Part shown: positions 1 to 64,000 of the stretch, in pieces | Layout: each line of letters starts with the position of its first letter | Position numbering within the stretch: the first letter of the stretch is position 1 | Source of the DNA: Escherichia coli | GTDB lineage: Bacteria > Pseudomonadota > Gammaproteobacteria > Enterobacterales > Enterobacteriaceae | DNA length: 64,000 bases | Reading direction: 5' to 3' (one strand) | NCBI RefSeq assembly: GCF_030013205.1 | Contig: NZ_CP122648.1 | The notes under the pieces: model-generated | The model's input: only the letters and a program-made list of their open reading frames with translations | Told to the model about the DNA's origin: nothing | Database searches by the model: none | Position numbers and translations under genes: made by a program

Positions 1-414
1 GGCGGTGTTGCTGCGCCGTGGCTGCTGCCGATGCTCTCTGCTGCTGTACCTCTGCCGCTGGAGCCTGCTAACACCACCGTTTCTCAACCCATGATCACGT
101 TACTGCTGATTGCCTGCCCGCTGCTGCCATTCATCATTATGGCGATTTGCAAAGGCGATCGTTTGCCGTCGCGTTCCCGCGGCGCGGCCTGGGTGTGCGG
201 CTACGACCATGAAAAATCAATGGTGATTACTGCTCACGGTTTTGCCATGCCGGTGAAACAGGCGTTTGCGCCGGTGCTGAAACTGCGCAAATGGCTGAAT
301 CCGGTGTCGCTGGTACCAGGCTGGCAGTGCGAGGGGAGTGCGTTGCTGTTCCGCCGGATGGCGCTGGTTGAACTGGCGGTGCTGGTGGTGATTATTGTTT
401 CACGAGGAGCCTGA
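1..414 (+). CDS. hycC: Formate hydrogenlyase subunit 3 HycC, C-terminal part (gene starts upstream of window)
   Basis: Open frame runs from window start to stop at 414; hydrophobic membrane-like sequence directly upstream of hycD in conserved hyc order. Confidence 0.8.
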   Translation, partial: GGVAAPWLLPMLSAAVPLPLEPANTTVSQPMITLLLIACPLLPFIIMAICKGDRLPSRSRGAAWVCGYDHEKSMVITAHGFAMPVKQAFAPVLKLRKWLNPVSLVPGWQCEGSALLFRRMALVELAVLVVIIVSRGA

Positions 415-416
415 GA

Positions 417-1340
417 ATGAGTGTTTTATATCCGTTAATTCAGGCGCTGGTGTTATTTGCCGTTGCGCCGCTGCTCTCCGGTATAACCCGCGTGGCGCGC
501 GCCCGCTTGCATAACCGTCGCGGGCCGGGCGTGTTGCAGGAGTATCGCGACATTATCAAACTGCTGGGTCGCCAGAGCGTTGGCCCGGATGCCTCCGGCT
601 GGGTGTTCCGCCTGACGCCGTATGTGATGGTGGGCGTCATGCTGACTATCGCTACTGCGCTGCCGGTGGTGACCGTTGGTTCTCCGCTGCCGCAGCTGGG
701 CGATTTGATCACTTTACTGTATCTCTTTGCCATCGCGCGTTTCTTCTTTGCCATTTCTGGTCTGGATACCGGTAGCCCGTTTACCGCTATCGGCGCGAGC
801 CGTGAAGCGATGCTTGGCGTGCTGGTCGAACCGATGCTGCTGCTTGGTCTGTGGGTTGCGGCGCAGGTTGCCGGTTCCACCAACATCAGCAACATCACCG
901 ACACCGTTTATCACTGGCCGCTGAGCCAGAGCATCCCGCTGGTGCTGGCGCTTTGTGCCTGTGCATTCGCCACCTTTATCGAAATGGGCAAACTGCCGTT
1001 CGACCTGGCGGAAGCCGAGCAGGAGTTGCAGGAAGGTCCGCTCTCTGAGTATAGCGGCAGCGGCTTTGGCGTCATGAAATGGGGTATCAGCCTGAAACAG
1101 CTGGTGGTGTTGCAGATGTTCGTCGGGGTGTTTATTCCGTGGGGACAAATGGAAACCTTCACCGTCGGTGGGCTGCTGCTGGCGCTGGTGATTGCCATCG
1201 TCAAACTGGTGGTCGGCGTCCTGGTTATCGCGCTGTTCGAAAACAGCATGGCCCGTCTGCGTCTTGATATTACTCCGCGCATTACCTGGGCTGGGTTTGG
1301 CTTTGCATTTTTAGCGTTCGTCTCCTTGCTGGCGGCGTGA
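417..1340 (+). CDS. hycD: Formate hydrogenlyase membrane subunit HycD (NuoH-like)
   Basis: 307 aa polytopic membrane ORF; position and length match HycD. Confidence 0.9.
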   Translation: MSVLYPLIQALVLFAVAPLLSGITRVARARLHNRRGPGVLQEYRDIIKLLGRQSVGPDASGWVFRLTPYVMVGVMLTIATALPVVTVGSPLPQLGDLITLLYLFAIARFFFAISGLDTGSPFTAIGASREAMLGVLVEPMLLLGLWVAAQVAGSTNISNITDTVYHWPLSQSIPLVLALCACAFATFIEMGKLPFDLAEAEQELQEGPLSEYSGSGFGVMKWGISLKQLVVLQMFVGVFIPWGQMETFTVGGLLLALVIAIVKLVVGVLVIALFENSMARLRLDITPRITWAGFGFAFLAFVSLLAA

Positions 1341-1357
1341 TTAAAGAGAGTTTGAGC

Positions 1358-3067
1358 ATGTCTGAAGAAAAATTAGGTCAACATTATCTCGCCGCGCTGA
1401 ATGAGGCATTTCCGGGCGTCGTGCTGGACCACGCCTGGCAGACCAAAGATCAGCTGACTGTCACCGTAAAGGTGAACTATCTGCCGGAAGTAGTGGAGTA
1501 TCTCTATTACAAGCAGGGTGGCTGGCTGTCGGTGCTGTTTGGTAACGACGAACGCAAACTGAATGGTCATTACGCCGTTTATTACGTGCTGTCGATGGAG
1601 AAGGGCACTAAGTGCTGGATCACGGTTCGCGTCGAAGTTGACGCCAACAAACCGGAATATCCGTCCGTGACACCGCGCGTTCCGGCGGCGGTGTGGGGCG
1701 AGCGCGAAGTGCGCGATATGTACGGTTTGATTCCGGTTGGTCTGCCAGATGAACGCCGTCTGGTGCTGCCGGATGACTGGCCGGATGAACTTTATCCGCT
1801 GCGTAAAGACAGCATGGATTATCGTCAGCGTCCGGCACCGACTACCGATGCTGAAACCTACGAGTTCATCAACGAACTGGGCGACAAGAAAAACAATGTC
1901 GTGCCGATTGGTCCGCTGCACGTCACTTCCGACGAACCGGGTCACTTCCGTCTGTTCGTCGATGGCGAAAACATTATCGACGCCGACTACCGCCTGTTCT
2001 ATGTCCATCGCGGCATGGAAAAACTGGCGGAAACCCGCATGGGTTACAACGAAGTGACCTTCCTCTCTGACCGTGTGTGCGGGATCTGCGGATTTGCTCA
2101 CAGCACCGCCTACACCACGTCGGTGGAAAACGCGATGGGTATTCAGGTGCCAGAACGTGCGCAGATGATCCGCGCCATTCTGCTGGAGGTAGAACGCCTG
2201 CACTCGCATCTGCTCAACCTCGGCCTCGCCTGTCACTTTACCGGCTTCGACTCCGGCTTTATGCAGTTCTTCCGCGTGCGTGAAACCTCCATGAAAATGG
2301 CAGAGATCCTTACCGGTGCGCGTAAAACCTACGGCCTGAACCTGATCGGCGGGATTCGTCGCGATCTGCTGAAAGACGACATGATCCAGACCCGCCAACT
2401 GGCACAACAGATGCGTCGTGAAGTGCAGGAGCTGGTGGATGTGCTGCTGAGCACACCGAACATGGAACAACGCACCGTCGGCATTGGTCGTCTGGACCCG
2501 GAAATCGCCCGCGATTTCAGTAATGTCGGCCCGATGGTCCGTGCCAGCGGTCACGCCCGTGATACCCGTGCCGATCACCCGTTTGTTGGTTATGGCCTGC
2601 TGCCAATGGAAGTCCACAGCGAGCAGGGCTGCGACGTGATTTCGCGCCTGAAAGTGCGTATCAACGAAGTTTATACCGCGCTGAACATGATCGACTACGG
2701 TCTGGATAACCTGCCGGGCGGTCCGTTGATGGTAGAAGGTTTTACCTACATTCCGCACCGTTTTGCGCTGGGCTTTGCCGAAGCGCCGCGCGGCGACGAT
2801 ATCCACTGGAGCATGACCGGCGACAACCAGAAGCTGTACCGCTGGCGCTGCCGTGCCGCGACCTACGCGAACTGGCCGACCCTGCGCTACATGCTGCGCG
2901 GCAACACCGTTTCCGATGCGCCGCAGATTATCGGTAGCCTGGACCCTTGCTACTCCTGTACCGACCGCATGACCGTGGTCGATGTGCGTAAGAAGAAGAG
3001 CAAAGTGGTGCCGTACAAAGAACTCGAGCGTTACAGCATTGAGCGTAAAAACTCGCCGCTGAAATAA
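1358..3067 (+). CDS. hycE: Hydrogenase 3 large subunit HycE ([NiFe] hydrogenase)
   Basis: Protein from MSEEKLGQHYLAALNEAF matches remembered HycE N-terminus; ORF-track start at 1337 is a 7-codon upstream extension overlapping hycD. Confidence 0.9.
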   Translation: MSEEKLGQHYLAALNEAFPGVVLDHAWQTKDQLTVTVKVNYLPEVVEYLYYKQGGWLSVLFGNDERKLNGHYAVYYVLSMEKGTKCWITVRVEVDANKPEYPSVTPRVPAAVWGEREVRDMYGLIPVGLPDERRLVLPDDWPDELYPLRKDSMDYRQRPAPTTDAETYEFINELGDKKNNVVPIGPLHVTSDEPGHFRLFVDGENIIDADYRLFYVHRGMEKLAETRMGYNEVTFLSDRVCGICGFAHSTAYTTSVENAMGIQVPERAQMIRAILLEVERLHSHLLNLGLACHFTGFDSGFMQFFRVRETSMKMAEILTGARKTYGLNLIGGIRRDLLKDDMIQTRQLAQQMRREVQELVDVLLSTPNMEQRTVGIGRLDPEIARDFSNVGPMVRASGHARDTRADHPFVGYGLLPMEVHSEQGCDVISRLKVRINEVYTALNMIDYGLDNLPGGPLMVEGFTYIPHRFALGFAEAPRGDDIHWSMTGDNQKLYRWRCRAATYANWPTLRYMLRGNTVSDAPQIIGSLDPCYSCTDRMTVVDVRKKKSKVVPYKELERYSIERKNSPLK

Positions 3068-3076
3068 GGAATCGCC

Positions 3077-3619
3077 ATGTTTACCTTTATCAAAAAAGTT
3101 ATCAAAACCGGCACGGCGACCTCGTCTTATCCGCTGGAGCCGATTGCGGTTGATAAAAACTTCCGTGGTAAGCCAGAGCAGAACCCGCAGCAGTGCATCG
3201 GCTGCGCGGCCTGCGTCAATGCCTGCCCGTCAAACGCCTTAACGGTTGAAACTGACCTCGCCACAGGAGAGCTTGCCTGGGAGTTTAATCTCGGGCGCTG
3301 CATCTTCTGTGGACGCTGCGAAGAAGTTTGCCCGACGGCGGCGATTAAGCTGTCGCAAGAGTACGAACTGGCGGTGTGGAAGAAAGAAGACTTCCTGCAA
3401 CAGTCCCGCTTCGCGCTGTGCAACTGTCGCGTCTGCAATCGTCCTTTCGCCGTCCAGAAAGAGATCGACTACGCCATTGCGCTGCTCAAGCACAACGGCG
3501 ACAGCCGCGCGGAAAACCACCGCGAAAGCTTTGAGACTTGCCCGGAATGTAAGCGCCAGAAATGCCTGGTGCCGTCCGACCGTATTGAACTGACTCGCCA
3601 TATGAAAGAGGCCATCTGA
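3077..3619 (+). CDS. hycF: Formate hydrogenlyase 4Fe-4S ferredoxin subunit HycF
   Basis: 180 aa with two CxxCxxCxxxCP ferredoxin motifs. Confidence 0.9.
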
Positions 3620-4386
3620 TGAGCAATTTATTAGGCCCCCGTGACGCCAACGGCATTCCGGTCCCGATGACGGTGGATGAATCCATCGCCAGCATGAAGG
3701 CGTCGTTACTGAAAAAAATCAAACGTTCTGCCTACGTTTACCGCGTGGACTGCGGCGGCTGCAACGGCTGCGAAATCGAAATTTTCGCCACGCTTTCGCC
3801 GCTGTTTGATGCAGAACGCTTCGGCATTAAAGTCGTTCCTTCACCGCGTCATGCGGATATTTTACTGTTTACCGGCGCGGTCACCCGTGCAATGCGATCC
3901 CCTGCGCTGCGTGCGTGGCAGTCCGCGCCGGACCCGAAAATTTGTATCTCCTACGGTGCCTGCGGTAACAGCGGCGGGATCTTCCACGATCTCTACTGCG
4001 TGTGGGGCGGTACGGATAAAATCGTCCCGGTGGATGTTTATATCCCTGGCTGCCCGCCAACGCCTGCCGCCACGCTGTACGGCTTTGCAATGGCGCTCGG
4101 CCTGCTGGAGCAGAAAATTCACGCCCGTGGGCCGGGTGAGCAGGATGAACAACCGGCGGAGATCCTGCATGGCGATATGGTGCAGCCGCTGCGCGTGAAA
4201 GTGGATCGCGAAGCTCGCCGCCTGGCGGGTTACCGTTACGGTCGCCAGATTGCCGATGACTTCCTGACACAGTTAGGGCAGGGCGAAGAGCAGGTTGCAC
4301 GCTGGCTGGAAGCGGAAAACGATCCGCGTCTGAACGAGATTGTCAGCCATCTGAATCATGTTGTTGAAGAGGCGCGTATCCGATGA
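3619..4386 (+). CDS. hycG: Hydrogenase 3 small subunit HycG
   Basis: 255 aa, NuoB-like Cys motifs (CGGCNGC, GCPP). Confidence 0.9.
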
Positions 4387-4793
4387 GTGAAAAGGTGGTG
4401 TTCAGTCAACTGAGCCGTAAATTTATTGATGAGAACGATGCCACGCCCGCCGAGGCGCAGCAGGTGGTCTATTACAGCCTGGCGATTGGTCACCACCTTG
4501 GGGTTATCGATTGCCTGGAAGCGGCGCTCACCTGCCCGTGGGATGAATATCTGGCATGGATTGCCACTCTGGAGGCGGGCAGCGAAGCCCGCCGCAAAAT
4601 GGAAGGCGTACCGAAGTACGGTGAGATCGTCATCGACATTAACCATGTGCCGATGCTGGCCAATGCATTCGATAAAGCCCGGGCAGCGCAAACTTCGCAG
4701 CAGCAGGAATGGAGTACAATGCTGTTAAGTATGCTGCATGATATTCATCAGGAAAACGCCATCTATTTGATGGTGAGGAGATTGCGTGACTGA
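4383..4793 (+). CDS. hycH: Formate hydrogenlyase maturation protein HycH
   Basis: 136 aa, 4-nt overlap with hycG, conserved position. Confidence 0.88.
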
Positions 4794-5256
4794 CGTTTTA
4801 CTCTGTGTTGGCAATAGCATGATGGGCGATGATGGCGCAGGTCCGCTGCTGGCGGAAAAGTGCGCCGCCGCGCCGAAAGGTAACTGGGTGGTGATTGACG
4901 GCGGTAGTGCACCGGAAAACGACATTGTCGCTATTCGCGAACTGCGCCCGACACGACTGCTGATTGTCGACGCCACGGATATGGGGCTAAACCCCGGCGA
5001 GATCCGCATCATCGATCCGGATGATATCGCCGAGATGTTTATGATGACTACCCATAACATGCCGTTGAACTACCTTATCGACCAGTTAAAAGAAGACATT
5101 GGCGAAGTGATTTTCCTCGGCATCCAGCCGGATATCGTCGGCTTTTACTACCCGATGACCCAGCCGATTAAAGACGCCGTAGAAACCGTTTATCAACGGC
5201 TGGAAGGCTGGGAAGGGAACGGCGGATTCGCGCAGTTAGCGGTGGAAGAAGAGTAG
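4786..5256 (+). CDS. hycI: Hydrogenase 3 maturation endopeptidase HycI
   Basis: 156 aa, overlaps hycH stop, last gene of hyc operon. Confidence 0.9.
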   Translation: MTDVLLCVGNSMMGDDGAGPLLAEKCAAAPKGNWVVIDGGSAPENDIVAIRELRPTRLLIVDATDMGLNPGEIRIIDPDDIAEMFMMTTHNMPLNYLIDQLKEDIGEVIFLGIQPDIVGFYYPMTQPIKDAVETVYQRLEGWEGNGGFAQLAVEEE

Positions 5257-5327
5257 TTCGTAGACAAACATGTTCACGTTTTGGAATTTGGACGTGCTAT
5301 TGTGACGTGTAGACGGGTGTTTACATA

Positions 5328-5356
5328 TTGTGAACACCCGTGTGATCAACTACTAT
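5328..5356 (+). promoter_or_regulatory. Candidate sigma70 promoter (TTGTGA-N17-TACTAT) overlapping a perfect-arm palindrome CGGGTGTTtACA-tat-TGTgAACACCCG (5314-5340); putative HigA operator
   Basis: Direct reading of sequence about 70 nt upstream of the higB-like ATG; palindromic operators overlapping the promoter are typical of type II TA autoregulation. Confidence 0.4.
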
Positions 5357-5422
5357 AGAAAAATAAATCCGAAGGAATGGTAGTCCAGGTATAGTCATTC
5401 AGGCGCTAATAAGGAAGTTAAA

Positions 5423-5734
5423 ATGCACATCATTTCGAAAGCGCCATTTGAAGAGTGTGCGCGCAAATATCCTAACGACGCTCTGGCTCTACACTCATTG
5501 TATCGGGTTATTAAGGAAACGGATTTTTCTACGCCAGAAGAAATGCGAACGGCGTTTCCCAACCTCGACAATTTTAAATATCGCAATAAATGGTACGTTC
5601 TGGATGTCGGCGGGAACAATCTTAGGGTTATTGCCTACATAAACTTTGTTAATAAGCGGTTCTTTGTGAAGCACATAACTAATCACGCCGAGTATGACAA
5701 ACTGACACGTTACTACAGAGAGAACAAAGAATGA
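5423..5734 (+). CDS. HigB-like toxin (RelE/ParE superfamily mRNA interferase), paralog of K-12 HigB
   Basis: 103 aa; shares MH..KA...KYP, FPxLDNFKY, VGGNxLRV and HxEYD blocks with remembered E. coli HigB (YgjN); good SD (AAGGAAG) upstream; AT-richer than flanks. Confidence 0.8.
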   Translation: MHIISKAPFEECARKYPNDALALHSLYRVIKETDFSTPEEMRTAFPNLDNFKYRNKWYVLDVGGNNLRVIAYINFVNKRFFVKHITNHAEYDKLTRYYRENKE

Positions 5735-6150
5735 CTGCTAATGCTGCACGCGCTGTTAAAGCAACAAGAGAACTGGTCAATGCAGTCCCCTTTCTGGGAG
5801 GCAGTGACTCAGAAGATGATTATCGTGAAGCACTGGAACTGGTCGAATATTTGATTGAAGAAGATGATACTAATCCACTTATCGACTTTCTGGCGAGCCG
5901 CATTGCAGAATATGAAAACAATAACGAAAAGTTTGCAGAGTTCGACAAAGCCGTTGCAGCAATGCCGGTTGGCGTGGCGTTACTTCGTACGCTGATTGAT
6001 CAACATAATTTGACCTATGCGGATTTGAAGAACGAAATCGGCTCTAAATCTCTGGTCAGTCAGATTTTGTCTGGGCAACGATCCCTGACGATATCCCACA
6101 TTAAGGCACTTTCAGCCCGATTTGGCGTTAAGCCGGAATGGTTTCTTTGA
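5731..6150 (+). CDS. HigA-like antitoxin (XRE-type HTH DNA-binding protein)
   Basis: 139 aa; ATGA start/stop overlap with toxin; C-terminal EIGSKSLVSQILSGQRSLT helix-turn-helix; overall similarity to remembered HigA (YgjM). Confidence 0.8.
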   Translation: MTANAARAVKATRELVNAVPFLGGSDSEDDYREALELVEYLIEEDDTNPLIDFLASRIAEYENNNEKFAEFDKAVAAMPVGVALLRTLIDQHNLTYADLKNEIGSKSLVSQILSGQRSLTISHIKALSARFGVKPEWFL

Positions 6151-6176
6151 TTTTGACTGATGCCAAACCCAAGATT

Positions 6177-6201
6177 GCCCGATGCGCAACGCTTATCGGG
6201 C
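6177..6201. terminator. Hairpin GCCCGAT-N11-ATCGGGC between convergent higA-like and ascB
   Basis: Inverted repeat seen in sequence, located between two convergent stop codons. Confidence 0.4.
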
Positions 6202-6228
6202 TTTCCTGGTTCGTGCGACGGTAGTTAC

Positions 6229-9119
<2,891 letters not shown>

Positions 9120-9378
9120 CGGATTTTATCCTGTTATCAGTAGGGTAGATGTAGTTGTTATCAGTCGACGTGACGGAAAAATGCCGATGCTGAAACGGAA
9201 TTAAGAAACCGGTTTCACAAAATCATGAATAGTTGTCACTAAATAAGCAAGAGAGTTAATTGTTCATTTTTTATATTTGTGAAACCGGTCACCTGAATAT
9301 TTTTCCCGCCGATTGCGCAAGGACAATCGGCAAACGGTGCAGTACACTGCGTTGATTGCGTGTAAAGGGATGAAAATG

Positions 9379-10389
9379 ATGACGACGATGCTGGAAGTGG
9401 CGAAGCGCGCCGGGGTTTCAAAAGCGACCGTTTCCCGCGTGCTTTCAGGTAATGGCTACGTCAGCCAGGAGACTAAAGATCGCGTGTTTCAGGCGGTAGA
9501 AGAGAGCGGTTACCGCCCAAACTTGCTGGCGCGCAATCTGTCGGCGAAGAGTACTCAGACGCTGGGGCTGGTCGTGACCAACACGCTTTACCACGGCATT
9601 TATTTTAGTGAATTACTCTTTCATGCCGCGCGAATGGCGGAAGAGAAAGGGCGACAGTTGCTATTGGCAGATGGTAAACACAGCGCCGAAGAAGAGCGCC
9701 AGGCGATTCAGTATCTGCTGGATTTGCGCTGCGACGCCATTATGATTTACCCGCGTTTTTTAAGCGTGGATGAGATTGATGACATCATTGACGCACACAG
9801 TCAGCCGATAATGGTGCTTAATCGCCGCCTGCGCAAAAACAGCAGCCATAGCGTCTGGTGCGATCATAAACAGACCAGCTTTAACGCCGTGGCAGAGTTG
9901 ATAAACGCCGGACATCAGGAGATTGCTTTCCTTACCGGCTCGATGGATTCTCCCACCAGCATTGAACGTCTTGCCGGGTATAAAGACGCGCTGGCGCAGC
10001 ATAGTATTGCGCTCAATGAAAAACTTATCGCTAACGGTAAATGGACGCCCGCCAGCGGGGCCGAAGGGGTAGAAACGTTGCTCGAACGTGGGGCTAAATT
10101 TAGCGCGTTAGTTGCCAGTAACGACGATATGGCGATAGGTGCGATGAAAGCGTTACACGAGCGCGGCGTAGCGGTGCCAGAGCAGGTGTCAGTTATCGGA
10201 TTCGATGATATCGCCATTGCCCCCTATATCGTTCCGGCGCTCTCCAGCGTAAAAATTCCGGTGACTGAGATGATTCAGGAAATTATTGGACGGCTGATTT
10301 TTATGCTCGATGGTGGGGATTTCTCACCGCCGAAAACCTTCAGCGGAAAACTGATCCGCCGCGGCTCCCTCATTGCTCTTTCGCAATAA
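9379..10389 (+). CDS. ascG: LacI/GalR-family repressor AscG
   Basis: HTH MTTMLEVAKRAGVSKATVSRVLSG; divergent from ascFB. Start is ambiguous (ATGs at 9370/9376/9379; ORF track begins at a TTG at 9313). Confidence 0.85.
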   Translation: MTTMLEVAKRAGVSKATVSRVLSGNGYVSQETKDRVFQAVEESGYRPNLLARNLSAKSTQTLGLVVTNTLYHGIYFSELLFHAARMAEEKGRQLLLADGKHSAEEERQAIQYLLDLRCDAIMIYPRFLSVDEIDDIIDAHSQPIMVLNRRLRKNSSHSVWCDHKQTSFNAVAELINAGHQEIAFLTGSMDSPTSIERLAGYKDALAQHSIALNEKLIANGKWTPASGAEGVETLLERGAKFSALVASNDDMAIGAMKALHERGVAVPEQVSVIGFDDIAIAPYIVPALSSVKIPVTEMIQEIIGRLIFMLDGGDFSPPKTFSGKLIRRGSLIALSQ

Positions 10390-10537
10390 ACATTGTCATC
10401 ACATGTCATCGTCACTAGTGTCGATGACATCGTTTTTCCTGCATTACATAATTTAATTTCTTTAAATAACAGTAAATTAAAAACTGGCATGATTTGTGAA
10501 TGTATCGGCGCATTAACTGTCATTGCTGGAGAATTTG

Positions 10538-11065
10538 ATGAACCGTTTCATCATTGCTGACGCGAGTAAATGTATTGGTTGCCGTACCTGTGAAGTGGCG
10601 TGCGTGGTTTCTCATCAGGAGAATCAGGACTGTGCATCGCTGACCCCGGAAACTTTTTTACCGCGAATCCATGTCATTAAAGGTGTGAACATTTCTACGG
10701 CAACAGTCTGCCGTCAGTGTGAAGATGCACCGTGCGCTAACGTCTGCCCAAATGGTGCTATCAGCCGTGATAAAGGGTTTGTTCATGTGATGCAGGAACG
10801 TTGTATTGGTTGCAAAACCTGCGTTGTGGCTTGCCCGTATGGCGCGATGGAAGTGGTGGTACGTCCAGTGATTCGCAACAGCGGCGCAGGGCTTAACGTA
10901 CGGGCTGACAAAGCCGAAGCCAATAAATGCGACCTGTGCAACCATCGTGAAGACGGCCCGGCGTGTATGGCGGCTTGCCCGACCCATGCGCTGATTTGTG
11001 TCGATCGTAATAAACTTGAACAACTGAGCGCAGAAAAACGTCGCCGTACGGCGCTGATGTTCTAA
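10538..11065 (+). CDS. hydN: Electron-transport ferredoxin-like protein HydN
   Basis: Multiple CxxCxxCxxxCP 4Fe-4S motifs; [15 protein letters not shown] start; precedes hypF. Confidence 0.88.
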
Positions 11066-11217
11066 AAATCTTACAGAACTGTTCTGGCATCAAAGGAATT
11101 CCCGGAAATATTCGTAGAATACGGAGCGGGCGGTATCGCCGACCTGTGACTGCCGGATACGACGCTGTCGTGTCCGGCTGGGCGGGTTACGCAATTCATG
11201 ATGGCGGGAATAACTCA

Positions 11218-13458
11218 ATGGCAAAAAACATATCTTGCGGTGTCCAACTGCGTATTCGTGGCAAAGTGCAGGGCGTCGGTTTTCGTCCGTTTGTCTGGCA
11301 GCTGTCACAGCAATTAAATCTTCACGGCGATGTCTGTAATGACGGCGATGGCGTAGAAGTCCGGCTGCTGGAAGACCCGGAAACGTTTCTTGTGCAGTTG
11401 CATCAGCACTGCCCGCCGCTGGCGCGTATTGATAGCGTCGAGCGTGAGCCGTTTATCTGGTCACAACTGCCCACCGAGTTCACTATCCGTCAGAGCACAG
11501 GCGGAGTCATGAATACGCAAATTGTTCCCGATGCCGCGACTTGTCCTGCCTGTCTTGCTGAAATGAATACCCCGGGCGAGCGGCGTTATCGTTATCCGTT
11601 TATCAACTGTACCCACTGCGGCCCACGTTTCACCATTATTCGCGCGATGCCTTACGACCGCCCGTTTACCGTGATGGCGGCGTTTCCGCTGTGTCCGGCC
11701 TGTGACAAAGAATATCGCGACCCGCTCGATCGTCGCTTCCACGCCCAGCCGGTGGCCTGCCCGGAGTGTGGCCCCCATCTTGAATGGGTAAGTCATGGTG
11801 AACATGCAGAACAAGAGGCGGCATTACAGGCAGCTATCGCACAGTTAAAAATGGGCAACATTGTCGCCATCAAAGGGATTGGCGGATTTCATCTCGCCTG
11901 CGATGCGCGTAACAGTAACGCGGTGGCGACACTGCGGGCGCGCAAACATCGCCCGGCGAAACCGCTGGCGGTTATGTTGCCAGTGGCAGAAGGTTTACCA
12001 GACGCTGCCCGTCAGTTGCTTACCACACCCGCCGCGCCGATTGTGCTGGTGGATAAAAAATATGTACCTGAGCTTTGTGATGATATCGCCCCTGGCCTTA
12101 ACGAAGTCGGGGTAATGTTGCCTGCGAACCCGCTCCAGCATTTGCTGTTACAGGAACTGCAATGCCCGCTGGTGATGACCTCCGGTAACCTGAGCGGTAA
12201 ACCACCGGCTATCAGCAACGAACAGGCGCTGGCGGATTTGCAGGGCATTGCCGACGGATTCTTGATACATAACCGCGACATCGTGCAGCGGATGGATGAT
12301 TCGGTGGTGCGCGAAAGCGGCGAAATGCTGCGCCGTTCGCGGGGGTATGTGCCGGATGCGCTGGCTTTGCCTCCGGGTTTTAAAAATGTTCCGCCTGTGC
12401 TGTGTCTCGGCGCGGATCTGAAAAACACCTTCTGCCTGGTGCGCGGCGAACAAGCGGTGTTGAGTCAGCATCTGGGCGATTTAAGTGACGATGGCATCCA
12501 GATGCAGTGGCGCGAAGCGTTACGCCTGATGCAAAACATCTACGATTTTACCCCGCAATACGTTGTGCATGACGTGCATCCGGGCTATGTCTCCAGCCAG
12601 TGGGCGCGCGAAATGAATCTGCCGACGCAAACGGTGCTGCATCATCATGCTCATGCGGCGGCGTGTCTGGCAGAACATCACTGGCCACTGGATGGCGGTG
12701 ATGTCATTGCGTTGACGCTCGACGGTATCGGTATGGGGGAGAACGGCACTTTATGGGGCGGCGAGTGCCTGCGGGTGAACTATCGCGAATGCCAGCACCT
12801 GGGCGGCTTGCCTGCAGTGGCGCTTGCTGGGGGCGATTTGGCGGCGAAGCAGCCGTGGCGTAACCTGCTGGCGCAGTGCCTGCGCTTTGTGCCGGAGTGG
12901 CAGAATTACCCTGAAACGGCAAGTGTGCAACAGCAAAACTGGAGCGTGCTGGCGCGGGCCATTGAGCGTGGAATTAACGCGCCGCTGGCGTCATCGTGTG
13001 GGCGTTTGTTCGATGCTGTGGCGGCGGCACTGGGCTGTGCGCCAGCCACGTTAAGCTATGAAGGTGAAGCGGCTTGTGCTCTGGAGGCGCTCGCAGCTTC
13101 ATGCGACGGAGTGACGCATCCGGTGACGATACCGCTGGTGGACAATCAACTGGATCTCGCCACTTTCTGGCAGCAGTGGCTGAACTGGCAGGCACCGGTT
13201 AATCAACGCGCGTGGGCGTTTCATGATGCGCTGGCGCAGGGGTTTGCCGCGTTGATGCGTGAGCAGGCCACGATGCGCGGTATCACTACGCTGGTATTTA
13301 GCGGTGGGGTTATTCATAACCGATTGCTGCGTACACGCCTGGCGCATTATCTCGCTGATTTCACATTACTCTTTCCGCAGAGTTTACCGGCGGGTGATGG
13401 CGGCTTGTCTCTGGGGCAGGGGGTTATTGCTGCGGCGCGCATCCTGCATGCTGCATAG
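11218..13458 (+). CDS. hypF: Carbamoyltransferase HypF ([NiFe] hydrogenase maturation)
   Basis: Acylphosphatase domain, two CxxC-x18-CxxC zinc fingers, YrdC and Kae1-like regions; start MAKNISCGV; ORF-track start 11146 is an extension. Confidence 0.9.
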
Positions 13459-13490
13459 TGGCGGATGTGGCGTAACTAAGCGTAAAAAGA

Positions 13491-13523
13491 GCGCGGACAG
13501 TCCCCTCGCCCTTTGGGCGAGGG
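13491..13523. repeat. Small palindromic repeat (GCGGACAGTCCCCTCGCCC..GGGCGAGGG), same family as the repeat at 57096-57115
   Basis: Inverted repeat seen in hypF/norW convergent intergenic; near-identical core in reverse orientation near gabP. Confidence 0.5.
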
Positions 13524-13535
13524 AGAAAACCATGC

Positions 13536-14669
13536 CTACACCGGCAACGTTTTCAACAATCCAAACGCCTCTTTCATCCGATCCTCACTGACCACAAAGG
13601 CGCGAAGCTGGTCGGCATCATCAACACCGCGCGCCACCATTCCCTGGCGTTCGGTATTAATTTGCCAGCGTAAATCCTGACGCTGGGTTTCGCCTGCCAG
13701 ATGCAGCGGTAATTCTGGCGTTTTGATTTTCACCAGCATCGCAGGGAGTTTCAGCGGCGTGTTATTGCCGAGAAGATTTTTTGCCAGCACCATCGCGCTA
13801 AGTTGAATCGGCTGGAGGAACGGCAATACCTGACCGTTAATTTCCGTGCAATCGCCCAGCGCATAAATATCGGCATTACTGGTTTGCAGATAACTATCGA
13901 CGCAAACGCCGCGATTAATCGTCAGCCCGGCGCGTCGTGCCAGGGCGGTTTCCGGGCGCAGTCCGGTGGCGGCAATTACCGCATCCACTTCGATGCTGCG
14001 CTGGCGGTCCAGCGTTGCCAGAATGCTAGAATCCGTTTTTTCCAGCCCCTGCAACTGAGATTTTAACAGCAGATGAACGCCCATCTCCGTCAACCGATGC
14101 TGCAAGCGGCTGCTTACTTCCGGTGGCATTAACGATGCCAGAATACTGGCAGCGTTGTCGATTAGCGTGACCGCTTTGCCTGCACGACAAAAATCCATCG
14201 CCAGTTCGCTACCAATCAAGCCACCGCCAACAATCAACACGCGTCGGGCATCCCGCAGTTGCGTTTCACAGGCGCGATACTCTTGCTGACTATTTAACGT
14301 CAGCATTAACTCACGCCCAGGCACAGGCGGGACAAAGGCGCTGGCACCAGTTGCCAGCACTAGCTTGTCGTATCGCCACTGATTATTCTGGCTTTTCACT
14401 ACATGGGCTTCGGCATCGATATCCGTCACCCAGGTTTGCGGAAACAGGCGCAGATTAAACTGCTCGGCAAATTCACCCGCCGTCTGGCGGGTAAGGTCAT
14501 CGGCTCGTTGCCCCTGACTGATAACATGGCTGAGGTCAGGTTTGTTGTACTCATCCATGCTGTCGGCGGCAATCAGGGTTAATGGAATACTGGCGTCCTG
14601 TTTGCGAATATTTTTCACCAGTTGGCGGGCGGCAAAGCCCGAACCAATGATCACAATGCCGTTGCTCAT
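13536..14669 (-). CDS. norW: NADH:flavorubredoxin reductase NorW
   Basis: 377 aa, FAD/NAD Rossmann GxGxxG motifs; downstream of norV. Confidence 0.9.
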
Positions 14670-16105
14670 TTTGCCTCCGATGCCAGTTCGTCAAAGACGT
14701 CTTTGCCAAGGGAGCATTCCGGGCAGAGGAAGTTATCCGGAACTTCACTCCACGGCGTTCCTGGCGCAACGTCCTGCATTGGCTCGCCTTTTGCCGGATC
14801 GTAAATCCACTGGCAGACGCTGCACTGCATCCGTGGGCCGAGGTCAGCCGTCGTGTTGGCAGAGGTTTCTTCTTTAACCACCGTATTCACCGTGCTCTGC
14901 GGCAGCGGCGCGAGCGCCCACTGACGGGCGATTTCGCGACCGTGTTTACGACATAACTCCAGAGCGTCCTGGTCCGGTCGCCATTTGGCTTTCAGGCTAA
15001 GCGACATTTCGAAACCTGCATCCTGCAGGCGTGTGGAAAGACGATCCACCGCACCGCCGCTCCAGCCGTGAGAGCCGAAAGCACTGGCGCGTTTGTTACG
15101 GAAGCGTAAACCAGTCATCTCCTCCACCAGCCCGGCGATTTTCGGCATCATCACATTATTCATCGTAGAAGTGCCGACCAGCACGCCTTTTGAGCGGAAG
15201 ACATTGGTCAGGATTTCGTTTTTATCGCTTCGGGCGACGTTGAAAATTTTCACCGCCACGCGTGGGTCGGTTTCCGCAATACCCTGGGCGATAGCATCGG
15301 CCATCATGCGGGTATTATTCGACATGGTGTCGTAGAAAATGGTGATTCTGTCTTCCTGATAATCCGCCGCCCATTTCAGGTACAGCTCGACAATTTGCGT
15401 CGGGTTATCGCGCCATACCACGCCGTGAGAGGTCGCTATCATATCGACTGGTAAGTTAAAGCCCAGGATCTCGGTAATTTTCGGCGTTACCAGGCGGCTG
15501 AACGGCGTCAGGATATTGGCGTAATAACGCTGGCACTGCTCGAAAAGCTCCGTCTGATCCACTTCATCGTTGAACAGATGCTCGTCGCAGTAGTGCTGAC
15601 CGAAAGCATCGTTACTGAACAGTACCGCGTCGCCTGTCAGGTAAGTCATCATGCTGTCCGGCCAGTGCAGCATTGGCGTTTCGACAAAAATGAGCTGTTT
15701 GCCGTTGCCGATATCCAGCGTGTCGCCAGTTTTCACCACATTAAAATTCCACTCCGGATGATGGTGATGACCATTTATCGAGTCGATAGCGTTAGCAGTA
15801 CAGTAGATCGGCGTATCGGGAATTTGCGCCATCAGTTCGGTCAGCGCCCCGGCGTGGTCCTCTTCTGCATGGTTAATCACGATGTAATCGATATCCGCCA
15901 GATCGATTTCATTACGCAGGTTCTGCACAAATTCGCGGCTGAATTTATGGTCAACGGTGTCGATCAGCACGTTTTTTTCTTCGCGGATGAGGTAGCTGTT
16001 GTAGCTGCTGCCGCGCAGCGTTTTATATTCTGTGCCGTGAAAATCACGCACTTCCCAGTCACGTTGACCAACCCAATGAATGTTATTTTTCACCACAATA
16101 GACAT
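14666..16105 (-). CDS. norV: Anaerobic nitric oxide reductase flavorubredoxin NorV
   Basis: 479 aa, metallo-beta-lactamase/flavodoxin core with C-terminal rubredoxin CxxC...CxxC. Confidence 0.9.
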
Positions 16106-16152
16106 AGCAACCTCAATTTATTCAGCGTGTTCTAAAAAGATGTCTTGCTAAT

Positions 16153-16168
16153 TGCAGATTGCGCGCCA
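16153..16168 (-). promoter_or_regulatory. Sigma54 (-24/-12) promoter of norVW: TGGCGCGCAATCTGCA on minus strand
   Basis: Matches TGGCAC-N5-TTGCA architecture, correctly placed between NorR sites and norV. Confidence 0.6.
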
Positions 16169-16223
16169 GTTTTTTATCTAATTGATTTTTATGTATAAAT
16201 TAATTCATGCTCATTAATGAGTA

Positions 16224-16279
16224 GTCAAAATGACTATCAATCAAATGGTCGATATGACAATATCTATAGTCAAATTGAC
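16224..16279. promoter_or_regulatory. Three NorR enhancer sites (GTCAAAATGAC, GTCGATATGAC, GTCAAATTGAC; GT-N7-AC)
   Basis: Three evenly spaced GT-N7-AC inverted repeats in norR-norV intergenic; established NorR binding pattern. Confidence 0.75.
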
Positions 16280-16291
16280 AGTGAGGCAAAG

Positions 16292-17806
16292 ATGAGTTTT
16301 TCCGTTGATGTGCTGGCGAATATCGCCATCGAATTGCAGCGTGGGATTGGTCATCAGGATCGTTTTCAGCGCCTGATCACCACGCTGCGTCAGGTGCTGG
16401 AGTGCGATGCGTCTGCATTGCTGCGTTACGACTCGCGGCAGTTTATTCCGCTTGCCATCGACGGGCTGGCAAAGGATGTACTCGGTAGACGCTTTGCGCT
16501 GGAAGGGCATCCACGGCTGGAAGCGATTGCCCGCGCCGGGGACGTGGTGCGCTTTCCCGCAGACAGCGAATTGCCCGATCCTTATGACGGTTTGATTCCC
16601 GGGCAGGAGAGTCTGAAGGTTCACGCCTGCGTTGGTCTGCCATTGTTTGCCGGGCAAAACCTGATCGGCGCATTGACGCTCGACGGGATGCAGCCCGATC
16701 AGTTCGATGTTTTCAGCGACGAAGAGTTACGCCTGATTGCCGCGCTGGCGGCGGGAGCGTTAAGCAATGCGTTGCTGATTGAGCAACTGGAAAGCCAGAA
16801 TATGCTGCCGGGCGATGCCGCGCCGTTTGAAGCGGTGAAACAGACGCAGATGATCGGTCTGTCGCCAGGTATGACGCAATTAAAAAAAGAGATTGAGATT
16901 GTGGCGGCGTCCGATCTCAACGTCTTAATCAGCGGTGAGACGGGAACCGGTAAGGAGCTGGTGGCGAAAGCGATTCATGAAGCCTCGCCAAGGGCGGTGA
17001 ATCCGCTGGTCTATCTCAACTGTGCCGCACTGCCGGAAAGTGTGGCGGAAAGTGAACTGTTCGGGCATGTGAAAGGGGCGTTTACTGGTGCTATCAGTAA
17101 CCGCAGCGGGAAGTTTGAAATGGCGGATAACGGCACACTGTTTCTCGATGAGATCGGCGAGTTGTCGTTGGCATTGCAGGCCAAGCTGCTGAGGGTGTTG
17201 CAGTATGGCGATATTCAGCGCGTTGGCGATGACCGCAGTTTGCGGGTCGATGTGCGCGTGCTGGCGGCGACTAACCGCGATTTACGCGAAGAGGTGCTGG
17301 CAGGGCGATTCCGCGCCGATTTGTTTCATCGCCTGAGCGTGTTTCCACTTTCGGTGCCGCCGCTGCGTGAGCGGGGCGATGATGTCATTCTGCTGGCGGG
17401 GTATTTCTGCGAGCAGTGTCGTTTGCGGCTGGGGCTCTCCCGCGTGGTATTAAGTGCCGGGGCGCGAAATTTACTGCAACACTACAGTTTTCCGGGAAAC
17501 GTGCGCGAACTGGAACATGCTATTCATCGGGCGGTAGTACTGTCGAGAGCCACTCGCAGCGGCGATGAAGTGATTCTTGAGGCGCAACATTTTGCTTTTC
17601 CTGAGGTGACGTTGCCGCCGCCAGAAGCGGCGGCGGTGCCCGTTGTTAAGCAAAACCTGCGTGAAGCGACAGAAGCGTTCCAGCGTGAAACTATTCGTCA
17701 GGCACTGGCACAAAATCATCACAACTGGGCTGCCTGTGCGCGGATGCTGGAAACCGACGTCGCCAACCTGCATCGGCTGGCGAAACGTCTGGGATTGAAG
17801 GATTAA
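16292..17806 (+). CDS. norR: Sigma54-dependent NO-responsive activator NorR
   Basis: GAF domain, AAA+ sigma54 activation domain ([14 protein letters not shown]), C-terminal HTH; start [16 protein letters not shown] after GAGG SD; ORF-track start 16217 would read through the NorR sites. Confidence 0.9.
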
Positions 17807-18768
17807 ATAATCCCGGCCTGATAGAAATCCTGCAAGTTAATTGCGCCGGTGAGTTTGCCGTTTTCATCCACCACCGGTGCGGCAGTGATTTTGCGCTTCA
17901 TCAGGATCTCTTTGGCGTCGATGGCACGGCTTTGCGCCTGTAATGTGGTGCCGCCTGTCGTCATCGCTTCATTAACTGGCGTGGTGAGTGCGCCGCCGCC
18001 AACCAGCCAGCGACGTAAATCGCCGTCGGTAAAGACGCCTTGTACCTGTTGTTGAGCGTCACATACCGCCACCAGCCCCAGACCAGTGCGGCTGAGTTCC
18101 AGCATCGCATCCATCACGCTGGCGGTTAACGCTACCTGCGGGATAGCGTCATCACGGCGCATCAGATGATGCACTTTATTCAGCAAGCGAGCACCCAATG
18201 CTCCAGCAGGGTGGGAGCGGGCAAAATCTTCTTCATTAAATCCGCGCGCCTGCATGACCGCCATCGCCAGCGCGTCACCCATCATCAGGGTATTCACGGT
18301 GCTGGAGGTCGGCGCAAGGTGCATCGGACAGGCTTCGCGTTCTACGGAGATATCCAGCACCGCTTTCGCCGCCAGGCCCAGCGGTGACGTCGGTTTGCCG
18401 GTCATCGCCAGCAGTGCGATAGATTTATCTTCCAGACGCGGAATAATCAGATCCAGTTCCTTCGCGCCACCGGAGTAAGAGATAAACAGCATCACATCGC
18501 GGCTTTCGATCATCCCCAGATCGCCGTGCAGTGCCTCTGCCGGATGGACAAAAAAAGCCGGTGTGCCGGTACTGGCAAGCGTTGCGGCGATTTTCTTACC
18601 AATGTGGCCCGATTTGCCAATTCCCGAAACCACCACTTTGCCTTCGCAGTGCAGGATGATATTGGCGGCGCGAACAAAATCATCGCCCAGACGTTCCGGT
18701 AAACGGCTTGCTTCCTGCAACTCCAGCATTAAAGTCTGACGTCCCGCGTTCAGTAGTGCTTCACTCAT
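17803..18768 (-). CDS. gutQ: D-arabinose 5-phosphate isomerase GutQ (SIS + CBS domains)
   Basis: 321 aa, SIS domain GKSGHIGKK, tandem CBS. Confidence 0.9.
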
Positions 18769-19534
18769 TGCTCTCTCCGGTTATGATCACATCGATCCCT
18801 TTCTTTTCCAGCGCCTGACGAAACGCTGGATCGATACCTGCGTCGGTAATTAGCTTATCGACGCTTTCAAGACTGCAAACTACGTTGGGGCTTTTACGGC
18901 CAAACTTTGATGAGTCTGCCATCAAAATCACTTCGCGCGCGGCATTGCACATTGCCTTACTGACGGTATAAACCTCGTTGAACGTGGTTACGCCCGCATT
19001 GAGATCGATGCCGTCGGTGCCCATAAACAATTTATCGAAGGTGAAATGCTCGAAGGCATTCTCTGCCAGTTGCCCGTGAAATGAGGCCGATTTTTTACGA
19101 AATGTTCCGCCTGGCATCAGGATAGTTTGTTCGTTATCCAGTTCGGATAGCGCATTGACGATATGCAGGCTGTTGGTCATCACTGTGATGTTATTAAAGC
19201 GCGAGAGCAGGGGGACCATCTGCAAAACGGTACTGCCAGCATCAAGAATGATCGAATCGCCATCATGGATAAAACTAACGGCAGCTTCTGCAATCAGCTC
19301 TTTCTTGTGGGTGTTGATGAGTGTTTTATGATCGATAGGCGGATCGGATTCCTCTTTATTCAACACCACTCCGCCATAAGTACGAATGACGGTTCCGGCA
19401 TGTTCCAGAATGACCAGATCTTTGCGAATGGTTGTGCCTGTGGTGTCAAAGTATTGCGCCAATTCTTCAACCGAGCATTTACCCTGCTTTTGCAGATACT
19501 CCAGAATGGCGGCCTGACGCTGACGAGGTTTCAT
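18761..19534 (-). CDS. srlR: DeoR-family glucitol operon repressor SrlR
   Basis: 257 aa, N-terminal DeoR HTH. Confidence 0.9.
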
Positions 19535-19600
19535 GGGCGTGATTACCTGATTTAGGTTTCAAAATGATAACTTCGCAAGCAAGTAACATTCACAACGAAA

Positions 19601-19960
19601 TTATCCACGTTTCAGTTTAAGCGCCAATGATAGAGCATTCTGTGATAGTGGATCATGGGGAAAGATCACATCGGGCTGTAAATCACCCGCATACATACCG
19701 GTAATTGCGGGAATTTTTTGCGGTCGGGCGAAGACGGTCAGTCCTTTCATAAACAAGGTGTCGACGATGCGTTGCTGATCGTCCAGGGCGATGGCGACCA
19801 CGACCCGCGGTTTAAAGCGCCCGCTGGAACGGCCCACGCCAACCCGCCCTTGCTGGCATAGTGTGTCGAAGGCACGGTTAAAACGAGAAATTTGCCAACC
19901 GCCTAAGGCCAGTTGCGCACACCAGGCGATAACGGCGACGGTGATGAGTGCGGATACCAT
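19601..19960 (-). CDS. srlM: Glucitol operon activator GutM
   Basis: 119 aa, conserved position between srlD and srlR. Confidence 0.85.
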   Translation of the reverse strand: MVSALITVAVIAWCAQLALGGWQISRFNRAFDTLCQQGRVGVGRSSGRFKPRVVVAIALDDQQRIVDTLFMKGLTVFARPQKIPAITGMYAGDLQPDVIFPHDPLSQNALSLALKLKRG

Positions 19961-19997
19961 AACTTCTCCGTAATGTAGTGGCGGAAGTCTTGTAGGC

Positions 19998-20022
19998 CTG
20001 ATAAGCGTAGCGCATCAGGCAT
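19998..20022. repeat. REP-like palindrome GCCTGATAAGCGTAGCGCATCAGGC
   Basis: Matches the classical REP core pattern; intergenic srlD-gutM. Confidence 0.6.
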
Positions 20023-20065
20023 TCTATTAGTCGCGCGGAGATCCTTAAAAGATCTCCGCTGTTGA

Positions 20066-21220
<1,155 letters not shown>

Positions 21221-21230
21221 GTTTCAGCCT

Positions 21231-22768
<1,538 letters not shown>

Positions 22769-23005
22769 TTATTGTTTTATTACCAAACGGCAACCTAATC
22801 TAATCAGGTTGAAAGATTTAAAAGTGTTATTTTGATCGCAAAATGAAAGATAAATATTTTAACTTGAAAGTTTCAATAAAAGGATAGCGAGGAGAATGAG
22901 TTGAGTTATGTAAAGTCCGTATCGGGCAGTGACTACCGCTTCCTTGTGCGGGGCGTGATGCTTTACCATACTTGCCCCTGGTTGAATCTGTTAAATGGAC
23001 CCCTC

Positions 23006-24091
23006 ATGTTCAAGCGTCGTTATGTAACATTGCTTCCCCTTTTTGTGTTGCTTGCCGCCTGTAGCAGCAAGCCAAAACCTACTGAGACTGAAACGACCAC
23101 CGGAACGCCGTCTGGCGGCTTCCTGCTTGAGCCGCAGCACAATGTGATGCAGATGGGCGGCGATTTCGCTAATAACCCGAATGCCCAGCAGTTCATCGAC
23201 AAAATGGTGAACAAACACGGTTTCGATCGTCAGCAGTTGCAGGAAATTCTCTCCCAGGCGAAACGTCTGGATTCGGTACTGCGGCTGATGGATAACCAGG
23301 CACCAACCACATCGGTGAAACCGCCATCAGGTCCGAACGGCGCATGGCTGCGTTATCGCAAAAAATTTATTACGCCGGACAACGTGCAGAACGGTGTGGT
23401 TTTCTGGAATCAGTATGAAGATGCGTTGAATCGCGCGTGGCAGGTGTATGGTGTACCGCCGGAAATTATCGTCGGGATTATCGGCGTTGAAACCCGCTGG
23501 GGGCGCGTGATGGGGAAAACTCGCATCCTCGATGCGCTGGCAACGCTGTCATTTAACTACCCACGCCGCGCGGAGTATTTTTCTGGCGAGCTGGAAACCT
23601 TCCTGCTGATGGCGCGCGACGAGCAGGACGATCCGCTCAATCTGAAAGGTTCCTTTGCCGGGGCGATGGGCTACGGACAGTTTATGCCGTCGTCTTACAA
23701 ACAATACGCGGTAGATTTCAGCGGCGACGGGCATATCAACCTGTGGGATCCGGTTGATGCCATTGGTAGTGTGGCGAACTATTTCAAAGCGCACGGCTGG
23801 GTGAAAGGCGATCAGGTCGCGGTAATGGCAAACGGTCAGGCTCCAGGCTTGCCAAATGGCTTCAAAACCAAGTACAGCATTTCGCAGCTTGCCGCGGCAG
23901 GTTTAACGCCACAGCAGCCGCTGGGCAACCATCAACAAGCCAGCCTGCTGCGTCTGGATGTTGGAACAGGTTACCAGTACTGGTACGGTCTGCCGAACTT
24001 CTACACCATTACCCGTTATAACCACAGCACCCATTACGCAATGGCGGTCTGGCAGTTAGGACAAGCCGTGGCGCTGGCGCGCGTGCAGTAA
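23006..24091 (+). CDS. mltB: Membrane-bound lytic murein transglycosylase B (lipoprotein)
   Basis: Start MFKRRYVTLLPLFVLLAAC with lipobox LAAC; ORF-track start 22901 is an extension. Confidence 0.88.
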   Translation: MFKRRYVTLLPLFVLLAACSSKPKPTETETTTGTPSGGFLLEPQHNVMQMGGDFANNPNAQQFIDKMVNKHGFDRQQLQEILSQAKRLDSVLRLMDNQAPTTSVKPPSGPNGAWLRYRKKFITPDNVQNGVVFWNQYEDALNRAWQVYGVPPEIIVGIIGVETRWGRVMGKTRILDALATLSFNYPRRAEYFSGELETFLLMARDEQDDPLNLKGSFAGAMGYGQFMPSSYKQYAVDFSGDGHINLWDPVDAIGSVANYFKAHGWVKGDQVAVMANGQAPGLPNGFKTKYSISQLAAAGLTPQQPLGNHQQASLLRLDVGTGYQYWYGLPNFYTITRYNHSTHYAMAVWQLGQAVALARVQ

Positions 24092-24235
24092 CTATTTGCA
24101 AGAGGGGAGCGTGAGCTTCCCTCTGGCTAATCAGCTTTTTTCTGAATCCTCCTCGTAAAATTGCAACGCCAACACCATCTTCCTGACGAAAGTGCTATCT
24201 TGTCCGGCATAAATTTTTGACTGACAGAGGTTGTG

Positions 24236-24733
24236 ATGACTGACAGTGAACTGATGCAGTTAAGCGAACAGGTTGGGCAGGCGCTGAAAGCCCGTGGCGC
24301 AACCGTAACAACTGCTGAGTCTTGTACCGGCGGTTGGGTAGCGAAAGTGATTACCGATATTGCCGGCAGTTCCGCCTGGTTTGAACGCGGATTTGTCACC
24401 TACAGTAACGAAGCCAAAGCGCAAATGATCGGCGTACGTGAAGAGACGCTGGCGCAGCATGGCGCGGTGAGCGAGCCTGTCGTGGTGGAAATGGCGATAG
24501 GCGCACTGAAAGCGGCTCGTGCTGATTATGCTGTGTCTATTAGTGGTATCGCCGGGCCGGATGGCGGCAGTGAAGAGAAGCCTGTCGGCACCGTCTGGTT
24601 TGCTTTTGCCACTGCCCGTGGTGAAGGCATTACCCGGCGGGAATGCTTCAGCGGTGACCGTGATGCGGTACGTCGTCAGGCTACTGCGTATGCATTGCAG
24701 ACCTTGTGGCAACAATTTCTACAAAACACTTGA
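24236..24733 (+). CDS. pncC: NMN amidohydrolase PncC (CinA-like)
   Basis: 165 aa from MTDSELMQLSEQVGQ; immediately upstream of recA. Confidence 0.88.
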   Translation: MTDSELMQLSEQVGQALKARGATVTTAESCTGGWVAKVITDIAGSSAWFERGFVTYSNEAKAQMIGVREETLAQHGAVSEPVVVEMAIGALKAARADYAVSISGIAGPDGGSEEKPVGTVWFAFATARGEGITRRECFSGDRDAVRRQATAYALQTLWQQFLQNT

Positions 24734-25874
<1,141 letters not shown>

Positions 25875-25933
25875 TCGTCTTGTTTGATACACAAGGGTCG
25901 CATCTGCGGCCCTTTTGCTTTTAAGGATATGCC

Positions 25934-26434
25934 ATGACAGAATCAACGTCCCGTCGCCCGGCATATGCTCGCCTGTTGGATCGTGCGGTACGCATTCTGG
26001 CGGTGCGCGATCACAGTGAGCAAGAACTGCGACGTAAACTCGCGGCACCGATTATGGGCAAAAATGGCCCGGAAGAGATTGATGCCACGGCAGAAGATTA
26101 CGAGCGCGTTATTGCCTGGTGCCATGAACATGGCTATCTCGATGACAGCCGATTTGTGGCGCGCTTTATCGCCAGCCGTAGCCGCAAAGGTTATGGACCT
26201 GCGCGTATTCGTCAGGAACTGAATCAGAAAGGTATTTCCCGCGAAGCGACAGAAAAAGCGATGCGTGAATGTGACATCGACTGGTGCGCACTGGCGCGCG
26301 ATCAGGCGACGCGAAAATATGGCGAACCTTTGCCAACTGTCTTTTCAGAAAAAGTTAAGATCCAGCGTTTTCTGCTCTATCGTGGCTATCTGATGGAAGA
26401 TATCCAGGATATTTGGCGAAATTTTGCCGACTGA
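25934..26434 (+). CDS. recX: RecA regulator RecX
   Basis: 166 aa, conserved position after recA. Confidence 0.9.
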
Positions 26435-26561
26435 ACGCATACGGTATTTTACTTCCCAGTCAAGAAAACTTATCTTATTCCCACTTTTCAGTTACCAGCC
26501 CGGCGGTTAAGACACGCTGGAGCTGGTGGCGATATTTCGTTAGCTTGATTTCAGGATAATT

Positions 26562-29192
26562 ATGAGCAAGAGCACCGCTGAGATCCGTCAGGCGTTTCTC
26601 GACTTTTTCCATAGTAAGGGACATCAGGTAGTTGCCAGCAGCTCCCTGGTACCCCATAACGACCCAACTTTGTTGTTTACCAACGCCGGGATGAACCAGT
26701 TCAAGGATGTGTTCCTTGGGCTCGACAAGCGTAATTATTCCCGCGCTACCACTTCCCAACGCTGCGTGCGTGCGGGTGGTAAACACAACGACCTGGAAAA
26801 CGTCGGTTACACCGCGCGTCACCATACCTTCTTCGAAATGCTGGGCAACTTCAGCTTCGGCGACTATTTCAAACACGATGCCATTCAGTTTGCATGGGAA
26901 CTGCTGACCAGCGAAAAATGGTTTGCCCTGCCGAAAGAGCGTCTGTGGGTTACCGTCTATGAAAGCGACGACGAAGCCTACGAAATCTGGGAAAAAGAAG
27001 TAGGGATCCCGCGCGAACGTATTATTCGCATCGGCGATAACAAAGGTGCGCCATACGCATCTGACAACTTCTGGCAGATGGGTGACACTGGTCCGTGCGG
27101 CCCGTGCACCGAAATCTTCTACGATCACGGCGACCACATTTGGGGTGGCCCTCCGGGAAGTCCGGAAGAAGACGGCGATCGCTACATTGAGATCTGGAAC
27201 ATCGTCTTCATGCAGTTCAACCGCCAGGCAGATGGCACGATGGAACCGCTGCCGAAGCCGTCTGTAGATACCGGTATGGGTCTGGAGCGTATTGCTGCGG
27301 TGCTGCAACACGTTAACTCTAACTATGACATCGACCTGTTCCGCACGCTGATCCAGGCGGTAGCGAAAGTCACTGGCGCGACCGATCTGAGCAATAAATC
27401 GCTGCGCGTAATCGCTGACCACATTCGTTCTTGTGCGTTCCTGATCGCGGATGGCGTAATGCCGTCCAATGAAAACCGTGGTTATGTACTGCGTCGTATC
27501 ATTCGTCGCGCAGTGCGTCACGGCAATATGCTGGGCGCGAAAGAAACCTTCTTCTACAAACTGGTTGGTCCGCTGATCGACGTAATGGGCTCTGCGGGTG
27601 AAGACCTGAAACGCCAGCAGGCGCAGGTTGAGCAGGTGCTGAAGACTGAAGAAGAGCAGTTTGCCCGTACTCTGGAGCGCGGTCTGGCGCTGCTGGATGA
27701 AGAGCTGGCAAAACTTTCTGGTGATACGCTGGATGGTGAAACGGCTTTCCGTCTGTACGACACCTATGGCTTCCCGGTTGACCTGACGGCTGATGTTTGT
27801 CGTGAGCGCAACATCAAAGTTGACGAAGCTGGTTTCGAAGCAGCAATGGAAGAGCAGCGTTGTCGCGCGCGCGAAGCCAGCGGCTTTGGTGCCGATTACA
27901 ACGCAATGATCCGTGTTGACAGTGCATCTGAATTTAAAGGCTATGACCATCTGGAACTGAACGGCAAAGTGACCGCGCTGTTTGTTGATGGTAAAGCGGT
28001 TGATGCCATCAATGCAGGCCAGGAAGCTGTGGTCGTGCTGGATCAAACGCCATTCTATGCGGAATCCGGCGGTCAGGTTGGTGATAAAGGCGAACTGAAA
28101 GGCACTAACTTCTCCTTTGCGGTGGAAGATACGCAGAAATACGGCCAGGCGATTGGTCACATCGGTAAACTTGCTGCGGGTTCTCTGAAAGTGGGCGACG
28201 CGGTGCAGGCTGATGTTGATGAAGCTCGTCGCGCCCGTATTCGTCTGAATCACTCCGCAACGCACCTGATGCACGCTGCGCTGCGCCAGGTTCTGGGTAC
28301 TCATGTATCGCAGAAAGGTTCACTGGTTAACGACAAAGTGCTGCGCTTCGACTTCTCACACAACGAAGCGATGAAACCAGAAGAGATTCGTGCGGTCGAA
28401 GACCTGGTGAACGCACAGATTCGCCGTAACTTGCCGATTGAAACCAACATCATGGATCTCGAAGCGGCGAAAGCGAAAGGTGCGATGGCGCTGTTCGGCG
28501 AGAAGTATGATGAGCGCGTACGCGTGCTGAGCATGGGCGATTTCTCCACCGAGCTGTGTGGCGGTACTCACGCAAGCCGCACCGGTGATATTGGTCTGTT
28601 CCGCATCATCTCTGAATCGGGTACTGCTGCAGGCGTTCGTCGTATCGAAGCGGTAACCGGAGAAGGCGCTATCGCCACCGTTCATGCAGACAGCGATCGC
28701 TTAAGCGAAGTCGCGCATCTGCTGAAAGGCGATAGCAATAATCTGGCTGATAAAGTGCGCTCAGTACTGGAACGTACGCGTCAGCTGGAAAAAGAGTTAC
28801 AACAGCTTAAAGAACAAGCTGCCGCACAGGAGAGCGCAAATCTTTCCAGTAAGGCAATTGATGTTAATGGTGTTAAGCTGTTGGTTAGCGAGCTTAGCGG
28901 TGTTGAGCCGAAAATGTTGCGTACCATGGTTGACGATTTAAAAAATCAGCTGGGGTCGACAATTATCGTGCTGGCAACGGTAGTCGAAGGTAAGGTTTCT
29001 CTGATTGCAGGCGTATCTAAGGACGTCACAGATCGTGTGAAAGCAGGGGAACTGATTGGTATGGTCGCTCAGCAGGTGGGCGGCAAGGGTGGTGGACGTC
29101 CTGACATGGCGCAAGCCGGTGGTACGGATGCTGCGGCCTTACCTGCAGCGTTAGCCAGTGTGAAAGGCTGGGTCAGCGCGAAATTGCAATAA
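26562..29192 (+). CDS. alaS: Alanine--tRNA ligase AlaS
   Basis: 876 aa, class II aaRS motifs, C-terminal editing and DHHA1 domains. Confidence 0.95.
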
Positions 29193-29426
29193 TATAAGCG
29201 TCAGGCAATGCCGTGGACTCGCTTCACGGCATTCGCATTAACGCTATCGACAACGATAAAGTCAGGTTGAAGTTGTGTATATCGGCTAAACTTAGGTTTA
29301 ACAGAATGTAATGCCATGACTGCTTACATGTAATGTGTTTGTCATTGCTTACTTTTTGGCGTTATATGATGGATAATGCCGGGATACAGAGAGACCCGAC
29401 TCTTTTAATCTTTCAAGGAGCAAAGA

Positions 29427-29612
29427 ATGCTGATTCTGACTCGTCGAGTTGGTGAGACCCTCATGATTGGGGATGAGGTCACCGTGACAGTTTTAGGGGT
29501 AAAGGGCAACCAGGTACGTATTGGCGTAAATGCCCCGAAGGAAGTTTCTGTTCACCGTGAAGAGATCTACCAGCGTATCCAGGCTGAAAAATCCCAGCAG
29601 TCCAGTTACTAA
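29427..29612 (+). CDS. csrA: Carbon storage regulator CsrA
   Basis: 61 aa [48 protein letters not shown]. Confidence 0.95.
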
Positions 29613-29927
29613 TCTTTCCGCGTCTCATCTTTATCGGTGAGACGCACCCTCAAAATTTCTTCTTCACTCCATTGTCTTTTCGCTTTACTCCCGTTCATTC
29701 AACTTAAGTCTCCATTTTTTTGCATTACTGCTATCTGACAGACCTCCGTTTTTTTGTTGATAAAACACTCTTTTTGACGTTTTTACAGACTAATTGAGCG
29801 TGAAGTGTGCAAACGATAAAAGTGTGGGAAAAATTGTTTGACTTATAAGTCTCAGAAAGTAATATGTGCGCCACGCAGCGACGATGAGCGATAAACAAGT
29901 TCTTCGAAGCACTCGTAAGAGGCGTGT

Positions 29928-30020
29928 GGTGAGGTGGCCGAGAGGCTGAAGGCGCTCCCCTGCTAAGGGAGTATGCGGTCAAAAGCTGCATCCGGGGTTC
30001 GAATCCCCGCCTCACCGCCA
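29928..30020 (+). tRNA. serV: tRNA-Ser (anticodon GCU)
   Basis: 93 nt; acceptor stem GGTGAGG/CCTCACC, anticodon loop CUGCUAA, long variable arm, CCA end. Confidence 0.9.
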
Positions 30021-30023
30021 TTT

Positions 30024-30100
30024 GCATCCGTAGCTCAGCTGGATAGAGTACTCGGCTACGAACCGAGCGGTCGGAGGTTCGAATCCTCCCGGATGCACCA
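30024..30100 (+). tRNA. argV: tRNA-Arg (anticodon ACG), copy 1
   Basis: 77 nt; GCATCCG/CGGATGC acceptor stem, anticodon loop CUACGAA, CCA end. Confidence 0.9.
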
Positions 30101-30164
30101 TCTCTTACTTGATACAGCTTTAGTAGCGGTATCAAAAAATCTGCAGTAAAGTAAGTTTCCCGAT

Positions 30165-30241
30165 GCATCCGTAGCTCAGCTGGATAGAGTACTCGGCTAC
30201 GAACCGAGCGGTCGGAGGTTCGAATCCTCCCGGATGCACCA
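30165..30241 (+). tRNA. tRNA-Arg (anticodon ACG), copy 2
   Basis: Identical 77-nt sequence. Confidence 0.9.
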
Positions 30242-30376
30242 TATTCTCCGAAATCTTCAGCAATGAAGATATCGAAGAGGTAGCGGAATTAACCGCAGGC
30301 ACCAGGAAGGATAACGTTGCTTTAGCAACGGCCCGAAGGGCGAGCCGCAAGGCGAGTAATCCTCCCGGATGCACCA
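30242..30376 (+). repeat. ~135-nt spacer repeat ending in a degenerate tRNA-Arg 3' fragment (AATCCTCCCGGATGCACCA)
   Basis: Direct repeat of 30517-30649 with scattered substitutions; terminal 19 nt equal the tRNA-Arg T-arm/acceptor 3' end. Confidence 0.7.
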
Positions 30377-30439
30377 TCTCCTAATTGATATGGCTTTAGT
30401 AGCGGTATCAATATCAGCAGTAAAATAAGTTTTCCCGAT

Positions 30440-30516
30440 GCATCCGTAGCTCAGCTGGATAGAGTACTCGGCTACGAACCGAGCGGTCGGAGGTTCGAAT
30501 CCTCCCGGATGCACCA
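30440..30516 (+). tRNA. tRNA-Arg (anticodon ACG), copy 3
   Basis: Identical 77-nt sequence. Confidence 0.9.
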
Positions 30517-30649
30517 TATTCTCCGTAATCTTCAGTAATGAAGGTATCGAAGAGGTAGCGGTATTAACCGCAGGCACTAGGGAGGATAACGTTGCGCCAG
30601 CAACGGCCCGAAGGGCGAACGCCAGTGAGTCATCCTCCCGGATGCACCA
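30517..30649 (+). repeat. Second copy of ~135-nt spacer repeat with degenerate tRNA-Arg 3' fragment (CATCCTCCCGGATGCACCA)
   Basis: See 30242-30376. Confidence 0.7.
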
Positions 30650-30796
30650 TCTTCTCCCACAAATTTCCTTCAAAAATATCTCATTTCTAAATAACTACTT
30701 TATCCATTTCCTGAATTTTCTTCTCCTTCGCCATCAGCGACAAAATCAAGCAATTACGCTAAAGTAGCGTCATATTTTTCGACTTGCGAGAAGACC

Positions 30797-31363
30797 ATGT
30801 ACGAGCGTTATGCAGGTTTAATTTTTGATATGGATGGCACAATCCTGGATACGGAGCCTACGCACCGTAAAGCGTGGCGCGAAGTATTAGGGCACTACGG
30901 TCTTCAGTACGATGTTCAGGCGATGATTGTGCTTAATGGCTCGCCCACCTGGCGTATTGCTCAGGCGATTATTGAGCTGAATCAGGCCGATCTCGACCCG
31001 CATGCGTTAGCGCGTGAAAAAACAGAAGCAGTAAGAAGTATGCTGCTGGATAGTGTCGAGCCGCTTCCTCTTGTTGAAGTGGTGAAAAGTTGGCATGGTC
31101 GTCGCCCAATGGCTGTAGGAACGGGGAGTGAAAGCGCCATCGCTGAGGCATTGCTGGCGCACCTGGGATTACGCCGTTATTTTGACGCTGTCGTCGCTGC
31201 TGATCACGTCAAACACCATAAACCCGCGCCAGACACATTTTTGTTGTGCGCGCAGCGTATGGGCGTGCAACCGACACAGTGTGTGGTCTTTGAAGATGCC
31301 GATTTCGGTATTCAGGCGGCCCGTGCAGCAGGCATGGACGCTGTGGATGTTCGCTTGCTGTGA
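30797..31363 (+). CDS. yqaB: HAD-family sugar phosphatase YqaB
   Basis: 188 aa, HAD motif I FDMDGT. Confidence 0.88.
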   Translation: MYERYAGLIFDMDGTILDTEPTHRKAWREVLGHYGLQYDVQAMIVLNGSPTWRIAQAIIELNQADLDPHALAREKTEAVRSMLLDSVEPLPLVEVVKSWHGRRPMAVGTGSESAIAEALLAHLGLRRYFDAVVAADHVKHHKPAPDTFLLCAQRMGVQPTQCVVFEDADFGIQAARAAGMDAVDVRLL

Positions 31364-31788
31364 GTGAAGCGTTATCGCTTTTCTCGTTGTTTGCCAGTAG
31401 TTTTCTCAGCGCTACACTATTACCCGGCAACTCCGAAGTCGTGCTGGTGGCAATGTTGCTTTCCGGGATCAGTCATCCCTGGGTTTTAGTTTTAACAGCA
31501 ACAATGGGTAATAGCCTTGGAGGGTTAACTAACGTTATCCTTGGGCGTTTCTTTCCATTGCGTAAAACATCGCGCTGGCAAGAGAAAGCTACCGGCTGGC
31601 TGAAACGCTATGGTGCAGTCACGCTATTATTAAGCTGGATGCCCGTGGTTGGCGATTTACTGTGTCTGTTAGCGGGATGGATGCGCATCTCCTGGGGGCC
31701 GGTAATCTTTTTTTTGTGCCTTGGTAAAGCGTTACGCTATGTTGCAGTTGCAGCAGCGACCGTTCAGGGCATGATGTGGTGGCACTAA
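31360..31788 (+). CDS. yqaA: DedA/SNARE-associated family inner membrane protein YqaA
   Basis: 142 aa hydrophobic, overlaps yqaB stop. Confidence 0.85.
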   Translation: MSEALSLFSLFASSFLSATLLPGNSEVVLVAMLLSGISHPWVLVLTATMGNSLGGLTNVILGRFFPLRKTSRWQEKATGWLKRYGAVTLLLSWMPVVGDLLCLLAGWMRISWGPVIFFLCLGKALRYVAVAAATVQGMMWWH

Positions 31789-31833
31789 TTGTAGGCCTGC
31801 ACATATGGTCACCATTACAGTTATGCTAATTAA

Positions 31834-33417
<1,584 letters not shown>

Positions 33418-33424
33418 CAGAAAA

Positions 33425-33497
33425 GAAAAAGGCCACTCGTGAGTGGCCAAAATTTCATCTCTGAATTCAGGGATGATGATAACAAATGCGCGTCTTT
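33425..33497 (-). ncRNA. micA: MicA (SraD) Hfq-dependent sRNA
   Basis: Reverse complement reads GAAAGACGCGCATTTGTTATCATCATCCCTGAATTCAGAGATGAAATTTTGGCCACTCACGAGTGGCCTTTTT, matching remembered MicA incl. terminator hairpin. Confidence 0.85.
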
Positions 33498-33566
33498 CAT
33501 ATACTCAGACTCGCATGGGAAGAAAGAGTTCAGAAAATTTTTAAAAAAATTACCGGAGGTGGCTAA

Positions 33567-34082
33567 ATGCCGTTGTTAGATAGCTTCACAGTCGATCATA
33601 CCCGGATGGAAGCGCCTGCAGTTCGGGTGGCGAAAACAATGAACACCCCGCATGGCGACGCAATCACCGTGTTCGATCTGCGCTTCTGCGTGCCGAACAA
33701 AGAAGTGATGCCAGAAAGAGGGATCCATACCCTGGAGCACCTGTTTGCTGGTTTTATGCGTAACCATCTTAACGGTAATGGTGTAGAGATTATCGATATC
33801 TCGCCAATGGGCTGCCGCACCGGTTTTTATATGAGTCTGATTGGTACGCCAGATGAGCAGCGTGTTGCTGATGCCTGGAAAGCGGCAATGGAAGACGTGC
33901 TGAAAGTGCAGGATCAGAATCAGATCCCGGAACTGAACGTCTACCAGTGTGGCACTTACCAGATGCACTCGTTGCAGGAAGCGCAGGATATTGCGCGTAG
34001 CATTCTGGAACGTGACGTGCGCATCAACAGCAACGAAGAACTGGCGCTGCCGAAAGAGAAGTTGCAGGAACTGCACATCTAG
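33567..34082 (+). CDS. luxS: S-ribosylhomocysteine lyase LuxS
   Basis: 171 aa, HTLEH metal-binding motif. Confidence 0.95.
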
Positions 34083-34139
34083 TCAGTAAACTATCTTCAC
34101 AATTAATTGAAAAAAGCCAGTTCAAATGAACTGGCTTAG

Positions 34140-34820
34140 TTGTGCACAGAAAACCCCCAGCTAGGCTGGGGGTTCCGGAAAGCTTTCAGCTTTGAGCCAG
34201 TTATTAAAACCCCTTTTGATTTGTTAAAACACCTTGCGGTCTGGCAACTGCAAGTGTCAAACAAGAAATCAAAAGGGGGTCCCAATGGGGAACGAAAAGA
34301 GCTTAGCGCACACCCGATGGAACTGTAAATATCACATAGTTTTTGCGCCAAAATACCGAAGACAAGTGTTCTACAGAGAGAAGCGTAGAGCAATAGGCAG
34401 TATTTTGAGAAAGCTGTGTGAGTGGAAAAGCGTACGGATTCTGGAAGCTGAATGCTGTGCAGATCATATCCATATGCTTGTGGAGATCCCGCCCAAAATG
34501 AGCGTATCCGGCTTTATGGGATATCTGAAAGGGAAAAGCAGTCTGATGCTTTACGAGCAGTTTGGTGATTTGAAATTCAAATACAGGAACAGAGAGTTCT
34601 GGTGCAGAGGGTACTACGTCGATACGGTGGGTAAGAACACGGCGAAGATACAGGATTACATAAAGCACCAGCTTGAAGAGGATAAAATGGGAGAGCAGTT
34701 ATCGATTCCCTATCCGGGCAGCCCGTTTACGGGCCGTAAGTAACGAAGTTGGATGCAAATGTCAGATCGTGTGCGCCTGTTAGGGCGCGGCTGGTAAGAG
34801 AGCCTTATAGGCGCATTTGA
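34140..34820 (+). mobile_element. IS200-type insertion sequence (IS200/IS605 family); boundaries approximate (+/-30 nt)
   Basis: Left-end hairpin CCCCCAGC-TAG-GCTGGGGG (34154-34172), RBS-occluding region AAAAGGGGGTCCCAATG, single Y1 transposase ORF; ~0.7 kb. Confidence 0.8.
34285..34743 (+). CDS. tnpA: IS200 TnpA (HUH Y1 transposase)
   Basis: 152 aa from MGNEKSLAHTRWNCKYHIVF; HxH motif (HIHML) and catalytic Y region; near-identical to remembered Salmonella IS200 TnpA. Confidence 0.9.
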   Translation: MGNEKSLAHTRWNCKYHIVFAPKYRRQVFYREKRRAIGSILRKLCEWKSVRILEAECCADHIHMLVEIPPKMSVSGFMGYLKGKSSLMLYEQFGDLKFKYRNREFWCRGYYVDTVGKNTAKIQDYIKHQLEEDKMGEQLSIPYPGSPFTGRK

Positions 34821-34827
34821 AAAACCT

Positions 34828-34846
34828 CCGGCTATGCCGGAGGATA
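34828..34846 (-). terminator. Probable emrB rho-independent terminator (CCTCCGGCATAGCCGGAGG followed by TTTTT on minus strand)
   Basis: GC-rich hairpin plus U-tract immediately after emrB stop. Confidence 0.55.
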
Positions 34847-34857
34847 TTTATTTGTAC

Positions 34858-36396
34858 TTAGTGCGCACCACCTCCGCCGCCACCTGCGCCAAATGGCGGT
34901 TTAGCAAACCACACCAGCCCCAGCAAGACGAGGAATATCCCGGCTGACATCCAGAAGATCTCATTGGCGGAAATAATCAGCCCCTGATTGGTGATCTGCT
35001 GGGCAATCCAGCCTGATGCCTGCTGTTGCGTCATTCCCAGTCCTTCCAGTTGACTGTACATCGCCTGGGCATTCGGGTTGAACGGGTTTACCGACTCGGT
35101 TAACTGTGCGTGGTGCATCGACTCGCGGTTGGTCCACATGGTAGTGGTGATGGATGTGCCGATAGACCCCGCCAGCGTACGCGTAAAGTTGGAGAGGCTC
35201 GATGCCGCCGCCAGTCGTTCCGGTGGCAAACCAGACAGCGTAATGGTGGTCAGCGGCATAAAGAAGCAGGCCACTGCGAAGCCCTGGATAAACTGCGGCC
35301 AGGCCGACGCACCAAAATCCATACCAGGTTCAAAGGTATAGGCACGCCAGTAAAAGCAGACGGCATACATAATAAAGCTGAAGGTTACCAGCCGCCGCAT
35401 ATCCAGTTTATGCGCGAAGCGGCCGATAATCGGCGACAGGATCACCGGAATAATCCCTACCGGCGCAGAGGCCAAACCTGCCCACGTTGCCGTGTAACCG
35501 TAGACCTCCTGCAACAACTGCGGCAGCAGAACAATCGCGCCGAAGTAGAGCATATACGCGAGGCTGATACACAAGCAGCCGATGGTGAAGTTGCGCGACT
35601 TAAACAACGACAGATCGACTATCGGGTTATCGTCGGTCAGCTCCCAGACAATCAGGAAGCAGATAGCCACCACTGCCACCACGGTAAGGATGATAATTTC
35701 CTGTGATGAAAACCAGTCCAGCTCTTTACCGCGGTCGAGCATAATCTGCAGGCTACCGATACCAATAACCAGCAGTGCCAGCCCCACGGCATCAATCCGC
35801 CGCCGTTCGGTGCGGGTTTCACGTCCGCGCAGGGTTTGCAGTGTCATCAACACCACCGCCACGCCAATCGGTACGTTGATGAAGAATATCCAGCCCCAGT
35901 GGTAATTGTCACTGATATACCCGCCGAGGATCGGGCCGCAAATTGGCGCGACAATCACCGTCATCGACCATAACGCCAGCGCGATCGAGCGTTTGGCTGG
36001 CGGGTAGTTATTCAGCAATAGACTTTGCGAAAGCGGAATTAACGGCCCGGCGACAATCCCCTGAATCACGCGGAAGAAGATCAGCATATTCAGGCTGCTG
36101 GAGACACCACACGCCCACGACGCAATAGCAAAGGCGATGGTGGACCAGAGGAACAGTTTCACTTCCCCGACGCGCTTTGCCAGCCAGCCGGTAAGCGGGA
36201 TCGAGATGGCATTCGCCACCCCGAAAGAAGTGATTACCCACGTTCCCTGGCTGAGCGATGAGCCCAGATTCCCGGCGATAGTGGGGATCGCCACGTTAGC
36301 AATGGTGGAGTCCAGCACCTGCATGAATGTCGCCAGTGACAGCGCAATCGTCATAATGACCAGTTGCGCGCCTTCCAGCGGTTTTTGCTGTTGCAT
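34858..36396 (-). CDS. emrB: Multidrug efflux MFS permease EmrB
   Basis: 512 aa from MQQQKPLEGAQLVIMTIAL; 14-TMS DHA2 family. Confidence 0.93.
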   Translation of the reverse strand: MQQQKPLEGAQLVIMTIALSLATFMQVLDSTIANVAIPTIAGNLGSSLSQGTWVITSFGVANAISIPLTGWLAKRVGEVKLFLWSTIAFAIASWACGVSSSLNMLIFFRVIQGIVAGPLIPLSQSLLLNNYPPAKRSIALALWSMTVIVAPICGPILGGYISDNYHWGWIFFINVPIGVAVVLMTLQTLRGRETRTERRRIDAVGLALLVIGIGSLQIMLDRGKELDWFSSQEIIILTVVAVVAICFLIVWELTDDNPIVDLSLFKSRNFTIGCLCISLAYMLYFGAIVLLPQLLQEVYGYTATWAGLASAPVGIIPVILSPIIGRFAHKLDMRRLVTFSFIMYAVCFYWRAYTFEPGMDFGASAWPQFIQGFAVACFFMPLTTITLSGLPPERLAAASSLSNFTRTLAGSIGTSITTTMWTNRESMHHAQLTESVNPFNPNAQAMYSQLEGLGMTQQQASGWIAQQITNQGLIISANEIFWMSAGIFLVLLGLVWFAKPPFGAGGGGGGAH

Positions 36397-36412
36397 CACA
36401 CGCACCTCTGGA

Positions 36413-37585
36413 TTAGCCAGCGTTAGCTTTTACGATATCGTCGATCAGTTTATTGACAGGTGCCAGGCTGATTTCACGCGCGGTGCTTACCGCTACCGGT
36501 GTGGAACGTACTTTATTTGCCAGTACCTGACCGTCACGGTTAGTGGTATTGACGCTCACCAGCGTGGACAAACCGATACGCAGCGGGTATTGCTCGAGCT
36601 GTTTCTGGTCCAGTTCAATACGAACAGGCAGACGCTGAACGACTTTGATCCAGTTACCGGTCGCATTTTGCGCCGGAAGCAGTGAGAACGCGCTACCTGT
36701 GCCCATATCCAGACCAACCACTTTACCGGTGTATTTCACATCATCGCCGTAAATATCCGTGGTGATAGTGACCGGCTGACCGATACGCATATTGGCAATC
36801 TGCGTCTCTTTAAAGTTGGCATCCACCCACATATTGGTGGCTGGAACGACCGCCATCAGCGGCGTCGTTGGGCTAATTTGTGCCCCAGGCTGTACCGCGC
36901 GGCGGGAGACATAACCGGTCATCGGACTGACAATACGAGTACGCTCCAGCGCCAGCCAGGCGTTACGTACTTCGGTGGCAGCCTGTTGCACGGCAGGCTG
37001 ATCTTCCAGTTTAGTCCCCAGAATCATCGCCTGATTGGCATTGTATTGTTGAATAGCGACGTCCAGTTGTGCCTGGGCACTGGTGACGGCGTCGCGGGCG
37101 TGTTGCAGCTCTTCGCGACCAATCAGGTTGGCATTGCCCAGCGGCACACGGCGGTTGTAGTCGCTTTGTGCTTTCGCGAGGGCGATTTTTTGCACCTCAA
37201 TATTCGCCTGCAACTGTTTGCTGTTAATCATCAGCTGGTGGGTTTGGCGAACGCTTGAAGCCAGTGCAGTTTTGGCTTTTTCAAACGCCTGGCGAGCATC
37301 TGTCGGGTCGAGAGTGACCAGCACGTCGCCTTCTTTTACAAAATCGGTGTTATCGGCCCAGACTTTCGTCACGCTGCCAGACACCTGAGACATAATTTGA
37401 ATCTGATTCCCTGCCACGTATGCGTCATCGGTTTCTTCGAAATGACGCAGTACTAAAAACCAATAAATCCCTATCGCTACGGCAATAATTATAAAGAGCA
37501 AGGTGAGAAGGAGGAGCAGACGCTTACGTTTGCCGCTCTTCTTTACCGGTTGCTGCGGGGTTTGAGTCTCCGCATTTGCGCTCAT
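36413..37585 (-). CDS. emrA: Multidrug efflux membrane fusion protein EmrA
   Basis: 390 aa from MSANAETQTPQQPVKKSGKRKR. Confidence 0.93.
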   Translation of the reverse strand: MSANAETQTPQQPVKKSGKRKRLLLLLTLLFIIIAVAIGIYWFLVLRHFEETDDAYVAGNQIQIMSQVSGSVTKVWADNTDFVKEGDVLVTLDPTDARQAFEKAKTALASSVRQTHQLMINSKQLQANIEVQKIALAKAQSDYNRRVPLGNANLIGREELQHARDAVTSAQAQLDVAIQQYNANQAMILGTKLEDQPAVQQAATEVRNAWLALERTRIVSPMTGYVSRRAVQPGAQISPTTPLMAVVPATNMWVDANFKETQIANMRIGQPVTITTDIYGDDVKYTGKVVGLDMGTGSAFSLLPAQNATGNWIKVVQRLPVRIELDQKQLEQYPLRIGLSTLVSVNTTNRDGQVLANKVRSTPVAVSTAREISLAPVNKLIDDIVKANAG

Positions 37586-37712
37586 ATTGTTCTCCACGAT
37601 CTTCTTAACTCATCGGCTGAGCCGACCTGCTTGCCAAAAAAGGCCAGCATGTTGCGATGCTGGCCAGTCATTTTTTCTTTTATAAATCTGGATTTTTGAG
37701 CGAGATGACGCG

Positions 37713-38243
37713 TTAGCTCATCGCTTCGAGAACCACACCGTCTTGTTCCATCTGGTCGAGACGGGAGAGCAATTTGCGGGTGATTTGCTCGAGCTGATCT
37801 TTTTCTGTTGTGCTGAGCGCGGACCAGAGTTGATGCAGGCAGTTATGCTGCGGTGGTAAAACCTCGCGCAAAAACTCGTGACCTTTTTCCGTTAATTGCA
37901 GATGCAGGCAGCGGCGATCGTTATCGCTTTCACGACGTTCGATCCAACCGCGTTTTTCCAGTTCATCGGCAATACGCGTCGCGTTGGTACGGGATGATCC
38001 AAGAGCACAACTCAATTCAGAAGGCTGAATACTGTGGTTTTCCTGAGACTCCAGCGTAATCAACGCCATAAACAACGTCTCGTTAATCCCCTGAGCCTTC
38101 AGCATTTTATTGCGGTTCTCCAGCAGCTTGCTTTGCATGTGCATGCAAAGACGAGTCAGAAGGATCTCCTGATAAGGAAAATCTTCGTGGCGGCTGGCGC
38201 GAAATTTTAGCATTTGTTCAATGGGCGTAAACGAACTATCCAT
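37713..38243 (-). CDS. mprA: MarR-family repressor MprA (EmrR)
   Basis: 176 aa, winged-helix MarR domain; upstream of emrAB. Confidence 0.92.
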
Positions 38244-38333
38244 TTGGGTATGACCTCATTAATTTCAGCCGATATAGTAACGACAGTGACAAATAAAGTA
38301 AATGTATTGTTTTAGAAAAATGATTCTTGTGGG

Positions 38334-38669
38334 TTATATAATCGCCATCACTTTCCAGGCGAGCCCGTAGGCCAGCGCACTAAGCAGTGTTGGGATGATA
38401 ATGCTGCGTGTTTTATAGAAACTGGCACCCAGTACCGCGAAGCCGACCAGCGTGGGCACGAAACGGCGTGTATCGTGCATCACTTCTGGTGCGGTAGAGA
38501 CAACCAGCAGAGCGCATATCGAGGCGATGCCAATGGTGTCGAGCAAAATACCTACCGCGCCACGTTTGGTTGGGCGGGCATTACCCACACGCAGGCGCAG
38601 CGGCAAATAGCGGAAGCAATAATTCGCCGCGCCAACCAGTAACCCAAGCAGCAGAACCTCATAGCTCAT
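38334..38669 (-). CDS. ygaH: L-valine exporter small subunit YgaH (AzlD-like)
   Basis: 111 aa hydrophobic, overlaps ygaZ stop. Confidence 0.85.
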
Positions 38670-39396
38670 CGGGCGCTCCTTGCCAGAATGCCTGGATTAA
38701 CGCAGTGAGGCAGCCACAGACAATGCCTGCCAGAATGGCGACGGGAATAGAAAATAGCGTTACGCCTGCAAGGGCACCAACTAACGCTGCGGTAACGCAA
38801 AGAGATTGTTTGCGCTGGAAAGAGGCGAGCAGGAAACTCATAAAGAGTGCCGGAAGCATAAAACCTAATGCTGCTTCAACGGCGGGATATCCTTGCAGCA
38901 AGCCGCTGCCGGAGAATGCCCCTATTACCGTACCAAATACCCACGATGACCATGAACTGAAGGCAATGCCGATCATCCAGTTCTCGCTCCAGCGGCGATT
39001 ATTGCGTACCAGTTTTGCGGTTGCGGCGGCAAAAACCTCATCCGTCAGGCCAAATGCCCACAGGGCGGTTTTCGATTTTTGCAGACGCTGAATAATACGG
39101 CTACGCAGTGACGGGCCATACAAAACATGGCGAACATCCATTGCCATGACGGTCAGTGCAGCAACCCACAAACTACTCCCGGCTGCCAGCATCGCGGTAA
39201 TGACGAACTGGCTCGCGCCTGCATAAATGATGCAGGAGAAAAAAACGCTTTCGAGAGGAGAGAATCCCAGACGGGTCGCATTCAGACCGAACGCAAAGGC
39301 CACCGGAATATAACTAATAACAATCGGTAAACTGTCTTTGCATCCTTCCATGAAGGTCGCCGAACCAGGAGCAGGCTGTGGAGTAGGGCTTTCCAT
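38659..39396 (-). CDS. ygaZ: L-valine exporter large subunit YgaZ (AzlC-like)
   Basis: 245 aa membrane protein. Confidence 0.85.
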
Positions 39397-39519
39397 AGAG
39401 TGTACGCTTAACGATTGTTAATATTATAAATAGACTGAATGAATATCTTAACCTTATCAGACTGATGGGCTTCTTAACACCCTTATAAGTGTAAAGCCAC
39501 GAAAACGGTTGCTGATTGC

Positions 39520-40704
39520 TTAATTTGCGGCTTCCTGACGATGAAAACCTCGCCACCAGACCAGTAAGTTAACCAGGGCAATCGTCGCGCCAGCCAGACA
39601 AACGCCAGCCCAACCGCCATGTTGCCAGGCTGAGGCTGAAATTAGCGAACCGGCGGCACCGCCAATAAAGTAGCTGGTCATGTAACCTGCGGTCAGGCGA
39701 TTACGCGCATCAGGATGTATTCGATAAATTACCGTCTGGTTAGTGATATGCACGCCCTGCACGGTGAGGTCCAGCACCAGGATGCCGATAATCAGCGCCA
39801 GTACGGAAGTGTGACCAAACCAGATTGCCAGCCATGAAAGTAACAGCAGAAGCAGACCGAAAGTTGTTGTGTGGTGCGATTTGCCCTTGTCGGCAAAACC
39901 GCCCGCCGGACGAGCGCCCAACGCTCCGGCAGCTCCCGCAAGTCCAAACAGACCAATTACACCATCGCTGTAGTTAAAAGGTGGAGCGGCAAGCAAAAAG
40001 GCCATTGAGGTCCAGAGAATGCTGAAGTTGGCAAAGGTCAGGCAGCCCAGCAACGCGCGGGTGCGCAGAATTTTATCGCTGATAAACATGCTGAAAACGG
40101 AACCAAGCAACTGTGGGTAGTTGAGGTGGGTTTCTGATTTCATTTGTGGCAGACCACGCCATAATGCCAGCGCCATCAGTGCCATTAACACCGAGGCAAC
40201 CCAAAAGACGGTGCGCCAGCCGCCGAGGTTTGCCAGCAACCCGGCAACGGTTCGTGCCAGCAAGATCCCCAACAGCAGCCCGCTCATAATGGTGCCGACC
40301 ACTTTGCCGCGTTTGTCTGGTGAAGCCAGCGTCGCTGCCAGCGGAACCAGAATTTGTGCCACGACCGAGAATAAACCGGTCAATGCCGTACCGAGGATCA
40401 TCATCGCCAGCGACTGACTGCTGGCAGTAATTAACATGCCGCCTGCCGCCAGTAAGGTCATCGAGACAATCAGGCGGCGACGTTCAAACATATCACCGAG
40501 GGGAACAAGAAACAGCAGACCTGCGGCATAGCCCAACTGTGCGGCGGTAACAATAAAGCCTGCCGAACTGGCGGAAAGGGAAAAGTTACGCGCGATGGTG
40601 TCGAGCAATGGCTGGGCGTAATAGTTACTGGCTACCGCCAGACCGGTGGCGATAGACATCAGCACGATCAGCGCCGGGCTAAGCTCATGATTAGGTTTAG
40701 TCAT
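39520..40704 (-). CDS. ygaY: MFS transporter YgaY, apparently intact (394 aa)
   Basis: Continuous 12-TMS-like ORF; position matches the ygaX/ygaY locus between ygaZ and proX. Confidence 0.8.
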   Translation of the reverse strand: MTKPNHELSPALIVLMSIATGLAVASNYYAQPLLDTIARNFSLSASSAGFIVTAAQLGYAAGLLFLVPLGDMFERRRLIVSMTLLAAGGMLITASSQSLAMMILGTALTGLFSVVAQILVPLAATLASPDKRGKVVGTIMSGLLLGILLARTVAGLLANLGGWRTVFWVASVLMALMALALWRGLPQMKSETHLNYPQLLGSVFSMFISDKILRTRALLGCLTFANFSILWTSMAFLLAAPPFNYSDGVIGLFGLAGAAGALGARPAGGFADKGKSHHTTTFGLLLLLLSWLAIWFGHTSVLALIIGILVLDLTVQGVHITNQTVIYRIHPDARNRLTAGYMTSYFIGGAAGSLISASAWQHGGWAGVCLAGATIALVNLLVWWRGFHRQEAAN

Positions 40705-41156
40705 TATTTTTGTTCATCAGGTGATGATTAAGCTGGAAATCAATAATAGCGGATGTTGATGAATGTGGGGCGAAAGATAGATTGTTAAAATGTGCGGGTA
40801 ATGGGGAGAGGGTATTTGAAGGTGAAATATGCCACTAAGGCAAATGTTACGTTCACTTCCAGACTATAGCTACTTTGTCACTATTTTGCTGGTGAACGTG
40901 CCAGGGTGGCTCAGTCGCCACCACCCTGGCGACCCAGGCTTTTGGCACAAAATCGCCGCTACGCGGTACATTCGACTTATTTCTTACGGCTATCGGGTAC
41001 GGGCGCGAGGTAACATCCCTGTAAGACGCGCCCTCGCCGCGCATCCCTGCGCGTCGCCCCGGCCTTCAGAAAACGTCTCATCGATTTTCAGCCGGATTAA
41101 AACCATCGCTGCAATTGTTTTACTCACATGAGCATTATCTGCGCGGTTATCAATAT

Positions 41157-42149
41157 TTACTTCTGCGCTGCCAGCGCCTCATTCACCCAGCCATCGAACT
41201 GCTGCTGGTGGGCTTTGATCCAACCATCAACGTGGCCCTGAATATCGCCTTCTGAGGCTTTGCCTTCATGCATAATGGCGTTCTGGGCGTTAATATCTGC
41301 CACTGGCAACTGCATAATGGCAAACAGTTTGGCTGCCGCCGGATTTTTCTCGGCCCAGGCTTTGTTGGCAACGATATGCATGGTACTGACCGGGAAGCCG
41401 TAATTCGCGCCATTCGGCAGTTTGGTATCGGCATTTTTATCGCCCGGCAGTGCGGAGAACGGCACCTGCAACCAGACCACATCTTTCCCCGGTTTCAGTT
41501 CGTTACTCACCCAGTACGGCGTCCAGGTGTAGTAAAACACCGGCTTACCCTCTTTGTAACGACTGATGGTGTCAGCCATCATCGCTGCGTAGTTCCCCTG
41601 ATTATGCGTCACGGTATTGGTCAGTCCATACGCGGCAAGCTGGTGGTTGATCGCACCTTCGCAGCCCCAGCCTGGGTTACAGCCGGTTAAATCCGCTTTA
41701 CCGTCGCCGTTGGTATCGAACAGTTTGGCGATCTTCGGATCTTTAAGTTGCGCGATGTTGGTGATTTTGTACTGGTCGGCGGTTTTCTTATCGATCAGGT
41801 AACCCTGTGCCGCGCCGTTAACGAATACCCCTTCACGATAAAATTTCTTATCGCCACCGGCAGCTTCGTACATGTTGTCATGCAGCGGCGTCCAGTTCAC
41901 GGCGGTGAAGGTTGCATCGCCGGAAGCAAGCGAGGTGTAGCCAACGTTGTAATCCACTTCGCTGGGTTTATTGACGGTATAACCTAATTTCTCCAGTGCA
42001 CGACTGACCAGCAGCGTCTGGAAGGTTTCTTCAGTGATGGTGCTCTGAACTGGATTAACAGTAATGCCTTTGCCCGGCAGATCGGCAGCAAAAGTTTGTG
42101 TAGAGATAAGCGTGGCAAACGCTGTCGCAAAAAGTACGCTATGTCGCAT
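41157..42149 (-). CDS. proX: Glycine betaine/proline ABC transporter periplasmic binding protein ProX
   Basis: Start [21 protein letters not shown] (signal peptide); ORF-track start 42191 is an extension. Confidence 0.92.
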
Positions 42150-42206
42150 TGTTATTCCTTTTTTTGGCAGGGTGATAATGCCCGGCGTCACCGGGCAAGT
42201 GCAGAG

Positions 42207-43271
42207 TTACTTAATGAATGGGCGGGTCAGCAGACCGACAGGGCCAGTGGTGTACCAGCGACGGTTGCCGCGACTGCGTGAGTCGCGCCCAACGGCCTGC
42301 GTCAGACGGTCGAGGATAATGGCGAGGATCACAATCCCGACGCCGCCAACGGTGGCAAGCCCCATATCCAGACGACCGATACCGCGAAGTACCATCTGAC
42401 CCAGCCCGCCGACGGCAATCATCGAGGCGATGACCACCATAGAAAGGGCCAGCATCAGCGTCTGGTTAACGCCCGCCATAATGGTTGGCATCGCCAGCGG
42501 TAACTGAACTTTGAACAGCATCTGGCGCGGGCTGGCACCGAATGAGCGCGAGGCTTCAATCAGATCCGCCGGAACCTGGTTAATTCCCAGAATCGTCAGA
42601 CGGATAATCGGCGGCAGCGCAAAGATGATCGTCACCACCACGCCCGGCACGTTGCCGATACCAAACAGCATGACGATTGGCACCAGATAAACAAACGCGG
42701 GCGTGGTCTGCATGGCATCAAGTAGTGGACGAATAATTTTCGCCGCTCGCGGACTTCTCGCTAGCCAGATCCCCAACGGCAAACCTATGACGATACAGAA
42801 CAGCAGGGCTGTTAACACCAGCGCCAGGGTAACCATTGCCTGTGACCAGGCACCGATTGCGCCGATGGCAATCAGCGAAACCAGCGTCGCCACGCCCATT
42901 CCGACCCCGGAAATCTGCCAGGCGATGAGAGCGAAAACGATAATCGCCACTGGCGCTGGCATACCCAGCAGCAATTGCTGGAAACCGTTGAGGATATAAT
43001 CAACCGGAACGCGCACGCCCTGGAAGACGGGACGGAAATGGGTAACGACCCAGTCGATCCCTTCAGTGACCCAACTGTCGAGCGGGATCAGCGTTTTATG
43101 GAACGGATCGAGAATATTAAAATGCTCGACGTTTGGCGCAGGCGTACTGGTCAGCCAGTCAGCACCACCGCCGTCAGTCGGTGCAGCAGCCGGTGTACCC
43201 CAGGCGTCTGCGGACTGTGCGGCACTGTCCGCCGCTGGCGTGGTATCCCACGGATTATTTTGATCAGCCAT
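42207..43271 (-). CDS. proW: Glycine betaine/proline ABC transporter permease ProW
   Basis: 354 aa, ABC permease. Confidence 0.92.
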
Positions 43272-44466
43272 TATTTACCCCCTCACGATCTAAAGCGCGC
43301 AGCAGCATTCCTTTCGAAATGATGCCGACATACTGTTGGTCCTCATCGACCACGGGCACCGCACAGGGGGCCTGTCCGACATGAGAGAGCAACTCGCTAA
43401 GAGGCGTTTGTGCATCGACCGCTAACGGCGCATCAATCAGCGCCGCATCAAGACCTTGCTGCTGCGTTAACGCGGCTTTAAGCGAATCGATAGACACAGC
43501 GCCGACAAACTTATTACCGCGTTCGATGACGTAGCCATATTCGCGATCTTCATCCTGCAATAATTTCAGTGCCGAACGCGGGCCGAAGCCGGGGGTTTTA
43601 CGAATTAAGCCGTTCGGTGTACGACGGGCAATATCTTTCGCACTGAACACCTGGCTAATATCGACGCCACGGAAGAAGGTACGGACATAATCATTCGCCG
43701 GATTATTGAGAATTTCATCCGGTGTGCCGACCTGTACCACTTCACCATTTTGCATAATGGCAATTCGGTCGCCAATACGCATGGCTTCATCGAGATCGTG
43801 GGAAATAAAGACAATGGTGCGCTGATGTTTCGCCTGTAATTTTACCAGCTCATCCTGCATCTCGGTGCGAATTAATGGATCGAGTGCTGAGAAGGCTTCG
43901 TCCATTAATAATATATCCGGATTAATCGCTAACGCGCGGGCTAATCCCACACGTTGACGCATCCCGCCAGAGAGTTCATCCGGGTAGCTGTGGGCATAAT
44001 TTTCCAGCCCGACCTGACGCAGTGCATCAAGGGCTTTTTCCCGGCGTTCTTCGGCATTAATTCCGGCCAATTCCATACCGAATGCAGTATTGTCCAGCAC
44101 GGTCATATGCGGCATTAAGGCAAAGGACTGGAAGACCATCGCAATCTTTTTTCTGCGCACCTCACGGAGTTCGGCGTCGGATATTTTGGCAATATCCACA
44201 CCATCAATCAGCACTTGCCCGCGGGTGGGTTCAATCAGGCGATTGAGAAGGCGTACCATTGTGGATTTACCCGAACCGGATAATCCCATGATGACAAATA
44301 TCTCGCCTTCTTCAATGGCCAGACTGGCGTCTTTTACGCCAAGCGATAGCCCAGTTTTTTCCAGAATTTGTTCTTTTGAAAGTCCTTGTTCGATATATTT
44401 GAAAGCTCGCTGTGGATGCTCACCAAATATTTTATAAAGATTTTTAATTTCTAATTTAATTGCCAT
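43264..44466 (-). CDS. proV: Glycine betaine/proline ABC transporter ATPase ProV (with tandem CBS)
   Basis: 400 aa, Walker [18 protein letters not shown] signature. Confidence 0.93.
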
Positions 44467-44822
44467 GCAATAGAAAGATTCCTGTTATTTGTTTATGTCG
44501 ATACATTACCCAATGGAAATAGTCACTTTTTTCTACCCTAACATACTGAGAATCTGAGGCAACCCCTGATGGCAAATGTGGCATGAATATTGATGTGAGC
44601 AAATCGCCGGAATTTCCCATGATATAAGGGCTGAGAGCAAATCGAGAAAAGTTGATATTTTTTGTCAAAGATAGCAAAAAAACGCCTGAATATTGTGGTT
44701 TCAGGCGAATAATGCAACAGAGTGTCAGTGTAGATCACCACAAAATATTTGCGTGATAAAAAGCTATTTGGCGGGAATTATTTCCCTGCTGCGGGTAGTG
44801 ATATTTTTGAAAAATAACACCC

Positions 44823-45791
<969 letters not shown>

Positions 45792-47936
45792 TTAAAGTGC
45801 ACACGAGACGCAGCCTTCAATTTCAGTGCCTTCCAGCGCCATCTGACGCAGGCGGATGTAATAGAGCGTTTTGATACCTTTGCGCCAGGCGTAAATCTGC
45901 GCTTTGTTGATATCGCGAGTGGTGGCGGTATCGGGGAAAAACAGCGTCAGCGACAGCCCCTGATCGACATGGCGAGTCGCTTCCGCGTAAGTGTCGATGA
46001 TCTTTTCTGCGCCAATTTCGTAAGCGTCCTGATACAGCGCCAGATTCTCGTTAGTCATAAACGGGGCAGGGTAGTAAACGCGTCCTGTTTTGCCCTCTTT
46101 GCGTATCTCTACTTTCGCCACAATCGGATGAATACTCGACGTAGCATGGTTGATATAAGAGATAGAACCGGTTGGCGGCACCGCCTGAAGATTCTGGTTG
46201 TAAATGCCGTAGCGCATCACGTCGTCGCGCAGCTGCGCCCACATCTCACGGGTAGGTAACGTAATACCGCTACGGGTAAACAGTTCGCCAACTTTCGCCG
46301 TTTTCGGCTGCCAGTTCCCTTGCAGATATTGGCTAAAATATTCACCACTGGCATAGCGTGACTGTTTGAACCCGGCGAAGGTTTCACCGCGTTCGCGCGC
46401 CAGCAACATCGAGGTACGCAGTGCGTGCCAGGTGATGGTATAGAAATAGAGATTGGTGAAATCCAGTGCTTCCGGCGACCCATAAGCGATGCCTTCTCGC
46501 GCCAGATAGCCGTGTAAATTCATCTGCCCCAGTCCGATGGCGTGTGAGGCGGCATTTCCGGCTTCGATGGACGGCACGCTGCGGATATGACTCATATCTG
46601 ATACTGCCGTTAAACCGCGCACGGCAGTCTCTACCGTGCGGGCAAAGTCGGGGGAATCCATGGTGTGGGCAATATTCAACGAACCTAAATTGCAGGAAAT
46701 ATCATGGCCTGTGCGGGCATAGTCGAGATTCTCGTCATACTCTGAGGCGCTGTTAACCTGCAAAATTTCTGAGCAGAGATTGCTCATATTTATGCGCCCG
46801 GCGATAGGGTTAGCACGGTTAACCGTGTCTTCATACATGATGTAGGGATAGCCGGACTCAAACTGGATTTCTGCCAGTCGCTGGAAGAAATCACGGGCGT
46901 TGATGTATTTTTTGCGGATGCGTTCATTGGCAACCAGTTCGGCATAGTGTTCACTGATGGCGATATCAGCAAACGGCTTGCCATAAACCCGCTCAACGTC
47001 ATAAGGCGAAAACAGTGCCATCTGCGCATTCTCTTTTGCCAGATGGAAAGTGATATCCGGGATCACCACGCCCAGCGACAGTGTTTTAATGCGGATTTTC
47101 TCGTCGGCATTTTCCCGTTTCGTATCGAGAAAACGCAGAATATCGGGATGATGGGCATGTAAATAGACTGCCCCAGCCCCCTGACGCGCGCCGAGCTGGT
47201 TGGCATAGGAAAATGCGTCTTCCAGCATTTTCATCACCGGAATCACGCCAGATGATTGATTTTCAATACGTTTAATTGGCGCGCCCGCTTCTCGCAGATT
47301 CGACAGCAAAAATGCCACGCCGCCGCCGCGTTTCGACAGTTGCAGTGCGGAATTTACCGCCCGGCCAATCGACTCCATGTTGTCTTCAATACGCAGCAAA
47401 AAACAGGAAACCAGTTCGCCGCGCTGCTGCTTACCACAGTTGAGGAATGTCGGTGTTGCAGGCTGAAAGCGTCCTGACAGCATCTCATCGGTCAGTTGCG
47501 TCGCCAGTGTTTCATCGCCTTGTGCCAGCATCAGCGCCATCATCGTGACTCGATCGGCAAAATCTTCCAGATAACGCTTACCGTCGAATGTCTTCAACGT
47601 ATAGCTGGTGTAAAACTTCCATGCTCCGAGGAATGTCTGAAAACGAAAACCGCTGGCGTGTGCGTGGGCAAACAGCGTAATGACAAAATCGCGAGAGTAG
47701 CGGTTGAGGACGTTTTCATCATAGTAACCTTCGTTGACTAGCCAGTTCAGGCGCTGCTGCTGGCTACTGAAGGTCACACTGTTCGGACGCACATGTGTCG
47801 CCATAAAGGCGTCAACGGCCTGGCGATCTTTATCGAACTGAATGCGACCTGCGCTATCGTAAAGGTTAAGCATCGCATTCAGCGCGTGGTAATCCATCGT
47901 TTCCTGCGTCAGGCGTTCTGCGGTTGTCGTTGCCAA
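45792..47936 (-). CDS. nrdE: Class Ib ribonucleotide reductase alpha subunit NrdE
   Basis: 714 aa, C-terminal CxxC...CVSCAL. Confidence 0.93.
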
Positions 47937-48319
47937 AATTCGGTTACTCCTTTACGAACGTTTTCGATATCGCTTTGCGTACCCATGAGTTCAAAGCGGT
48001 ACAACCACGGCACGCCGCATTTCCGGGCTATCACATCTCCGGCGCGGCCATACGCCTCACCAAAGTTGCGATTACCCGAAGCAATAACGCCGCGCAGCAA
48101 CGCCCGGTTGTGCTCGTCGTTTAAAAAGCGAATGACCTGTCGTGGCACCGCGCCAGCCGTACCGCCGCCGCCGTAAGAGGGCACGATCAGGATGTAAGGC
48201 TCGTCTACCTGAATCCGTTCCCGCTCATTGAGCGGGATGCGCACCGCGGGCAGCCCTAAACGTTCGATAAAACGCTGCGTATTTTCGGAGCTGCTGGAAA
48301 AGTAGACGAGCTGGCTCAT
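47909..48319 (-). CDS. nrdI: Flavodoxin-like NrdI
   Basis: 136 aa, [14 protein letters not shown] start. Confidence 0.92.
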
Positions 48320-48561
48320 GCACTGGCAGCGTGTGGCGCTGGATGCAGACGATTGATCATGTCCGGGCGGAAACCAGACCAGCTAAGATCGCCTGCAATC
48401 ACAACCGGCAACTGACGAAAGCCCTGAGCACGCAGCGCTTCCGCCGCTTCAGGAACGCGATCGACATTAATCATTTCAAAATCAAAGCCCCGGTTTTCCA
48501 TCGCCCGTTTGGTGGCGTGGCACTGAACGCAATCGTTACGAGTGTAAATGGTAATGCGCAT
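48316..48561 (-). CDS. nrdH: Glutaredoxin-like NrdH
   Basis: 81 aa, CVQC redox motif. Confidence 0.92.
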
Positions 48562-48730
48562 GATTCGTATTTCCGTTTAAAATGAAGATACGGCGCGATG
48601 ATACGCGTCGGGTTGTCTCTCTGTTGATACAGAGATACTATATGTAGTTGAAAAAAGATTCAACCATACAAGATATGGGAATTTTAGATTGATTACGCCA
48701 CCGATGAATGGCTCAACGGGGTAGGGGATT

Positions 48731-48748
48731 TTGTGTTTTTTTGCCGGG
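48731..48748 (-). terminator. Rho-independent terminator (GCCGGGTATTCACCCGGC + A/T-rich tail on minus strand) downstream of the CMD-family gene
   Basis: Hairpin followed by AAAAAAACACAAAA on minus strand, just past the stop at 48770. Confidence 0.6.
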
Positions 48749-48769
48749 TGAATACCCGGCATCAAGAAG

Positions 48770-49201
48770 TTACATCCGCATGGAAACGGCCAGACGGTTA
48801 AAACAATTCATCAGCCCGATGGCAAACGTTAAGTCGCTGATCTCTGCTGCGCTGAAATGCTCAAGCAAAGGCTGATAAACCTCGTCTTCCGCATGGGTTC
48901 TGGCAATTTCGGTTACCGATTCCGCCCATGCCAGCGCCGCCCGCTCGCGTTCATCAAAATGATGGCTTACGCGCCAACCTGCCAGGGCATCCAGTTTGTG
49001 CTGTGGCACGCCGGATTTGCGCAATGCTTTGCTGTGCATCTCCAGACAAAATGCGCAGCCGTTGATTTGCGAGACGCGCAAATAAACTAACTCCATCAAC
49101 GTGGTATCCAGCGTGCTATTTTCCAGTGCCGTTTTGGCCTGCACTAGTGCGTTATACACTGCCGGGCTAAGTTCGTAGTAAGGCTGACGTAATGTAGTCA
49201 T
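48770..49201 (-). CDS. Carboxymuconolactone decarboxylase (CMD)/AhpD-like family protein
   Basis: 143 aa with NGCAFCLEMH (CxxC...H) signature typical of CMD/AhpD-like peroxidase-type proteins. Confidence 0.7.
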   Translation of the reverse strand: MTTLRQPYYELSPAVYNALVQAKTALENSTLDTTLMELVYLRVSQINGCAFCLEMHSKALRKSGVPQHKLDALAGWRVSHHFDERERAALAWAESVTEIARTHAEDEVYQPLLEHFSAAEISDLTFAIGLMNCFNRLAVSMRM

Positions 49202-49288
49202 ACAGTTTCTCCTCTTATTAACGCCCGCAATGTAGCACTATAATGGACTGCTAAAGAGAGCCATAAATTACCTAAAAAAGCAGACCAT

Positions 49289-50623
49289 ATGCCGCGCTAT
49301 CAGGATATCGCCCGTCAGTTAAAAACGGCTATTGAGCAAGGGGAACTGAAACCCGGCGCAAGGCTGCCTTCAAGTCGTACCTGGTCGCAGGAGCTGGGGG
49401 TGTCTCGATCCACTGTCGAAAATGCGTATGCTGAGCTGGTGGCGCAAGGATGGCTGATCAGGCGGGGACAGGCTGGCACATTTGTCAGTGAGCGGATATA
49501 TCCGCAACAATCTACTGTACAAGTTGTAGCTTTTGCCGGTGAAAGTCAGCAACCGTTGCCATTTCAAATGGGATTACCCGCACTCGATCTCTTTCCGCGA
49601 GAGCTGTGGGCGCGGGTGATGGGGCGTCGCCTTCGTACCCAGACGCGCTTTGATTTGGCGTTAGGCGATGTCTGCGGTGAGGTGGCGTTGCGCGAGGCAA
49701 TAGTTGATTACTTACGCGTTTCACGTGGGATTGATTGTCAGCCAGAGCAGGTCTTTATCACTCACGGTTATGCGGCCTCAATAGCTTTAATTCTGCACGC
49801 GCTGGCGAAACCGGGAAACGGGATGTGGATAGAAGATCCCGGCTTTCCACTGATTCGCCCGATTGTCACTCGCCATGATGTGGAAATTTTGCCTGTGCCG
49901 GTTGATGACAATGGACTGGATATCACAAGCGGAATACAAAATTATCCTGATGCGCGTTTTGCCCTGATAACACCAGCACACCAAAGTCCGCTGGGTGTGG
50001 CGCTCTCTTTAGCGCGCAGGCATCAGATACTGGAATGGGCAGATCGTAGTCAGGCATGGATTATTGAAGATGATTATGACAGTGAGTTTCGCTATCACGG
50101 TAAGCCGTTACCGGCGTTAAAAAGTCTCGACGCACCGCAGCGGGTAATTTATGCCGGAACATTCAGCAAAGCGCTATTTCCTGCATTGCGCTGTGCGTGG
50201 CTGGTGTTGCCAGTGAAGCAAATTGCACAATTCCGCCACCAGGCGTCACTGGCTCCATGTGCGGTACCTGTTCTATGGCAGAACACACTGGCAGACTTTC
50301 TTCGCGAGGGGCATTTCTGGCGGCATCTGAAGAAAATGCGTCAGCATTATGCTCAACGTCGGCAATGGATTGAGCAAGCGTTGACGCAGCAAGGATTTCA
50401 GGTTGTGCCGCAGAAAGGTGGTATCCAGATGGTGATCAGAATGATAGGCGATGATATTGCCCATGCGCGTAAAGCCAATGCTGCAGGCCTTGCGGTGCAG
50501 GCACTTAGCGACTGGCGTATCCGTTCAAGTGGGGAAGGTGGATTACTGCTCTCGTTTACTAATATCGTTAACGAAGGTATGGCGCGACAGGTAGCACAAC
50601 AATTACGTAAAGCCTTAAGCTAA
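49289..50623 (+). CDS. MocR/GabR-type transcriptional regulator (GntR HTH fused to PLP aminotransferase-like domain)
   Basis: 444 aa; N-terminal GntR-like HTH (LPSSRTWSQELGVSRSTVENAYAELVAQGWL), C-terminal fold-type I domain with SK PLP-lysine context (TFSKALFPALR); divergent from CMD gene. Confidence 0.75.
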   Translation: MPRYQDIARQLKTAIEQGELKPGARLPSSRTWSQELGVSRSTVENAYAELVAQGWLIRRGQAGTFVSERIYPQQSTVQVVAFAGESQQPLPFQMGLPALDLFPRELWARVMGRRLRTQTRFDLALGDVCGEVALREAIVDYLRVSRGIDCQPEQVFITHGYAASIALILHALAKPGNGMWIEDPGFPLIRPIVTRHDVEILPVPVDDNGLDITSGIQNYPDARFALITPAHQSPLGVALSLARRHQILEWADRSQAWIIEDDYDSEFRYHGKPLPALKSLDAPQRVIYAGTFSKALFPALRCAWLVLPVKQIAQFRHQASLAPCAVPVLWQNTLADFLREGHFWRHLKKMRQHYAQRRQWIEQALTQQGFQVVPQKGGIQMVIRMIGDDIAHARKANAAGLAVQALSDWRIRSSGEGGLLLSFTNIVNEGMARQVAQQLRKALS

Positions 50624-50626
50624 AAA

Positions 50627-50650
50627 ACCCCGAAGCCAGGCTTCGGGGTC
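50627..50650. terminator. Bidirectional terminator hairpin CCCCGAAGCC-N-GGCTTCGGGG between convergent MocR-like gene and ygaM
   Basis: Perfect GC-rich inverted repeat flanked by A/T runs. Confidence 0.65.
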
Positions 50651-50679
50651 AAAGACGCGTATTTATTATCATTATTGCA

Positions 50680-51021
50680 CTACGATTTGCGCATGCTTAA
50701 CAGTGCGCCGATAAAAATACCAACCGCAGCTGCTGTACCCACGCTACACCAGGGTCTTTCACGAACAAAAGAATCCGCGCAGCCAACGGCATCGCGCGCG
50801 GCTTGCTGGACGCGAGTACGACCATGCATTCGCGCTCTGGTTTCTTTCAGTAGAGCCTGCGCTTTACTACGAGCGGCTTCGGCTTCCCCTTTGGCGTCGC
50901 TGCCCCAGGACTTCAATACAGATTCGAGGCTGTCAGCTAATTGATTGACATCATTCTGGATATCCTGCACGCCATCATCGACGTCGTTGCGGTTCGGTCG
51001 GTTAAACATATGATCCCCCAT
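50680..51021 (-). CDS. ygaM: DUF883 (ElaB/YqjD-like) ribosome-associated membrane-anchored protein YgaM
   Basis: C-terminal TM anchor AAAVGIFIGALL; real start may be the internal MFNRPNRND (51009). Confidence 0.85.
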   Translation of the reverse strand: MGDHMFNRPNRNDVDDGVQDIQNDVNQLADSLESVLKSWGSDAKGEAEAARSKAQALLKETRARMHGRTRVQQAARDAVGCADSFVRERPWCSVGTAAAVGIFIGALLSMRKS

Positions 51022-51160
51022 TAGAATTCGATGTAATTTTCAGTGTAGACCATAATTTTCTTAACTGAGGTTCATCGCGGCTTTATGGACTTTTCTGAAA
51101 GCGTTGTGAATGCGCAATCAGGTAAGGTAGGCCCGCGGTTGATAATAACGAGGATCAAAT

Positions 51161-51505
51161 ATGTATTTACGACCAGACGAGGTGGCGCGCGTACTTGAAA
51201 AAGTCGGTTTTACTGTCGATGTGGTAACCCAGAAAGCGTATGGTTACCGCCGTGGGGAAAATTATGTCTATGTTAATCGTGAAGCACGAATGGGACGTAC
51301 CGCCCTGGTAATTCATCCAACATTAAAAGAACGTAGTTCGACACTGGCTGAACCCGCTTCCGATATTAAAACTTGCGATCATTACCAGCAATTTCCGCTC
51401 TATTTAGCGGGTGAACGTCATGAGCATTACGGTATCCCCCATGGCTTTAGTTCGCGTGTTGCGCTTGAACGTTATTTGAATGGTTTATTTGGCGAAGCCA
51501 GTTAA
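51161..51505 (+). CDS. ygaC: Uncharacterized protein YgaC
   Basis: 114 aa, conserved position. Confidence 0.8.
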
Positions 51506-51541
51506 AGACGCGACTGGCGATGCCAGTCGCGAAAAGAAGGC

Positions 51542-51991
51542 TCAGGCTTTTACCTGCTGGTAACGGCTGACTTTAAACAGTCGGCGGCAATAATCGAGGA
51601 AGTAGCCATAAACCGCCCCCATCAACATCGAAACAACGATGTTTGAACTGACCGCCGCCATAATCTGATGCCAGTCTGCGCCCACCACTAACAAGATCGC
51701 CACATACACCGGTGACTGGAACGTCACATAAGCCATGATATCCGCCAGATTTTTTATCCAGCCCGACGGGCTAACTTTGCGTGCTGCGCGCATAAACAGA
51801 TCGCGGTACATACCGTATGGCCATGCAATTAAGATGTTCACCGGAATCGCTACCAATCTGGAATAAAAAGACTGTTCGAAGCTCATTCCGGAGAGGAAAA
51901 CTTCAATACACATGTTCACGACAGAACAGTAAACAACCATCGCGAACGTATCTGCAACTGCATGACGCAAGCGTGACTGCGGTGAGAACAT
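51542..51991 (-). CDS. alaE: L-alanine exporter AlaE
   Basis: 149 aa from [18 protein letters not shown]; ORF-track start 52102 is an extension. Confidence 0.85.
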
Positions 51992-52659
51992 GCTAATGCT
52001 CCTTAATAAAAGCGTAATGGGATGTGAATGGAGATGAAAGCAGTGGATCTCATTGCCATCTGCATTTTCGCATAGCGTATATCGCTGGCTATGACTAATC
52101 AATTAGTGAAAAATTTTTATTTAAACTGTTTTTGTAGATAAAATATTCCGTAACGGCGCGTTTTTTGTACATTGTGGATTTTTACATGCCGATATGGTTT
52201 ATTTTTAATTAAATCAATTAGATATGATTCTGCCTTTAATTACACTAATGAAAGTTTGGGGGTGAGGTAACGCTATAAGCGTAGAGAATTCGGTGTATGT
52301 CGTGACCGGGTCATTTTCAGCATTTTTTATGCCAGAAAATGTACATTGACAGCAGAAAGCACCAGTGAGGGGGGGGTTCCATTTATTCGGTTAAATTGCA
52401 TTTTTATTCATTTTTGTTTTGTCAGGCTTGCGGAATTAGCGAGCAGAGAGCGCCGCTCTGCTCACAAATAACCTAAATTACTCATCAAAATGGCTAATAT
52501 ATAATCTTGAAATTATTCTGAGAGTTTCAGAAAATAACAGCTGAAATAATCTCGCGCAGGACTGTAAATAGATTAAATTTTGTGGAAATATAATAAGTGA
52601 TCGCTTACACTACGCGACGAAATACTTTTTTGTTTTGGCGTTAAAAGGTTTTCTTTATT

Positions 52660-53064
52660 ATGTCCGTAATGTTACAAAGTTTAAATAACATTCGCACCCT
52701 CCGTGCGATGGCTCGCGAATTCTCCATTGACGTTCTTGAAGAAATGCTCGAAAAATTCAGGGTTGTCACTAAAGAAAGACGTGAAGAAGAAGAACAGCAG
52801 CAGCGTGAACTGGCTGAGCGTCAGGAAAAAATTAGCACCTGGCTGGAGCTGATGAAAGCTGACGGAATTAACCCGGAAGAGTTATTGGGTAATAGCTCTG
52901 CTGCTGCACCACGCGCTGGTAAAAAACGCCAGCCGCGTCCGGCGAAATATAAATTCACCGATGTTAACGGTGAAACTAAAACCTGGACCGGTCAGGGTCG
53001 TACACCGAAGCCAATCGCTCAGGCGCTGGCAGAAGGTAAATCTCTCGACGATTTCCTGATCTAA
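52660..53064 (+). CDS. stpA: H-NS paralog nucleoid protein StpA
   Basis: 134 aa; C-terminal DNA-binding TWTGQGRTP. Confidence 0.93.
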
Positions 53065-53110
53065 TTACTGAGGCCGGATGCCGCCGCTATGGCGCGTCCG
53101 GCGTCGCTTC

Positions 53111-53635
53111 TCAAGCTCGTTGGTTCCACGGCATCTTACCTAACAACCTTGCCATCCCACAAAAACCGCTAATTCCTGCAAACAGTAACCCGGCACCAAC
53201 AAAGCCGCTTAATAAGAAGAAACCGCTATTTACGGTATAACCTAGTATAACTCCGATTAATATTAAACCACCCGCAGCGATCTGCACCTGGCGCATTAAC
53301 GGCAAGGGTTGAGATTTATTTACCGCTACTGGTAATCCTGCTTTTTTCCAGCCATCAATCCCATCTTCGAGTAAAAAGATTTCTGCGGGGGCGGCAATCG
53401 CTGCTAATTTATCGGCGTTATTACTGGTGCGTTTACCTGCCTGGCAGTGGAATATAATTTGCTCGTGACGTAATTTAGCCGGAAGACCTGACTGTTCCAG
53501 CACGGATAATGGAGCCAGATCTGCTTCAGGAATATGCTCACGAAGATATTCATCAGCGTCACGAATATCGATTAACTTTGCGCCGCGTGCGATTAATTCT
53601 TGTGCATCATGCGGCGAAATGGTTGTCAAAGCCAT
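53111..53635 (-). CDS. ygaP: Membrane-anchored rhodanese (thiosulfate sulfurtransferase) YgaP
   Basis: 174 aa, rhodanese active-site CQAGKR and C-terminal TM helices. Confidence 0.85.

Positions 53636-64000: not shown

Follow-up and report, generated by a model that had tools for sequence, protein, structure and literature searches.

Two described toxin-antitoxin pairs are close to the locus reported here, SehA/SehB of Salmonella (STM4031/STM4030.S) and HigB/HigA of E. coli K-12 (ygjN/ygjM; PDB 5IFG). In one study, SehA was reported to act by inhibiting RNase III and not by cutting mRNA; it was no longer toxic in an rnc mutant, and the RNA ends that it induced fell at RNase III sites of rRNA leaders. 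The in vitro RNase test of SehA used free total RNA, with translating ribosomes not described, and so is not sufficient on its own to exclude cleavage that depends on ribosomes. Alanine substitution at Y53, D61, H88, Y91, K93, T95, Y97 and Y98 abolishes SehA toxicity (PMC12817084). K-12 HigB is reported to cleave translated mRNAs, and phage infection is reportedly aborted by TAC modules that contain HigB (PMC11980606). SehB and HigA are both stated to bind palindromes in their own promoters (PMC7160566; review PMC11980606), a statement also made in PMC3868539, which has been retracted. A HigB-like gene is further present in PD-lambda-2, which protects against lambda-vir (PMC9519451; Vassallo et al. 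2022) and in which B, rather than the HigB-like A protein, was the toxic part (PMC9519451). Our literature search found no paper on the E. coli pair between hycI and ascB, and the AIEC/CFT073 toxin-antitoxin inventory does not mention it.

In the 64,000-nucleotide stretch of E. coli DNA analysed here (the window), this pair lies in an AT-richer segment, with a GC content of 0.41-0.46 over 5300-6100 compared to 0.52-0.63 in the hyc genes and 0.51-0.56 in ascB (Table 1). The original prediction had placed a toxin-first HigB/HigA-like cassette with an ATGA overlap in such a segment, and the ORF list and sequence bear out both the gene order and the overlap. Each ORF starts with ATG, and the overlap geometry is identical in all relatives compared. 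Downstream, a GC-rich hairpin lies between the convergent operons and probably serves there as terminator or stabiliser, as judged from its sequence and position; the terminator scan did not report it, and an Rfam search of 5150-6350 returned zero RNA families. We consider it very probable that the locus represents a type II toxin-antitoxin operon, located on the chromosome and belonging to the HigB (PF09907)/HigA family, in a clade that includes Salmonella SehAB.

Table 1. Features of the hycI-ascB interval in window coordinates
Feature	Coordinates	Strand	Basis
hycI	4786-5256	+	left neighbour (ORF list)
K-12-variable segment	5259..6156	+	pairwise BLAST and alignment of hycI-ascB spacers; low GC
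Allele-specific 5' leader/promoter region	5259..5410	+	genome counts, allele comparison
Candidate operator O1, 7-3-7 palindrome GTTTACA-TAT-TGTGAAC, 17 bp	5319..5335	.	inverted repeat, conservation
Putative sigma-70 promoter: -35 TTGTGA 5328-5333 (inside O1), 17-nt spacer, -10 TACTAT 5351-5356	5328..5356	+	position relative to that in relatives
Shine-Dalgarno AAGGAAG of toxin gene	5411..5417	+	direct sequence reading
Toxin gene, HigB (PF09907)/SehA clade, 103 aa	5423..5734	+	ORF list, Pfam, PDB homology
ATGA start/stop overlap, 4 nt	5731..5734	+	ORF list, sequence
Antitoxin/autorepressor gene, HigA/SehB type, 139 aa	5731..6150	+	predicted role from Pfam, PDB homology
ACTGA microhomology, right junction	6156..6160	.	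spacer alignment
REP-like GC-rich hairpin GCCCGAT...ATCGGGC, common to K-12	6177..6201	.	sequence, K-12 alignment
ascB	6229-7665	-	right neighbour (ORF list)

The family assignments of the original prediction were confirmed by profile and structure searches. The toxin matches Pfam HigB_toxin (PF09907) over residues 22-93 (E 4.6e-23), and its residues 1-100 match K-12 HigB (5IFG_A, E 7e-22). Its protein is identical to RefSeq WP_000547555.1, labelled 'type II toxin-antitoxin system HigB family toxin'; an NCBIfam search with the toxin returned no family. The Rts1/Proteus vulgaris HigB type (PF05015, HigB-like) was ruled out, with PF09907 alone being reported by Pfam for the toxin. The antitoxin, identical to RefSeq WP_000126294.1, carries an HTH_3 domain at its C-terminal residues 85-138 (E 7.9e-9), and residues 9-138 match K-12 HigA (5IFG_B, E 2.5e-35). 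By homology, it consists of an N-terminal dimerisation and toxin-binding domain followed by a C-terminal XRE-type helix-turn-helix; NCBIfam gave just one weak match, which was judged spurious. The fold of both proteins can thus be taken as settled by full-length homology to solved structures, and the toxicity, neutralisation, repression and cellular target of the pair are predicted from its relatives.

The original prediction that the two proteins are related to but distinct from K-12 HigB/HigA proved correct (39% and 47% identity, respectively), with the refinement that SehAB is the closest studied relative, SehA being 58% identical to the window toxin in a gapless alignment. The SehA and SehB sequences used here were rebuilt from published primers and a frameshifted Salmonella contig; the rebuilt proteins have the lengths given in the literature (103 and 142 aa), and the rebuilt SehA was 41% identical to K-12 HigB (published 40%). 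The true SehA was not among the 120 protein-search matches listed, and a search with SehB fragments gave partial or frameshifted entries alone. The Salmonella protein P0030, 69% identical to the window toxin and with all numbered residues, was ruled out as SehA because it is prophage-borne and has a 139-aa partner.

The residues behind these identities bear on how the toxin would act. All eight residues required for SehA toxicity are identical in the window toxin, compared to only four of the eight in K-12 HigB, in which D61, K93, Y97 and Y98 are changed. Likewise, the SehB repression residues listed in PMC7160566 are conserved at eight of eight positions in the window antitoxin. The toxin could instead be a canonical HigB, that is, a ribosome-dependent endonuclease cutting mRNA at the A site, with the rest of the operon logic unchanged. 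R68, H88, Y91 and R99 are invariant among the window toxin, SehA, the Salmonella prophage copy and K-12 HigB, which argues for this reading; RelE-type RNases use an Arg/His/Tyr set of this kind. The shared Pfam family, the full-length alignment to K-12 HigB, the mRNA cleavage reported for the latter and the use of free RNA in the SehA test point the same way, but the higher identity to SehA, the four SehA-essential residues kept here and different in K-12 HigB, and the rnc dependence and RNase III-site ends of SehA toxicity argue against it. On balance, we regard a canonical HigB activity as a tentative possibility, short of being the expected one.

Upstream of the toxin gene, the candidate operator O1 extends as an inverted repeat over 5313-5341 and was recovered by the inverted-repeat search as repeat I2 (13 nt, 92% complementarity). 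Its core is invariant in 12 aligned loci of about eight genera. O1 was present in 18 of 18 fetched loci with an intact toxin and in none of the orphan-antitoxin or empty loci, and its layout, GTTxxCA-N3-TGxxAAC, is the same as that of the sehAB and K-12 higBA palindromes, so that O1 is likely the operator of the operon. A second operator, O2, is present in all relatives, SehAB and K-12; the E. coli copies have only a degenerate form of it and a leader about 45 nt longer than that of the relatives. The putative promoter occupies the position of the relatives' TTGTAA-17 nt-TATAGT arrangement and matches the consensus at 8 of 12 positions; it scores under the threshold of our consensus promoter scan, which found no promoter on the + strand. 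The leader itself is allele-specific, and just 343 of the 5,426 E. coli genomes have it; in other toxin-bearing alleles, its place is taken by an ORF of 247-253 aa (orf248), the 247-aa form of which had no Pfam, PADLOC or PHROG match.

By homology to the described pairs, both genes would be carried on one transcript from a promoter that has its -35 box within the palindrome, with their translation coupled as the ATGA overlap implies. The 139-aa antitoxin would form a dimer that captures the toxin through its N-terminal domain and, through its C-terminal helix-turn-helix, binds the palindrome to repress the operon. Depletion of the antitoxin would then free the 103-aa toxin, thereby lowering translation capacity and slowing growth.

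Relatives with 73-80% identity and the same overlap were found in unrelated chromosomal contexts of about eight genera, and on 1,041 plasmid records, including phage-plasmids, where the pair sits among tail genes. Further relatives were found in the Cronobacter phage JK004 and in a Salmonella prophage, the latter adjoining a P22_Cro-family gene. The company of phage genes on phage-plasmids and in the prophage is consistent with an abortive-infection system, in which the toxin would be released on phage infection, as are the PADLOC matches (PD-Lambda-2_A for the toxin, E 1.2e-15; the N-terminal portion of PD-Lambda-2_B for the antitoxin, E 2.4e-14), the protection conferred by PD-lambda-2 and the phage abortion reported for TAC modules. 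However, the antitoxin has no peptidase domain, its match to the 402-position B profile being limited to positions 9-115, and it is B, not the HigB-like A, that is toxic in PD-lambda-2. Moreover, no SecB-like chaperone or other third gene was found, there being no extra ORF from 6150 to ascB, which comes directly after, or upstream to hycI; the neighbours are housekeeping operons, with no defence gene immediately adjacent (hycF-I and ascB/F inspected). An anti-phage role of this kind is therefore improbable.

To follow the fate of the locus in the species, we compared it across complete E. coli genomes. The flanking genes were present in all 5,425 locus-matching genomes, while at least 80% of the 1.9-kb query was covered in only 927 of them. 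In Nissle 1917, the toxin protein is exactly that of the window. The antitoxin was full length in 2,508 of 5,426 genomes, whereas a toxin of 80% completeness or more was seen in only 1,091 (about 20%); in 581 genomes, just the last 33 bp of the toxin gene were left. Independent deletion alleles remove the toxin and spare the antitoxin, and Kluyvera georgiana and Serratia sp. DD3 have orphan antitoxins too. The locus has thus been eroded repeatedly, usually with the toxin lost and the antitoxin kept. Of the genomes with a retained antitoxin, more than half have a deleted toxin, so that toxin function may be weak or dispensable.

In MG1655, hycI and ascB are adjacent, as the original prediction had stated, and the 158-bp spacer between them contains no gene, both toxin-antitoxin genes being absent. 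Homology to MG1655 ends on the left at 5258 and restarts on the right at about 6157 (CTGATGCC...). The view of the cassette as a strain-variable accessory insertion accordingly holds for its variability, but not for an insertion relative to K-12, where the spacer consists of deletion scars. Its sequence joins junction fragments of the larger island orf248-higB-higA, which other strains carry, fused to one another, so that the K-12 site is best read as a deletion derivative and not as an empty ancestral site. The (A)CTGA of the right junction recurs in the long allele, on the left border of the higBA segment. A scan of genome contigs for relatives gave no locus titled Escherichia, and so no outgroup for the ancestral state.

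Sequence variation within E. coli differs between the two genes. In a sample of 10 sequences including orphans, higA had 23 codons with synonymous-only variation compared to 3 with amino-acid changes, showing purifying selection on the antitoxin within these 10 sequences only; two orphan copies differ from the window gene at 11 nucleotides, yet their protein is the same as the window antitoxin. In contrast, higB had 9 synonymous-only and 6 amino-acid-changing codons (n=10), which shows relaxed constraint on the E. coli toxin, and one E. coli toxin allele carries Y98C, a change at a residue essential in SehA. These data, together with the excess of antitoxins over toxins, the independent deletions and the orphans in other genera, favour an explanation in which the antitoxin, and not the pair, is selected, either as anti-addiction immunity to the related modules of phage-plasmids, plasmids and prophages or as a free-standing transcription factor, with the toxin as a decaying passenger that in this strain happens still to be intact. 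Also in favour are the operator of an Enterobacter phage-plasmid, which is of the O1 class, and the 75-82% identity of the antitoxins that chromosomal relatives have in other genera. The selection test comprises 10 sequences only, however; the orphan alleles are without the O1 operator and promoter, which leaves orphan expression putative; no second strong O1-like site was found within the 64-kb window, giving no sign of other targets; and the window toxin is intact, with every key residue present. Selection on the antitoxin in place of the pair is therefore somewhat unlikely. Less likely still is a combined proposal, in which the antitoxin is the unit under selection, kept as an orphan in about a quarter of E. 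coli genomes through immunity to or regulatory cross-talk with the related modules of enterobacterial phage-plasmids, and the surviving toxin is a SehA-like RNase III inhibitor and not an mRNA nuclease.

The pair is an uncharacterised member of a known family, and the general view of toxin-antitoxin systems is unchanged by it. Its kinship to SehA matters because SehA was reported not to be an RNase. As a SehA homologue, the toxin is suited to a test in E. coli of whether RNase III inhibition is clade-wide or whether the family is split into nucleases and RNase III binders; a SehA-like toxin, if true, would carry the recently reported RNase III mechanism over to E. coli as well as to a mobile clade that is widespread. 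The hycI-ascB spacer, in turn, shows across thousands of genomes how a toxin-antitoxin island is eroded step by step, which bears on the anti-addiction hypothesis, and the reading of K-12 as a deletion derivative corrects the usual assumption that its site is the 'empty' ancestral one.

Compared to the known systems, the window pair shares with SehAB the toxin-first order, the ATGA overlap, the C-terminal helix-turn-helix of the antitoxin and a 7-3-7 operator overlapping the -35 box. The toxins are of equal length, whereas the window antitoxin is 3 aa shorter than SehB and 45% identical to it. The operator sequence also differs, GTTTTCA-N3-TGAAAAC in sehAB and GTTTACA-TAT-TGTGAAC in the window, and sehAB is located between fdhE and dtd-like genes (Salmonella contig L028) and not between hycI and ascB. 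Because both the chromosomal site and the operator sequence differ, the window pair is a paralogue or xenologue of SehAB, not an orthologue. RNase III inhibition and a role in virulence are described for SehAB. K-12 HigBA belongs to the same Pfam family, with the same fold by full-length homology, and has nearly the same lengths (toxin of 103 aa in the window and 104 aa in K-12; antitoxin of 139 and 138 aa), the same gene order and the 4-nt overlap. Its -10 box is flanked by palindromic operators, of which the window has a counterpart to O1, with O2 degenerate; its half-site is GTTGCCA, the O1-O2 spacing is different and the locus is fadH-rlmG. PD-lambda-2 is related in part, its component A being distantly homologous to the window toxin and the HTH part of B to the antitoxin; membership was ruled out, as the peptidase domain and the third gene C are missing. 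Membership of the HigBAC/TAC group was likewise ruled out, as no SecB-like chaperone gene adjoins the pair. The mobile HigB-family pairs of Enterobacter pJBIWA008_2, Cronobacter phage JK004 and a Salmonella lambdoid prophage have toxins 69-79% identical to that of the window and the same ORF sizes, overlap and O1 operator class. O2 is intact in the two that were closely checked, pJBIWA008_2 and the Salmonella prophage, in contrast to the window, which has no recognisable O2. While these pairs reside on mobile elements, the window copy is chromosomal, at one fixed locus, and has a longer leader. Addiction modules of this kind move about on enterobacterial phage-plasmids, plasmids and prophages, and the cassette is best understood as a copy of one that has been domesticated or is decaying.

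The window carries two ORFs, higB and higA, in the spacer that separates hycI (ending at 5256) from the convergent gene ascB (ending at 6229). They overlap by ATGA, and a good Shine-Dalgarno sequence precedes the first of them. GC content is 0.41-0.46 across the cassette segment versus 0.52-0.63 in the flanks. The ORF list, the sequence and the GC profile thus agree exactly with the original prediction of a two-ORF, ATGA-overlapping, AT-richer cassette between hycI and ascB. The cassette interval is 100% identical to that of swine strain K_EC180. The mechanical ascB ORF differs trivially from the RefSeq CDS (1,425 nt in the K_EC180 record) in its start. The REP-like hairpin downstream of the antitoxin gene is common to K-12 (L001, about 2085-2125), and an extra canonical REP copy adjoins ascB in K-12 but not in the window.

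Features of the cassette and related sites in the window
Feature	Position	Strand	Description
Window-specific left junction	5259-5410		occupies the place of orf248
Inverted repeat	5313-5341		13 nt, 3-nt spacer
O1 core (candidate operator)	5319-5335		17 bp, GTTTACA-TAT-TGTGAAC
Inferred promoter, TTGTGA	5328-5333		17-nt spacer to TACTAT; 8/12 consensus positions matched for the pair
Inferred promoter, TACTAT	5351-5356		
Shine-Dalgarno	5411-5417	+	AAGGAAG
Toxin ORF (higB)	5423-5734	+	103 aa, ATG start (ORF list)
Antitoxin ORF (higA)	5731-6150	+	139 aa, ATG start (ORF list)
REP-like hairpin	6177-6201		GCCCGAT...ATCGGGC
Mechanical ascB start	7651-7665		TTG, 3 codons upstream of RefSeq start
Other operator-like match	62352-62368		GTTTTCTTATTGTGATC, 3 mismatches

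The toxin matches Pfam HigB_toxin (PF09907, E 4.6e-23), and residues 85-138 of the antitoxin form a Pfam HTH_3 domain. In a PDB search, toxin residues 1-100 aligned to K-12 HigB (5IFG_A; E 7e-22, 39% identity) and antitoxin residues 9-138 to K-12 HigA (5IFG_B; E 2.5e-35, 47% identity), bearing out the proposal of a HigB/HigA-type pair related to yet distinct from K-12 HigBA. An NCBIfam profile search of both proteins gave nothing useful. The identical RefSeq proteins are named "type II toxin-antitoxin system HigB family toxin" (WP_000547555.1) and "helix-turn-helix domain-containing protein" (WP_000126294.1). Judged by sequence, the cassette belongs to the HigB(PF09907)/HigA family of type II toxin-antitoxin operons, and within it to the clade that includes the Salmonella pair SehAB.

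Across 12 aligned regions upstream of the toxin gene, drawn from about eight genera, the O1 core does not vary (GTTYACATATTGTRAAC). Exactly one copy is present in each fetched locus with an intact toxin gene, and none in any fetched orphan-antitoxin or empty locus. A motif scan of the 64-kb window found no second good match; the sole other operator-like match is no better than chance (2 matches against 0.17 expected; 1 of 100 shuffles also reached 2). In relatives, a -35 TTGTAA lies inside O1 and a second operator copy, O2 (GTTYACATAATGTAAAC), lies 21 nt downstream of O1, just past a TATAGT -10 box. In the sehAB promoter the arrangement is unchanged and the operator reads GTTTTCA-N3-TGAAAAC, whereas the K-12 higBA promoter has GTTGCCA-N3-TGGCAAC with different spacing. 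A GTTxxCA-N3-TGxxAAC operator is thus common to three paralogous systems, and the two differing central half-site bases would insulate them from each other. The E. coli copies have a degenerate O2 and a leader longer by about 45 nt. A consensus promoter scanner did not report the inferred window promoter (5328-5356). The operon would be autoregulated through the O1 palindrome.

Among 5,426 complete E. coli genomes, the full-length antitoxin gene is present in 2,508, while a toxin gene at least 80% complete is found in 1,091 and one reduced to its last 33 bp in 581. The window-specific left junction occurs in 343 genomes, and orf248, a 247-253-aa ORF upstream of higB in other alleles, is at least 80% complete in 1,462. 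The longest sampled allele reads hycI-orf248-higB-higA-ascB. That of Nissle 1917 has the same left part and a toxin protein identical to the window's, with a small opposite-strand DUF4259 gene (L030:2249-2548) after the cassette in place of asc; the window-type allele lacks orf248. Orphan alleles keep either orf251 or a 61-aa orf248 remnant with higA only, and pairwise comparison showed them to be simple internal deletions of the long allele. K-12 and O157 have empty sites.

An orf248-type ORF lies between hycI and higB in strain Z1323CEC0019 (L003:814-1557). orf248 has a hydrophobic, signal-peptide-like N-terminus, exists as two sequence types about 90% identical, and had no match in Pfam, PADLOC or PHROG. 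In strain R10, an opposite-strand gene for a 145-aa hypothetical protein (L007:3715-4152) follows the cassette instead of ascB, and then hydN. An IS621 (IS110-family) transposase is annotated within the hycI-ascB interval of strain DETEC-P829 (NZ_CP116106.1), so that at least one strain adds further evidence of a rearrangement hotspot. Two contigs appear to be E. coli DNA that was binned with the wrong genome: L008 (JAIJJM010000690.1, labelled Collinsella sp. MAG), whose HycI end, HigA-like protein and AscB end match E. coli at 96-99% protein identity and orf248 at 87%, and L019 (labelled Citrobacter sp. MAG), whose HigA-like protein and AscB match at 96-99%.

The K-12 spacer is pieced together from three parts of the long allele: ATCAGGACAGGGATGT, the ribosome-binding site and start codon of orf248 (15/16 matched); GGGATGTTCTTGATGGGGTGAACCAGCTCTGA, its last codons and the sequence just downstream (28/32 matched); and a piece beginning CTGATGCCA that runs on as sequence 3' of higA. 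Its junctions carry a GGGATGT(GC) repeat and a CTGA repeat. The orf248 scar in K-12 lies at L001:1972-2025, K-12 and O157 retaining only the fused start and end of the gene. For orf248, deletion is the more parsimonious explanation, since an insertion would need the start codon and last five codons of the gene to arise from target duplication. Where only the higBA segment is considered, the CTGA repeat is compatible with either insertion or deletion. A scan of genome contigs for the locus recovered no outgroup Escherichia genome.

In 10 sampled E. coli copies of higA, 23 variable codons were synonymous-only and 3 protein-changing, and two orphan copies differed from the window at 11 nucleotides and no amino acids. 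In six higB copies, 9 variable codons were synonymous-only and 6 amino-acid-changing. Small as it is, this codon sample fits the gene counts in showing a conserved antitoxin and a toxin that is under weaker constraint and often lost. One toxin allele (WP_024236722.1, L003:1731-2042) carries Y98C and may be attenuated, as alanine at residue 98 abolishes SehA toxicity. Orphan HigA-like loci, with toxin gene and O1 deleted, occur in E. coli (L004, L005, L007), Kluyvera georgiana (L013) and Serratia sp. DD3 (L014); the E. coli orphans would have to be transcribed by read-through from orf248, its remnant or the hyc operon. The data are compatible with the antitoxin being the selected part, as anti-addiction immunity or a regulator, and with the pair acting in abortive-infection defence; the two readings are not mutually exclusive.

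Pairs in which the toxin is 73-80% identical and the genes overlap in the same way were found in Leclercia, Mangrovibacter, Kluyvera, Citrobacter, Phytobacter, Yokenella and Pluralibacter, none beside hycI or ascB; cluster listings also include Klebsiella, Citrobacter koseri, Salmonella, Hafnia, Lelliottia and marine Gammaproteobacteria. Toxin homologues occur on 1,041 plasmid records (531 at 60-80% identity; 653 from Klebsiella), the best matches (78.6% identity) being on 88-200-kb replicons of Enterobacter, Leclercia and Citrobacter. The one best-matching plasmid inspected has the pair surrounded by tail and baseplate genes and is therefore a phage-plasmid. Cronobacter phage JK004 carries a toxin copy (76.7% identity), and a Salmonella enterica prophage (CP053413.1, L025:3792-4621) carries a pair at 69% identity. 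The latter directly adjoins a divergent 155-aa gene and a P22_Cro-family gene; such a moron-like placement could tie it to lysogeny control or superinfection exclusion. The cassette is related to modules circulating on phage-plasmids, plasmids and prophages. PADLOC gave distant matches to PD-Lambda-2 A and B; the cassette lacks two features of that system, the fusion of its B protein to a peptidase and a third gene.

The cassette is textbook in its family, architecture and regulation, and the toxin is already labelled in public annotation; the E. coli pair itself is uncharacterised, and our literature search found no paper on the hycI-ascB toxin-antitoxin locus of E. coli. Its modest interest lies in the link to SehA, the operator code across three paralogous systems, and population-wide toxin loss with antitoxin retention.

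By sequence comparison, Salmonella SehAB is the closest characterised relative. SehA, a HigB-like toxin, shares 40% identity with K-12 HigB (PMC12817084, which cites 5IFG). The protein search did not return the true SehA and SehB sequences directly, and they were rebuilt from mutagenesis and cloning primers (PMC7160566), partial database proteins and a frameshifted Salmonella contig. The rebuilt proteins have the published lengths (103 and 142 aa), and rebuilt SehA is 41% identical to K-12 HigB (published 40%). The window toxin is 58% identical to rebuilt SehA without gaps, and the antitoxin 45% identical to rebuilt SehB. SehA toxicity is abolished by substitution at Y53, D61, H88, Y91, K93, T95, Y97 or Y98 (PMC12817084); under the same numbering, 8/8 are identical in the window toxin and 4/8 in K-12 HigB. 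Furthermore, the residues needed for SehB repression (Y32, L42, L52, I60, S107, L121, L129 and F140; PMC7160566) are all conserved (8/8) at aligned positions of the window antitoxin. SehA is reported to inhibit RNase III; its toxicity was lost in an rnc mutant, the RNA ends it induced mapped to RNase III sites in rRNA leaders, and it did not degrade total RNA in vitro (PMC12817084). The RNA in that last test was free, and the study describes no translating ribosomes, so on its own the result leaves room for ribosome-dependent cleavage; the rnc dependence and the mapped RNA ends carry more weight. Given the higher identity to SehA and the full conservation of SehA-specific residues, a SehA-like target (RNase III) is placed slightly ahead of canonical mRNA cleavage for the window toxin; this ranking depends on a single study, whose protein is 58% identical.

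Follow-up and report, generated by a model that had tools for sequence, protein, structure and literature searches.

The higBA (ygjN-ygjM) operon of Escherichia coli K-12 is transcribed from a single promoter upstream of higB, the start of which has been mapped by primer extension, and a PhigBA-lacZ fusion is repressed in strains that encode the toxin-antitoxin (TA) locus and also when a plasmid provides HigA; the inverted repeats of this promoter were drawn as putative binding sites only (PMC2814082). In the HigBA-like SehAB system of Salmonella Typhimurium, the antitoxin SehB is reported to be 46% identical to K-12 HigA and carries a C-terminal helix-turn-helix (HTH) domain; SehB binds its own promoter in EMSA and represses a gfp fusion, and both functions are lost when the HTH domain is mutated (PMC7160566). 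Two palindromes have been described at the putative -35 and -10 of sehAB (PMC7160566), in a first paper (PMC3868539) that is marked as retracted. As cited in PMC7160566, the HigBA complexes of K-12 and Shigella are reported to bind DNA tighter than HigA alone. SehAB is an example of a K-12-HigA-related antitoxin that represses its own operon, and its likeness to the locus described here, which lies in a 64,000-nucleotide stretch of E. coli DNA (hereafter the window), is at the level of protein and regulation. The likeness of HigB-HigA of Proteus vulgaris Rts1 is one of mode of action, not of membership: the proteins differ in architecture without relation to each other, and the operator sequences are unrelated. 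The P. vulgaris HigB belongs to a different Pfam family, and the operators of Rts1 HigA overlap the -35 and -10. According to PMC12266136, the Rts1 antitoxin represses its own toxin-first operon, and the HTH of P. vulgaris HigA is N-terminal (PMC6987408), unlike the C-terminal HTH encoded in the window.

In the window, hycI, the end of the hyc operon, stops at 5256 and is followed by a 166-nt intergenic region and then by an intact higB-higA pair, which is inserted between hycI and the convergent ascB; the E. coli strain K_EC180 is 100% identical over 5200-6260. The higB-like toxin gene (5423-5734, plus strand) encodes 103 amino acids with a PF09907 HigB_toxin domain (E 3.8e-23) and is called a HigB family toxin in RefSeq genomes, while the higA-like antitoxin gene (5731-6150, plus strand), whose open reading frame shares an ATGA overlap with that of higB, encodes 139 amino acids with HTH_3 at residues 85-138, that is, at the C-terminus. 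The antitoxin matches the structures of E. coli K-12 HigA (PDB 5ifg and others) with 124 bits, and the toxin shares 39% identity with K-12 HigB and the antitoxin 47% with K-12 HigA. With a PF09907 HigB encoded first and an antitoxin with a C-terminal HTH_3 directly downstream, the pair has the gene arrangement expected downstream of K-12-type HigA (YgjM-like) operators. A terminator scan made no call between hycI and higB, and hyc transcription could consequently enter higBA by read-through. Between higA and ascB lies a REP-like hairpin, GCCCGATGCGCAACGCTTATCGGGC (6177-6201), that is also found in the allele of this locus that lacks the cassette (L002) and is thus part of the backbone rather than of the cassette.

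The preliminary description of this DNA pointed to a 27-nt near-perfect palindrome in front of higB. Such a palindrome is indeed present, CGGGTGTTTACA-TAT-TGTGAACACCCG (5314-5340, given without strand), with 12-nt arms and 11 of 12 possible pairs, and a repeat search extended it to 13-nt arms (5313-5325 and 5329-5341) that are separated by a 3-nt spacer and are 92% complementary (12/13). The sole mismatch in the arms is T5322 opposite G5332. When palindromes with 12-nt arms, at most one mismatch and a spacer of 0-5 were counted, the window contained 14 (about nine distinct elements), compared with 1.09 ± 1.34 in dinucleotide shuffles, and when the 166-nt intergenic region was shuffled 20,000 times, only 41 of the shuffled sequences contained such a palindrome, which is thus non-random. 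At its center is GTTTACA-TAT-TGTGAAC (5319-5335, likewise without strand), in which two 7-bp half-sites are separated by a 3-bp spacer. This 17-bp element, hereafter O1, is the only sequence in the 64-kb window that matches GTTxyCA-N3-TGy'x'AAC at all 10 fixed positions. The outer arms, each of 5 bp, are GC-rich and specific to the lineage with this promoter. Although the 27-nt palindrome exists, the comparisons given below indicate that the conserved functional unit is only its central 17 bp, so that the proposal of 27 nt as the operator unit stands in a reduced form. The operator strings of the window and of K-12 had no match in the literature text searched.

Several words resembling a half-site surround O1: GTTCACG at 5272-5278, TGTGACG at 5301-5307 and TGTGATC at 5341-5347. 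The second of these is preceded by TAT and duplicates TATTGTGA of O1. These words are conserved partly among strains and form no second 7-3-7 site around O1.

The same geometry is found upstream of K-12 higB, where CATCCGTTGCCA-ATC-TGGCAACGGATG is also a 12-3-12 palindrome that contains a 7-3-7 core, and the K-12 operon shares with that of the window the toxin-first gene order and the toxin and antitoxin families. A second, weaker copy in K-12, ATTGCCA-ATT-TGTCAAC, is located near the Shine-Dalgarno sequence. The two operons differ in that the K-12 half-sites are GTTGCCA and GTTGACA and are associated with an R-class recognition helix (SKSMVSRVL), whereas those of the window are GTTTACA and GTTCACA and are associated with a Q-class helix (SKSLVSQIL, with Q111 as the class-defining residue). 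K-12 possesses two operators 29 bp apart and close to the ATG, while the window possesses one that is 96 nt from the ATG. The chromosomal sites also differ, K-12 higBA being located between rlmG and fadH and that of the window between hycI and ascB. In K_EC180 the K-12-type higBA is absent from the rlmG-fadH site, at which rlmG adjoins fadH (L090, L091), so that this strain provides no example of the two paralogues in one cell. In the same strain ygiV adjoins ygiS, with no mqsRA annotated.

The preliminary description also placed the palindrome over a plausible sigma-70 promoter, TTGTGA-N17-TACTAT, about 70 nt upstream of the toxin ATG. The coordinates bear this out: the proposed -35 (TTGTGA, 5328-5333, plus strand) consists of the last base of the spacer and the right half-site of O1, and the proposed -10 (TACTAT, 5351-5356, plus strand) follows after 17 nt, 15 nt past the end of O1, and ends 66 nt before the ATG of higB at 5423. 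Only 8 of the 12 hexamer positions of this putative promoter agree with the sigma-70 consensus (4 of 6 for the -35 against TTGACA), and a promoter scan with a threshold of 9/12 did not call it; its support is thus comparative rather than intrinsic. The region after the -10 (5357-5422, plus strand) includes a predicted leader of about 60 nt, which follows from the distance of about 96 nt between O1 and the ATG, and a Shine-Dalgarno sequence, AAGGAAG, at 5411-5417. The center of O1 is 95.5 nt from the ATG, whereas in the family O1 lies 44-66 nt and O2, the second operator, 18-26 nt from the start codon. No O2 scoring at least 7/10 was found between O1 and the ATG of the window, and a search of positions 4500-7000 with Rfam at permissive E-values gave no match. 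A second promoter at TATAGT (5390-5395) was considered and rejected, as it lacks a -35 and reads TTTAGT or CTTAGT in other strains with the same promoter type.

To place O1 in its family, the pattern GTTnnCA-N3-TGnnAAC was derived from the window and K-12 higBA and fixed before relatives were collected. The 80 loci scanned, one genome per species, encode HigB relatives of 50-78% identity and represent a broad range of Proteobacteria, with members in Enterobacterales, Marinobacter, Vibrio, Burkholderiaceae, Pseudomonas and others. Sites that match at 9 or more of the 10 fixed positions occur 101 times in the 11.5 kb of 160-nt upstream regions and twice in the other 227 kb of these 80 loci, such that the motif is enriched about 1000-fold upstream of higB, and at least one site is present in 66 of the 80 loci. 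The 7-3-7 inverted repeat of O1 matches at all 10 positions, while arm complementarity outside the 17-mer is at the random level across the family (0.17-0.43). With a threshold of 8/10, two sites 27-40 bp apart bracket the -10 in 58 of 81 loci; O2 normally begins right after the -10, and the start codon follows within about 15-25 nt of O2. The window lacks such a pair and keeps only the operator at the -35. Four plasmid homologues from Cronobacter, Salmonella, Enterobacter and Leclercia that had been held out share the recognition helix of the window HigA and contain 10/10 sites of the form GTTCACA-TAT-TGTAAAC or GTTTACA-TAA-TGTGAAC. The motif accompanies higBA in many genera, within genomes and on plasmids whose surrounding sequences are unrelated. 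The operator pair is typical of the family and not universal, as the plasmid pCUNV1 of Cronobacter has a single operator, which is O2 without O1 and is preceded by a duplicated GTTATAGT. Homologues of the window higBA were also found on 745 plasmid records, 592 of which are from Klebsiella and most of which are non-mobilizable; relatives of the pair are thus plentiful on plasmids of Klebsiella and other enterobacteria.

The closest relatives form a class in which the two operators are 38 bp apart. In the 15 loci of this class the -35, TTGTAA or TTGTGA, is derived from the right half of O1 at the same position as in the window, and O1, 15 nt and TATAGT, followed by O2, are found in 13 of the 15. 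O1 of the window overlaps its putative promoter in the register of all 15 of these loci, with the -10 starting 15 nt past the end of O1. The Q-class chromosomal relatives of Mangrovibacter, Pluralibacter, Photorhabdus and Xenorhabdus encode HigB and HigA that are 63-78% and 66-79% identical to those of the window, respectively, and the helix SKSLVSQIL is identical in nearly all Q-class higBA, whether chromosomal or on plasmids of Salmonella, Enterobacter, Leclercia and Cronobacter. Their operators in Enterobacterales read GTTYACA-N3-TGTRAAC, with the right half of O1 as the -35 and N17 to the -10, as in the window. In most of these relatives TATAGT lies between O1 and O2, which have a spacing of exactly 38 bp, and the leader is short; in the window O2 is missing, the -10 reads TACTAT, the leader exceeds theirs by about 35-40 nt and the operator has additional GC-rich outer arms.

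The HTH regions of the HigA proteins were aligned and compared with the operators, pairing the residue equivalent to Q111, which by alignment to phage 434 repressor probably corresponds to a base-contacting position of helix 3, with the variable dinucleotide (xy) of the half-sites. Where this residue is Q, the dinucleotide is TA in 35 half-sites and CA in 7, with no other; where it is M, CA is found in 34 and TA in 3; K is found with GA in 53 and TC in 17, all TC cases having the helix SKGNVSK or close variants; and R is found with GA in 23 and GC in 21. The rule holds in both operators of a promoter and in several clades, the numbers being raw counts in which shared ancestry is ignored. The operator of the window, a TA/CA hybrid of a kind that also occurs among its Q-class relatives, agrees with its Q-class helix. 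Since the variable positions of the motif track the recognition helix of HigA, the site is tied to HigA and not to another protein. The mismatch of T5322 and G5332 is not a defect, as it falls where Q-class half-sites vary between T and C.

The gap between hycI and ascB (window 5257-6228; loci L001-L004 and L009) is a hotspot of polymorphism in E. coli at which at least five alleles occur: an empty one, found in K-12; a gene for a 252-aa hypothetical protein only; this gene with higBA (hyp-type); this gene with an orphan higA; and higBA only (window-type). The window-type allele was found in 343 of 5,426 complete genomes and the hyp-type promoter in about 748, so that about one complete E. coli genome in five carries one of the two types of higBA. 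The coding sequences of these types are approximately 97% identical, including HigA proteins that are 100% identical, whereas their promoter regions agree at only 21 of 51 positions upstream (41%), 7 of 14 in the spacer (50%) and 23 of 53 between the -10 and the Shine-Dalgarno sequence (43%). Between these flanks the block GTGTTTACATATTGTGAA (5317-5334) is identical at 18 of 18 positions. This difference between coding and promoter identity outside the 18-bp core suggests, from the alignment of window 5257-5422 with L001 1331-1503, that the promoter was swapped by recombination and did not diverge gradually. In the hyp-type promoter the core is flanked by AAGT...CTTGG and not by GC-rich arms, such that no long stem is formed, TATAGT is located exactly N17 from TTGTGA, and a half-site remnant, GTTTACT-TAC-TATCAGG, is found at the position expected for O2. 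As identity is confined to the core and the promoter register, conservation marks the 17-18 bp core and not the 27-nt palindrome. Among window-type genomes, 334 of 343 have an unchanged 33-mer at the palindrome, and strain WL297 differs at two positions of the right arm, of which one is the final base of the core (C5335 to T).

Based on the motif, its enrichment in the family, its covariation with the HigA helix and its promoter register, we consider it highly likely that the palindrome holds the single remaining operator, O1, of this chromosomal higB-higA operon and that the HigA-like antitoxin represses its own operon there. The architecture of autorepression by the antitoxin or the TA complex that had been proposed for this site is upheld in these respects and departs from the family in the absence of the second operator. 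We propose that the HigA-like antitoxin would occupy 5319-5335 as a dimer, with or without HigB on its N-terminal domains and probably as HigB-(HigA)2-HigB, with its two C-terminal HTH motifs placed on the half-sites GTTTACA and GTTCACA, 10 bp apart center to center. As the right half-site doubles as the -35 hexamer, the bound antitoxin would block access of RNA polymerase to TTGTGA-N17-TACTAT and keep higBA repressed, and depletion of the antitoxin would lead to derepression from a predicted start at about 5363. We infer the binding of HigA, this start, the repression and a co-repressor role of HigB by comparison with the related systems. Given the missing O2 and an operator that is 96 nt from the ATG, regulation may be weaker than in relatives or partly decayed. 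The element is thus very probably an ordinary and expected autoregulatory site of a type II TA system, in a somewhat eroded, single-operator form.

Instead of or besides a site for a protein, the 27-nt palindrome might function in RNA, forming a 3' stem-loop or terminator for the hyc operon. It is located 57 nt past the stop codon of hycI, RNA transcribed in the hyc sense would form a hairpin with 13 bp and a folding energy of -21.6 kcal/mol (z = -3.65 relative to shuffled sequences), and the GC-rich outer arms occur only in the allele in which hycI abuts higBA, as would be expected if the arms were selected for the hairpin. However, the hairpin is followed by UGUGAUCAACUACUAUAG with no U-tract and was not called by the terminator scan, and so does not have the form of an intrinsic (Rho-independent) terminator; Rfam gave no match at the palindrome; and the hyp-type allele keeps the 17-bp core without the long stem. 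The core, moreover, is conserved in sequence and not merely in pairing, and it covaries with the HigA helix, neither of which an RNA hairpin predicts, so that this explanation is unlikely. The lineage-specific outer arms may also have a role in RNA; such a role would leave the core unexplained. A similarly unlikely reading is that of a decaying relic, in which the operator sequence survives in an eroding TA locus while the promoter-operator no longer regulates. The loss of O2, the rearranged leader, a -10 of TACTAT that is weaker than the TATAGT of the family and the substitutions in WL297 are consistent with such decay, as are the other E. coli alleles that have lost higB (the orphan higA of L004) or the whole cassette (L002). 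Both reading frames are nevertheless intact and HigA has remained unchanged between the two promoter types, the core forms an island of full identity within poorly conserved flanks, nearly all window-type genomes retain the 33-mer, and relatives with a single operator exist, such as that of Cronobacter pCUNV1.

It is highly improbable that the palindrome is a site for another regulator, such as CRP, or a product of chance. TGTGA is found three times in the region (5301, 5329 and 5341), and the neighboring hyc and asc operons are regulated genes. The CRP consensus, however, requires TGTGA-N6-TCACA, an arrangement that is absent from the region, so that a CRP site is ruled out by the spacing of the half-sites; the motif travels with higBA through many genera and unrelated contexts and covaries with HigA; and the shuffles and the enrichment in the family exclude chance. 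A Xer/dif-like or attachment site was rejected as well, as the motif moves with higBA in unrelated contexts and is found in two copies around the -10.

The most reusable by-product of this analysis is the family motif with its apparent recognition rule; as regards the window, the outcome is chiefly one of annotation. A predicted operator is delimited precisely to 17 bp (5319-5335), together with a predicted promoter, for a widespread E. coli HigBA paralogue, and the covariation of the motif with the helix residue offers a simple rule for matching each HigA to the promoter that it is predicted to regulate and explains why paralogues need not cross-talk. Going further, we tentatively advance a combined proposal, about which we are more doubtful than confident: that one residue of HigA helix 3 (Q, M, K or R, with the GN variant) sets the dinucleotide of an otherwise constant GTT..CA half-site, and that the 27 nt serve both as a HigA operator on DNA and, by means of the added GC arms, as a 3' hairpin on read-through hyc mRNA. 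If such a recognition code were true, paralogues would be mutually insulated and could be re-programmed by single substitutions; if the dual use as operator and hairpin were true, formate-hydrogenlyase transcription would be linked to toxin-antitoxin expression.

Other features of the hycI-ascB alleles concern the history of the cassette. The empty, K-12-like allele (L002 660-720) contains an apparent deletion scar that joins the start and the end of the gene for the 252-aa hypothetical protein. In the orphan-antitoxin allele (L004 1468-1540), higB is deleted except for its last ~30 nt and O1 is gone, which leaves higA without a recognizable promoter or operator of its own. ACTGA(C)/GACTGA is found at both ends of the higBA cassette (window 6155-6160; L001 ~1340-1346) and once in the empty allele (L002 ~708-713), and could represent microhomology for insertion or deletion of the cassette.

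Of the other palindromes in the window, TGATACTGTATGAGCATACAGTATAA (24731-24756) is near-perfect and conforms to CTGT-N8-ACAG, the pattern of LexA boxes. It probably represents an SOS box and resembles the one in front of recA. The remaining palindromes with 12-nt arms and at most one mismatch are located at 10403-10430, 11152-11178, 20035-20059, 34113-34138, 46866-46892, 50626-50650 and 62542-62569, and several of them resemble terminators or REP elements.

Follow-up and report, generated by a model that had tools for sequence, protein, structure and literature searches.

The sigma-54 promoter of hydN-hypF in Escherichia coli and a conserved upstream palindrome as its probable FhlA enhancer

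The region described here is the 148-bp spacer between ascG and hydN of E. coli, which is the control region of hydN-hypF. It lies in a 64,000-nucleotide stretch of DNA, which was analysed as a whole and is called the window below. The 321 bases around the spacer have a match in all but one of the 5,426 complete E. coli genomes, and strain K_EC180 matches them at 100%, with ascG and hydN annotated beneath. The genes and the elements of the spacer are listed in Table 1. The GGAG sequence precedes the hydN ATG in every orthologue sequence tabulated, mostly in the context CTGGAGAA, and as CCGGAG or CAGGAG in some genera. Two open reading frames drawn mechanically across the spacer (10393-10560 on the plus strand and 10275-10523 on the minus strand) were rejected, as there is no evidence for them. 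An Rfam scan of 10250-10650 gave no match at E-values up to 1. Since the 1990s the hydN-hypF operon has been assigned to the formate regulon as a sigma-54- and FhlA-dependent member.

Table 1. Genes and sequence elements in and around the ascG-hydN spacer (window coordinates)
Feature	Position	Strand	Remarks
ascB	6229-7665	-	local gene order
ascF	7662-9119	-	local gene order
ascG	ORF 9313-10389; annotated start 9379; stop codon TAA 10387-10389	+	RefSeq; upstream of hydN and co-directional with it
TGTCATC, direct copy of the arm motif	10394-10400	+	direct repeats; possible auxiliary activator half-site
26-bp palindrome core TGTCATCGTCA-CTAG-TGTCGATGACA	10404-10429	.	putative FhlA enhancer (UAS); centre 10416.5, about -94.5 from the predicted start
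T-run CGTTTTTCC after the palindrome	10431-10439	+	with the hairpin, could be a weak ascG terminator in Escherichia
IHF-like core TAACAGTAAATTA	10467-10479	+	in A/T-rich block, at a fixed offset from -24; putative DNA-bending site
Sigma-54 -24/-12 element CTGGCATGATTTGTGAA	10484-10500	+	GG 10486-87; -12 TGA 10497-99; identical to ChIP-seq site OS26
Predicted transcription start	10511	+	rule of PMC4591121 moved to window coordinates; 27-nt leader
hydN Shine-Dalgarno GGAG	10528-10531	+	read from sequence
hydN CDS	10538-11065	+	RefSeq
hypF	11146-13458	+	next after hydN
norW, norV	downstream of hypF	-	local gene order

An earlier note on this DNA had described a stretch with TGGCAT and TTGTGA that loosely resembles a sigma-54 promoter, and its spacing could not be confirmed by eye. 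Both hexamers are present, TGGCAT at 10485-10490 and TTGTGA at 10494-10499; only the span given for them, about 10486-10502, is a few bases off. The spacing is canonical. The GG and the -12 G at 10498 are ten bases apart, which is the 10-nt GG-to-G spacing of RpoN promoters (TGGCACG-N4-TTGCW). The element deviates from this consensus at two positions, with G for T at 10496 (position 12) and A for C at 10499 (position 15), and with the latter the -12 dinucleotide is GA and not GC. An A at the -12 C position occurs in 9 of the 186 sites of the published RpoN matrix, and the glnH and pspG ChIP-seq sites, both flagged as confirmed, are likewise without the -12 C (PMC4591121). Of 81 orthologous sequences, 29 have C here, 42 have A and 10 have T, and the -12 pentamer is ATGCA (29), GTGAA (22), ATGAA (20), GTGTA (6) or ATGTA (4). 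According to this distribution, the missing C is a feature of the clade and not a defect of E. coli. As the position is variable in orthologues and in published sites alike, the GA at -12 makes hydN a weak-consensus member of the RpoN promoters and not a non-member.

The RpoN matrix of PMC7658346, built from 186 sites, was run over the 127,970 positions of the window. The hydN element scores 10.8 of 21.2 bits and is located at rank 15. By the matrix alone the match is a weak one, as the earlier note had said, and only mildly unusual (about 0.035 expected per 150-bp leader); of the formate-regulon promoters tested, none scores lower. Position and orientation both fit a promoter of hydN exactly.

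The 17-mer CTGGCATGATTTGTGAA of the window is letter-identical to the ChIP-seq site OS26 of hydN in E. coli K-12, which was found with a fold-above-threshold (FAT) value of 11 and a PSSM score of 9.175, and which is experimentally confirmed according to EcoCyc (PMC4591121). The K-12 leader is the same at the promoter and the palindrome, and the differences are confined to the spacer. A gSELEX peak of the RpoN holoenzyme lies within the hydN/ascG spacer (PMC8743547). By the identity with a published bound site and by this peak, the element of the window is probably occupied by sigma-54. In Salmonella, hydN-hypF is bound by sigma-54, shows 13-fold sigma-54 dependence in microarrays and is grouped under FhlA; the ChIP-chip site TGGCACGATTCGTGTATA is located at the place homologous to the hydN element (PMC3844500). 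A review of 2025 states that formate-FhlA enhances hydN-hypF expression (PMC11841067). The reported membership of hydN-hypF in the FhlA/formate regulon, with a weak sigma-54 promoter, is borne out by these four lines of evidence. In view of the published ChIP-seq, gSELEX and Salmonella data and the review, the promoter half of the finding is already established knowledge. The transcription start is taken as the motif centre + 19, which places the predicted start 27 nt before hydN (PMC4591121, Table 1 footnotes).

The earlier note had also suggested discarding the element if its matrix score fell below threshold. This is a poor test, because the 10.8-bit hydN site is bound in ChIP-seq and appears in the main-text tables, whereas sites of 15.9 and 13.8 bits do not. 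Positions scoring above hydN include 46968-46983 (minus strand, 15.9 bits), 52319-52334 (minus strand, 13.8 bits) and 44579-44594 (plus strand). The last is the published ChIP-seq peak OA04 of the proV/ygaC region. The first two do not appear in the ChIP-seq tables of the main text; they may be false positives or peculiar to this strain. The hydN case indicates that matrix thresholds by themselves misjudge sigma-54 promoters.

The inverted repeat in the hydN leader is real, and it is stronger than the earlier note described: 13 of 14 positions pair, with no spacer between the arms ATGTCATCGTCACT (10403-10416) and AGTGTCGATGACAT (10417-10430). The two octamers pointed out at that time are present, TGTCATCG at 10404-10411 and CGATGACA at 10422-10429, and are not contained within 10408-10432 as had been written. 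The symmetry in E. coli reaches 10403-10430. The note had assigned the repeat no explicit role, and had proposed a scan for FhlA sites. No other palindrome with at least 13 of 14 pairs was found in the 64 kb of the window, and 0.02 are expected according to first-order Markov simulations. The second-best palindrome of the window, TATCTGCCCCGTTTTAGCGGGGCAGATA at 62542-62569, has 12 of 14 pairs, is G+C-rich and looks like a terminator hairpin. The direct copy TGTCATC at 10394-10400 has a counterpart in other genera, a moderately conserved GTCGTCA / GTCGACA block. In Klebsiella, Enterobacter and relatives (loci L040, L044, L047 and others, at about 2360-2380), the ascG stop lies within CCTGACGTCGTCAGC and abuts the palindrome; thus the end of the ascG coding sequence overlaps the second conserved GTCGTCA repeat.

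Conservation was examined in 80 hydN loci from about 25 named Enterobacteriaceae genera, using 200-260 bases upstream of hydN (81 sequences). The core TGTCATCGTCA-N4-TG(A/T)CGATGACA, that is, TGTCATCGTCA-N4-TGWCGATGACA, is present in 80 of the 81 sequences, and the one exception carries a degenerate copy. The TGT and ACA at its flanks lay outside the search pattern and hardly vary (72-80 of 80). Variation is seen in the four central bases and in all bases beyond 10404-10429, and the spacer between palindrome and promoter is unalignable between genera. The 11-nt arms are perfectly complementary in 50 of the 80 sequences; in 28, including E. coli, 10421 is T and not A, and one pair is broken. 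The sigma-54 element is found in all 81 sequences, with 48-53 nt between the -24 G and the ATG.

Distances between the palindrome centre and the -24 G fall into two classes, 59.5-62.5 in 30 sequences and 69.5-72.5 in 50, and the range 63-69 is empty. The classes partly track phylogeny, and the class also switches between related genera (59.5 in Klebsiella versus 72.5 in Raoultella). Two classes that are one helical turn apart with an empty gap between them are what a face-of-helix constraint on an enhancer and its promoter predicts.

In most genera the gene upstream of hydN is an ascG homologue. The palindrome is kept where hycI replaces ascG as the upstream gene (Salmonella, E. albertii and Cedecea), and also in E. 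coli strains in which the asc operon is replaced by another island, where homology resumes at 10386-10395. Up to 726 of the 5,426 E. coli records (13%) match the query over less than 80% of its length. Two such loci were inspected (L001 and L002). Their hycI-hydN interval carries a small island (higB/HTH antitoxin and a DUF4259 gene) instead of the asc operon, and homology restarts just 8-17 bp upstream of the palindrome.

Judged from sequence features, the palindrome is probably an FhlA enhancer, and FhlA is the most likely ligand. An FhlA enhancer is expected roughly 80-120 bp upstream of a formate-regulon sigma-54 promoter on a fixed helical face, and the palindrome is centred at -94.5. It also shares motifs with other FhlA-dependent operons, namely the form of the fdhF dyad and the block between hyc and hyp, both of which we take to be mapped FhlA enhancers. 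The fdhF dyad was reportedly mapped as such by Birkmann and Bock in 1989. The inner dyad CGTCACTAGTGTCG of hydN and CGTCAAAACTGACG upstream of E. coli fdhF both have the form CGTCA-N4-TGWCG and are identical at 10 of 14 positions. The window contains this form a single time (0.25 expected), as does the 1.1-kb fdhF locus, and in the 80 hydN loci only one case lies outside the hydN upstream region. The fdhF dyad is located 80.5 bp from its -24 G, a whole turn beyond 70.5 and 60.5. A search for fdhF orthologues in other genera with a 139-aa pre-selenocysteine fragment led to a paralogue in three of four loci, and one look-up was empty. The single orthologue recovered (L094) has CGTCAC direct repeats only. 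The paralogue (L095, L096 and L097) is located immediately downstream of a xanthine/uracil permease and a 38-39-aa ORF, and no recognisable sigma-54 promoter or dyad was found in its upstream regions in these three loci. Thus it must be regulated differently from E. coli fdhF.

The hycA-hypA intergenic regions of seven genera were aligned and scanned with a matrix made of the hydN arms, using 300 windows as the null. The conserved block between the hyc and hyp sigma-54 promoters is CGACATGTCATTTCGACATCATCGACAT, and the best matches of the hydN-arm matrix fall inside this block in the seven genera. Klebsiella has the exact TGTCATCGACA (18.6 bits), and Enterobacter and Kluyvera have TGACATCGTCA (16.4 bits). 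In six of the seven regions the top score is equalled by at most 4% of the null windows; the E. coli hyc-hyp match is marginal (9.1 bits, null fraction 0.1). No scoring match of this matrix was found in the upstream regions of E. coli fdhF and hyfA.

The published 14-mer FhlA matrix (TGWC-RAWRAT-GWCA) gives 6.96 of 17.5 bits at the palindrome centre, which is rank 189 in the window. The central 14-mer agrees with all the strongly conserved positions of the matrix (G2, C4, T10, G11 and C13). The fdhF dyad scores 8.15 bits, and the best hyc-hyp match scores 16.05 bits. With low scores at both hydN and the fdhF dyad, the matrix discriminates poorly. The comparative data nonetheless favour an FhlA enhancer at hydN. 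The FhlA consensus CATTTCGTACGAAATG, in the form in which it is quoted from Leonhartsberger 2000, fits hydN only loosely, as CATCGT...ACGATG with eight extra central bases.

The low score in the published FhlA matrix also speaks for the alternative that the palindrome is the operator of another protein, such as NorR, AscG, the FhlA paralogue HyfR or a further factor, which we regard as improbable. The core consensus of NorR is GT-N7-AC (PMC2831303). The palindrome contains two such strings, GTCATCGTCAC and GTGTCGATGAC, and the NorR gene is only 6 kb away, but the three NorR sites in the window have the shape GTCA-N3-(T/C)GAC flanked by A/T, and the hydN arms do not. A NorR enhancer was rejected since the bare GT-N7-AC occurs twice with no sites of the GTCA-N3-TGAC type, of which three are normal. 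AscG is a LacI-family repressor encoded next door, and the ascG-hydN synteny is widespread; however, the ascF-ascG spacer carries the LacI-type TGTGAAACCGGTCACC, unlike the palindrome. An AscG operator of the TGnAAnCGnTTnCA type (about 14-18 bp) was rejected, because the palindrome differs from TGTGAAACCGGTCACC and is kept in genomes without ascG. The operator-like palindrome around TGTGAAACCGGTCACC, at 9273-9300 in the divergent ascF-ascG spacer, is presumably the AscG operator. The recurrence of the arm motif in the hyc-hyp block, within the FhlA regulon, also argues against a regulator of another system. By the analysis used here, HyfR would not be separable from FhlA.

A rho-independent terminator of ascG is still less probable as the primary role of the palindrome. 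In that case a hairpin AUGUCAUCG...CGAUGACAU, followed by CGUUUUUCC, would halt transcripts that arrive from ascG. The co-directional ascG ends 14 nt upstream of the palindrome and is the upstream gene in most genera, the RNA hairpin is calculated at -13.6 kcal/mol (z = -2.78, with 2 of 200 shuffles as stable), and a five-T run begins 2 nt past the stem. However, no terminator was found by the terminator scan, the stem is only moderately G+C-rich, and the U-tract of E. coli has few counterparts, with a T4 run after the palindrome in just 15 of 80 sequences. The stem is fixed in sequence without compensatory changes and the loop is variable, and the T at 10421 disrupts the stem in 28 of the 80 sequences. 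The element persists where hycI or an unrelated island takes the place of ascG, and two promoter-distance classes one helical turn apart are not required of a terminator. Given that so few sequences have the T-run, the palindrome plays at most a subordinate, local part in ascG termination. A secondary, Escherichia-specific function as a weak ascG terminator, in which the palindrome is transcribed from ascG and followed by UUUUU, is a tentative possibility.

The reading that the -24/-12 match and the palindrome arose by chance, with hydN transcribed from a sigma-70 promoter such as ATGACA-17-CATAAT (10424-10452), can draw on the modest RpoN score at rank 15, the non-consensus GA at -12 and the one sigma-70-like site in the leader, but it is effectively refuted by the published ChIP-seq and, with gSELEX placing sigma-54 on the exact sequence, both elements conserved across genera and 0.02 such palindromes expected per window, its probability is close to nil. 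The sigma-70-like site was rejected, since such matches are at shuffle level (1 found versus 1.0 expected) and K-12 does not share its -10 hexamer. It has 10 of 12 matches and shares bases with the palindrome's right arm. This strain has CATAAT as the -10 hexamer and K-12 has CAGAAA, and thus this is a strain-level polymorphism.

The model that best explains the spacer, in which the sigma-54 promoter at 10484-10500 is served by FhlA bound to the palindrome, is considered likely as a whole. Enhancer-binding proteins drive open-complex formation at sigma-54 promoters by ATP hydrolysis. As the first step, sigma-54 RNA polymerase is held in a closed complex on 10484-10500, as the published ChIP-seq has shown in K-12 for the identical sequence. 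The closed complex would need an activator, and formate-activated FhlA, an enhancer-binding ATPase acting as oligomers, would bind to 10404-10429 (about -82 to -107). The half-site at 10394-10400 may contribute. Then the A/T-rich spacer with its IHF-like core would bend, so that FhlA would reach sigma-54 on the right helical face, as suggested by the spacing and by the parallel with norV. Finally, ATP hydrolysis by FhlA would lead to the open complex and to transcription from about 10511, the predicted start.

The A/T-rich block around the IHF-like core is conserved among the hydN sequences. The IHF consensus is WATCARNNNNTTR. The strict consensus is present at offset -20 from -24 in 18 of the 81 hydN sequences. 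The norV promoter in the same window (about 16170-16195, minus strand) has AATCAATTAGATA, one base further from the -24 GG than its hydN counterpart, and IHF binding at the norV promoter has been reported (PMC2831303). The norVW system, 6 kb away, has the same order of parts as hydN: enhancer repeats, then an A/T-rich IHF-type element abutting -24 (AATCAATTAGATAAAAAACTGG in norV and TAACAGTAAATTAAAAACTGG in hydN), and then the sigma-54 promoter. It differs in its three separate GTCA-N3-TGAC enhancers, in its activator NorR and in its signal, nitric oxide. The norV sigma-54 promoter itself (16153-16168, minus strand) is TGGCGCGCAATCTGCA in the window and CTGGCACGCAATCTGCA in published K-12, with an A-to-G change within the -24 box.

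Within the formate regulon, fdhF resembles hydN in its sigma-54 -24/-12 element with TGGCAT and in an upstream dyad of the form CGTCA-N4-TGACG at whole helical turns from the -24 G (80.5 in fdhF versus 70.5 in hydN). In hydN, however, the dyad is extended to a 26-bp palindrome (TGTCAT...ATGACA), and the -12 element is TGAA, whereas that of E. coli fdhF is the consensus TGCA. The hycA-hypA region belongs to the same regulon, and its block contains TGTCAT and CATCG(A/T)CA words that are identical or nearly identical to the hydN arms. The 9-mer TCATCGACA is common to E. coli hyc-hyp and hydN, and in Klebsiella the common sequence is the exact 11-mer TGTCATCGACA. The repeats of hyc-hyp are for the most part direct repeats at irregular intervals, with TT inserted (CATTTCGACA), whereas hydN has a near-perfect inverted repeat. 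Both hyc-hyp promoters have the consensus -12 TGC, with 15.2 bits for hyc and 18.9 bits for hyp versus 10.8 bits for hydN.

A broader reading of these likenesses is open to more doubt than the side role in ascG termination, which it includes. In this reading TGTCATCGTCA-N4-TGACGATGACA would surpass all other FhlA operators in symmetry and conservation. Its half-site YGWCATCGWCA would replace CATTTCGTACGAAATG and TGWC-N6-GWCA, the spacing to the promoter would strictly follow the helical phase (about 60, 70 or 80 bp), and in Escherichia the same DNA would also act as the RNA hairpin of an ascG terminator.

The finding is correct, and the sigma-54 promoter of hydN-hypF is documented biology. It matters little as a discovery, as the regulon membership has long been accepted and the sigma-54 occupancy of the exact sequence has been mapped genome-wide. 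The increments are a definition across genera of the likely FhlA enhancer, a nearly invariant 26-bp palindrome, and its spacing from the promoter by helical turns. Since the published FhlA matrices score the hydN site poorly, this site could improve the models of FhlA sites.

Follow-up and report, generated by a model that had tools for sequence, protein, structure and literature searches.

BoxC, a family of short GC-rich intergenic palindromes in Escherichia coli, is said to have been described by Bergler et al. in 1992. Its 1990s descriptions are listed as refs 46 and 47 of PMC4666352, it also appears in Bachellier et al. 1999 (ref. 31 of PMC2267715), and the same elements have been published by Maher and co-workers as PIT, for potential intrastrand triplex elements (refs 22 and 41 of PMC4666352), and by Holder et al. 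2015 as TMECO (PMC4666352). According to the latter account, a TMECO is a pattern of three blocks, CCCTCNCCC-N3-6-GGGNGAGGG-N3-GGGNGAGGG, in which a second loop of TTA defines type A and one of CCG type B, and copies in a pair are inverted relative to each other, one of type A and the other of type B, an arrangement reported at five K-12 loci. The family is recorded there as present in E. coli, Shigella and Enterobacter and absent from Salmonella, with loci that are mostly conserved in position between strains, and published counts for K-12 lie between 22 and 33 copies (32, 22, and 23 in separate counts).

Herein we examined a 64-kb window, meaning the whole stretch of E. coli DNA that was analysed, in which an earlier note had described a palindromic repeat common to the spacers between hypF and norW (site 1) and between gabT and gabP (site 2). 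The core, GCGGACAGTCCCCTCGCCC, is found as an exact match at 13493–13511 (+), and its reverse complement recurs at 57097–57115, where it differs at a single base, the A/T in the middle of GGACWGTCC. The 20-mer interval that had been given for the second copy (57096–57115) was right, while that of the first copy (13494–13512) has to be moved to 13493–13511. At a tolerance of up to three mismatches, the core is expected to match 0.03 times per window, and two matches were reached in 0 of 100 dinucleotide shuffles. The likeness of the two sites also outruns the core, into TAAAAA..GCGGACWGTCCCCTCGCCC in one flank and GGGNGAGGGAGAAAACC in the opposite flank. The exact match, the one-mismatch match and the shuffles together confirm that the repeat is common to both spacers, and the inverted repeats computed at site 1 and site 2 place both copies within intergenic palindromes, as the note had it. 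That two GC-rich palindromes should resemble each other over 19 nt by chance has the low complexity of their C/G-rich arms as the sole point in its favor; against it stand the shuffles, the continuation into both flanks and the independent match of both sites to a published family profile (below). A chance match was rejected on the shuffle result and the profile matches, and we regard it as next to impossible.

The family profile was built from 22 published K-12 BoxC members (Petrillo 2008 supplement, PMC2267715), whose consensus of ~50 nt reads roughly TTCCCCTCACCCTAACCCTCTCCCCAAAGGGGCGAGGGGACYGTCCG, the core corresponding to its last ~20 bases. Across both strands of the 64 kb this profile gave three significant matches (57067–57114, 57053–57017, and 13519–13494) and no further one on either strand. 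The ~50-bp GC-rich architecture of the family comprises CCCTCNCCC, a loop, GGGNGAGGG, a 3-nt loop, GGGNGAGGG again and a GACYGTCCG-type tail. The three-block pattern is matched exactly at 57021–57053 (+) and 57071–57105 (−), with 0 matches expected by chance, whereas at site 1 it is not matched: the two-block hairpin at 13503–13523 matches and the third block is absent. Both sites are intergenic, as is typical of BoxC/TMECO, and the profile and pattern matches held when the alignment was repeated. Both sequences are thus members of the E. coli BoxC family. Comparison with the described repeat families, boxC being among those that had been named for the purpose, settles their identity, and it also upholds the proposed distinction from REP, given that the BoxC segments match the BoxC profile, do not conform to the REP consensus and do not align to the K-12 alleles of these spacers, which contain REP. 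What does not stand is the description as a small repeat family, since 5,425 of 5,426 complete E. coli genomes contain BoxC, at a median of 18 places each (range 2–32), and the family has appeared in the literature under three names from the 1990s on. The median agrees with the published counts; 53 of the 92,027 places are plasmid-borne.

Other searches contributed less. The pattern GACNGTCCCCTCGCCC was scanned over 298 Gb of genomes, and with 15 specified bases it is too unspecific to define a taxonomic range: no enteric genome was among the matches listed, which were mostly from high-GC soil and environmental taxa. Rfam returned nothing at either site at the gathering threshold, and its E-value searches of both sites gave only sub-threshold matches to eukaryotic miRNA hairpins. 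A gene-name search of the supplements to PMC4666352, a paper covering 63 TMECO loci, found neither hypF/norW nor gabT-gabP.

At site 2, the 310-bp spacer separates the stop codon of gabT from the start of gabP, both genes being on the − strand. It holds a complete, canonical BoxC at 57067–57114 (+, in the orientation of Petrillo; nhmmer E=3.3e-16, profile positions 2–49 of 51), which passes the full-length profile test and to which the second core copy (57096–57115) belongs. Within it, the exact three-block match at 57071–57105 (−) carries a TTA second loop and is therefore type A. The second BoxC of the spacer, at 57017–57053 (−, nhmmer E=1.2e-7, profile positions 6–44), is inverted relative to the first, and its three-block match at 57021–57053 (+) has the CCG loop of type B and a GAGGGAGAAAACC tail. 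With TTA and CCG loops on opposite strands, the gabT-gabP pair obeys the published A+B rule. Together with outer arms TTAAAAACGAAAGCGG and CCGCAGTCGTTTTTAA, the inverted pair makes up a composite palindrome of ~134 bp at 56994–57127 (inverted repeats I1–I7). Structure prediction, which throughout this work covers Watson-Crick pairs only, folds the composite as one long hairpin, with −81.5 kcal/mol (z −7.5) for the − strand, which is the one transcribed, and −79.7 kcal/mol (z −6.4) for the + strand. The allele-specific segment, defined by alignment to the K-12-like, EC190329 and 116333 alleles, spans 56976–57212 and consists of the BoxC pair plus ~85 bp of AT-rich sequence. This AT-rich stretch (57128–57212) is absent from K-12, and it contains a 13-nt direct repeat, CATCGTTATTATT and CATCGTTATCATT, at 57143–57155 and 57164–57176.

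The spacer at site 1 is shorter (77 bp) and separates the convergent genes hypF (+, stop codon 13456–13458) and norW (−, stop codon 13536–13538). Here the profile match at 13519–13494 (−, E=2.3e-4) covers positions 24–49 only, that is, the 3′ half; the full-length profile test fails because the CCCTCACCC-TAA module is missing, and we thus regard the copy as partial, or a remnant. The core at 13493–13511 (+), when read on the opposite strand, corresponds to the BoxC 3′ tail (GGGGACYGTCCG) together with the adjoining hairpin arm. The hairpin itself, CCCTCGCCC-TTT-GGGCGAGGG at 13503–13523, is a perfect GC-rich inverted repeat with 9-bp arms (100% complementary) and a 3-nt loop, and the + strand reads TAAAAAGAGCGCGGACAGTCC-CCTCGCCC-TTT-GGGCGAGGG-AGAAAACC. 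Its predicted stability as RNA is ~−20 kcal/mol on either strand (z ~−2.8) and as DNA −11.5 (z −3.3), so that stable hairpins are predicted at both sites. The whole short-form remnant, with both outer tails (left TAAAAAGAGCGCGGACAGTCC, right GAGGGAGAAAACCATGC), extends over 13482–13535 and adjoins the norW stop codon. These tails align to the outer flanks of the inverted pair at site 2, the left one to the type A side and the right one to the type B side.

Since the tails of site 1 equal the outer tails of the site 2 pair, site 1 looks like an inverted pair with its interior deleted. Under this reading, it would be a BoxC inverted pair that lost its interior, third block included, and kept its outer tails, the loss most likely having occurred by slipped-strand deletion between CTCGCCC direct repeats in a larger BoxC structure at the locus. 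A chimeric query, in which the interior of site 2 was placed between the flanks of site 1, was searched in the 5,426 E. coli genomes and gave a one-piece, full-length alignment at hypF/norW in a single genome, GF3-3 (NZ_CP053259). This strain has the flanks of the window allele with a complete type A element between them, and direct repeats of CTCGCCC enclose its surplus of ~67 bases relative to the window. That a complete type A element lies within identical flanks points to an internal deletion at site 1. Holder et al. describe a corresponding “palindrome effect”, in which inverted pairs lose part of both elements and leave a stem-loop (PMC4666352), and site 1 matches the published products of it. 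Short forms with the architecture of site 1 and with tails that align were also found in other genomes, at alx/sstT in strain CD306 (411–447 of the retrieved sequence L009) and at melR/melA in a K-12 DH1 derivative (403–441 of L010, inside the divergent mel regulatory region), and an inverted pair with the same outer tails is present at gcvP/ygfF (410–520 of L012).

The direction of the change, from long to short, is our inference, and parts of the evidence do not fit it neatly. Plain removal from one CTCGCCC to the next in GF3-3 would yield TTCCAGGACGAGGG, whereas the window has TTTGGGCGAGGG, so the deletion model requires extra changes; in addition, GF3-3 has a degenerate hairpin on its right-hand side and not a clean type B element. 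Given that the long form occurs in only 1 of 5,426 genomes, GF3-3 may instead have undergone secondary expansion or gene conversion. Alternatively, site 1 could be an independent insertion of a short, mobile, MITE-like BoxC variant belonging to a distinct, self-spreading subfamily. Single hairpins with the same tails at no fewer than three unlinked loci (hypF/norW, alx/sstT and melR/melA) and the terminal inverted arms of the site 2 composite would suit such an element, yet BoxC is not associated with a transposase and is all but missing from plasmids, neither site shows a target-site duplication, the long form is present with identical flanks at the same locus, and the literature records inverted pairs that collapse to stem-loops (PMC4666352). 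An inserted short variant thus appears doubtful to us. Taking both sites together, we conclude that gabT-gabP carries a complete inverted A+B pair and hypF/norW very probably a decayed short form, and that a dedicated function at either site is unlikely.

Both spacers are polymorphic among strains. The hypF/norW spacer allele of the window was found in 684 of 5,426 genomes (~13%, requiring at least 80% coverage of the 77 bp) and its gabT-gabP allele in 1,304 (~24%, requiring at least 80% of the 601-bp query). The alternative hypF/norW alleles that we inspected (K-12, O157 and other strains) contain one to three REP units, and at gabT-gabP, REP-like palindromes were seen by eye in K-12 and in one further strain inspected. 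The repeat in the K-12 hypF/norW allele, whose sequence occurs at 40 or more places in every E. coli genome, is one that we take to be REP from this abundance and from the REP consensus; the RefSeq annotation of MG1655 lists no repeat features, neither REP nor BoxC. The hypF/norW spacer therefore exists in three states: a full element (GF3-3), a collapsed hairpin (the window) and REP/BIME (K-12 and the other inspected alleles). The BIME-type allele is not constant in length either: its REP-bearing hypF/norW spacer measures 127 bp in K-12 W3110 (L001) and 221–323 bp in four other sequences (L002–L005), differences that are consistent with the gain or loss of tandem REP units. The polymorphism at both loci agrees with published observations that TMECO loci are far more variable or rearranged between strains than control spacers (PMC4666352).

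At hypF/norW this variation reaches into the coding sequence. Homology between the window and K-12 is lost at ~13439, inside hypF, and resumes at 13536, the norW stop. As the break between the alleles lies inside hypF, the ends of HypF differ (13439–13458 in the window, aligned to K-12 with a gap of 26 nt), and the C-terminus reads ...AARILHAA in the window and ...AARWLAGEVQNG in K-12. The allele-specific segment accordingly spans 13440–13535 and takes in the final 6 codons of hypF, what may be a degenerate REP half, and the BoxC remnant. The REP half is suggested by AGTGGCGGATGTGGCGTAA at 13458–13478, which is similar by eye (~16/19) to the opening half of the REP unit located after hypF in K-12 (ATTGCCGGATGCGGCGTAA), and because of this resemblance the BoxC-type allele may retain a decayed REP half beside its BoxC remnant. 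GF3-3 has, in addition, a 7-bp duplication (GCATCCT) at the 3′ end of hypF.

With regard to function, BoxC at both sites is most likely structure-prone, largely neutral repeat DNA, the main effect of which would be to make the intergenic region unusually variable between strains. The note had raised the possibility of a terminator or mRNA-stability element, and a broader version would have the hairpins act as functional RNA: at hypF and norW they would terminate transcripts or stabilize their 3′ ends, and between the cistrons gabT and gabP they would serve for attenuation or stabilization. The predicted stability of the hairpins at both sites would fit such a role, as would the U-rich stretch (GCUUUCGUUUUUAA) that follows the site 2 fold and a weak terminator-like site at 57023–57008 (−), although the latter, the one site found in the terminator scan of site 2, is at chance level. 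The scan of site 1 likewise gave one weak alternative of 5 pairs, at chance level, and a promoter scan found no promoters at either site. A U-tract does not adjoin the site 1 stem on either strand: the + strand continues from the stem into AGAAAACC, and the − strand has 13 nt that are not U-rich before it reaches UCUUUUU. Published assays are negative as well. In the summary given by PMC4666352, Maher and co-workers saw neither promoter nor terminator activity of the elements, nor any influence on RNA polymerase, in functional assays that were made on other BoxC copies and, in that summary, do not extend to mRNA stability; surveys are reported in the same source to show no bias in orientation, gene distance, operon position or gene class of the elements. 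The missing U-tract and the negative assays speak against the terminator role, and the hairpin at site 1 does not qualify as an intrinsic terminator.

The other half of this functional RNA reading is a stabilizing effect. Members of the REP/BIME class have known mRNA-stabilizing roles on upstream mRNA, and the malE-malF REP was reportedly found to stabilize mRNA by Newbury et al. in 1987. The fact that the inspected alternative alleles hold REP/BIME, which also form hairpins, suggests that hairpins are tolerated or favored and could mean that they are favored at these positions, and it mildly suggests a role as a barrier to 3′-exonucleases. Once transcribed, the site 1 hairpin would be part of the 3′ untranslated regions of the hypF and norW mRNAs alike, where it may slow decay by 3′-exonucleases, and a stabilizing effect of the hairpins on mRNA 3′ ends is possible as a by-product. 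On the other side, the elements are often lost or replaced between strains and have no match to an Rfam family. Overall, a dedicated function as RNA seems unlikely to us.

A role at the level of DNA would imply that BoxC forms triplexes or cruciforms and is under selection to increase recombination and mutation in its vicinity. In vitro, the isolated G-rich strand forms a stable triplex, as CD and NMR showed with one K-12 copy, and TMECO loci have undergone more rearrangement than controls (both PMC4666352); in our case both loci are polymorphic, and the variable segment of site 1 enters the coding end of hypF. The triplex was, however, undetected in duplex DNA and by in vivo DMS footprinting, according to the same account, and site 1 lacks the third block and therefore cannot form the published triplex. 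Any neutral, structure-prone repeat would be expected to be equally unstable, and selection for instability is speculative, the adaptive instability of these loci having been offered as speculation by Holder et al. (PMC4666352). We consider selected instability improbable, and retain the reading of largely neutral repeat DNA.

The alternation of repeats at the two loci, where the breakpoints coincide with gene ends or fall within them, invites a wider conjecture, namely that BoxC and REP/BIME can stand in for one another at a given intergenic position. We give this idea little credence as a general rule. If such interchange were general, it would imply either a hairpin-targeted mechanism of insertion or replacement common to unrelated repeat families, or selection for any stable hairpin at the 3′ ends of transcripts; under selection, the short BoxC hairpin would be a two-way protector of 3′ ends between convergent genes.

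For annotation, the gabT-gabP spacer should be labelled a BoxC/TMECO inverted A+B pair and the hypF/norW spacer a BoxC/TMECO hairpin remnant. Neither is to be handled as a new repeat family or a terminator, and beyond annotation their significance is small. The hypF/norW spacer nevertheless provides a clean illustration of the published instability of BoxC loci, in which the variable segment also changes the last residues of HypF. Elsewhere in the window, the sequence at 19998–20022 that the note had called a classical REP (GCCTGATAAGCGTAGCGCATCAGGC) is present as described, and just downstream of it, at 20035–20060, lies a separate perfect inverted repeat, GCGGAGATC...GATCTCCGC. A tRNA cluster at 29928–30516 comprises tRNA-Ser(GCU) and three tRNA-Arg(ACG) genes, one fewer of the latter than the four (argQ, argZ, argY and argV) at the same position in K-12 MG1655. 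Rfam matches at gathering level were obtained for the MicA sRNA at 33427–33498 (−, 83.9 bits) and the Hfq-binding RNA STnc490 at 34152–34275 (+, 146.4 bits).

Among known systems, Rho-independent terminators share with site 1 a GC-rich stem-loop just past stop codons, and differ from it in that their U-tract adjoins the stem; the BoxC family has also tested negative, as summarised in PMC4666352. MITE-like repeats (ERIC/IRU, Correia/NEMIS, RUP and BOX) are, like BoxC, small, non-coding, palindromic and dispersed between genes, and are transcribed within neighboring mRNAs. Site 2 does have inverted outer arms; unlike those repeats, however, BoxC shows here no target-site duplication (no flanking direct duplications are seen at either site), cognate transposase or evident recent mobility, and the other alleles hold different repeats rather than an empty site. 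To our knowledge, no transposase family is associated with BoxC. REPs do have an associated transposase family (PMC2817692). REP/BIME (PU) elements resemble BoxC as short GC-rich intergenic palindromes whose copy number varies at a given locus, often located between convergent genes or cistrons, and they occupy the same two spacers in K-12 and the other inspected alternative alleles. Their sequence is, however, unrelated, and the K-12 hypF/norW REP is found at at least 40 places per genome as against the median of 18 for BoxC. The closest likeness is to BoxC/PIT/TMECO itself. Site 2 has the same sequence, three blocks, A and B loops and inverted A+B pairing, together with the same intergenic position, copy number per genome and variability from strain to strain, and site 1 is alike in its hairpin arms and both tails, although without the third block it is not a full TMECO member. 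The family, its A and B types, the inverted pairs, their collapse to a stem-loop and the link to variable spacers are all already published, whereas REP/BIME as alternative alleles at both loci is a detail that we did not meet in the parts of those accounts drawn on here. Our addition to the described family is thus only modestly new, and consists of the three allelic states of hypF/norW and the alternation of BoxC and BIME at both loci.

Follow-up and report, generated by a model that had tools for sequence, protein, structure and literature searches.

A natural three-copy serV-arg tRNA operon of Escherichia coli and its short-form RtT-like spacer elements

Downstream of a tRNA-Ser(GCU) gene, a 64-kb stretch of Escherichia coli DNA (NZ_CP122648.1 of assembly GCF_030013205.1, here called the window) contains an array of tRNA-Arg(ACG) genes that alternate with short spacers and with long repeats, the latter ending in a copy of the 3' end of the tRNA. 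This arrangement raises two questions, namely what the long repeats are, and how an array of three tRNA-Arg genes relates to the array of four such genes in K-12. Our analysis identifies the region as the serV-arg tRNA operon of E. coli in a natural three-copy form, and the locus as such is ordinary. We consider it probable that the long spacers of the operon are short-form RtT elements that are excised by the route used for tRNA maturation, and that the array has been rearranged by unequal recombination between its repeats.

Gene content and module layout of the operon

The locus is flanked by csrA on one side and by yqaB on the other, and the gene order csrA, tRNA-Ser(GCU), tRNA-Arg(ACG) array, yqaB is that of the serV-argVYZQ operon, except that the window holds three tRNA-Arg(ACG) genes instead of the four of that operon. 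The region is 100% identical to E. coli ETEC4067, a pig ETEC genome in which a tRNA-Ser is annotated at the position of serV. ARAGORN, applied to all 64 kb, identified four tRNA genes in the window, all of them adjacent and on the plus strand, and the Rfam tRNA model gave a concordant result (Table 1). The tRNA-Arg genes are 77 nt each, and the three copies are 100% identical over 79 nt.

To describe the array, we defined modules by cutting it at each occurrence of CCTCCCGGATGCACCA. Module T is the 77-nt tRNA-Arg gene, module S is a leader of 63-64 nt that is always located 5' of a tRNA, and module R is an element of 133-135 nt that is always located 3' of a tRNA and terminates in the 3' end of that same tRNA. 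The order in the window is serV-T-S-T-R-S-T-R-trailer-yqaB. The first spacer consists of Sa only (64 nt), which has a predicted fold of -12.2 kcal/mol (z -1.9), while the second inter-tRNA spacer of 198 nt is composed of a 135-nt R element (R1) and the 63-nt leader Sc, for which the predicted fold is -12.9 kcal/mol (z -2.5). R1 begins one base past the CCA of the second tRNA-Arg copy, and the terminal R2 likewise after the third.

The sequence ATCCTCCCGGATGCACCA occurs five times in the window, at the ends of the three tRNA genes and as extra copies at 30359 and 30632, where the number of such 19-mers expected by chance is about 5e-7. Identity to the tRNA extends over 19 nt in the first extra copy (AATCC...) and over 18 nt in the second (CATCC...). 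R1 and R2 are identical at 120 of 135 positions, and the differences, 13 substitutions and two gap columns, fall mainly into one hairpin loop and the fourth hairpin. A sequence-only reading of the window had described three identical 77-nt tRNA-Arg(ACG) genes after tRNA-Ser(GCU), a short first spacer of 64 nt, and long repeats that differ by scattered substitutions, all of which our analysis reproduces. Its description of repeats of about 135 nt ending in a 19-nt tRNA copy holds for the layout (135 and 133 nt) and for the first copy, but the second copy is 18 nt.

Table 1. Features of the serV-arg region, in positions of the window
Feature	Position	Strand	Basis or remark
Sigma-70-like promoter candidate, TTGACT-16-TAATAT	29838..29865	+	Consensus scan; ~60 nt upstream of serV
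tRNA-Ser(GCU), serV	29928..30020	+	ARAGORN; Rfam tRNA 56.8 bits
tRNA-Arg(ACG) copy 1	30024..30100	+	ARAGORN; Rfam tRNA 67.1 bits
Short spacer Sa, 64 nt, leader of next tRNA	30101..30164	+	Hairpin TTGATAC..GTATCAA
tRNA-Arg(ACG) copy 2	30165..30241	+	ARAGORN; Rfam tRNA 67.1 bits
R1, short-form RtT-like element, 135 nt	30242..30376	+	Rfam RtT; fold; consensus structure
R1 5' hairpins (predicted)	30254-30269 and 30283-30296	+	
R1 closing-helix 5' strand (predicted)	30299-30312	+	
R1 h2	30315-30330	+	
R1 h3	30331-30341	+	
R1 h4	30344-30353	+	
R1 cap (tRNA-Arg 3' end)	30358-30376	+	19/19 identical
Short spacer Sc, 63 nt, leader of next tRNA	30377..30439	+	Module comparison
tRNA-Arg(ACG) copy 3	30440..30516	+	ARAGORN; Rfam tRNA 67.1 bits
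R2, terminal short-form RtT-like element, 133 nt	30517..30649	+	Rfam RtT; fold
R2 closing strand (predicted)	30574-30587	+	
R2 h2	30590-30605	+	
R2 h3	30606-30616	+	
R2 cap	30631-30649	+	18/19 identical to tRNA-Arg end
Operon trailer	30650..30755	+	Composition; C-rich, G-poor
Terminator-like hairpin and T-run, weak	30756..30779	+	Consensus scan; just upstream of yqaB
yqaB (fructose-1-phosphate phosphatase)	30797..31363	+	ORF and annotation; downstream flank fixing locus identity

The signals at the two ends of the operon are weaker. The promoter candidate upstream of serV is one of two matches in a consensus scan with 1.8 expected, and thus permits a weak inference only. Similarly, the terminator scan gave two matches versus 1.5 expected, and the match upstream of yqaB is no evidence of function. 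The first part of the trailer (30650-30720) contains 19 C and a single G and is a candidate Rho-utilisation region. Rho-dependent termination is known for the tyrT repeats, and it is by analogy with these that a role for Rho may be suggested here.

Structure and affinity of the long repeats

The long repeats appear from their sequence to be short-form members of the RtT family (Rfam RF00391) rather than decaying pieces of tRNA. With the RtT model, R1 scores 27.8-33.0 bits (E 1e-4 to 0.012) and R2 26.2 bits, the E-values of the two elements together covering 1e-4 to 0.03, and both are below the gathering cut-off of 45 bits. So are the arg copies of K-12 (22.8-31 bits), while the four RtT copies of the K-12 tyrT-tyrV locus, with which they have the core in common, score 133-138 bits with the same model. 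The alignments of R1 and R2 span the whole model, but the 3' half is near-identical and the 5' half is poor or truncated. The near-identity covers model positions ~60-130 in the cmscan alignment, which correspond to AACGUUGC-loop-GCAACGGCCCGAAGGGCGAG...GAGUAAUCC, followed by the tRNA end. Hence, the conserved core of the RtT 3' half (h2 CGUUGC/GCAACG, h3 GCCCGAAGGGC, and GAGUAAUCC) is present, and the exact core pattern has two matches in the window, both in the arg array, versus none expected. The 5' half of RtT, which consists of an outer strand, GAUGAGAA and a T-arm-like CUUCGa..AGGUUCGA, is not found in the R elements of the window. It is because this half of the model is missing that we class the arg elements as a short form of the family. 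In the E. coli Arg short forms, the closing strand is placed only 2 nt from the core.

The RtT RNA of the tyrT-tyrV operon and the arg elements both occur in tandem, on the same strand and directly 3' of a tRNA within a tRNA operon, and both end in the 3' end of the cognate tRNA (~19 nt including CCA). They have in common the core AACGTTGC..GCAACGGCCCGAAGGGCGAG..GAGTAATCC and a closing helix that uses the 3' strand of the T stem. However, the arg elements are shorter (133-135 nt versus ~175 nt; the rtT RNA annotated in K-12 is 171 nt), the RtT 5' half (GGAUGAGAAcCUUCGaccaAGGUuCGAgucgAGC) is missing from them and they carry their own 5' hairpins instead, and they score 23-33 bits as compared to 133-138 bits for the tyrT copies. 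They also differ in that only ACCA is left unpaired at the 3' end, since the predicted closing helix spans the whole acceptor 3' strand, while 8 nt are unpaired in the Tyr elements. The arg elements are unannotated because they fall below the Rfam threshold, and no description of the arg spacer elements was found in the literature searched. Matches to the Rfam families Plastid-ycf2, Plastid-psbI-rps4 and AaHKsRNA22 were dismissed as spurious, being antisense or sub-threshold hits on tRNA-shaped sequence.

Both elements are predicted to be highly structured, with folds of -53.0 kcal/mol for R1 (z -5.0) and -51.6 kcal/mol for R2 (z -4.2); in neither case was any of 200 shuffled sequences as good. 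The 5' part of each element is variable and contains two small hairpins. In the conserved core, the hairpins CGTTGC-loop-GCAACG and GCCC-GAA-GGGC are accompanied by a third, variable GC hairpin that lies between CGA and GAGT. The remaining part is an exact copy of the tRNA-Arg 3' end, 18-19 nt in length, which starts at T-loop position ~58 and ends in CCA. A closing helix of ~13 bp is predicted between the strand GCACCAGGGAGGAT just 5' of the core and the cap, in which GCACCAGG(A/G)AGGAU pairs with AUCCUCCCGGAUGC. Since the closing strand would pair with the cap and leave ACCA single-stranded, the end of R resembles the acceptor/T-arm half of a tRNA. The h4 segment of R2, CGAACGCCAGTGAGT, does not fold, and h4 is degenerate in this element.

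A consensus structure was calculated with RNAalifold from 15 Arg-type elements of E. coli, Enterobacter, Brenneria, Hafnia, Phytobacter and others. It contains the closing helix of 13 bp, h2, h3, h4 and one 5' hairpin, and seven of its base pairs show compensatory changes. Among 74 elements, at least 12 different stem sequences are seen in the fourth hairpin, and nearly all are complementary. The invariance of h2 and h3 is due to ascertainment, since both are fixed in the core pattern used for the genome scan. The closing strand and the cap change together between tRNA types, as seen for Tyr (GGGGAAGGAT/ATCCTTCCCC), Lys (CGTGAAGGAT/ATCCTGCACG), Lys in Amphritea (CGTATAGGAT/ATCCTATACG), Arg in Hafnia (GGGAAGAT/ATCTTCC) and Pro (AGAGGAT/ATCCTCT). 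For the part of the closing strand that corresponds to the T stem, this covariation could partly result from copying of the tRNA's own T stem rather than from selection for pairing. In a cross-type complementarity test, the signal was clear for Tyr and Lys only, the T stems of Arg and Pro being alike.

These observations bear on whether the long repeats could be neutral debris, that is, truncated tRNA-Arg pseudogenes that were formed by imperfect duplication and are now decaying. Such an origin would agree with the presence of only the last 18-19 nt of the tRNA, with the degenerate h4 of R2 and with the 10% difference between the two copies. However, the caps are exact while the remainder varies, the core is shared by E. 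coli, Yersinia, Hafnia and Brenneria and shows compensatory changes, and the same design is seen at other tRNAs. Furthermore, the 5' part has no significant similarity to the tRNA body, and we regard decay as very unlikely. The possibility that R is a whole degenerate tRNA was also rejected, since the 5' 70 nt aligned to the body of tRNA-Arg no better than shuffled sequences (z -0.65 to 0.85). This rejection applies to the E. coli short form, in which ARAGORN called no tRNA. The long form in Yersinia carries a 23-nt copy of the tRNA segment from the anticodon stem to the T loop. Thus, the term degenerate tRNA 3'-end fragments, which the sequence-only reading had used, is not appropriate for caps that are perfectly kept and that belong to conserved elements of the RtT family.

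The same reading had suggested that the copied ends might be processed or be similar to attachment sites. Elements that integrate into the T loop of tRNA genes leave direct repeats of the segment from the T loop to CCA (for general background, see PMC9897764), and the caps, which are T-loop-to-CCA duplications of 18-19 nt, would fit with scars of the attL/attR type from an island or phage that integrated into tRNA-Arg and was later deleted. Unlike the repeats that flank islands and prophages, those at the arg locus enclose neither integrase nor cargo. Instead, they are separated by only ~115 nt that contain no credible ORF or other remains of a mobile element, and this intervening sequence is conserved across genera and tRNA types, folds as an RNA, and occurs in tandem inside an operon between functional tRNAs. 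The related element behind 5S rRNA, described below, is not at a usual integrase target either. Integration scars are therefore highly improbable, and of the two suggestions it is RNA processing that probably accounts for the ends, while an attachment role is not supported by the RNA-type covariation and the lack of anything mobile between the repeats.

Coding potential, such as for a Tpr-like peptide, was also rejected, since the ORFs in this part of the window are artefacts that overlap the tRNAs. An ORF of 32 amino acids with a TTG start in R2 is not conserved between the copies, and its frame shifts with changes in loop length.

Distribution of the core and possible origins of the elements

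To place the arg elements within the family, the core pattern was searched against one genome per species, and ARAGORN was run on the loci returned. The core was found downstream of tRNA-Tyr(GUA), tRNA-Lys(UUU), tRNA-Pro(UGG and CGG), tRNA-Arg(ACG) and tRNA-Arg(CCG), in many Enterobacterales as well as in Gilliamella, Amphritea and Marinobacterium. Of the 103 cores for which the fetched DNA included an upstream tRNA, 77 terminate in at least 16 nt that are identical to the 3' end of that very tRNA. The copy is 18 nt long in 46 cases and 19 nt in 30, and it never extends further to the left. A related variant of the core is located behind 5S rRNA, and another related core is found in non-tRNA repeats of Pseudomonas, Stenotrophomonas, Marinobacter and Alloalcanivorax.

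Several of these elements exceed the Rfam cut-off, including those at tRNA-Pro (90.8 bits), the Lys long form (77-81 bits), the Arg long form of Yersinia (L077, 70.8 bits) and the element at tRNA-Arg(CCG) (66.6 bits). The E. coli Lys short form scores 55-61 bits, but passes only because the tRNA itself is aligned to the model's 5' half. Multiple genes for "RtT RNA" are listed in genome papers, and the family is already recognised at several tRNAs. What is new here is the arg elements as unannotated sub-threshold relatives of RtT; the operon and the RtT family are known.

The number of core copies per E. coli genome has a median of six and ranges from 1 to 11. In the lysT operon of K-12 (lysT-valT-lysW-valZ-lysYZQ), a short-form element follows every tRNA-Lys, and lysQ is then followed by a terminator and a long form. 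As in the arg array, these elements consist of a closing strand, GGAT, AA, the core and the cap, but they are ~98 nt long, the cap is the 3' end of tRNA-Lys, and the closing helix is 10 bp. Tyr and Lys elements both leave 8 nt unpaired, and the helix over the whole acceptor strand in the Arg form is not a general feature of the family.

The same core follows at least five different tRNAs and 5S rRNA, and in each case the cap is the 3' end of the host gene. This is also what would be expected if the R elements were a small piece of mobile DNA, or derived from one, that inserts near the 3' ends of stable RNA genes with duplication of about 18-27 nt of the target, and that multiplies in arrays thereafter. 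In that case, the copied 3' ends would represent target or attachment duplications and not features related to RNA function. Consistent with this, the duplication always starts within the T loop, with its left edge 18-19 nt from the end of the tRNA, the repeat in E. coli runs about 8 nt into the trailer (TATTCTCC versus TCTTCTCC), and there are alleles with precise presence and absence. The related core in the non-tRNA repeats of the four genera named above points in the same direction, and rtT-like sequences were tied to interspersed repeats in an earlier study (PMC2965389). However, neither a transposase or integrase nor terminal inverted repeats were detected; a search of the region for inverted repeats was negative, and its ORFs are artefacts over tRNAs. 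The compensatory changes in the body of the element are typical of a selected RNA fold, and homologous recombination between repeats of 19-27 nt explains the precise losses equally well. We therefore consider a mobile module unlikely, and since it concerns origin, it is compatible with a role as RNA today.

Our preferred explanation, excision of short-form RtT spacers by the tRNA route, would operate as follows. The whole array would be transcribed as one precursor. Since R ends in a tRNA 3' end and the sequence after the real and the copied CCA starts in a similar manner (T[A/C]T[T/C]CTCC...), R would be released by the steps that generate tRNA 3' ends. An endonuclease would cleave just past the CCA, and trimming by exonucleases would halt at the CCA and the closing helix. 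For its maturation, tRNA-Arg2 relies on RNase T and RNase PH (PMC3378859). As the Arg form, with a closing helix over the whole acceptor 3' strand, resembles an acceptor/T minihelix of a tRNA, RNase P may also cleave before G30299. By analogy with the rtT RNA of tyrT, from which both the excision and the stability are inferred, the product would be a compact and stable RNA of ~134 nt. The rtT RNA is reportedly released from the tyrT transcript as a stable RNA, and a link between it and the amino-acid starvation response has been reported. The 3' external transcribed spacer of leuZ, which is cut from a tRNA precursor, acts as an sRNA sponge. The arg elements would resemble such spacer RNAs in being by-products of tRNA-operon processing, possibly with functions of their own, but differ from them in their architecture, which mimics a tRNA end. 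We know of no sRNA partner or Hfq binding for the arg elements.

Variation of the array among E. coli strains

The K-12 locus serV-argV-argY-argZ-argQ is the same locus with identical tRNA sequence and the same three types of modules, but it contains four tRNAs and three R elements (T R S T S T R S T R) instead of the three tRNAs and two R elements in the window (T S T R S T R). Hence, the MG1655 annotation agrees with the four copies (argV/Y/Z/Q) given in the sequence-only reading, and the unit structure of the two strains is indeed not the same. The spacings in MG1655 are 198, 62 and 198 nt. Numbered along the K-12 array, its order is T R1 Sa T Sb T R2 Sc T R3, and the order in the window is T Sa T R2 Sc T R3. 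The first short spacer of the window is one base off the K-12 Sa and does not correspond to Sb. Relative to K-12, the window thus lacks the K-12 R1 and, separately, one tRNA with Sb. Because these are missing separately, the module sequences indicate that at least two events, or a different ancestry, would be needed to obtain the order in the window from that in K-12. A single contiguous deletion from the K-12 order was ruled out, since neither the order of the modules nor the nature of the first short spacer is compatible with it. The earlier suggestion that one unit was lost by recombination is thus retained in so far as the repeats of the array recombine, as seen from the varied orders, but the array in the window is not that of K-12 minus one unit.

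We surveyed the array by using 1.5 kb of each flank, joined, as a query and reading the distance between the flanks in 60 genomes that were spaced evenly down a ranking of 5,425. The K-12 type distance of 901-904 nt was observed in 23 of the 60 genomes. The shorter distances were 354, 471 and 492 nt (one genome each), 629 nt (two), 633-638 nt (eight), 672-674 nt (six), 736 nt (one) and 768-769 nt (seven), and the longer ones were 1035-1041 nt (seven) and 1312 nt (one). The array was disrupted by an IS element in one genome and split in another. Among the 58 scorable arrays, 52 (about 90%) have four tRNAs, four (about 7%) have three, one has two and one has five.

At least 12 module orders were decoded from representatives, with T S T R (two tRNAs) and T R S T R S T R S T R S T R (five tRNAs) as the extremes. 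Overall, E. coli arrays contain 2-5 tRNAs and 0-5 long repeats, and some carry a single R, as in the natural allele T S T S T S T R. A terminal R is not a constant feature, as it is absent exactly from two loci (L135 and L136) in which R has been removed precisely between the tRNA end and the cap, so that the CCA of the tRNA is joined to the trailer. Another locus (L007) has a deletion of 73 nt between two GCACCA hexamers, and a hybrid spacer of 102 nt is present in O55:H7 and relatives (L006, L007 and L136). The array is hypervariable in E. coli, and the K-12 arrangement is merely the commonest of many natural ones. R is absent altogether at some positions in some E. coli strains. Given these positions and the degenerate h4 of R2, any function of R would be dispensable or redundant.

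Since tandem repeats of 140-275 nt can collapse in short-read assemblies, the three-copy state might also be an assembly artefact of a four-copy array. However, the exact order of the window is found in one full-length alignment in at least 38 complete genomes of several lineages among the matches listed, including 13 pig ETEC at 99.9% identity or more and others at ~97%, and its module order is not a simple collapse of that in K-12. We consider an assembly collapse extremely improbable. The number of genomes that cover at least 80% of a longer query is 67, and the exact order of the window corresponds to about 1% of complete genomes. Instead, the tRNA repeats of 77 nt, the leaders of ~63 nt and the cap repeats of 19-27 nt would all be substrates for unequal homologous recombination, which would keep altering the numbers of tRNAs and R elements and could explain all observed variants, T S T R S T R being one outcome.

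The window in itself is of little weight, since it contains a textbook operon, in a variant found in dozens of published genomes, with spacers from a family already held in Rfam. The variation among strains is of broader relevance. The tRNA-Arg(ACG) decodes the main arginine codons. Deletion of argYZQ reduces tRNA-Arg2 16-fold and slows growth in LB (PMC13170351). Because the dosage of tRNA-Arg(ACG) affects growth, the copy number of the array matters for tRNA supply, and the natural arrays of 2-5 copies represent real, recombination-driven variation in this supply among E. coli strains.

The arg elements also show the design of the family very clearly, with a conserved core closed by a helix on a copy of the 3' end of the host tRNA. 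More tentatively, the RtT-like module may represent an RNA device or a selfish element that is widespread in Gammaproteobacteria and mimics the 3' end of its host stable RNA, or it may reflect a new mode of insertion at such ends, a possibility to which we give limited credence. If so, possible targets of the mimic in trans would be enzymes or sensors of stable RNA 3' ends, such as 3' exonucleases, the CCA-adding enzyme, RNase P, RelA or toxins that target RNA ends, and the arg elements of the window, with their helix of 13 bp and ACCA, would be the most complete mimic of an acceptor stem; alternatively, the module would mark a so far undescribed type of DNA insertion at the 3' ends of stable RNAs. 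That the design recurs behind several tRNAs and 5S rRNA, and that the closing strand changes accordingly, suggests either a selected RNA function or a specific insertion mechanism.

Cores behind 5S rRNA genes and in other repeats

The conserved hairpin core of the RtT family was also found in rrn operons, on the 3' side of the 5S rRNA gene (L019, L048, L049, L062, L100, L111, L079 and, in E. coli, L082). The last part of the 5S-associated element duplicates the 5S 3' end together with trailer sequence (AACTGCCAGGCATCAAAT), and the element contains an upstream GGCAGTT that is complementary to AACTGCC. The Rfam RtT model gave no match to these elements.

Another type of repeat carries the core in Pseudomonas, Stenotrophomonas, Alloalcanivorax and Marinobacter (L037, L038, L030, L014, L039, L058, L070); in this repeat the core is preceded by a AAAAACTGC..GCAGTTTTT hairpin and followed by a TGGCTGCCAGGGATGGCAAGCCA hairpin. 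No tRNA was present in the 120 nt inspected upstream of these repeats, and an Rfam scan of three of them (L038, L058, L070) returned no family matches. A second repeat copy lies within about 30 nt of the first in L037 and L038.

Elements at tRNA-Lys, tRNA-Pro and Yersinia tRNA-Arg loci

In the lysT operon of K-12 (L137), each tRNA-Lys is followed by a short-form element of about 98 nt, which carries a cap copied from the tRNA-Lys 3' end. In the region 3' of lysQ in the same strain, a terminator hairpin comes first, then a long-form element whose hairpin h2 is a variant, then the cap, and finally the same terminator a second time. A terminator-like hairpin with a T-run (e.g. AAAGGCGCCCTAAAGGCGCCTTTTT) precedes the long-form elements at the Lys, Pro and Yersinia Arg loci, and the unit repeated in tandem at long-form loci consists of the terminator, the element and the cap. 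Since this hairpin is placed between the tRNA and the element (seen in L024, L029, L035, L041, L077, L092 and others), the long-form element may be located downstream of the tRNA's own terminator.

The long-form element that follows tRNA-Arg in Yersinia nurmii (L077) contains TAGAACCGAGCGGTCGGAAGTTCGA, a near match to the tRNA-Arg stretch that runs from anticodon stem to T loop, which is followed by the core of about 60 nt and then by the 3' strand of the T stem and the acceptor end. Judged from this order of segments, the element resembles an incomplete tRNA copy into whose T loop the core has been inserted.

Variation within the E. coli arg array

In O55:H7 and some other E. coli strains (L006, L007, L136), the third spacer of the array is a hybrid of 102 nt, in which the initial 39 nt or so are similar to the 5' end of the RtT-like element (TATTCTCCGTAATCATCAGTGATGATGG) and are joined to a sequence similar to the short tRNA leader, with neither core nor cap. 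In the BL21(DE3) assembly NZ_CP081489.1 (L138), serV is followed by one tRNA-Arg gene, one RtT-like element, the short leader, and a tRNA-Arg gene truncated after about 62 nt (...AACCGAGCG). The truncated gene is fused to an rhs-like (DUF6531) pseudogene and ybbP, and the rearrangement breakpoint therefore lies within the tRNA-Arg gene. The Rosetta2-DE3 and BL21-RIPL records share this arrangement. One of the 60 sampled genomes (H32, NZ_CP069980.1 828645-834018) carries an IS4-like ISVsa5 element between the array flanks; the gap from flank to flank is 2,374 nt, and the alignment is in three pieces.

The second RtT-like element of the window, R2, is overlapped by a 32-aa ORF, placed much as tpr is in the tyrT repeats. 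The ORF has no counterpart in the first element, R1, and no evidence of coding was found.

The short spacer forms a hairpin in which one pair varies between the copies in the window and in L005 and L008-L010, as C-G (TTGATAC..GTATCAA), U-G (TTGATAT..GTATCAA) or U-A (TTGATAT..ATATCAA). This compensatory series suggests, from comparison of the copies, that an RNA structure is retained in the 5' leader of the tRNA.

Coordinates of hairpins, cores, tRNA segments and the ORF
Feature	Sequence	Position	Strand	Remark
Short-spacer hairpin	window	30108-30135; 30384-30411		
32-aa ORF	window	30592-30690	+	TTG start; crosses R2 core and cap into trailer
tRNA-Lys/element segments	K-12 lysT operon, L137	1631-1765; 1920-2068; 2224-2369; 2446-2577; after 2653		
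Truncated tRNA-Arg gene	BL21(DE3) NZ_CP081489.1, L138	2883-2945		
Core in non-tRNA repeat	L037	3785-3809		
Core in non-tRNA repeat	L038	3577-3601		
Core near 5S rRNA	L019	161-185		
Core near 5S rRNA	E. coli L082	7830-7854	minus	locus coordinates

Follow-up and report, generated by a model that had tools for sequence, protein, structure and literature searches.

The window, a 64,000-nucleotide stretch of Escherichia coli DNA, carries the standard E. coli gshA-micA-luxS locus, and there is very little doubt about this assignment: micA lies under a σE-type promoter, has its own terminator and is overlapped by luxS leaders. The hairpin between gshA and micA is a canonical intrinsic terminator for micA only. 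Its copy on the gshA strand can mark a 3' end, and the formation of 3' ends on that strand is conditional and leaky. Back-to-back promoters of micA and luxS, which had been predicted for the spacer between the two genes, are not supported; the published mapping contradicts them. The micA gene, alternatively named SraD, was discovered in 2001 between gshA and luxS. The locus is already known in all essentials, and the discovery value of its description here is small: the σE control of micA, its targets and its antisense relation to the luxS leader have all been published. The features of the region are collected in Table 1.

Table 1. Features of the gshA-micA-luxS region; positions are counted from the first base of the window
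Feature	Position	Strand	Description and basis
gshA CDS (glutamate-cysteine ligase)	31861-33417	+	TTG start, TGA stop 33415-33417; ORF list, RefSeq of a 100% identical strain, K-12
luxS P1	33222-33235	+	-10 TATGAT 33222-33227 (placement is our own reading); start G 33235 = -332 from luxS ATG
gshA-strand 3' end	33386	+	within gshA ORF; K-12 2814914(-); second sheet (LB OD 2.0), 305,886 reads (PMC7815308, files 1 and 3)
gshA-strand 3' end	33439	+	inside hairpin loop; K-12 2814861(-); first sheet (LB OD 0.4), 34,625 reads (PMC7815308)
gshA-strand 3' end	33453	+	5 nt past stem (GGCC-AAAAU); K-12 2814847(-); M63 glucose only, 177,654 reads (PMC7815308)
MicA sRNA	33423-33498	-	5' end G 33498; 3' end 33426 (K-12 annotation, 73 nt) or 33423 (K-12 Term-seq, 76 nt)
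MicA U-tract, also 3' tail of the sRNA	33423-33430	-	UUUUUCUU; 7/8 T; Hfq-binding role from literature
Hairpin, MicA terminator stem	33431-33448	both	GGCCACT-N4-AGTGGCC, 7 bp, G+C-rich; terminator scan, folding
MicA internal stem-loop, nt 23-44	33455-33476	-	MFE fold, Rfam structure, consensus fold of 81 sequences
MicA 5' single-stranded region, nt 1-22	33477-33498	-	unpaired in Rfam consensus; pairing with ompA and other mRNAs from literature
Proximal luxS 5' end 'R3'	33484-33485	+	14-15 nt overlap with MicA; Udekwu 2010, transferred by identity
σE-type micA promoter	33505-33532	-	-35 TGAACTC 33532-33526, 16-nt spacer, -10 TCTGA 33509-33505, 6-nt discriminator, +1 33498
A+T-rich tract upstream of micA -35	33533-33551	-	sequence; opposite strand is part of luxS leader
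luxS SD and CDS	33555-33559 (SD); 33567-34082 (CDS)	+	SD GGAGG; ATG at 33567

When the whole window was searched with cmscan, the Rfam family RF00078 (MicA) matched at 33427-33498 on the minus strand with 83.9 bits (E = 1.4e-11; model positions 1-75 of 75), the gathering score of this family being 41. The 73-nt micA of K-12 (b4442) had a single match in the window, at 33426-33498 (-), with 0 mismatches (73/73 identical), and in the chance control 0 of 100 shuffles matched. The original prediction, a 73-nt MicA on the minus strand between gshA and luxS, had named the Rfam search as the check that could refute it; MicA was recovered, and the identity to b4442, the gene order and the σE-type promoter agree with this result. 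The stretch 33418-33566 is exactly the gshA-luxS intergenic region, with gshA convergent and luxS divergent with respect to micA. The distance from the MicA +1 (33498) to the A of the luxS ATG is 69 nt, with 68 nt in between: the predicted 70 nt came close, and only its exact value was off. The same is true of the 7 nt predicted between the gshA stop and the end of MicA. Depending on the endpoint, this distance is 8 nt (annotated 3' end, 33426), 5 nt (Term-seq 3' end, 33423) or 13 nt (base of the hairpin, 33431).

In the K-12 MG1655 annotation, micA occupies 2814802-2814874 and is flanked by luxS and gshA. The K-12 gene and the one described here share the same 73 nt, the same neighbours in the same orientations, the σE promoter elements with their spacing, and the terminator. 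The 301-nt segment 33350-33650 shows a single difference from K-12, at 33515, which is A on the plus strand here and C in K-12; this base is position -17, in the spacer of the micA promoter. The wider segment 33299-34018 is without further differences, and within it the strain differs from the K-12 micA locus by this one promoter-spacer base only. A stretch of 401 nt around the locus is 100% identical to the corresponding sequences of porcine ETEC and O139 E. coli strains, and the locus was found at an identity of at least 95% in 5423 of 5426 complete E. coli genomes. In the RefSeq/PGAP annotation of the identical strain K_EC180, no micA is annotated at the locus. This missing label is an annotation gap, not a biological difference, and the present check supplies the annotation for an sRNA that RefSeq/PGAP omits in window-identical strains.

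The absence of any ncRNA from the PGAP annotation of this locus in identical strains, together with the substitution within the promoter spacer, might be taken as a sign that the MicA match is a chance resemblance or a non-functional relic in this strain. This reading is extremely improbable. All 73 nt match an experimentally characterised gene, the promoter hexamers, their spacing and the terminator are intact, and the locus is conserved in 5423 E. coli genomes and, among the matches listed, in about 115 species. The absent PGAP label is a matter of annotation, and the K-12 record has micA.

The conservation of the locus in other species was examined by scanning a single genome from each species for a 23-nt pattern (nt 5-27) that lies near the 5' end of MicA. 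At least 120 loci were found, in Escherichia, Citrobacter, Enterobacter, Klebsiella, Pantoea, Erwinia, Serratia, Yersinia, Dickeya, Pectobacterium, Edwardsiella and others. Among the matches listed, the gene order, the promoter register and the hairpin are common to about 115 other Enterobacterales species. Likewise among the matches listed, luxS is divergent and starts 67-92 nt upstream of micA in nearly all loci, and 120-180 nt upstream in a few. The gshA gene was present in 112 of the 118 loci examined among these matches; in the remaining six, the sequence examined stops no more than 108 nt past the hairpin. It is convergent, and in 111 of 112 loci (among the matches listed) a distance of 8-27 nt separates its stop from the hairpin; at the shortest of these distances the stop codon overlaps the MicA U-tail. 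This tabulation may be a small addition to the study of 3'-end formation at convergent sRNA/mRNA pairs.

The MFE fold of MicA (-20.5 kcal/mol, z = -2.98) consists of a single-stranded 5' region, an internal stem-loop and the terminator hairpin. Across the 81 distinct sequences among the matches listed, nt 1-22 are nearly invariant; it should be mentioned that nt 5-27 served as the selecting pattern. The consensus fold of the 81 sequences (again among the matches listed) contains compensatory changes at two pairs. The outer six pairs of the terminator hairpin (GGCCAC/GTGGCC) show no variation in these sequences, among the matches listed, and the seventh pair covaries, being AU in 69, UA in 6, CG in 1 and GC in 1 of the 81 distinct sequences among the matches listed.

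The 5' end of MicA is described as pairing with ompA and other mRNAs (PMC2956633; review PMC4618604), and MicA itself as an Hfq-bound RNA of about 70 nt that represses ompA, phoP and other targets (PMC2956633, PMC4618604, PMC7815308). From the sequence identity to the characterised K-12 gene, we infer the same function in this strain: the product would be a 73-76-nt Hfq-dependent sRNA, the 5' end of which would repress ompA, phoP and other envelope-related mRNAs. RybB and MicL resemble MicA in having a σE promoter, Hfq dependence, a single-stranded 5' seed and an intrinsic terminator, and differ from it in their unrelated sequences and their other loci. All three repress outer-membrane protein or lipoprotein mRNAs. 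Among these σE sRNAs only MicA is also antisense to the leader of its neighbour, luxS, according to Udekwu 2010 (PMC2956633).

The σE-type motif GAACT-N15-17-TCTGA has one match in the 64-kb window, where 0.2 are expected by chance, and this match is in exact register with the MicA +1. The register of the -35 and -10 elements is fixed in 119 species loci among the matches listed. In K-12, the σE dependence of micA and the 16/6 spacing have been shown (Udekwu & Wagner 2007, PMC1851643), and an AT-rich element upstream of the -35 is described in the same paper; in the architecture given there, the -35 is GGAACTT-like and the -10 TCTGA-like. The σE control of micA in the present strain is predicted from the motif match. 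Transcription of micA would start from this σE (envelope stress) promoter, which ends 6 nt before the first base, and would stop at about 33423, at the intrinsic terminator formed by the 7-bp GGCCAC hairpin and the UUUUUCUU after it.

The promoters of micA and luxS had been thought to stand back-to-back. However, the micA elements fill 33505-33532, and the accompanying A+T-rich tract extends to about 33551. Mapped transcription starts had been proposed as a check, and the published luxS 5' ends are located outside the 68-nt spacer: one at 33235, 332 nt from the luxS ATG, and the other at 33484/5, inside micA. The distal promoter P1 is σS-dependent; 5'-RACE and reporter fusions located it in K-12 (Udekwu 2010, PMC2956633). 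Its site within the gshA CDS is part of a segment (33172-33257) identical to K-12. The 70 bp proximal to luxS had no promoter activity (Udekwu 2010, PMC2956633). The proximal 5' end R3 is TAP-enhanced, yet dependent on RNase III and MicA (PMC2956633). Since the luxS 5' ends are inside micA or gshA, the transcription units overlap and the luxS leaders are antisense to MicA. Within the 68-nt spacer, where the micA promoter takes up the space, the luxS gene would lack a promoter, and its leaders would be processed in a manner dependent on MicA and RNase III. The lesson is that divergent genes 68 nt apart need not have back-to-back promoters.

In PMC2956633, MicA is portrayed as a regulator in cis (of luxS) as well as in trans (of ompA and phoP), and the 2015 MicA review gives the same locus architecture (PMC4618604). 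Overexpression of MicA had no effect on the level of the LuxS protein (Udekwu 2010, PMC2956633), which leaves it doubtful how much the cis-antisense relation matters physiologically.

A σ70-like site is present on the luxS strand (ATGATA-18-TATACT, 33476-33505), one being found against 1.1 expected, and it overlaps micA. Its predicted start, at about 33512, matches no published luxS 5' end, and the site was not accepted as a luxS promoter. The inactive 70-bp fusion of Udekwu 2010 lacked the -35 of this site, which is therefore not strictly excluded by that experiment. The TERMITe supplements, in which luxS starts and gshA 3' ends were sought, had no entries for these genes.

The hairpin (GGCCACTCACGAGTGGCC, found on the minus strand at 33448-33431) had been predicted to act as a bidirectional terminator shared by gshA and micA. 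It is situated between convergent units, is stable and G+C-rich, and can fold on both strands, with an identical stability of -11.0 kcal/mol on each. A bidirectional intrinsic terminator has a U-tract on both strands, whereas here the two tails are quite different. On the micA strand, 7 of the 8 positions after the stem are T (TTTTTCTT / UUUUUCUUUUCUGUC) and the tail scores 4.98; for the gshA strand (AAAAUUUC / AAAATTTC / AAAAUUUCAUCUCUG), the corresponding values are 3 of 8 and 0.37. The terminator scan called this hairpin on the minus strand only, with no call on the gshA strand (+). The same asymmetry was observed in 116 of 116 species loci among the matches listed, the 8 nt after the stem containing 6-7 T on the micA strand versus 0-4 on the gshA strand. 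Because the gshA-strand copy of the hairpin is without a U-tract, it is not a classical terminator.

The 3' ends observed in K-12 were taken from the Term-seq data of Adams et al. 2021 (PMC7815308, supplementary file 1), and the coordinates were transferred by sequence identity. In the sequences given there, each 61 nt long, the 3' end was verified to be nt 51. Growth conditions were assigned by the sheet order in the caption: the first sheet is headed LB 0.4, the second was taken as LB OD 2.0 and the third as M63. The evidence on 3' ends thus comes from one Term-seq study, and that on 5' ends from one paper and its citation of De Lay & Gottesman. In all three conditions, MicA ends at 33423 (K-12 2814877(+)), 8 nt past the stem (PMC7815308). 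Some 370 nt past the MicA terminator there is a Rho-termination region on the strand antisense to gshA (PMC7815308), a hint of some read-through in the micA direction.

On the gshA strand there are three ends, 33453, 33439 and 33386, which depend on the growth condition and do not fit one simple model. The end at 33453 is labelled as the 'primary' gshA 3' end in M63 (PMC7815308), and in these M63 data MicA and the gshA-strand RNA have an overlap of 31 nt (33423-33453) that spans the hairpin. The strong end at 33386 is 31 nt before the gshA stop and 181 nt upstream of the luxS ATG. Between it and the 3' end of MicA there are 37 bp; as a speculation, such a distance could fit head-on polymerases.

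Several of these features would suit a symmetric bidirectional terminator shared by gshA and micA, combined with back-to-back promoters for micA and luxS in the 68 nt between them: the equal stability of the hairpin on the two strands, its position 13 nt after the gshA stop, the 'primary' gshA 3' end mapped in M63 at 5 nt beyond the stem, and an A-tract ahead of the hairpin on the gshA strand, a trait of many bidirectional terminators. This arrangement is nevertheless highly unlikely. The gshA strand has AAAAUUUC in place of a U-tract, an asymmetry common to all the loci compared among the matches listed. In LB, the gshA-strand ends are found in the hairpin loop or inside the ORF. The luxS P1 transcripts, which start at -332 and exceed 800 nt, run through the hairpin in the gshA direction (Udekwu 2010, PMC2956633). 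The inactivity of the proximal 70 bp and the mapped luxS 5' ends speak against the promoter half of the arrangement. The predicted shared terminator is partly supported: the fold on both strands and the gshA-strand end just past the stem in M63 agree with it, and the one-sided U-tract, the LB ends and the passage of luxS P1 transcripts do not. A hairpin between convergent genes is, in short, not automatically a bidirectional terminator. A literature search combining bidirectional terminators and micA returned nothing on this locus, as judged by title and abstract.

The gshA-strand ends at the hairpin might not be termination sites at all. Transcription of gshA could end downstream or diffusely, by collision with polymerases from the micA promoter, by Rho or by read-through into luxS, and the hairpin or a MicA duplex could block 3'-to-5' exonucleases or direct RNase III. 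We regard this as quite possible, falling just short of probable. All three condition-dependent ends (33453, 33439 and 33386) would then arise in this way. The gshA strand is without a U-tract, and its end in the hairpin loop (33439) cannot arise from hairpin-driven termination. The ends shift with growth phase, as do MicA and σE activity, and sense-strand processing dependent on RNase III and MicA has been documented at the locus (PMC2956633). In addition, for convergent genes of E. coli it has been suggested that collision drives termination at hairpins unlike intrinsic terminators (bioRxiv 10.1101/2022.10.23.513370). On the other hand, according to Udekwu 2010 (PMC2956633), nothing points to a polycistronic gshA-luxS message. 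Returning to the hairpin as a terminator for micA only, with a conditional and leaky end on the other strand, the end at 33453 may come from weak termination, from polymerase pausing or collision with convergent polymerases, or from exonuclease trimming to the hairpin.

A more elaborate proposal is that the hairpin on the gshA strand is not a passive terminator but a condition-dependent control point, at which convergent, σE-driven micA transcription, or MicA pairing followed by RNase III cleavage, sets the three 3' ends and the passage of luxS P1 transcripts. This is very unlikely. If it were true, glutathione synthesis and AI-2 production would be tied to envelope stress through the control point. 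The invariance of the GGCCAC/GTGGCC stem in the 81 sequences among the matches listed is compatible with such a control point without showing it, and so is the position of the gshA stop within 8-27 nt of the hairpin in 111 of 112 species among the matches listed.

A 152-nt RNA inside gshA, extending from the P1 start (33235) to the end at 33386, was also considered; in its MFE fold, the 5' end pairs with 33371-33381. It was rejected as a conserved structure: its overall z score is only -1.6, and in 55 other species the helix loses 1-6 of its 11 pairs with no compensating changes. For the local fold around 33386, z is -0.28.

Overlapping bidirectional terminators between convergent genes were reportedly described by Ju, Li and Liu in 2019. 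The gshA/micA pair resembles them in having one hairpin between convergent units, one side of which is unlike an intrinsic terminator, and in the overlap of its two RNAs in the K-12 M63 data. It differs from them in that one partner is a short sRNA, strongly terminated with a canonical U-tract, and in that the ends on the gshA side vary with growth condition and luxS P1 transcription reads through. A mirror of this case is found in the same window, in the luxS/emrB hairpin (34114-34137), which has a T-tract on the emrB strand (-) only; the luxS-strand 3' end in the K-12 Term-seq data is 4 nt after its stem (PMC7815308). Unlike gshA/micA, both of its partners are protein-coding. In this strain, a copy of IS200C lies 6 nt beyond the luxS/emrB hairpin, on the emrB side.

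In the MicA terminator stem, none of the six outer pairs (GGCCAC/GTGGCC) changes in any of the 81 distinct sequences, which come from the window and the homologous enterobacterial micA loci L003-L122, span many genera and were picked by the MicA 5' region only. This invariance exceeds what a generic terminator stem needs. Hfq binding, MicA self-association or the gshA strand may impose the constraint behind this excess conservation.

Two features mapped in K-12 (Adams et al. 2021, PMC7815308) fall within gshA. A Rho-termination region at K-12 2815245(+) in supplementary file 2 corresponds to window position ~33055 on the minus strand; that is, it is antisense to gshA and lies about 370 nt past the MicA terminator. 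This location suggests that Rho stops transcripts that to some extent run past the MicA terminator, or else an independent antisense transcript. Furthermore, a very abundant 3' end of gshA-strand RNA is located at 33386 (+) in the second Term-seq sheet, which is taken as LB OD 2.0: 305,886 reads fall on it there, while the MicA end has 50,179 (PMC7815308). It precedes the gshA stop by 31 nt, and the MicA 3' end is 37 bp away. No hairpin adjoining 33386 that would account for it was found.

The hairpin downstream of luxS is a mirror image of the micA/gshA hairpin, with its T-tract on the emrB (-) strand only. In K-12, a strong luxS-strand 3' end is found 4 nt after the stem (GGCUUAGUU), at 2814159/60(-), about window 34141. 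It is present in all three Term-seq conditions, although the T-tract is on the opposite strand (PMC7815308).

In addition, a copy of IS200C has inserted 6 nt beyond this hairpin. It is recognised by an Rfam STnc490 hit at 146 bits and by the RefSeq annotation of an identical strain, which reads 'IS200/IS605-like element IS200C family transposase'. The copy stands between emrB and the hairpin with its T-tract; in K-12, which is without the insertion, these follow emrB. The insertion junction occurs in 123 of the 5426 complete E. coli genomes. The five highest-ranking hits for the junction all come from swine, and each of these isolates matches the query at 19-33 places.

Window coordinates of the features described in the text
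Feature	Position	Strand	Remark
tRNA cluster	29928-30516		serV and tRNA-Arg(ACG) genes
tRNA-Arg(ACG) genes	30024, 30165, 30440
MicA terminator stem	33431-33448
luxS/emrB terminator hairpin	34114-34137
IS200C	34144-34847
STnc490	34152-34275		Rfam, 146 bits
tnpA	about 34285-34743		within IS200C
emrB	34858-36405	-

The tRNA cluster holds only three tRNA-Arg(ACG) genes, whereas that of K-12 has four (argV, argY, argZ and argQ): one 275-nt repeat unit is absent relative to K-12. This absence is probably ordinary copy-number variation caused by recombination between tandem copies.

Follow-up and report, generated by a model that had tools for sequence, protein, structure and literature searches.

An intact IS200C element at the tail of the luxS/emrB terminator in Escherichia coli

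IS200 of Salmonella enterica is the prototype of the IS200 group, and IS200C is its Escherichia coli isoform. Experiments have shown the left-end hairpin of IS200 to be a bidirectional terminator (PMC5435999, PMC4513863), which stops ~85% of incoming transcripts in Salmonella (PMC5435999). Ellis et al. showed the structure in the 5'UTR to be a translational block (PMC4513863), and a 90-nt antisense RNA, art200 (formerly STnc490), spans the 5'UTR as well as codons one to three (PMC4513863). The tnpA promoter is weak, three further layers of repression act in addition, and in laboratory work the element is notorious for its inactivity (PMC4513863). The mechanism of the IS608/ISDra2 family is a single-strand "peel and paste" transposition (PMC5934647, PMC5027513). 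In a 2025-26 preprint, an enrichment of terminator-like sequences is reported upstream of insertion sequences (ISs), most strongly upstream of IS200/IS605 (bioRxiv 10.1101/2025.07.22.666184). The closest described system, for the landing place only, is that of group IIC introns, whose insertions follow terminator or attC stem-loops at TTGT/T (PMC7923331); their machinery, a ribozyme with a reverse transcriptase, is unrelated, and they are not HUH transposons.

The window analysed here is a 64,000-nt stretch of the E. coli contig NZ_CP122648.1. Its luxS-emrB spacer was compared with the IS-free junction of K-12 MG1655, where the spacer is only 63 bp long (...AAAAAAGCCAGTTCAAATGAACTGGCTTAGTTGTACTTAgtgcgc...) and the empty site reads ...GGCTTAGT|TGTACTTAG.... 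The window carries a 712-bp insert on the + strand at 34141-34852, or equally at 34140-34851 (TGTGCACAG...GGATATTTATT), with the target GGCTTAGT|TGTAC. The 1-nt ambiguity in register reflects a T that borders both sides. A sequence-only reading had placed an IS200-type element of ~0.7 kb, lacking from K-12, between luxS and emrB at 34140-34850. Its ends lie within two bases of the measured ones, its family assignment is upheld by PF01797, RF01405 and the RefSeq label IS200C, and MG1655 indeed has an empty site. In a K-12 record, a query spanning the junction is matched by its flank half alone, at one place in the whole record. RefSeq labels the gene at the luxS/emrB locus, and at other loci, as "IS200/IS605-like element IS200C family transposase" (WP_000526135.1), and we took the name IS200C from this RefSeq/PGAP annotation as a proxy for the ISfinder reference sequence. 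The feature is thus an intact IS200C of the IS200 group in the IS200/IS605 family, an ordinary element that is already annotated and already known. For the whole account given below, namely an intact IS200C that arrived by peel and paste at a terminator tail, where it forms a nearly neutral insertion and marks a lineage, we estimate a probability of roughly 0.93.

The length of 712 bp is fixed by three clean empty sites in K-12 (luxS/emrB, galU/hns, and fabF/pabC). Adding exactly 712 bp to the empty K-12 sequence gives the occupied site both at galU/hns and at fabF/pabC, where the target is unduplicated. Ten other loci with an identical transposase and one further locus were also used in defining the ends. 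All compared copies share TGTGCACAG...GGAGGATATTTATT, with a T before each copy and divergence past the final TT. The span 1-712 was matched in full at many unrelated loci, with one copy 100% identical. The luxS/emrB locus taken by itself is compatible with five registers, and TTGT stands at both junctions in the window because the IS begins with TGT and the target reads T|TGTAC. We rejected this TTGT as a target duplication, as none is present at the other sites. Registers from GTG onward were ruled out, since the T after ...TATTTATT is missing in some copies. Ends at GCACAG...TATTTA (a 707-bp core), as well as elements of 709 or 711 bp, were overruled by the three clean empty sites. The value of 711 bp came from yfeX/yfeW, where the K-12 spacer is rearranged (a duplicated hairpin around a REP-like insert) and is a poor proxy for an empty site.

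In layout and size class (712 bp here versus 707 bp for Salmonella IS200; PMC4513863), the element resembles the prototype, with a left terminator hairpin at about nt 12-34, a stem-loop hiding the Shine-Dalgarno sequence at about nt 69-138, a single 152-aa TnpA, the art200/STnc490 region, and no inverted repeats. It differs in its host, E. coli, and departs from the Rfam consensus by a few substitutions. Repeat analysis of the element found no terminal inverted repeats joining the two termini. Within the 712 bp, we found no tnpB and no second ORF with a family match.

The left-end subterminal hairpin is located at 34152-34174 on the + strand (AACCCCCAGCtagGCTGGGGGTT), with a perfect 10-bp stem (AACCCCCAGC-tag-GCTGGGGGTT) and the A-tract GAAAA directly 5' of it. 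Its fold is predicted at -18.7 kcal/mol on the + strand and -20.7 on the - strand, and shuffled sequences gave 0 matches to its pattern expected by chance. It corresponds to nt 12-34 of Salmonella IS200 (PMC4513863) and is presumed to be the TnpA-binding hairpin. The stem-loop in the 5'UTR (34210-34278, + strand) corresponds to nt 69-138 (PMC4513863) and folds at -40.4 kcal/mol (z = -3.9), with arms of 16 nt each that are 94% complementary. In this predicted fold, the pairing of CCCCUUUUGAUUU with AAAUCAAAAGGGG would bury the Shine-Dalgarno sequence just upstream of the ATG at 34285. The Rfam family RF01405 (STnc490, the IS200 left-end/5'UTR family) matched in full length at 34152-34275, with 146.4 bits where the gathering score is 56. 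The model matches the tnpA-sense strand and therefore marks the region, not the strand, of art200. Placed solely by homology, the antisense RNA would lie at approximately 34204-34293 on the - strand.

The gene tnpA (34285-34743, + strand) encodes an intact Y1 (HUH) transposase of 152 aa, which matched PF01797 (Y1_Tnp) over residues 11-129 of 152 (E = 3.8e-38). The catalytic residues are in place (H61-I-H63, Y125, and Q129). The protein matched TnpA structures from Sulfolobus, IS608, and ISDra2 in the PDB (2ec2, 2f4f, 2a6m, 2vhg, and 2xm3), and its HUH, Tyr, and Gln positions align with those of 2ec2 and 2f4f. The sequence-only reading had named the left-end hairpin, an RBS-occluding structure, and a single 152-aa Y1 transposase as the hallmarks of the element, and all three proved correct, the ORF being undisrupted. 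An identical TnpA protein is encoded at many other loci. Among 11 copies, all differences within the ORF fall at third codon positions and all are synonymous, from which we conclude that TnpA, judged from sequence comparison, is under purifying selection.

The right-end subterminal hairpin (CCTCCGGctatgCCGGAGG = CCTCCGGCtatGCCGGAGG; stem CCTCCGGC-tat-GCCGGAGG) lies at 34825-34843 and is terminator-like on both strands. It is preceded by GAAAAA and followed by ATATTTATT, after which the IS ends. The folds are predicted at -15.9 kcal/mol on the + strand and -15.5 on the - strand, and the terminator scan flagged both. The right and left hairpins repeat each other in direct orientation with 78% identity over 23 nt, and GAAAA precedes each of them. 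On the minus strand, the right-end hairpin reads CCUCCGGCAUAGCCGGAGG-UUUUUCAAAU, with UUUUUCAAAU as its tail. The 8-mer TTGAAAAA occurs directly 5' of both the native luxS/emrB terminator and the right-end hairpin. Though suggestive of right-end mimicry, it was given no weight, such a match being within chance for an 800-bp region.

Both neighbouring genes are intact. The luxS gene (33567-34082, + strand; PF02664, E = 1.6e-59) lies upstream of tnpA in the same orientation, with MicA (33427-33498, - strand; Rfam) in its normal place upstream of luxS. The coding sequence of the convergent emrB (34858-36396, - strand; MFS_1 in Pfam) is complete, and its stop codon at 34858-34860 and the IS end are 5 nt apart. 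The spacer has a single host terminator, the native bidirectional hairpin at 34114-34137, which acts for both strands, is identical in K-12, and folds at -15.8 kcal/mol (+) and -15.3 kcal/mol (-). The terminator scan flagged this hairpin on the emrB (minus) strand, with the tail TTTTCAATTA, and left it unflagged on the luxS strand, where the tail TTAGTTGT is weak. On the emrB strand, the hairpin ends in ...GGCUU and runs into UUUUCAAUUA, giving AAGCCAGUUCAUUUGAACUGGCUU-UUUUCAAUUA with the tail UUUUUUCAAUUA.

The insertion point lies 3 nt (counting from the full stem) to 5 nt (from the GC core) downstream of the native hairpin on the luxS-sense strand. The earlier placement of the element in the convergent luxS/emrB terminator region therefore holds, whereas its description as wedged between two terminators does not, as there is one bidirectional hairpin. 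What had been taken for the emrB terminator is the right-end hairpin of IS200C, which is also found with the element at unrelated loci. As a caution for annotation, the hairpin adjoining emrB should be read as the element's own and not as a host terminator.

luxS retains its hairpin along with 8 nt at the start of the tail, unchanged from K-12, and emrB is cut off from the native terminator, with the right-end hairpin now 14 nt past its stop codon. On the minus strand, the right-end hairpin is predicted to be close to the native emrB terminator in stability and in its U-tract. The retained luxS hairpin, the equivalent emrB hairpin, and a weak and repressed tnpA together lead us to predict little transcriptional effect on either neighbour. 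Read-through from luxS would meet the left-end hairpin, and termination of emrB would pass to the right-end hairpin.

The sequence-only reading had proposed that read-through or antisense transcription from the element could affect the 3' ends of luxS and emrB. An IS200C acting chiefly as such a regulator of its neighbours would find some footing in the anatomy: 5 nt separate the IS from the stop codon of emrB, the emrB 3'UTR and terminator have been displaced, and the weak, unflagged U-tract on the luxS-sense strand makes a degree of luxS read-through into the IS plausible. Stable sRNAs are produced in Salmonella from transcripts entering IS200 left ends (PMC2515195). We nevertheless regard this role as very unlikely. 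The K-12-like hairpin and tail of luxS, the close match, by predicted folds, of the minus-strand right hairpin to the terminator that emrB lost, the arrest of ~85% of incoming transcripts by the IS200 left hairpin, which works in both directions (PMC5435999), and the intrinsically weak tnpA promoter (PMC4513863) all speak against it. The anatomy lends no support to disturbed 3' ends, and the insertion is probably nearly neutral and harmless.

A megablast search of 5,426 complete E. coli genomes recovered the same luxS-IS200C-emrB arrangement, with all three genes annotated by RefSeq. Near-full-length IS200C copies are present in ~2063 of the 5426 genomes, at up to 35 places per genome and roughly 9,400 chromosomal places in total. 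The junction-spanning query was fully covered in 19/5426 genomes only (CFSAN018748, K_EC180, O139:H1 strains, a porcine ETEC series, and MS 69-1). These carriers are mostly porcine ETEC/O139:H1, and RefSeq already annotates IS200C there. The luxS/emrB insertion accordingly marks one lineage, and it is useful at most as a marker for this mostly porcine E. coli group.

Lineages with the luxS/emrB insertion carry 19-35 copies of IS200C per genome. This number bears on the alternative that the copy is an immobile, domesticated relic retained for its RNAs (a 5'tnpA-derived sRNA and art200). IS200 has been described as apparently immobile, with a 5'tnpA RNA that controls virulence regulons in Salmonella (bioRxiv 10.1101/2024.06.26.600842; PMC5435999); the high conservation of the 5'UTR region (146 bits in Rfam) would agree with retention of this kind. 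We find it unlikely, given the copy number, the purifying selection on tnpA seen as purely synonymous third-position changes among 11 copies, and the activity that Salmonella TnpA shows in E. coli when freed from translational repression (PMC4513863). Moreover, the insertion is polymorphic within E. coli (19/5426), so transposition must have occurred within the history of the species.

The TnpA proteins of IS608 (H. pylori) and ISDra2 are homologous to that of IS200C (2a6m and 2vhg, E ~4e-19; 2xm3, E ~2e-16). The likeness extends to directly repeated subterminal hairpins with a short sequence 5' of each in the guide position, and to a lagging-strand bias and the lack of target duplication on insertion, which probably takes place 3' of a short target. 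IS608 has a tnpB and the target TTAC, in contrast to IS200C, which has no tnpB and T-rich TTTnT flanks beside a hairpin. By analogy with IS608 and ISDra2, IS200C would have arrived by single-strand peel and paste. TnpA would bind the subterminal hairpins, the short guide 5' of each hairpin would pair with the cleavage sites, and the top strand would be excised as a circle. The circle would then be inserted into the lagging-strand template, 3' of a short, T-rich stretch, the target being recognised through pairing with the A-tract guide beside the left hairpin. The guide-target pairing and the cleavage positions of IS200C are likewise modelled on IS608/ISDra2.

Several features of the element and its sites are compatible with this scheme. 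GAAAA occupies both guide positions, and T-rich sequence is found in the right-end cleavage region (TTTATT) as well as in the left flanks (TTTnT). A terminal T and a T-rich composition are common to the left flanks of all 11 E. coli copies, whose consensus TTTnT| is degenerate; the flank of the window copy, TTAGT|, is the least T-rich among the 11 sites (cleavage register +/-1 nt). These A-tract guides and T-rich cleavage and target regions fit the pairing rule, without amounting to proof.

All eight IS200C sites that could be mapped on K-12 (8/8) are co-directional with replication, the replichores being assigned from the positions of oriC and ter in K-12. In the left replichore they lie on the minus strand (luxS, yfeX, and uhpT) and in the right replichore on the plus strand (galU, kdsA, fabF, pheP, and yccU), and in the window the GC skew is positive on the tnpA strand. 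The co-directionality would place the top strand of IS200C on the lagging-strand template; it is confounded, in that the upstream genes are co-oriented with the IS and are themselves mostly co-directional with replication. A preference for the lagging strand would explain why the poor luxS-sense T-tract was used and not the better one on the emrB strand.

The setting at luxS/emrB recurs elsewhere in the species. Each of 11 independent E. coli IS200C sites (11/11) lies 3-8 nt past a GC-rich hairpin with a T-rich tail. The upstream hairpin differs at each of the 11 sites and is the intrinsic terminator of a co-oriented upstream gene, and most of the sites lie between convergent genes. We considered these upstream hairpins as part of the element and rejected this, as they are different at each site and match the K-12 empty site where one is available.

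An exact search for the 17-mer of the left hairpin, with one genome per species, returned at least 120 stretches. The matches listed include Yersinia pestis (IS1541), Vibrio ruber, Brenneria, Edwardsiella, Oxalobacter, Mailhella/Desulfovibrio, Peptococcaceae, a Bacillota MAG, and others. IS1541 of Y. pestis/pseudotuberculosis shares with IS200C the left-hairpin 17-mer, the GAAAAC guide position, the right-end hairpin, and the site behind terminators; their left termini differ (TGTGCCCAG in IS1541 versus TGTGCACAG in IS200C).

Among the matches listed, a strict terminator-like hairpin with a T-tract ends just before the element in 78 of the 94 unique left flanks, and the remaining 16 mostly have imperfect hairpins. 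In a random control, 42 of 5,000 positions in the same loci passed the strict test (0.84%). Six lineages with different left termini show a common GAAAAC guide position and T-rich flank profile. The position behind terminators suggests target choice: the survival of harmless insertions would not account for a placement within a few nucleotides on a fixed strand.

This placement has to be weighed against survival without targeting, whereby IS200 would insert widely and its copies would persist only in harmless, silent spots. An insertion does the least harm in a spacer between convergent genes, and a preprint takes the terminators enriched upstream of ISs for a setting that restricts transposase expression and favours persistence (bioRxiv 10.1101/2025.07.22.666184). 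Selection of this kind would not, however, fix an insertion 0-8 nt past the hairpin, on the T-tract strand, and in the orientation of the upstream gene. The pattern is present at 11/11 E. coli sites and at 78/94 listed sites across phyla, against 0.84% of random positions, and the TTTnT| flank consensus is kept across lineages that share the GAAAA guide position. IS copies in Y. pestis expanded recently under weak selection. All IS1541 flanks retrieved from this species show the pattern, and we judge survival by itself to be quite unlikely as the explanation.

In the mechanism that we propose for target choice, the conserved GAAAA guide beside the left hairpin would pair with the T-tract of the terminator, with help from the adjacent GC hairpin. 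This hairpin may keep the T-tract accessible in single-stranded DNA, or it may occupy a hairpin-binding site of TnpA. The proposed set of terminator-choosing elements would comprise IS200C, IS1541, and their relatives in Vibrio, Desulfovibrionaceae, Bacillota, Oxalobacter, and others. The literature searched, outside of which lie the older IS200/IS1541 papers and ISfinder, contains no explicit statement of terminator targeting by IS200; the preprint on terminator enrichment upstream of ISs comes nearest. Terminator targeting may already be on record, and we do not claim novelty. That the IS200 group targets terminators by hairpin-assisted pairing of the guide with the T-tract, and that this is at the same time undescribed, is a joint proposition that we hold tentatively and consider more doubtful than probable.

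If the IS200 group does target terminators, it and group IIC introns would have converged on a "safe-harbour" strategy, and it would be the second independent case, after these introns, of mobile DNA using terminators as safe sites. Such targeting would also explain the harmlessness and persistence of the group, and the guide-DNA targeting rule known from IS608 would then cover a structured target as well.

The right end of IS200C is itself laid out like an intrinsic terminator, with an A-tract, a GC hairpin, and a T-rich tail. Among the matches listed, some Y. pestis copies lie directly behind the right end of another copy, in line with this resemblance; such head-to-tail copies occur for IS1541 in Y. 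pestis, and the window has none.

At all 11 E. coli sites, namely the one in the window and the other loci carrying IS200C copies (L005–L012, L014, L002), we observed an intrinsic-terminator hairpin with its T-tract, followed a few nucleotides 3′ by the IS200-group element in the same orientation. The same terminator-then-element arrangement recurred across phyla in 78 of the 94 unique flanks of IS200-group elements among the matches listed from an exact search for the left-hairpin 17-mer (L015–L134), while 0.84% of random positions, used as the control, showed it. In the yfeW/yfeX spacer of K-12 (L004, 2407–2647), the yfeX terminator hairpin is present in two copies bracketing a REP-like insert of ~150 bp, and in strain WCHEC96200 a single yfeX hairpin is followed by IS200C. 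Thus, one terminator has been struck by two kinds of repeat element.

The 8-mer TTGAAAAA was found both directly 5′ of the native luxS/emrB terminator hairpin (34107–34114) and directly 5′ of the IS right-end hairpin (34817–34824). Additionally, the minus-strand tail of both hairpins reads UUUU(U)CAA. This resemblance between the native terminator and the IS right end may be a chance occurrence within 800 bp. The right end also contains a second, imperfect inverted repeat just upstream of its hairpin (34772–34815; TGCGCCTGTTAGG / CCTTATAGGCGCA), with 13-nt arms that are 85% complementary. At the opposite end of the element, it is the tnpA-sense strand that matches the Rfam model RF01405 (STnc490), and the match (34152–34275) takes in the left-end hairpin; art200, the namesake RNA of this model, is antisense to the 5′UTR (PMC4513863, PMC2515195).

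Among the matches listed (L015–L134), exact copies of the left-hairpin 17-mer CCCCAGCTAGGCTGGGG occurred in Proteobacteria, Desulfobacterota, Bacillota, Saccharibacteria, and Elusimicrobia MAGs, frequently at the ends of contigs. Its presence in very distant phyla implies either that the TnpA-binding hairpin is strongly constrained or that it has spread widely by horizontal transfer. We also detected other arrangements of the hairpin. In Yersinia pestis NCTC5923 (L120, L121, L123), IS1541 copies form head-to-tail junctions, …GGAGGATATTTAT|TGTGCCCAG…, in which one copy has inserted directly 3′ of the right-end hairpin of another, and the junctions are 1 nt shorter than a plain end-to-end join. 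In a distinct group of elements, the hairpin with the 17-mer is found at the apparent right end, CCCCAGCTAGGCTGGGGGATGCTTATT, followed by variable flanks (L100–L103, L106–L108, L034, L035, L076, L095); the members from a Ruminococcus MAG (L100–L103, L106–L108) share a conserved sequence upstream of this hairpin. Furthermore, a lone left-type hairpin in Dickeya undicola (L094, ~position 700), which no transposase adjoins, has a palindrome extending on both sides of it (GTCTATAGAAAAC-hairpin-GTTTTCTATAGAC) and may represent a miniature or remnant element.

In comparison with strain CFSAN018748, the window showed five mismatches over 6.8 kb, four of which fall within IS200C (34365, 34512, 34593, and 34626), all at synonymous third-codon positions. 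Strain K_EC180 has, at another locus, a copy that is 100% identical to the one in the window. This clustering, together with the identical copy elsewhere, suggests that IS200C copies exchange sequence by gene conversion.

Elsewhere in the window, the tRNA cluster at 29928–30516 comprises Ser(GCT) and three identical Arg(ACG) genes, the last preceded by a 198-nt gap. K-12 presumably has four Arg copies at this location, and the gene number may therefore differ between the two. The MicA sRNA (33427–33498, minus strand), which lies between gshA and luxS as usual, gave a full-length Rfam match of 83.9 bits.

Follow-up and report, generated by a model that had tools for sequence, protein, structure and literature searches.

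In E. coli K-12, ygaY is a pseudogene. The locus raises the question of whether this is the state of the gene in the species or a property of the laboratory strain, and what kind of protein an intact copy would encode. In this study, the locus was analyzed in a 64,000-nucleotide stretch of E. coli DNA (contig NZ_CP122648.1), referred to here as the window.

Identification of ygaY in the window

The segment 39520-40704 on the minus strand was a single uninterrupted ORF of 1185 bp in the ORF listing, with an ATG start and a TAA stop, encoding 394 aa. In E. coli CFSAN018748 (NZ_CP028192.1), the same coordinates carry the RefSeq CDS WP_000165699.1, named 'MFS transporter', and the tested 1.4 kb of the window was 100% identical to this Danish swine isolate. 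Pfam MFS_1 (PF07690) matched the protein with 142.2 bits against a gathering score of 33.4 (E 2.6e-41), so a chance origin of the ORF is implausible. A first-pass annotation had described a continuous 394-aa MFS ORF at this locus, and the ORF listing, the RefSeq CDS, and the Pfam match all confirmed it. The gene and its two neighbours were located as follows:

39520..40704, minus strand: intact ygaY CDS, 12-TM MFS transporter (ORF, RefSeq CDS WP_000165699.1, Pfam MFS_1, AlphaFold2, Foldseek)
38659..39396, minus strand: ygaZ, L-valine exporter subunit, downstream neighbour and synteny anchor (ORF listing, RefSeq)
41157..42149, minus strand: proX, glycine betaine/proline ABC transporter binding protein, upstream neighbour and synteny anchor (CDS coordinates from NZ_CP028192.1)

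The gene order on the minus strand was proV-proW-proX-ygaY-ygaZ-ygaH-emrR(mprA)-emrA-emrB, with proVWX upstream of ygaY and the rest downstream. The closeness of ygaY to proU and emrAB, remarked on in the annotation, was real. The ORF belonged to the ygaY orthologue group, as shown by the proX/ygaZ synteny, a nucleotide identity of 96.7% with K-12 derivatives over the 1.4-kb query, and an alignment with K-12 b2681 containing a single indel. The ygaY of the window is very probably the intact, ancestral E. coli form of the gene, encoding a single-polypeptide 12-TM major-facilitator transporter related to DHA1-type exporters. Such an intact ygaY is real and functional-looking, but it is ordinary and already known, RefSeq annotating the intact gene in thousands of genomes.

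Nature of the K-12 lesion

In MG1655 (NC_000913.3), ygaY (b2681) is flagged by RefSeq as a pseudogene of 1178 bp, and in a K-12 derivative PGAP labelled the gene 'frameshifted'. The K-12 locus was formerly annotated as two genes, ygaX (b2680) and ygaY (b2681). K-12 and the window shared the locus and the proX-ygaY-ygaZ-ygaH-mprA-emrAB synteny. The pairwise alignment of the window gene with b2681 showed 35 substitutions and one sole indel, a 7-bp gap in K-12 at gene nt 255-261. The gap fell in the following feature of the window:

40437..40450, minus strand: perfect tandem repeat GGCGGCA·GGCGGCA, gene nt 255-268, codons about 85-90, in TM3 (alignment, sequence read directly)

The intact gene reads ...CTTACT GGCGGCA GGCGGCA TGTT..., while one GGCGGCA unit is missing from K-12 and its frame is broken. 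The K-12 frame splits into an 88-aa ORF and a 305-aa ORF, and 14 stop codons were counted in the original frame. The window gene kept both units, had zero internal stops, and lacked the frame-disrupting lesion. The annotation had described the K-12 locus as broken and had proposed an alignment to MG1655 for locating the disruption; both the break and its absence from the window were established in this way. The pseudogene status of K-12 ygaY is already established in RefSeq and the literature, and the small addition made here is to define the lesion precisely: of the two units of a perfect 2x7-bp repeat, one has been lost.

The 305-aa ORF of K-12 had the same amino acid sequence as the window protein from residue 90 to residue 394, and there was no difference in the first 86 residues either. 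When the 7 bp were restored, K-12 and the window gene differed by synonymous changes only; the value of 1.0 nonsynonymous difference given by the Nei-Gojobori method for K-12 was a path-averaging artefact at one CTT/TTG Leu codon. Because all other K-12 differences are synonymous, the lesion is evolutionarily recent. A 7-bp loss of this kind is what a slipped-strand or short-homology deletion typically leaves, and the K-12 pseudogene most probably arose once and recently, when a slippage-type event removed one of the two 7-bp units. The frameshift (codons 86-88) lies inside TM3, helix 75-94 of the AlphaFold2 model described below; therefore, neither K-12 fragment could form a complete N-terminal six-helix bundle. 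As the lesion is one repeat unit, repair of the K-12 gene for functional tests is straightforward.

Protein family and structure

Besides MFS_1, Pfam matched Sugar_tr over the N-terminal half of YgaY and MFS_4 over residues 31-381. None of the curated NCBIfam cutoffs was reached by YgaY or by any of 86 diverse family members. The best NCBIfam match was TIGR00895 (aromatic acid/H+ symporter), with 78 bits against a cutoff of 418 over residues 20-187. The DHA1 subfamily models also fell below their cutoffs: TIGR00710 (Bcr/CflA) gave 50.4 against 200.9 bits, TIGR00880 (multidrug) 42.2 against 131, and NF008654 (EmrD) 38.1 against 479. A named curated family for YgaY was rejected, the NCBIfam scans of the protein and the 86 members being far sub-threshold.

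An exhaustive HMMER search found 1144 representative clusters at E <=1e-30. Among 120 close and 10 distant clusters, no functional name was found beyond generic ones, and the named homologues from Burkholderiales, Gilliamella, Bacillus, Rhodococcus, and Salinisphaera were called just 'MFS transporter' or 'arabinose efflux permease'. A Salinisphaera family member labelled 'DNA methyltransferase' looks mis-annotated. A predicted protein of 596 aa on a 5.4-kb ENA contig scored 1092 bits against YgaY, where an identical 394-aa match scores 834 bits; the higher score points to an internal duplication of part of the sequence, a fusion, or faulty assembly.

The three-dimensional structure of YgaY was predicted by AlphaFold2 with an alignment of 86 sequences. 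The model had a mean pLDDT of 95.3, a pTM of 0.93, and 12 TM helices, arranged by residue as follows:

Residues 10-40, 45-65, 75-94, 99-126, 132-161, and 163-184: helices before the linker
Residues 196-209: linker helix
Residues 211-239, 247-272, 276-298, 301-329, and 331-393: helices after the linker, the last comprising TM11 and TM12

The peaks of the hydropathy profile were consistent with this fold but merged into 10 instead of 12, and the helices were resolved from the AlphaFold2 model. The model consisted of the two six-helix bundles and the linker of an MFS protein, and Foldseek gave TM-scores of 0.8-0.9 to many solved MFS proteins. The TM topology that the annotation had wished to see predicted was that of a 12-helix MFS protein.

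The closest structural and full-length sequence relatives were DHA1 (TC 2.A.1.2) members. In the Foldseek search of the PDB, the top matches were SotB (TM-score 0.84-0.90), MdfA (0.83-0.84), and NorA (0.78-0.81), over about 380-390 columns, followed by VMAT, SPNS2, and FLVCR. The family profile matched SotB (3e-16), EmrD (9e-15), and YajR (2e-11) among the PDB sequences over the full length. SotB, an E. coli DHA1 sugar/drug:H+ antiporter (PDB 6KKI/6KKJ/6KKK/6KKL), resembles YgaY in its 12 TM helices and similar size, with an rmsd of 2.4-2.8 A over about 380 columns, but shares 17% identity with it. YgaY is not the SotB orthologue, since the 'sugar transporter' model NF002921 gave 63.8 bits against a cutoff of 401. 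The multidrug:H+ antiporters MdfA, EmrD, and NorA of DHA1 share the fold (TM-scores about 0.78-0.84 for MdfA and NorA; profile match for EmrD). However, their identity to YgaY was 15-18%, their models TIGR00710, NF008654, and TIGR00880 remained far below cutoff, and YgaY lacks the GP motif of TM5.

Two charged residues embedded in the membrane were nearly invariant in the family: R151 (TM5) and D312 (TM10). The TM2-3 loop contains a motif A-like sequence, PLGDMFERRRL, with P68, G70, and D71 invariant or nearly so; the match to textbook motif A is approximate and was judged by eye. The motif recurs in the TM8-9 loop as GGFADKGK, where G268 and D272 are conserved. The DHA antiporter motif C (G-x-x-x-G-P-x-x-G-G) was not seen in TM5 on inspection by eye; the helix was glycine-rich and had no GP. 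TM5 reads ...TIMSGLLLGILLAR... / RGKVVGTIMSGLLLGILLARTVAGLLANLG, and the family consensus is VMSGLLxGILLAR. MdfA has a conserved acidic pair in TM1, whereas on sequence inspection YgaY has no such pair and its D35 is not conserved. NorA has a protonatable Asp in TM10, the helix that contains D312 in YgaY, and the two residues may correspond.

Mechanism and direction of transport

YgaY would be expected to work by alternating access between the N- and C-terminal six-helix bundles, presumably driven by the proton gradient, with R151 and D312 as candidate coupling or substrate residues. Judging from its relatives, the protein would export a small metabolite or a xenobiotic, and export rather than uptake was given slightly better than an even chance. 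Export is favoured because the fold and profile neighbours are exporters and because a Bacillus homologue adjoins a divergent TetR-family regulator, a common arrangement beside efflux pumps. This reading is weakened by the lack of DHA motif C in TM5 and by the matches of the N-terminal half to symporter families.

The same two features bear on the opposite reading, that YgaY is an uptake symporter whose substrate is a nutrient or a compound related to osmoprotectants, a role consistent with its site beside proVWX. TIGR00895, the best single NCBIfam match of YgaY, is a symporter subfamily that 67 of the 86 family members also match; the best match of the single sequence in the PDB was the glucose symporter GlcP, over the N-terminal half only; and ygaY adjoins proX. 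However, the symporter matches were confined to a generic N-terminal half and far under the curated cutoffs, whereas the full-length best matches in both sequence-profile and structural searches were all exporters (SotB, EmrD, MdfA, and NorA). In addition, the adjacency to proU was not seen in the distant homologues. Uptake is possible on these grounds but rather unlikely, and export is the reading retained here.

When the surroundings of distant homologues from Corticimicrobacter, Bacillus, Rhodococcus, and Salinisphaera were compared, these four had no genes in common. Therefore, the enterobacterial adjacency of ygaY to proU, ygaZH, and emrAB is no evidence of a shared pathway, and a functional link between ygaY and these genes was rejected as unsupported. 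It is unlikely that YgaY represents a broad MFS subfamily (>1,100 clusters at 50% identity, E <1e-30; Proteobacteria, Bacilli, and Actinobacteria) with a specific physiological substrate linked to its enterobacterial neighbours, such as amino acid or compatible solute export alongside YgaZH and ProU. If this were true, the function would have escaped notice through a 7-bp slip in K-12, on which nearly all knowledge of E. coli transport physiology is based.

Distribution of intact and broken alleles in E. coli

The distribution of the gene was investigated in a survey set of 5,426 complete E. coli genomes. The 1.4-kb query matched 5418 of them, with at least 80% query coverage in 5413. The alleles at the repeat were typed with junction-specific probes, in which no 28-mer seed could match another allele:

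353 genomes: K-12 one-copy junction (junction probe)
1663 genomes: perfect two-copy repeat (junction probe)
2144 genomes: synonymous imperfect variant GGCAGCG·GGCGGTA (junction probe)

The three probes typed 4160 of the 5418 genomes, and the remainder carry SNPs within the probes. In all 353 one-copy genomes, the flanks matched those of K-12 with an identity of 99% or more, and the one-copy genomes that were listed (60/60) were K-12 derivatives, including MG1655, BW25113, C600, JM109, S17-1, J53, and MC4100. The perfect repeat occurred in A/B1-type alleles, including that of the window, and synonymous changes break the repeat in ST131 and O157-type alleles.

Direct sampling of ST131, O157:H7, MRY15-117, NCTC9113, 2013C-3513, and H1 gave the full 1185-bp CDS with 0-4 aa differences. 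Of 40 evenly spaced records listed, 39 gave full-length rows, and only three of these differed in length: two came from K-12 derivatives, and the third had lost 3 bp in frame. An in-frame 3-bp deletion allele of 393 aa was seen in E. coli PSS-10 (extracted locus 721-1902), where it is annotated as intact. In E. coli PCP06021 (NZ_CM129877.1, extracted locus 2196-2658), ygaZ and most of ygaY were lost in an independent deletion, and a 159-bp 5' remnant of ygaY abuts a shortened ygaH.

Intact ygaY is the rule in E. coli and the K-12 laboratory lineage is the exception, because the K-12 junction was found in 353 of the 5,426 genomes, those listed were all K-12 derivatives, and the sampled lineages were full-length. 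The intact copy had been presented as a trait of this particular strain. The copy is indeed intact here, but this is nothing special to the strain, since intactness is the norm of the species. Although work on K-12 has treated the gene as junk, essentially all natural isolates carry it as a conserved transporter gene maintained by selection. K-12 is an incomplete proxy for E. coli in this respect; beyond that, the finding has little import. YgaY may be taken as a candidate transporter for studies of efflux, amino-acid export, and osmoadaptation in non-K-12 strains.

Selective constraint and expression

The window gene differed from those of the six sampled lineages by 25-47 nucleotides and 0-4 amino acids. 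The dS values were 0.08-0.15, the dN values 0.001-0.005, and the dN/dS ratios 0.009-0.030. Strong purifying selection is indicated because dN/dS was at most 0.03. Orthologues of 394 aa were present in Shigella, E. fergusonii, E. marmotae, E. albertii (393-394 aa), and Citrobacter (93% identity). From the sequence data, dN/dS and the conserved length argue for ygaY being a maintained, functional gene. The annotation had suggested that the strain keeps a functional transporter, and a functional-looking one was supported by the 12-TM MFS fold, the low dN/dS, and the 394-aa length kept through Escherichia and Citrobacter.

No sigma-70 consensus promoter or clear Shine-Dalgarno sequence was found upstream of ygaY in the promoter scan, and shuffled sequence gave at least as many promoter and terminator matches. 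A conserved segment lies directly upstream of the gene:

40705..40815, minus strand: upstream region conserved with K-12, presumed promoter and leader (intergenic alignment, last ~110 columns near-identical)

On the other side of the gene, a good sigma-70-like site, TTAAGA-17-TATAAT (10/12), was noted at 39423-39451 on the minus strand, within the 123 bp that separate ygaY from ygaZ. This suggests that ygaZH has its own promoter, independent of ygaY transcription.

In metabolic engineering, ygaY serves as a favoured chromosomal integration site. The literature search on 'ygaY' found no functional study, and the gene appeared just as a K-12 pseudogene, a control, an integration site, and an H-NS bridge anchor. 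In K-12, the ygaY locus is reported to anchor H-NS bridges and to be little transcribed, its transcription increasing upon osmotic shock when stpA is deleted (10.1101/2023.07.10.548347). The literature also speaks of the 'crypticity of ygaY'. Expression of ygaY may be low or conditional, because the K-12 locus is reported to be H-NS bound and poorly transcribed.

These reports also bear on the idea that ygaY is intact but cryptic and decaying in E. coli generally, with K-12 and PCP06021 as the first losses. Two independent inactivations are known, the 7-bp deletion of K-12 and the deletion spanning ygaH to ygaY in PCP06021; the scan gave no consensus promoter; the K-12 locus is reported to be associated with H-NS and little transcribed (10.1101/2023.07.10.548347); and K-12 grows normally without ygaY, delta-ygaY having been used as a neutral pseudogene control (10.1101/072470). 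However, a dN/dS of 0.009-0.030 with dS up to 0.15 means sustained purifying selection. Moreover, query coverage reached 80% or more in 5413 of the 5418 genomes with a match, only three of the 39 full-length rows differed in length, two of them from K-12 derivatives, and orthologues as far as Citrobacter keep the 394 aa. General decay is very unlikely in view of these data, and a maintained gene is the reading preferred here.

A contingency (phase-variation) switch, in which slipped-strand mispairing at the 2x7-bp repeat would have caught K-12 in the OFF state, was rejected as scarcely credible: exactly one repeat unit was lost, and the perfect tandem persists in at least 1663 genomes, but two 7-mer copies are a very weak slippage substrate, the one-copy genomes all have K-12 flanks (those listed all being K-12 derivatives) with no independent OFF event among the ~1663 perfect-repeat genomes, and the synonymous variants of about 2144 genomes break the repeat yet keep the protein, so the repeat is not conserved.

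The proX-ygaY spacer

The proX-ygaY spacer (40705-41156) was 452 bp long in the window, compared with 191 bp in K-12, ST131, and O157:H7 and 291 bp in NCTC9113, H1, and PSS-10. The full-length extra DNA was present at this locus in only 547 of the 5,426 genomes. The K-12 spacer had REP-like sequence in place of the extra DNA, and only ~110 bp next to ygaY were common to both. Within the spacer of the window, an unannotated structured element was observed:

about 40888-41096, minus-strand sense: unannotated structured element, ~210-nt core, within the proX-ygaY spacer

Copies with 80-84% identity were found in E. coli between asmA and yegH and between mmuM and tauA, none of them annotated. A more sensitive search detected copies at ~75% identity in Klebsiella and Citrobacter, in up to 9-11 places per chromosome. 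When four copies were scanned, three matched the Rfam family TwoAYGGAY (RF01731) below threshold, with 28-31 bits against a gathering score of 43, on the proX/ygaY strand; the mmuM-tauA copy of 0H18 had no Rfam match at E up to 1. TwoAYGGAY was reported from human gut, gamma-proteobacteria, and Clostridiales as a motif that is probably an RNA (PMC2864571).

The element contained two hairpins with conserved CA(G/U)GGAUG loops, whose stems covaried between copies, and an invariant 3' hairpin at 40900-40930. RNAalifold on four copies gave 70 pairs, 13 of which kept pairing through changes on both sides. By sequence and predicted folding, the element looks like a divergent enterobacterial branch of TwoAYGGAY, possibly a dispersed RNA or a mobile intergenic element. 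It is separate from the ygaY finding, yet it is the least ordinary thing in the neighbourhood. Near other copies of the element, at 4832-4870 and 311-349 of two extracted loci, a JUMPstart RNA (RF01707) scored above its gathering score upstream of the colanic-acid gene wza, which is expected and ordinary.
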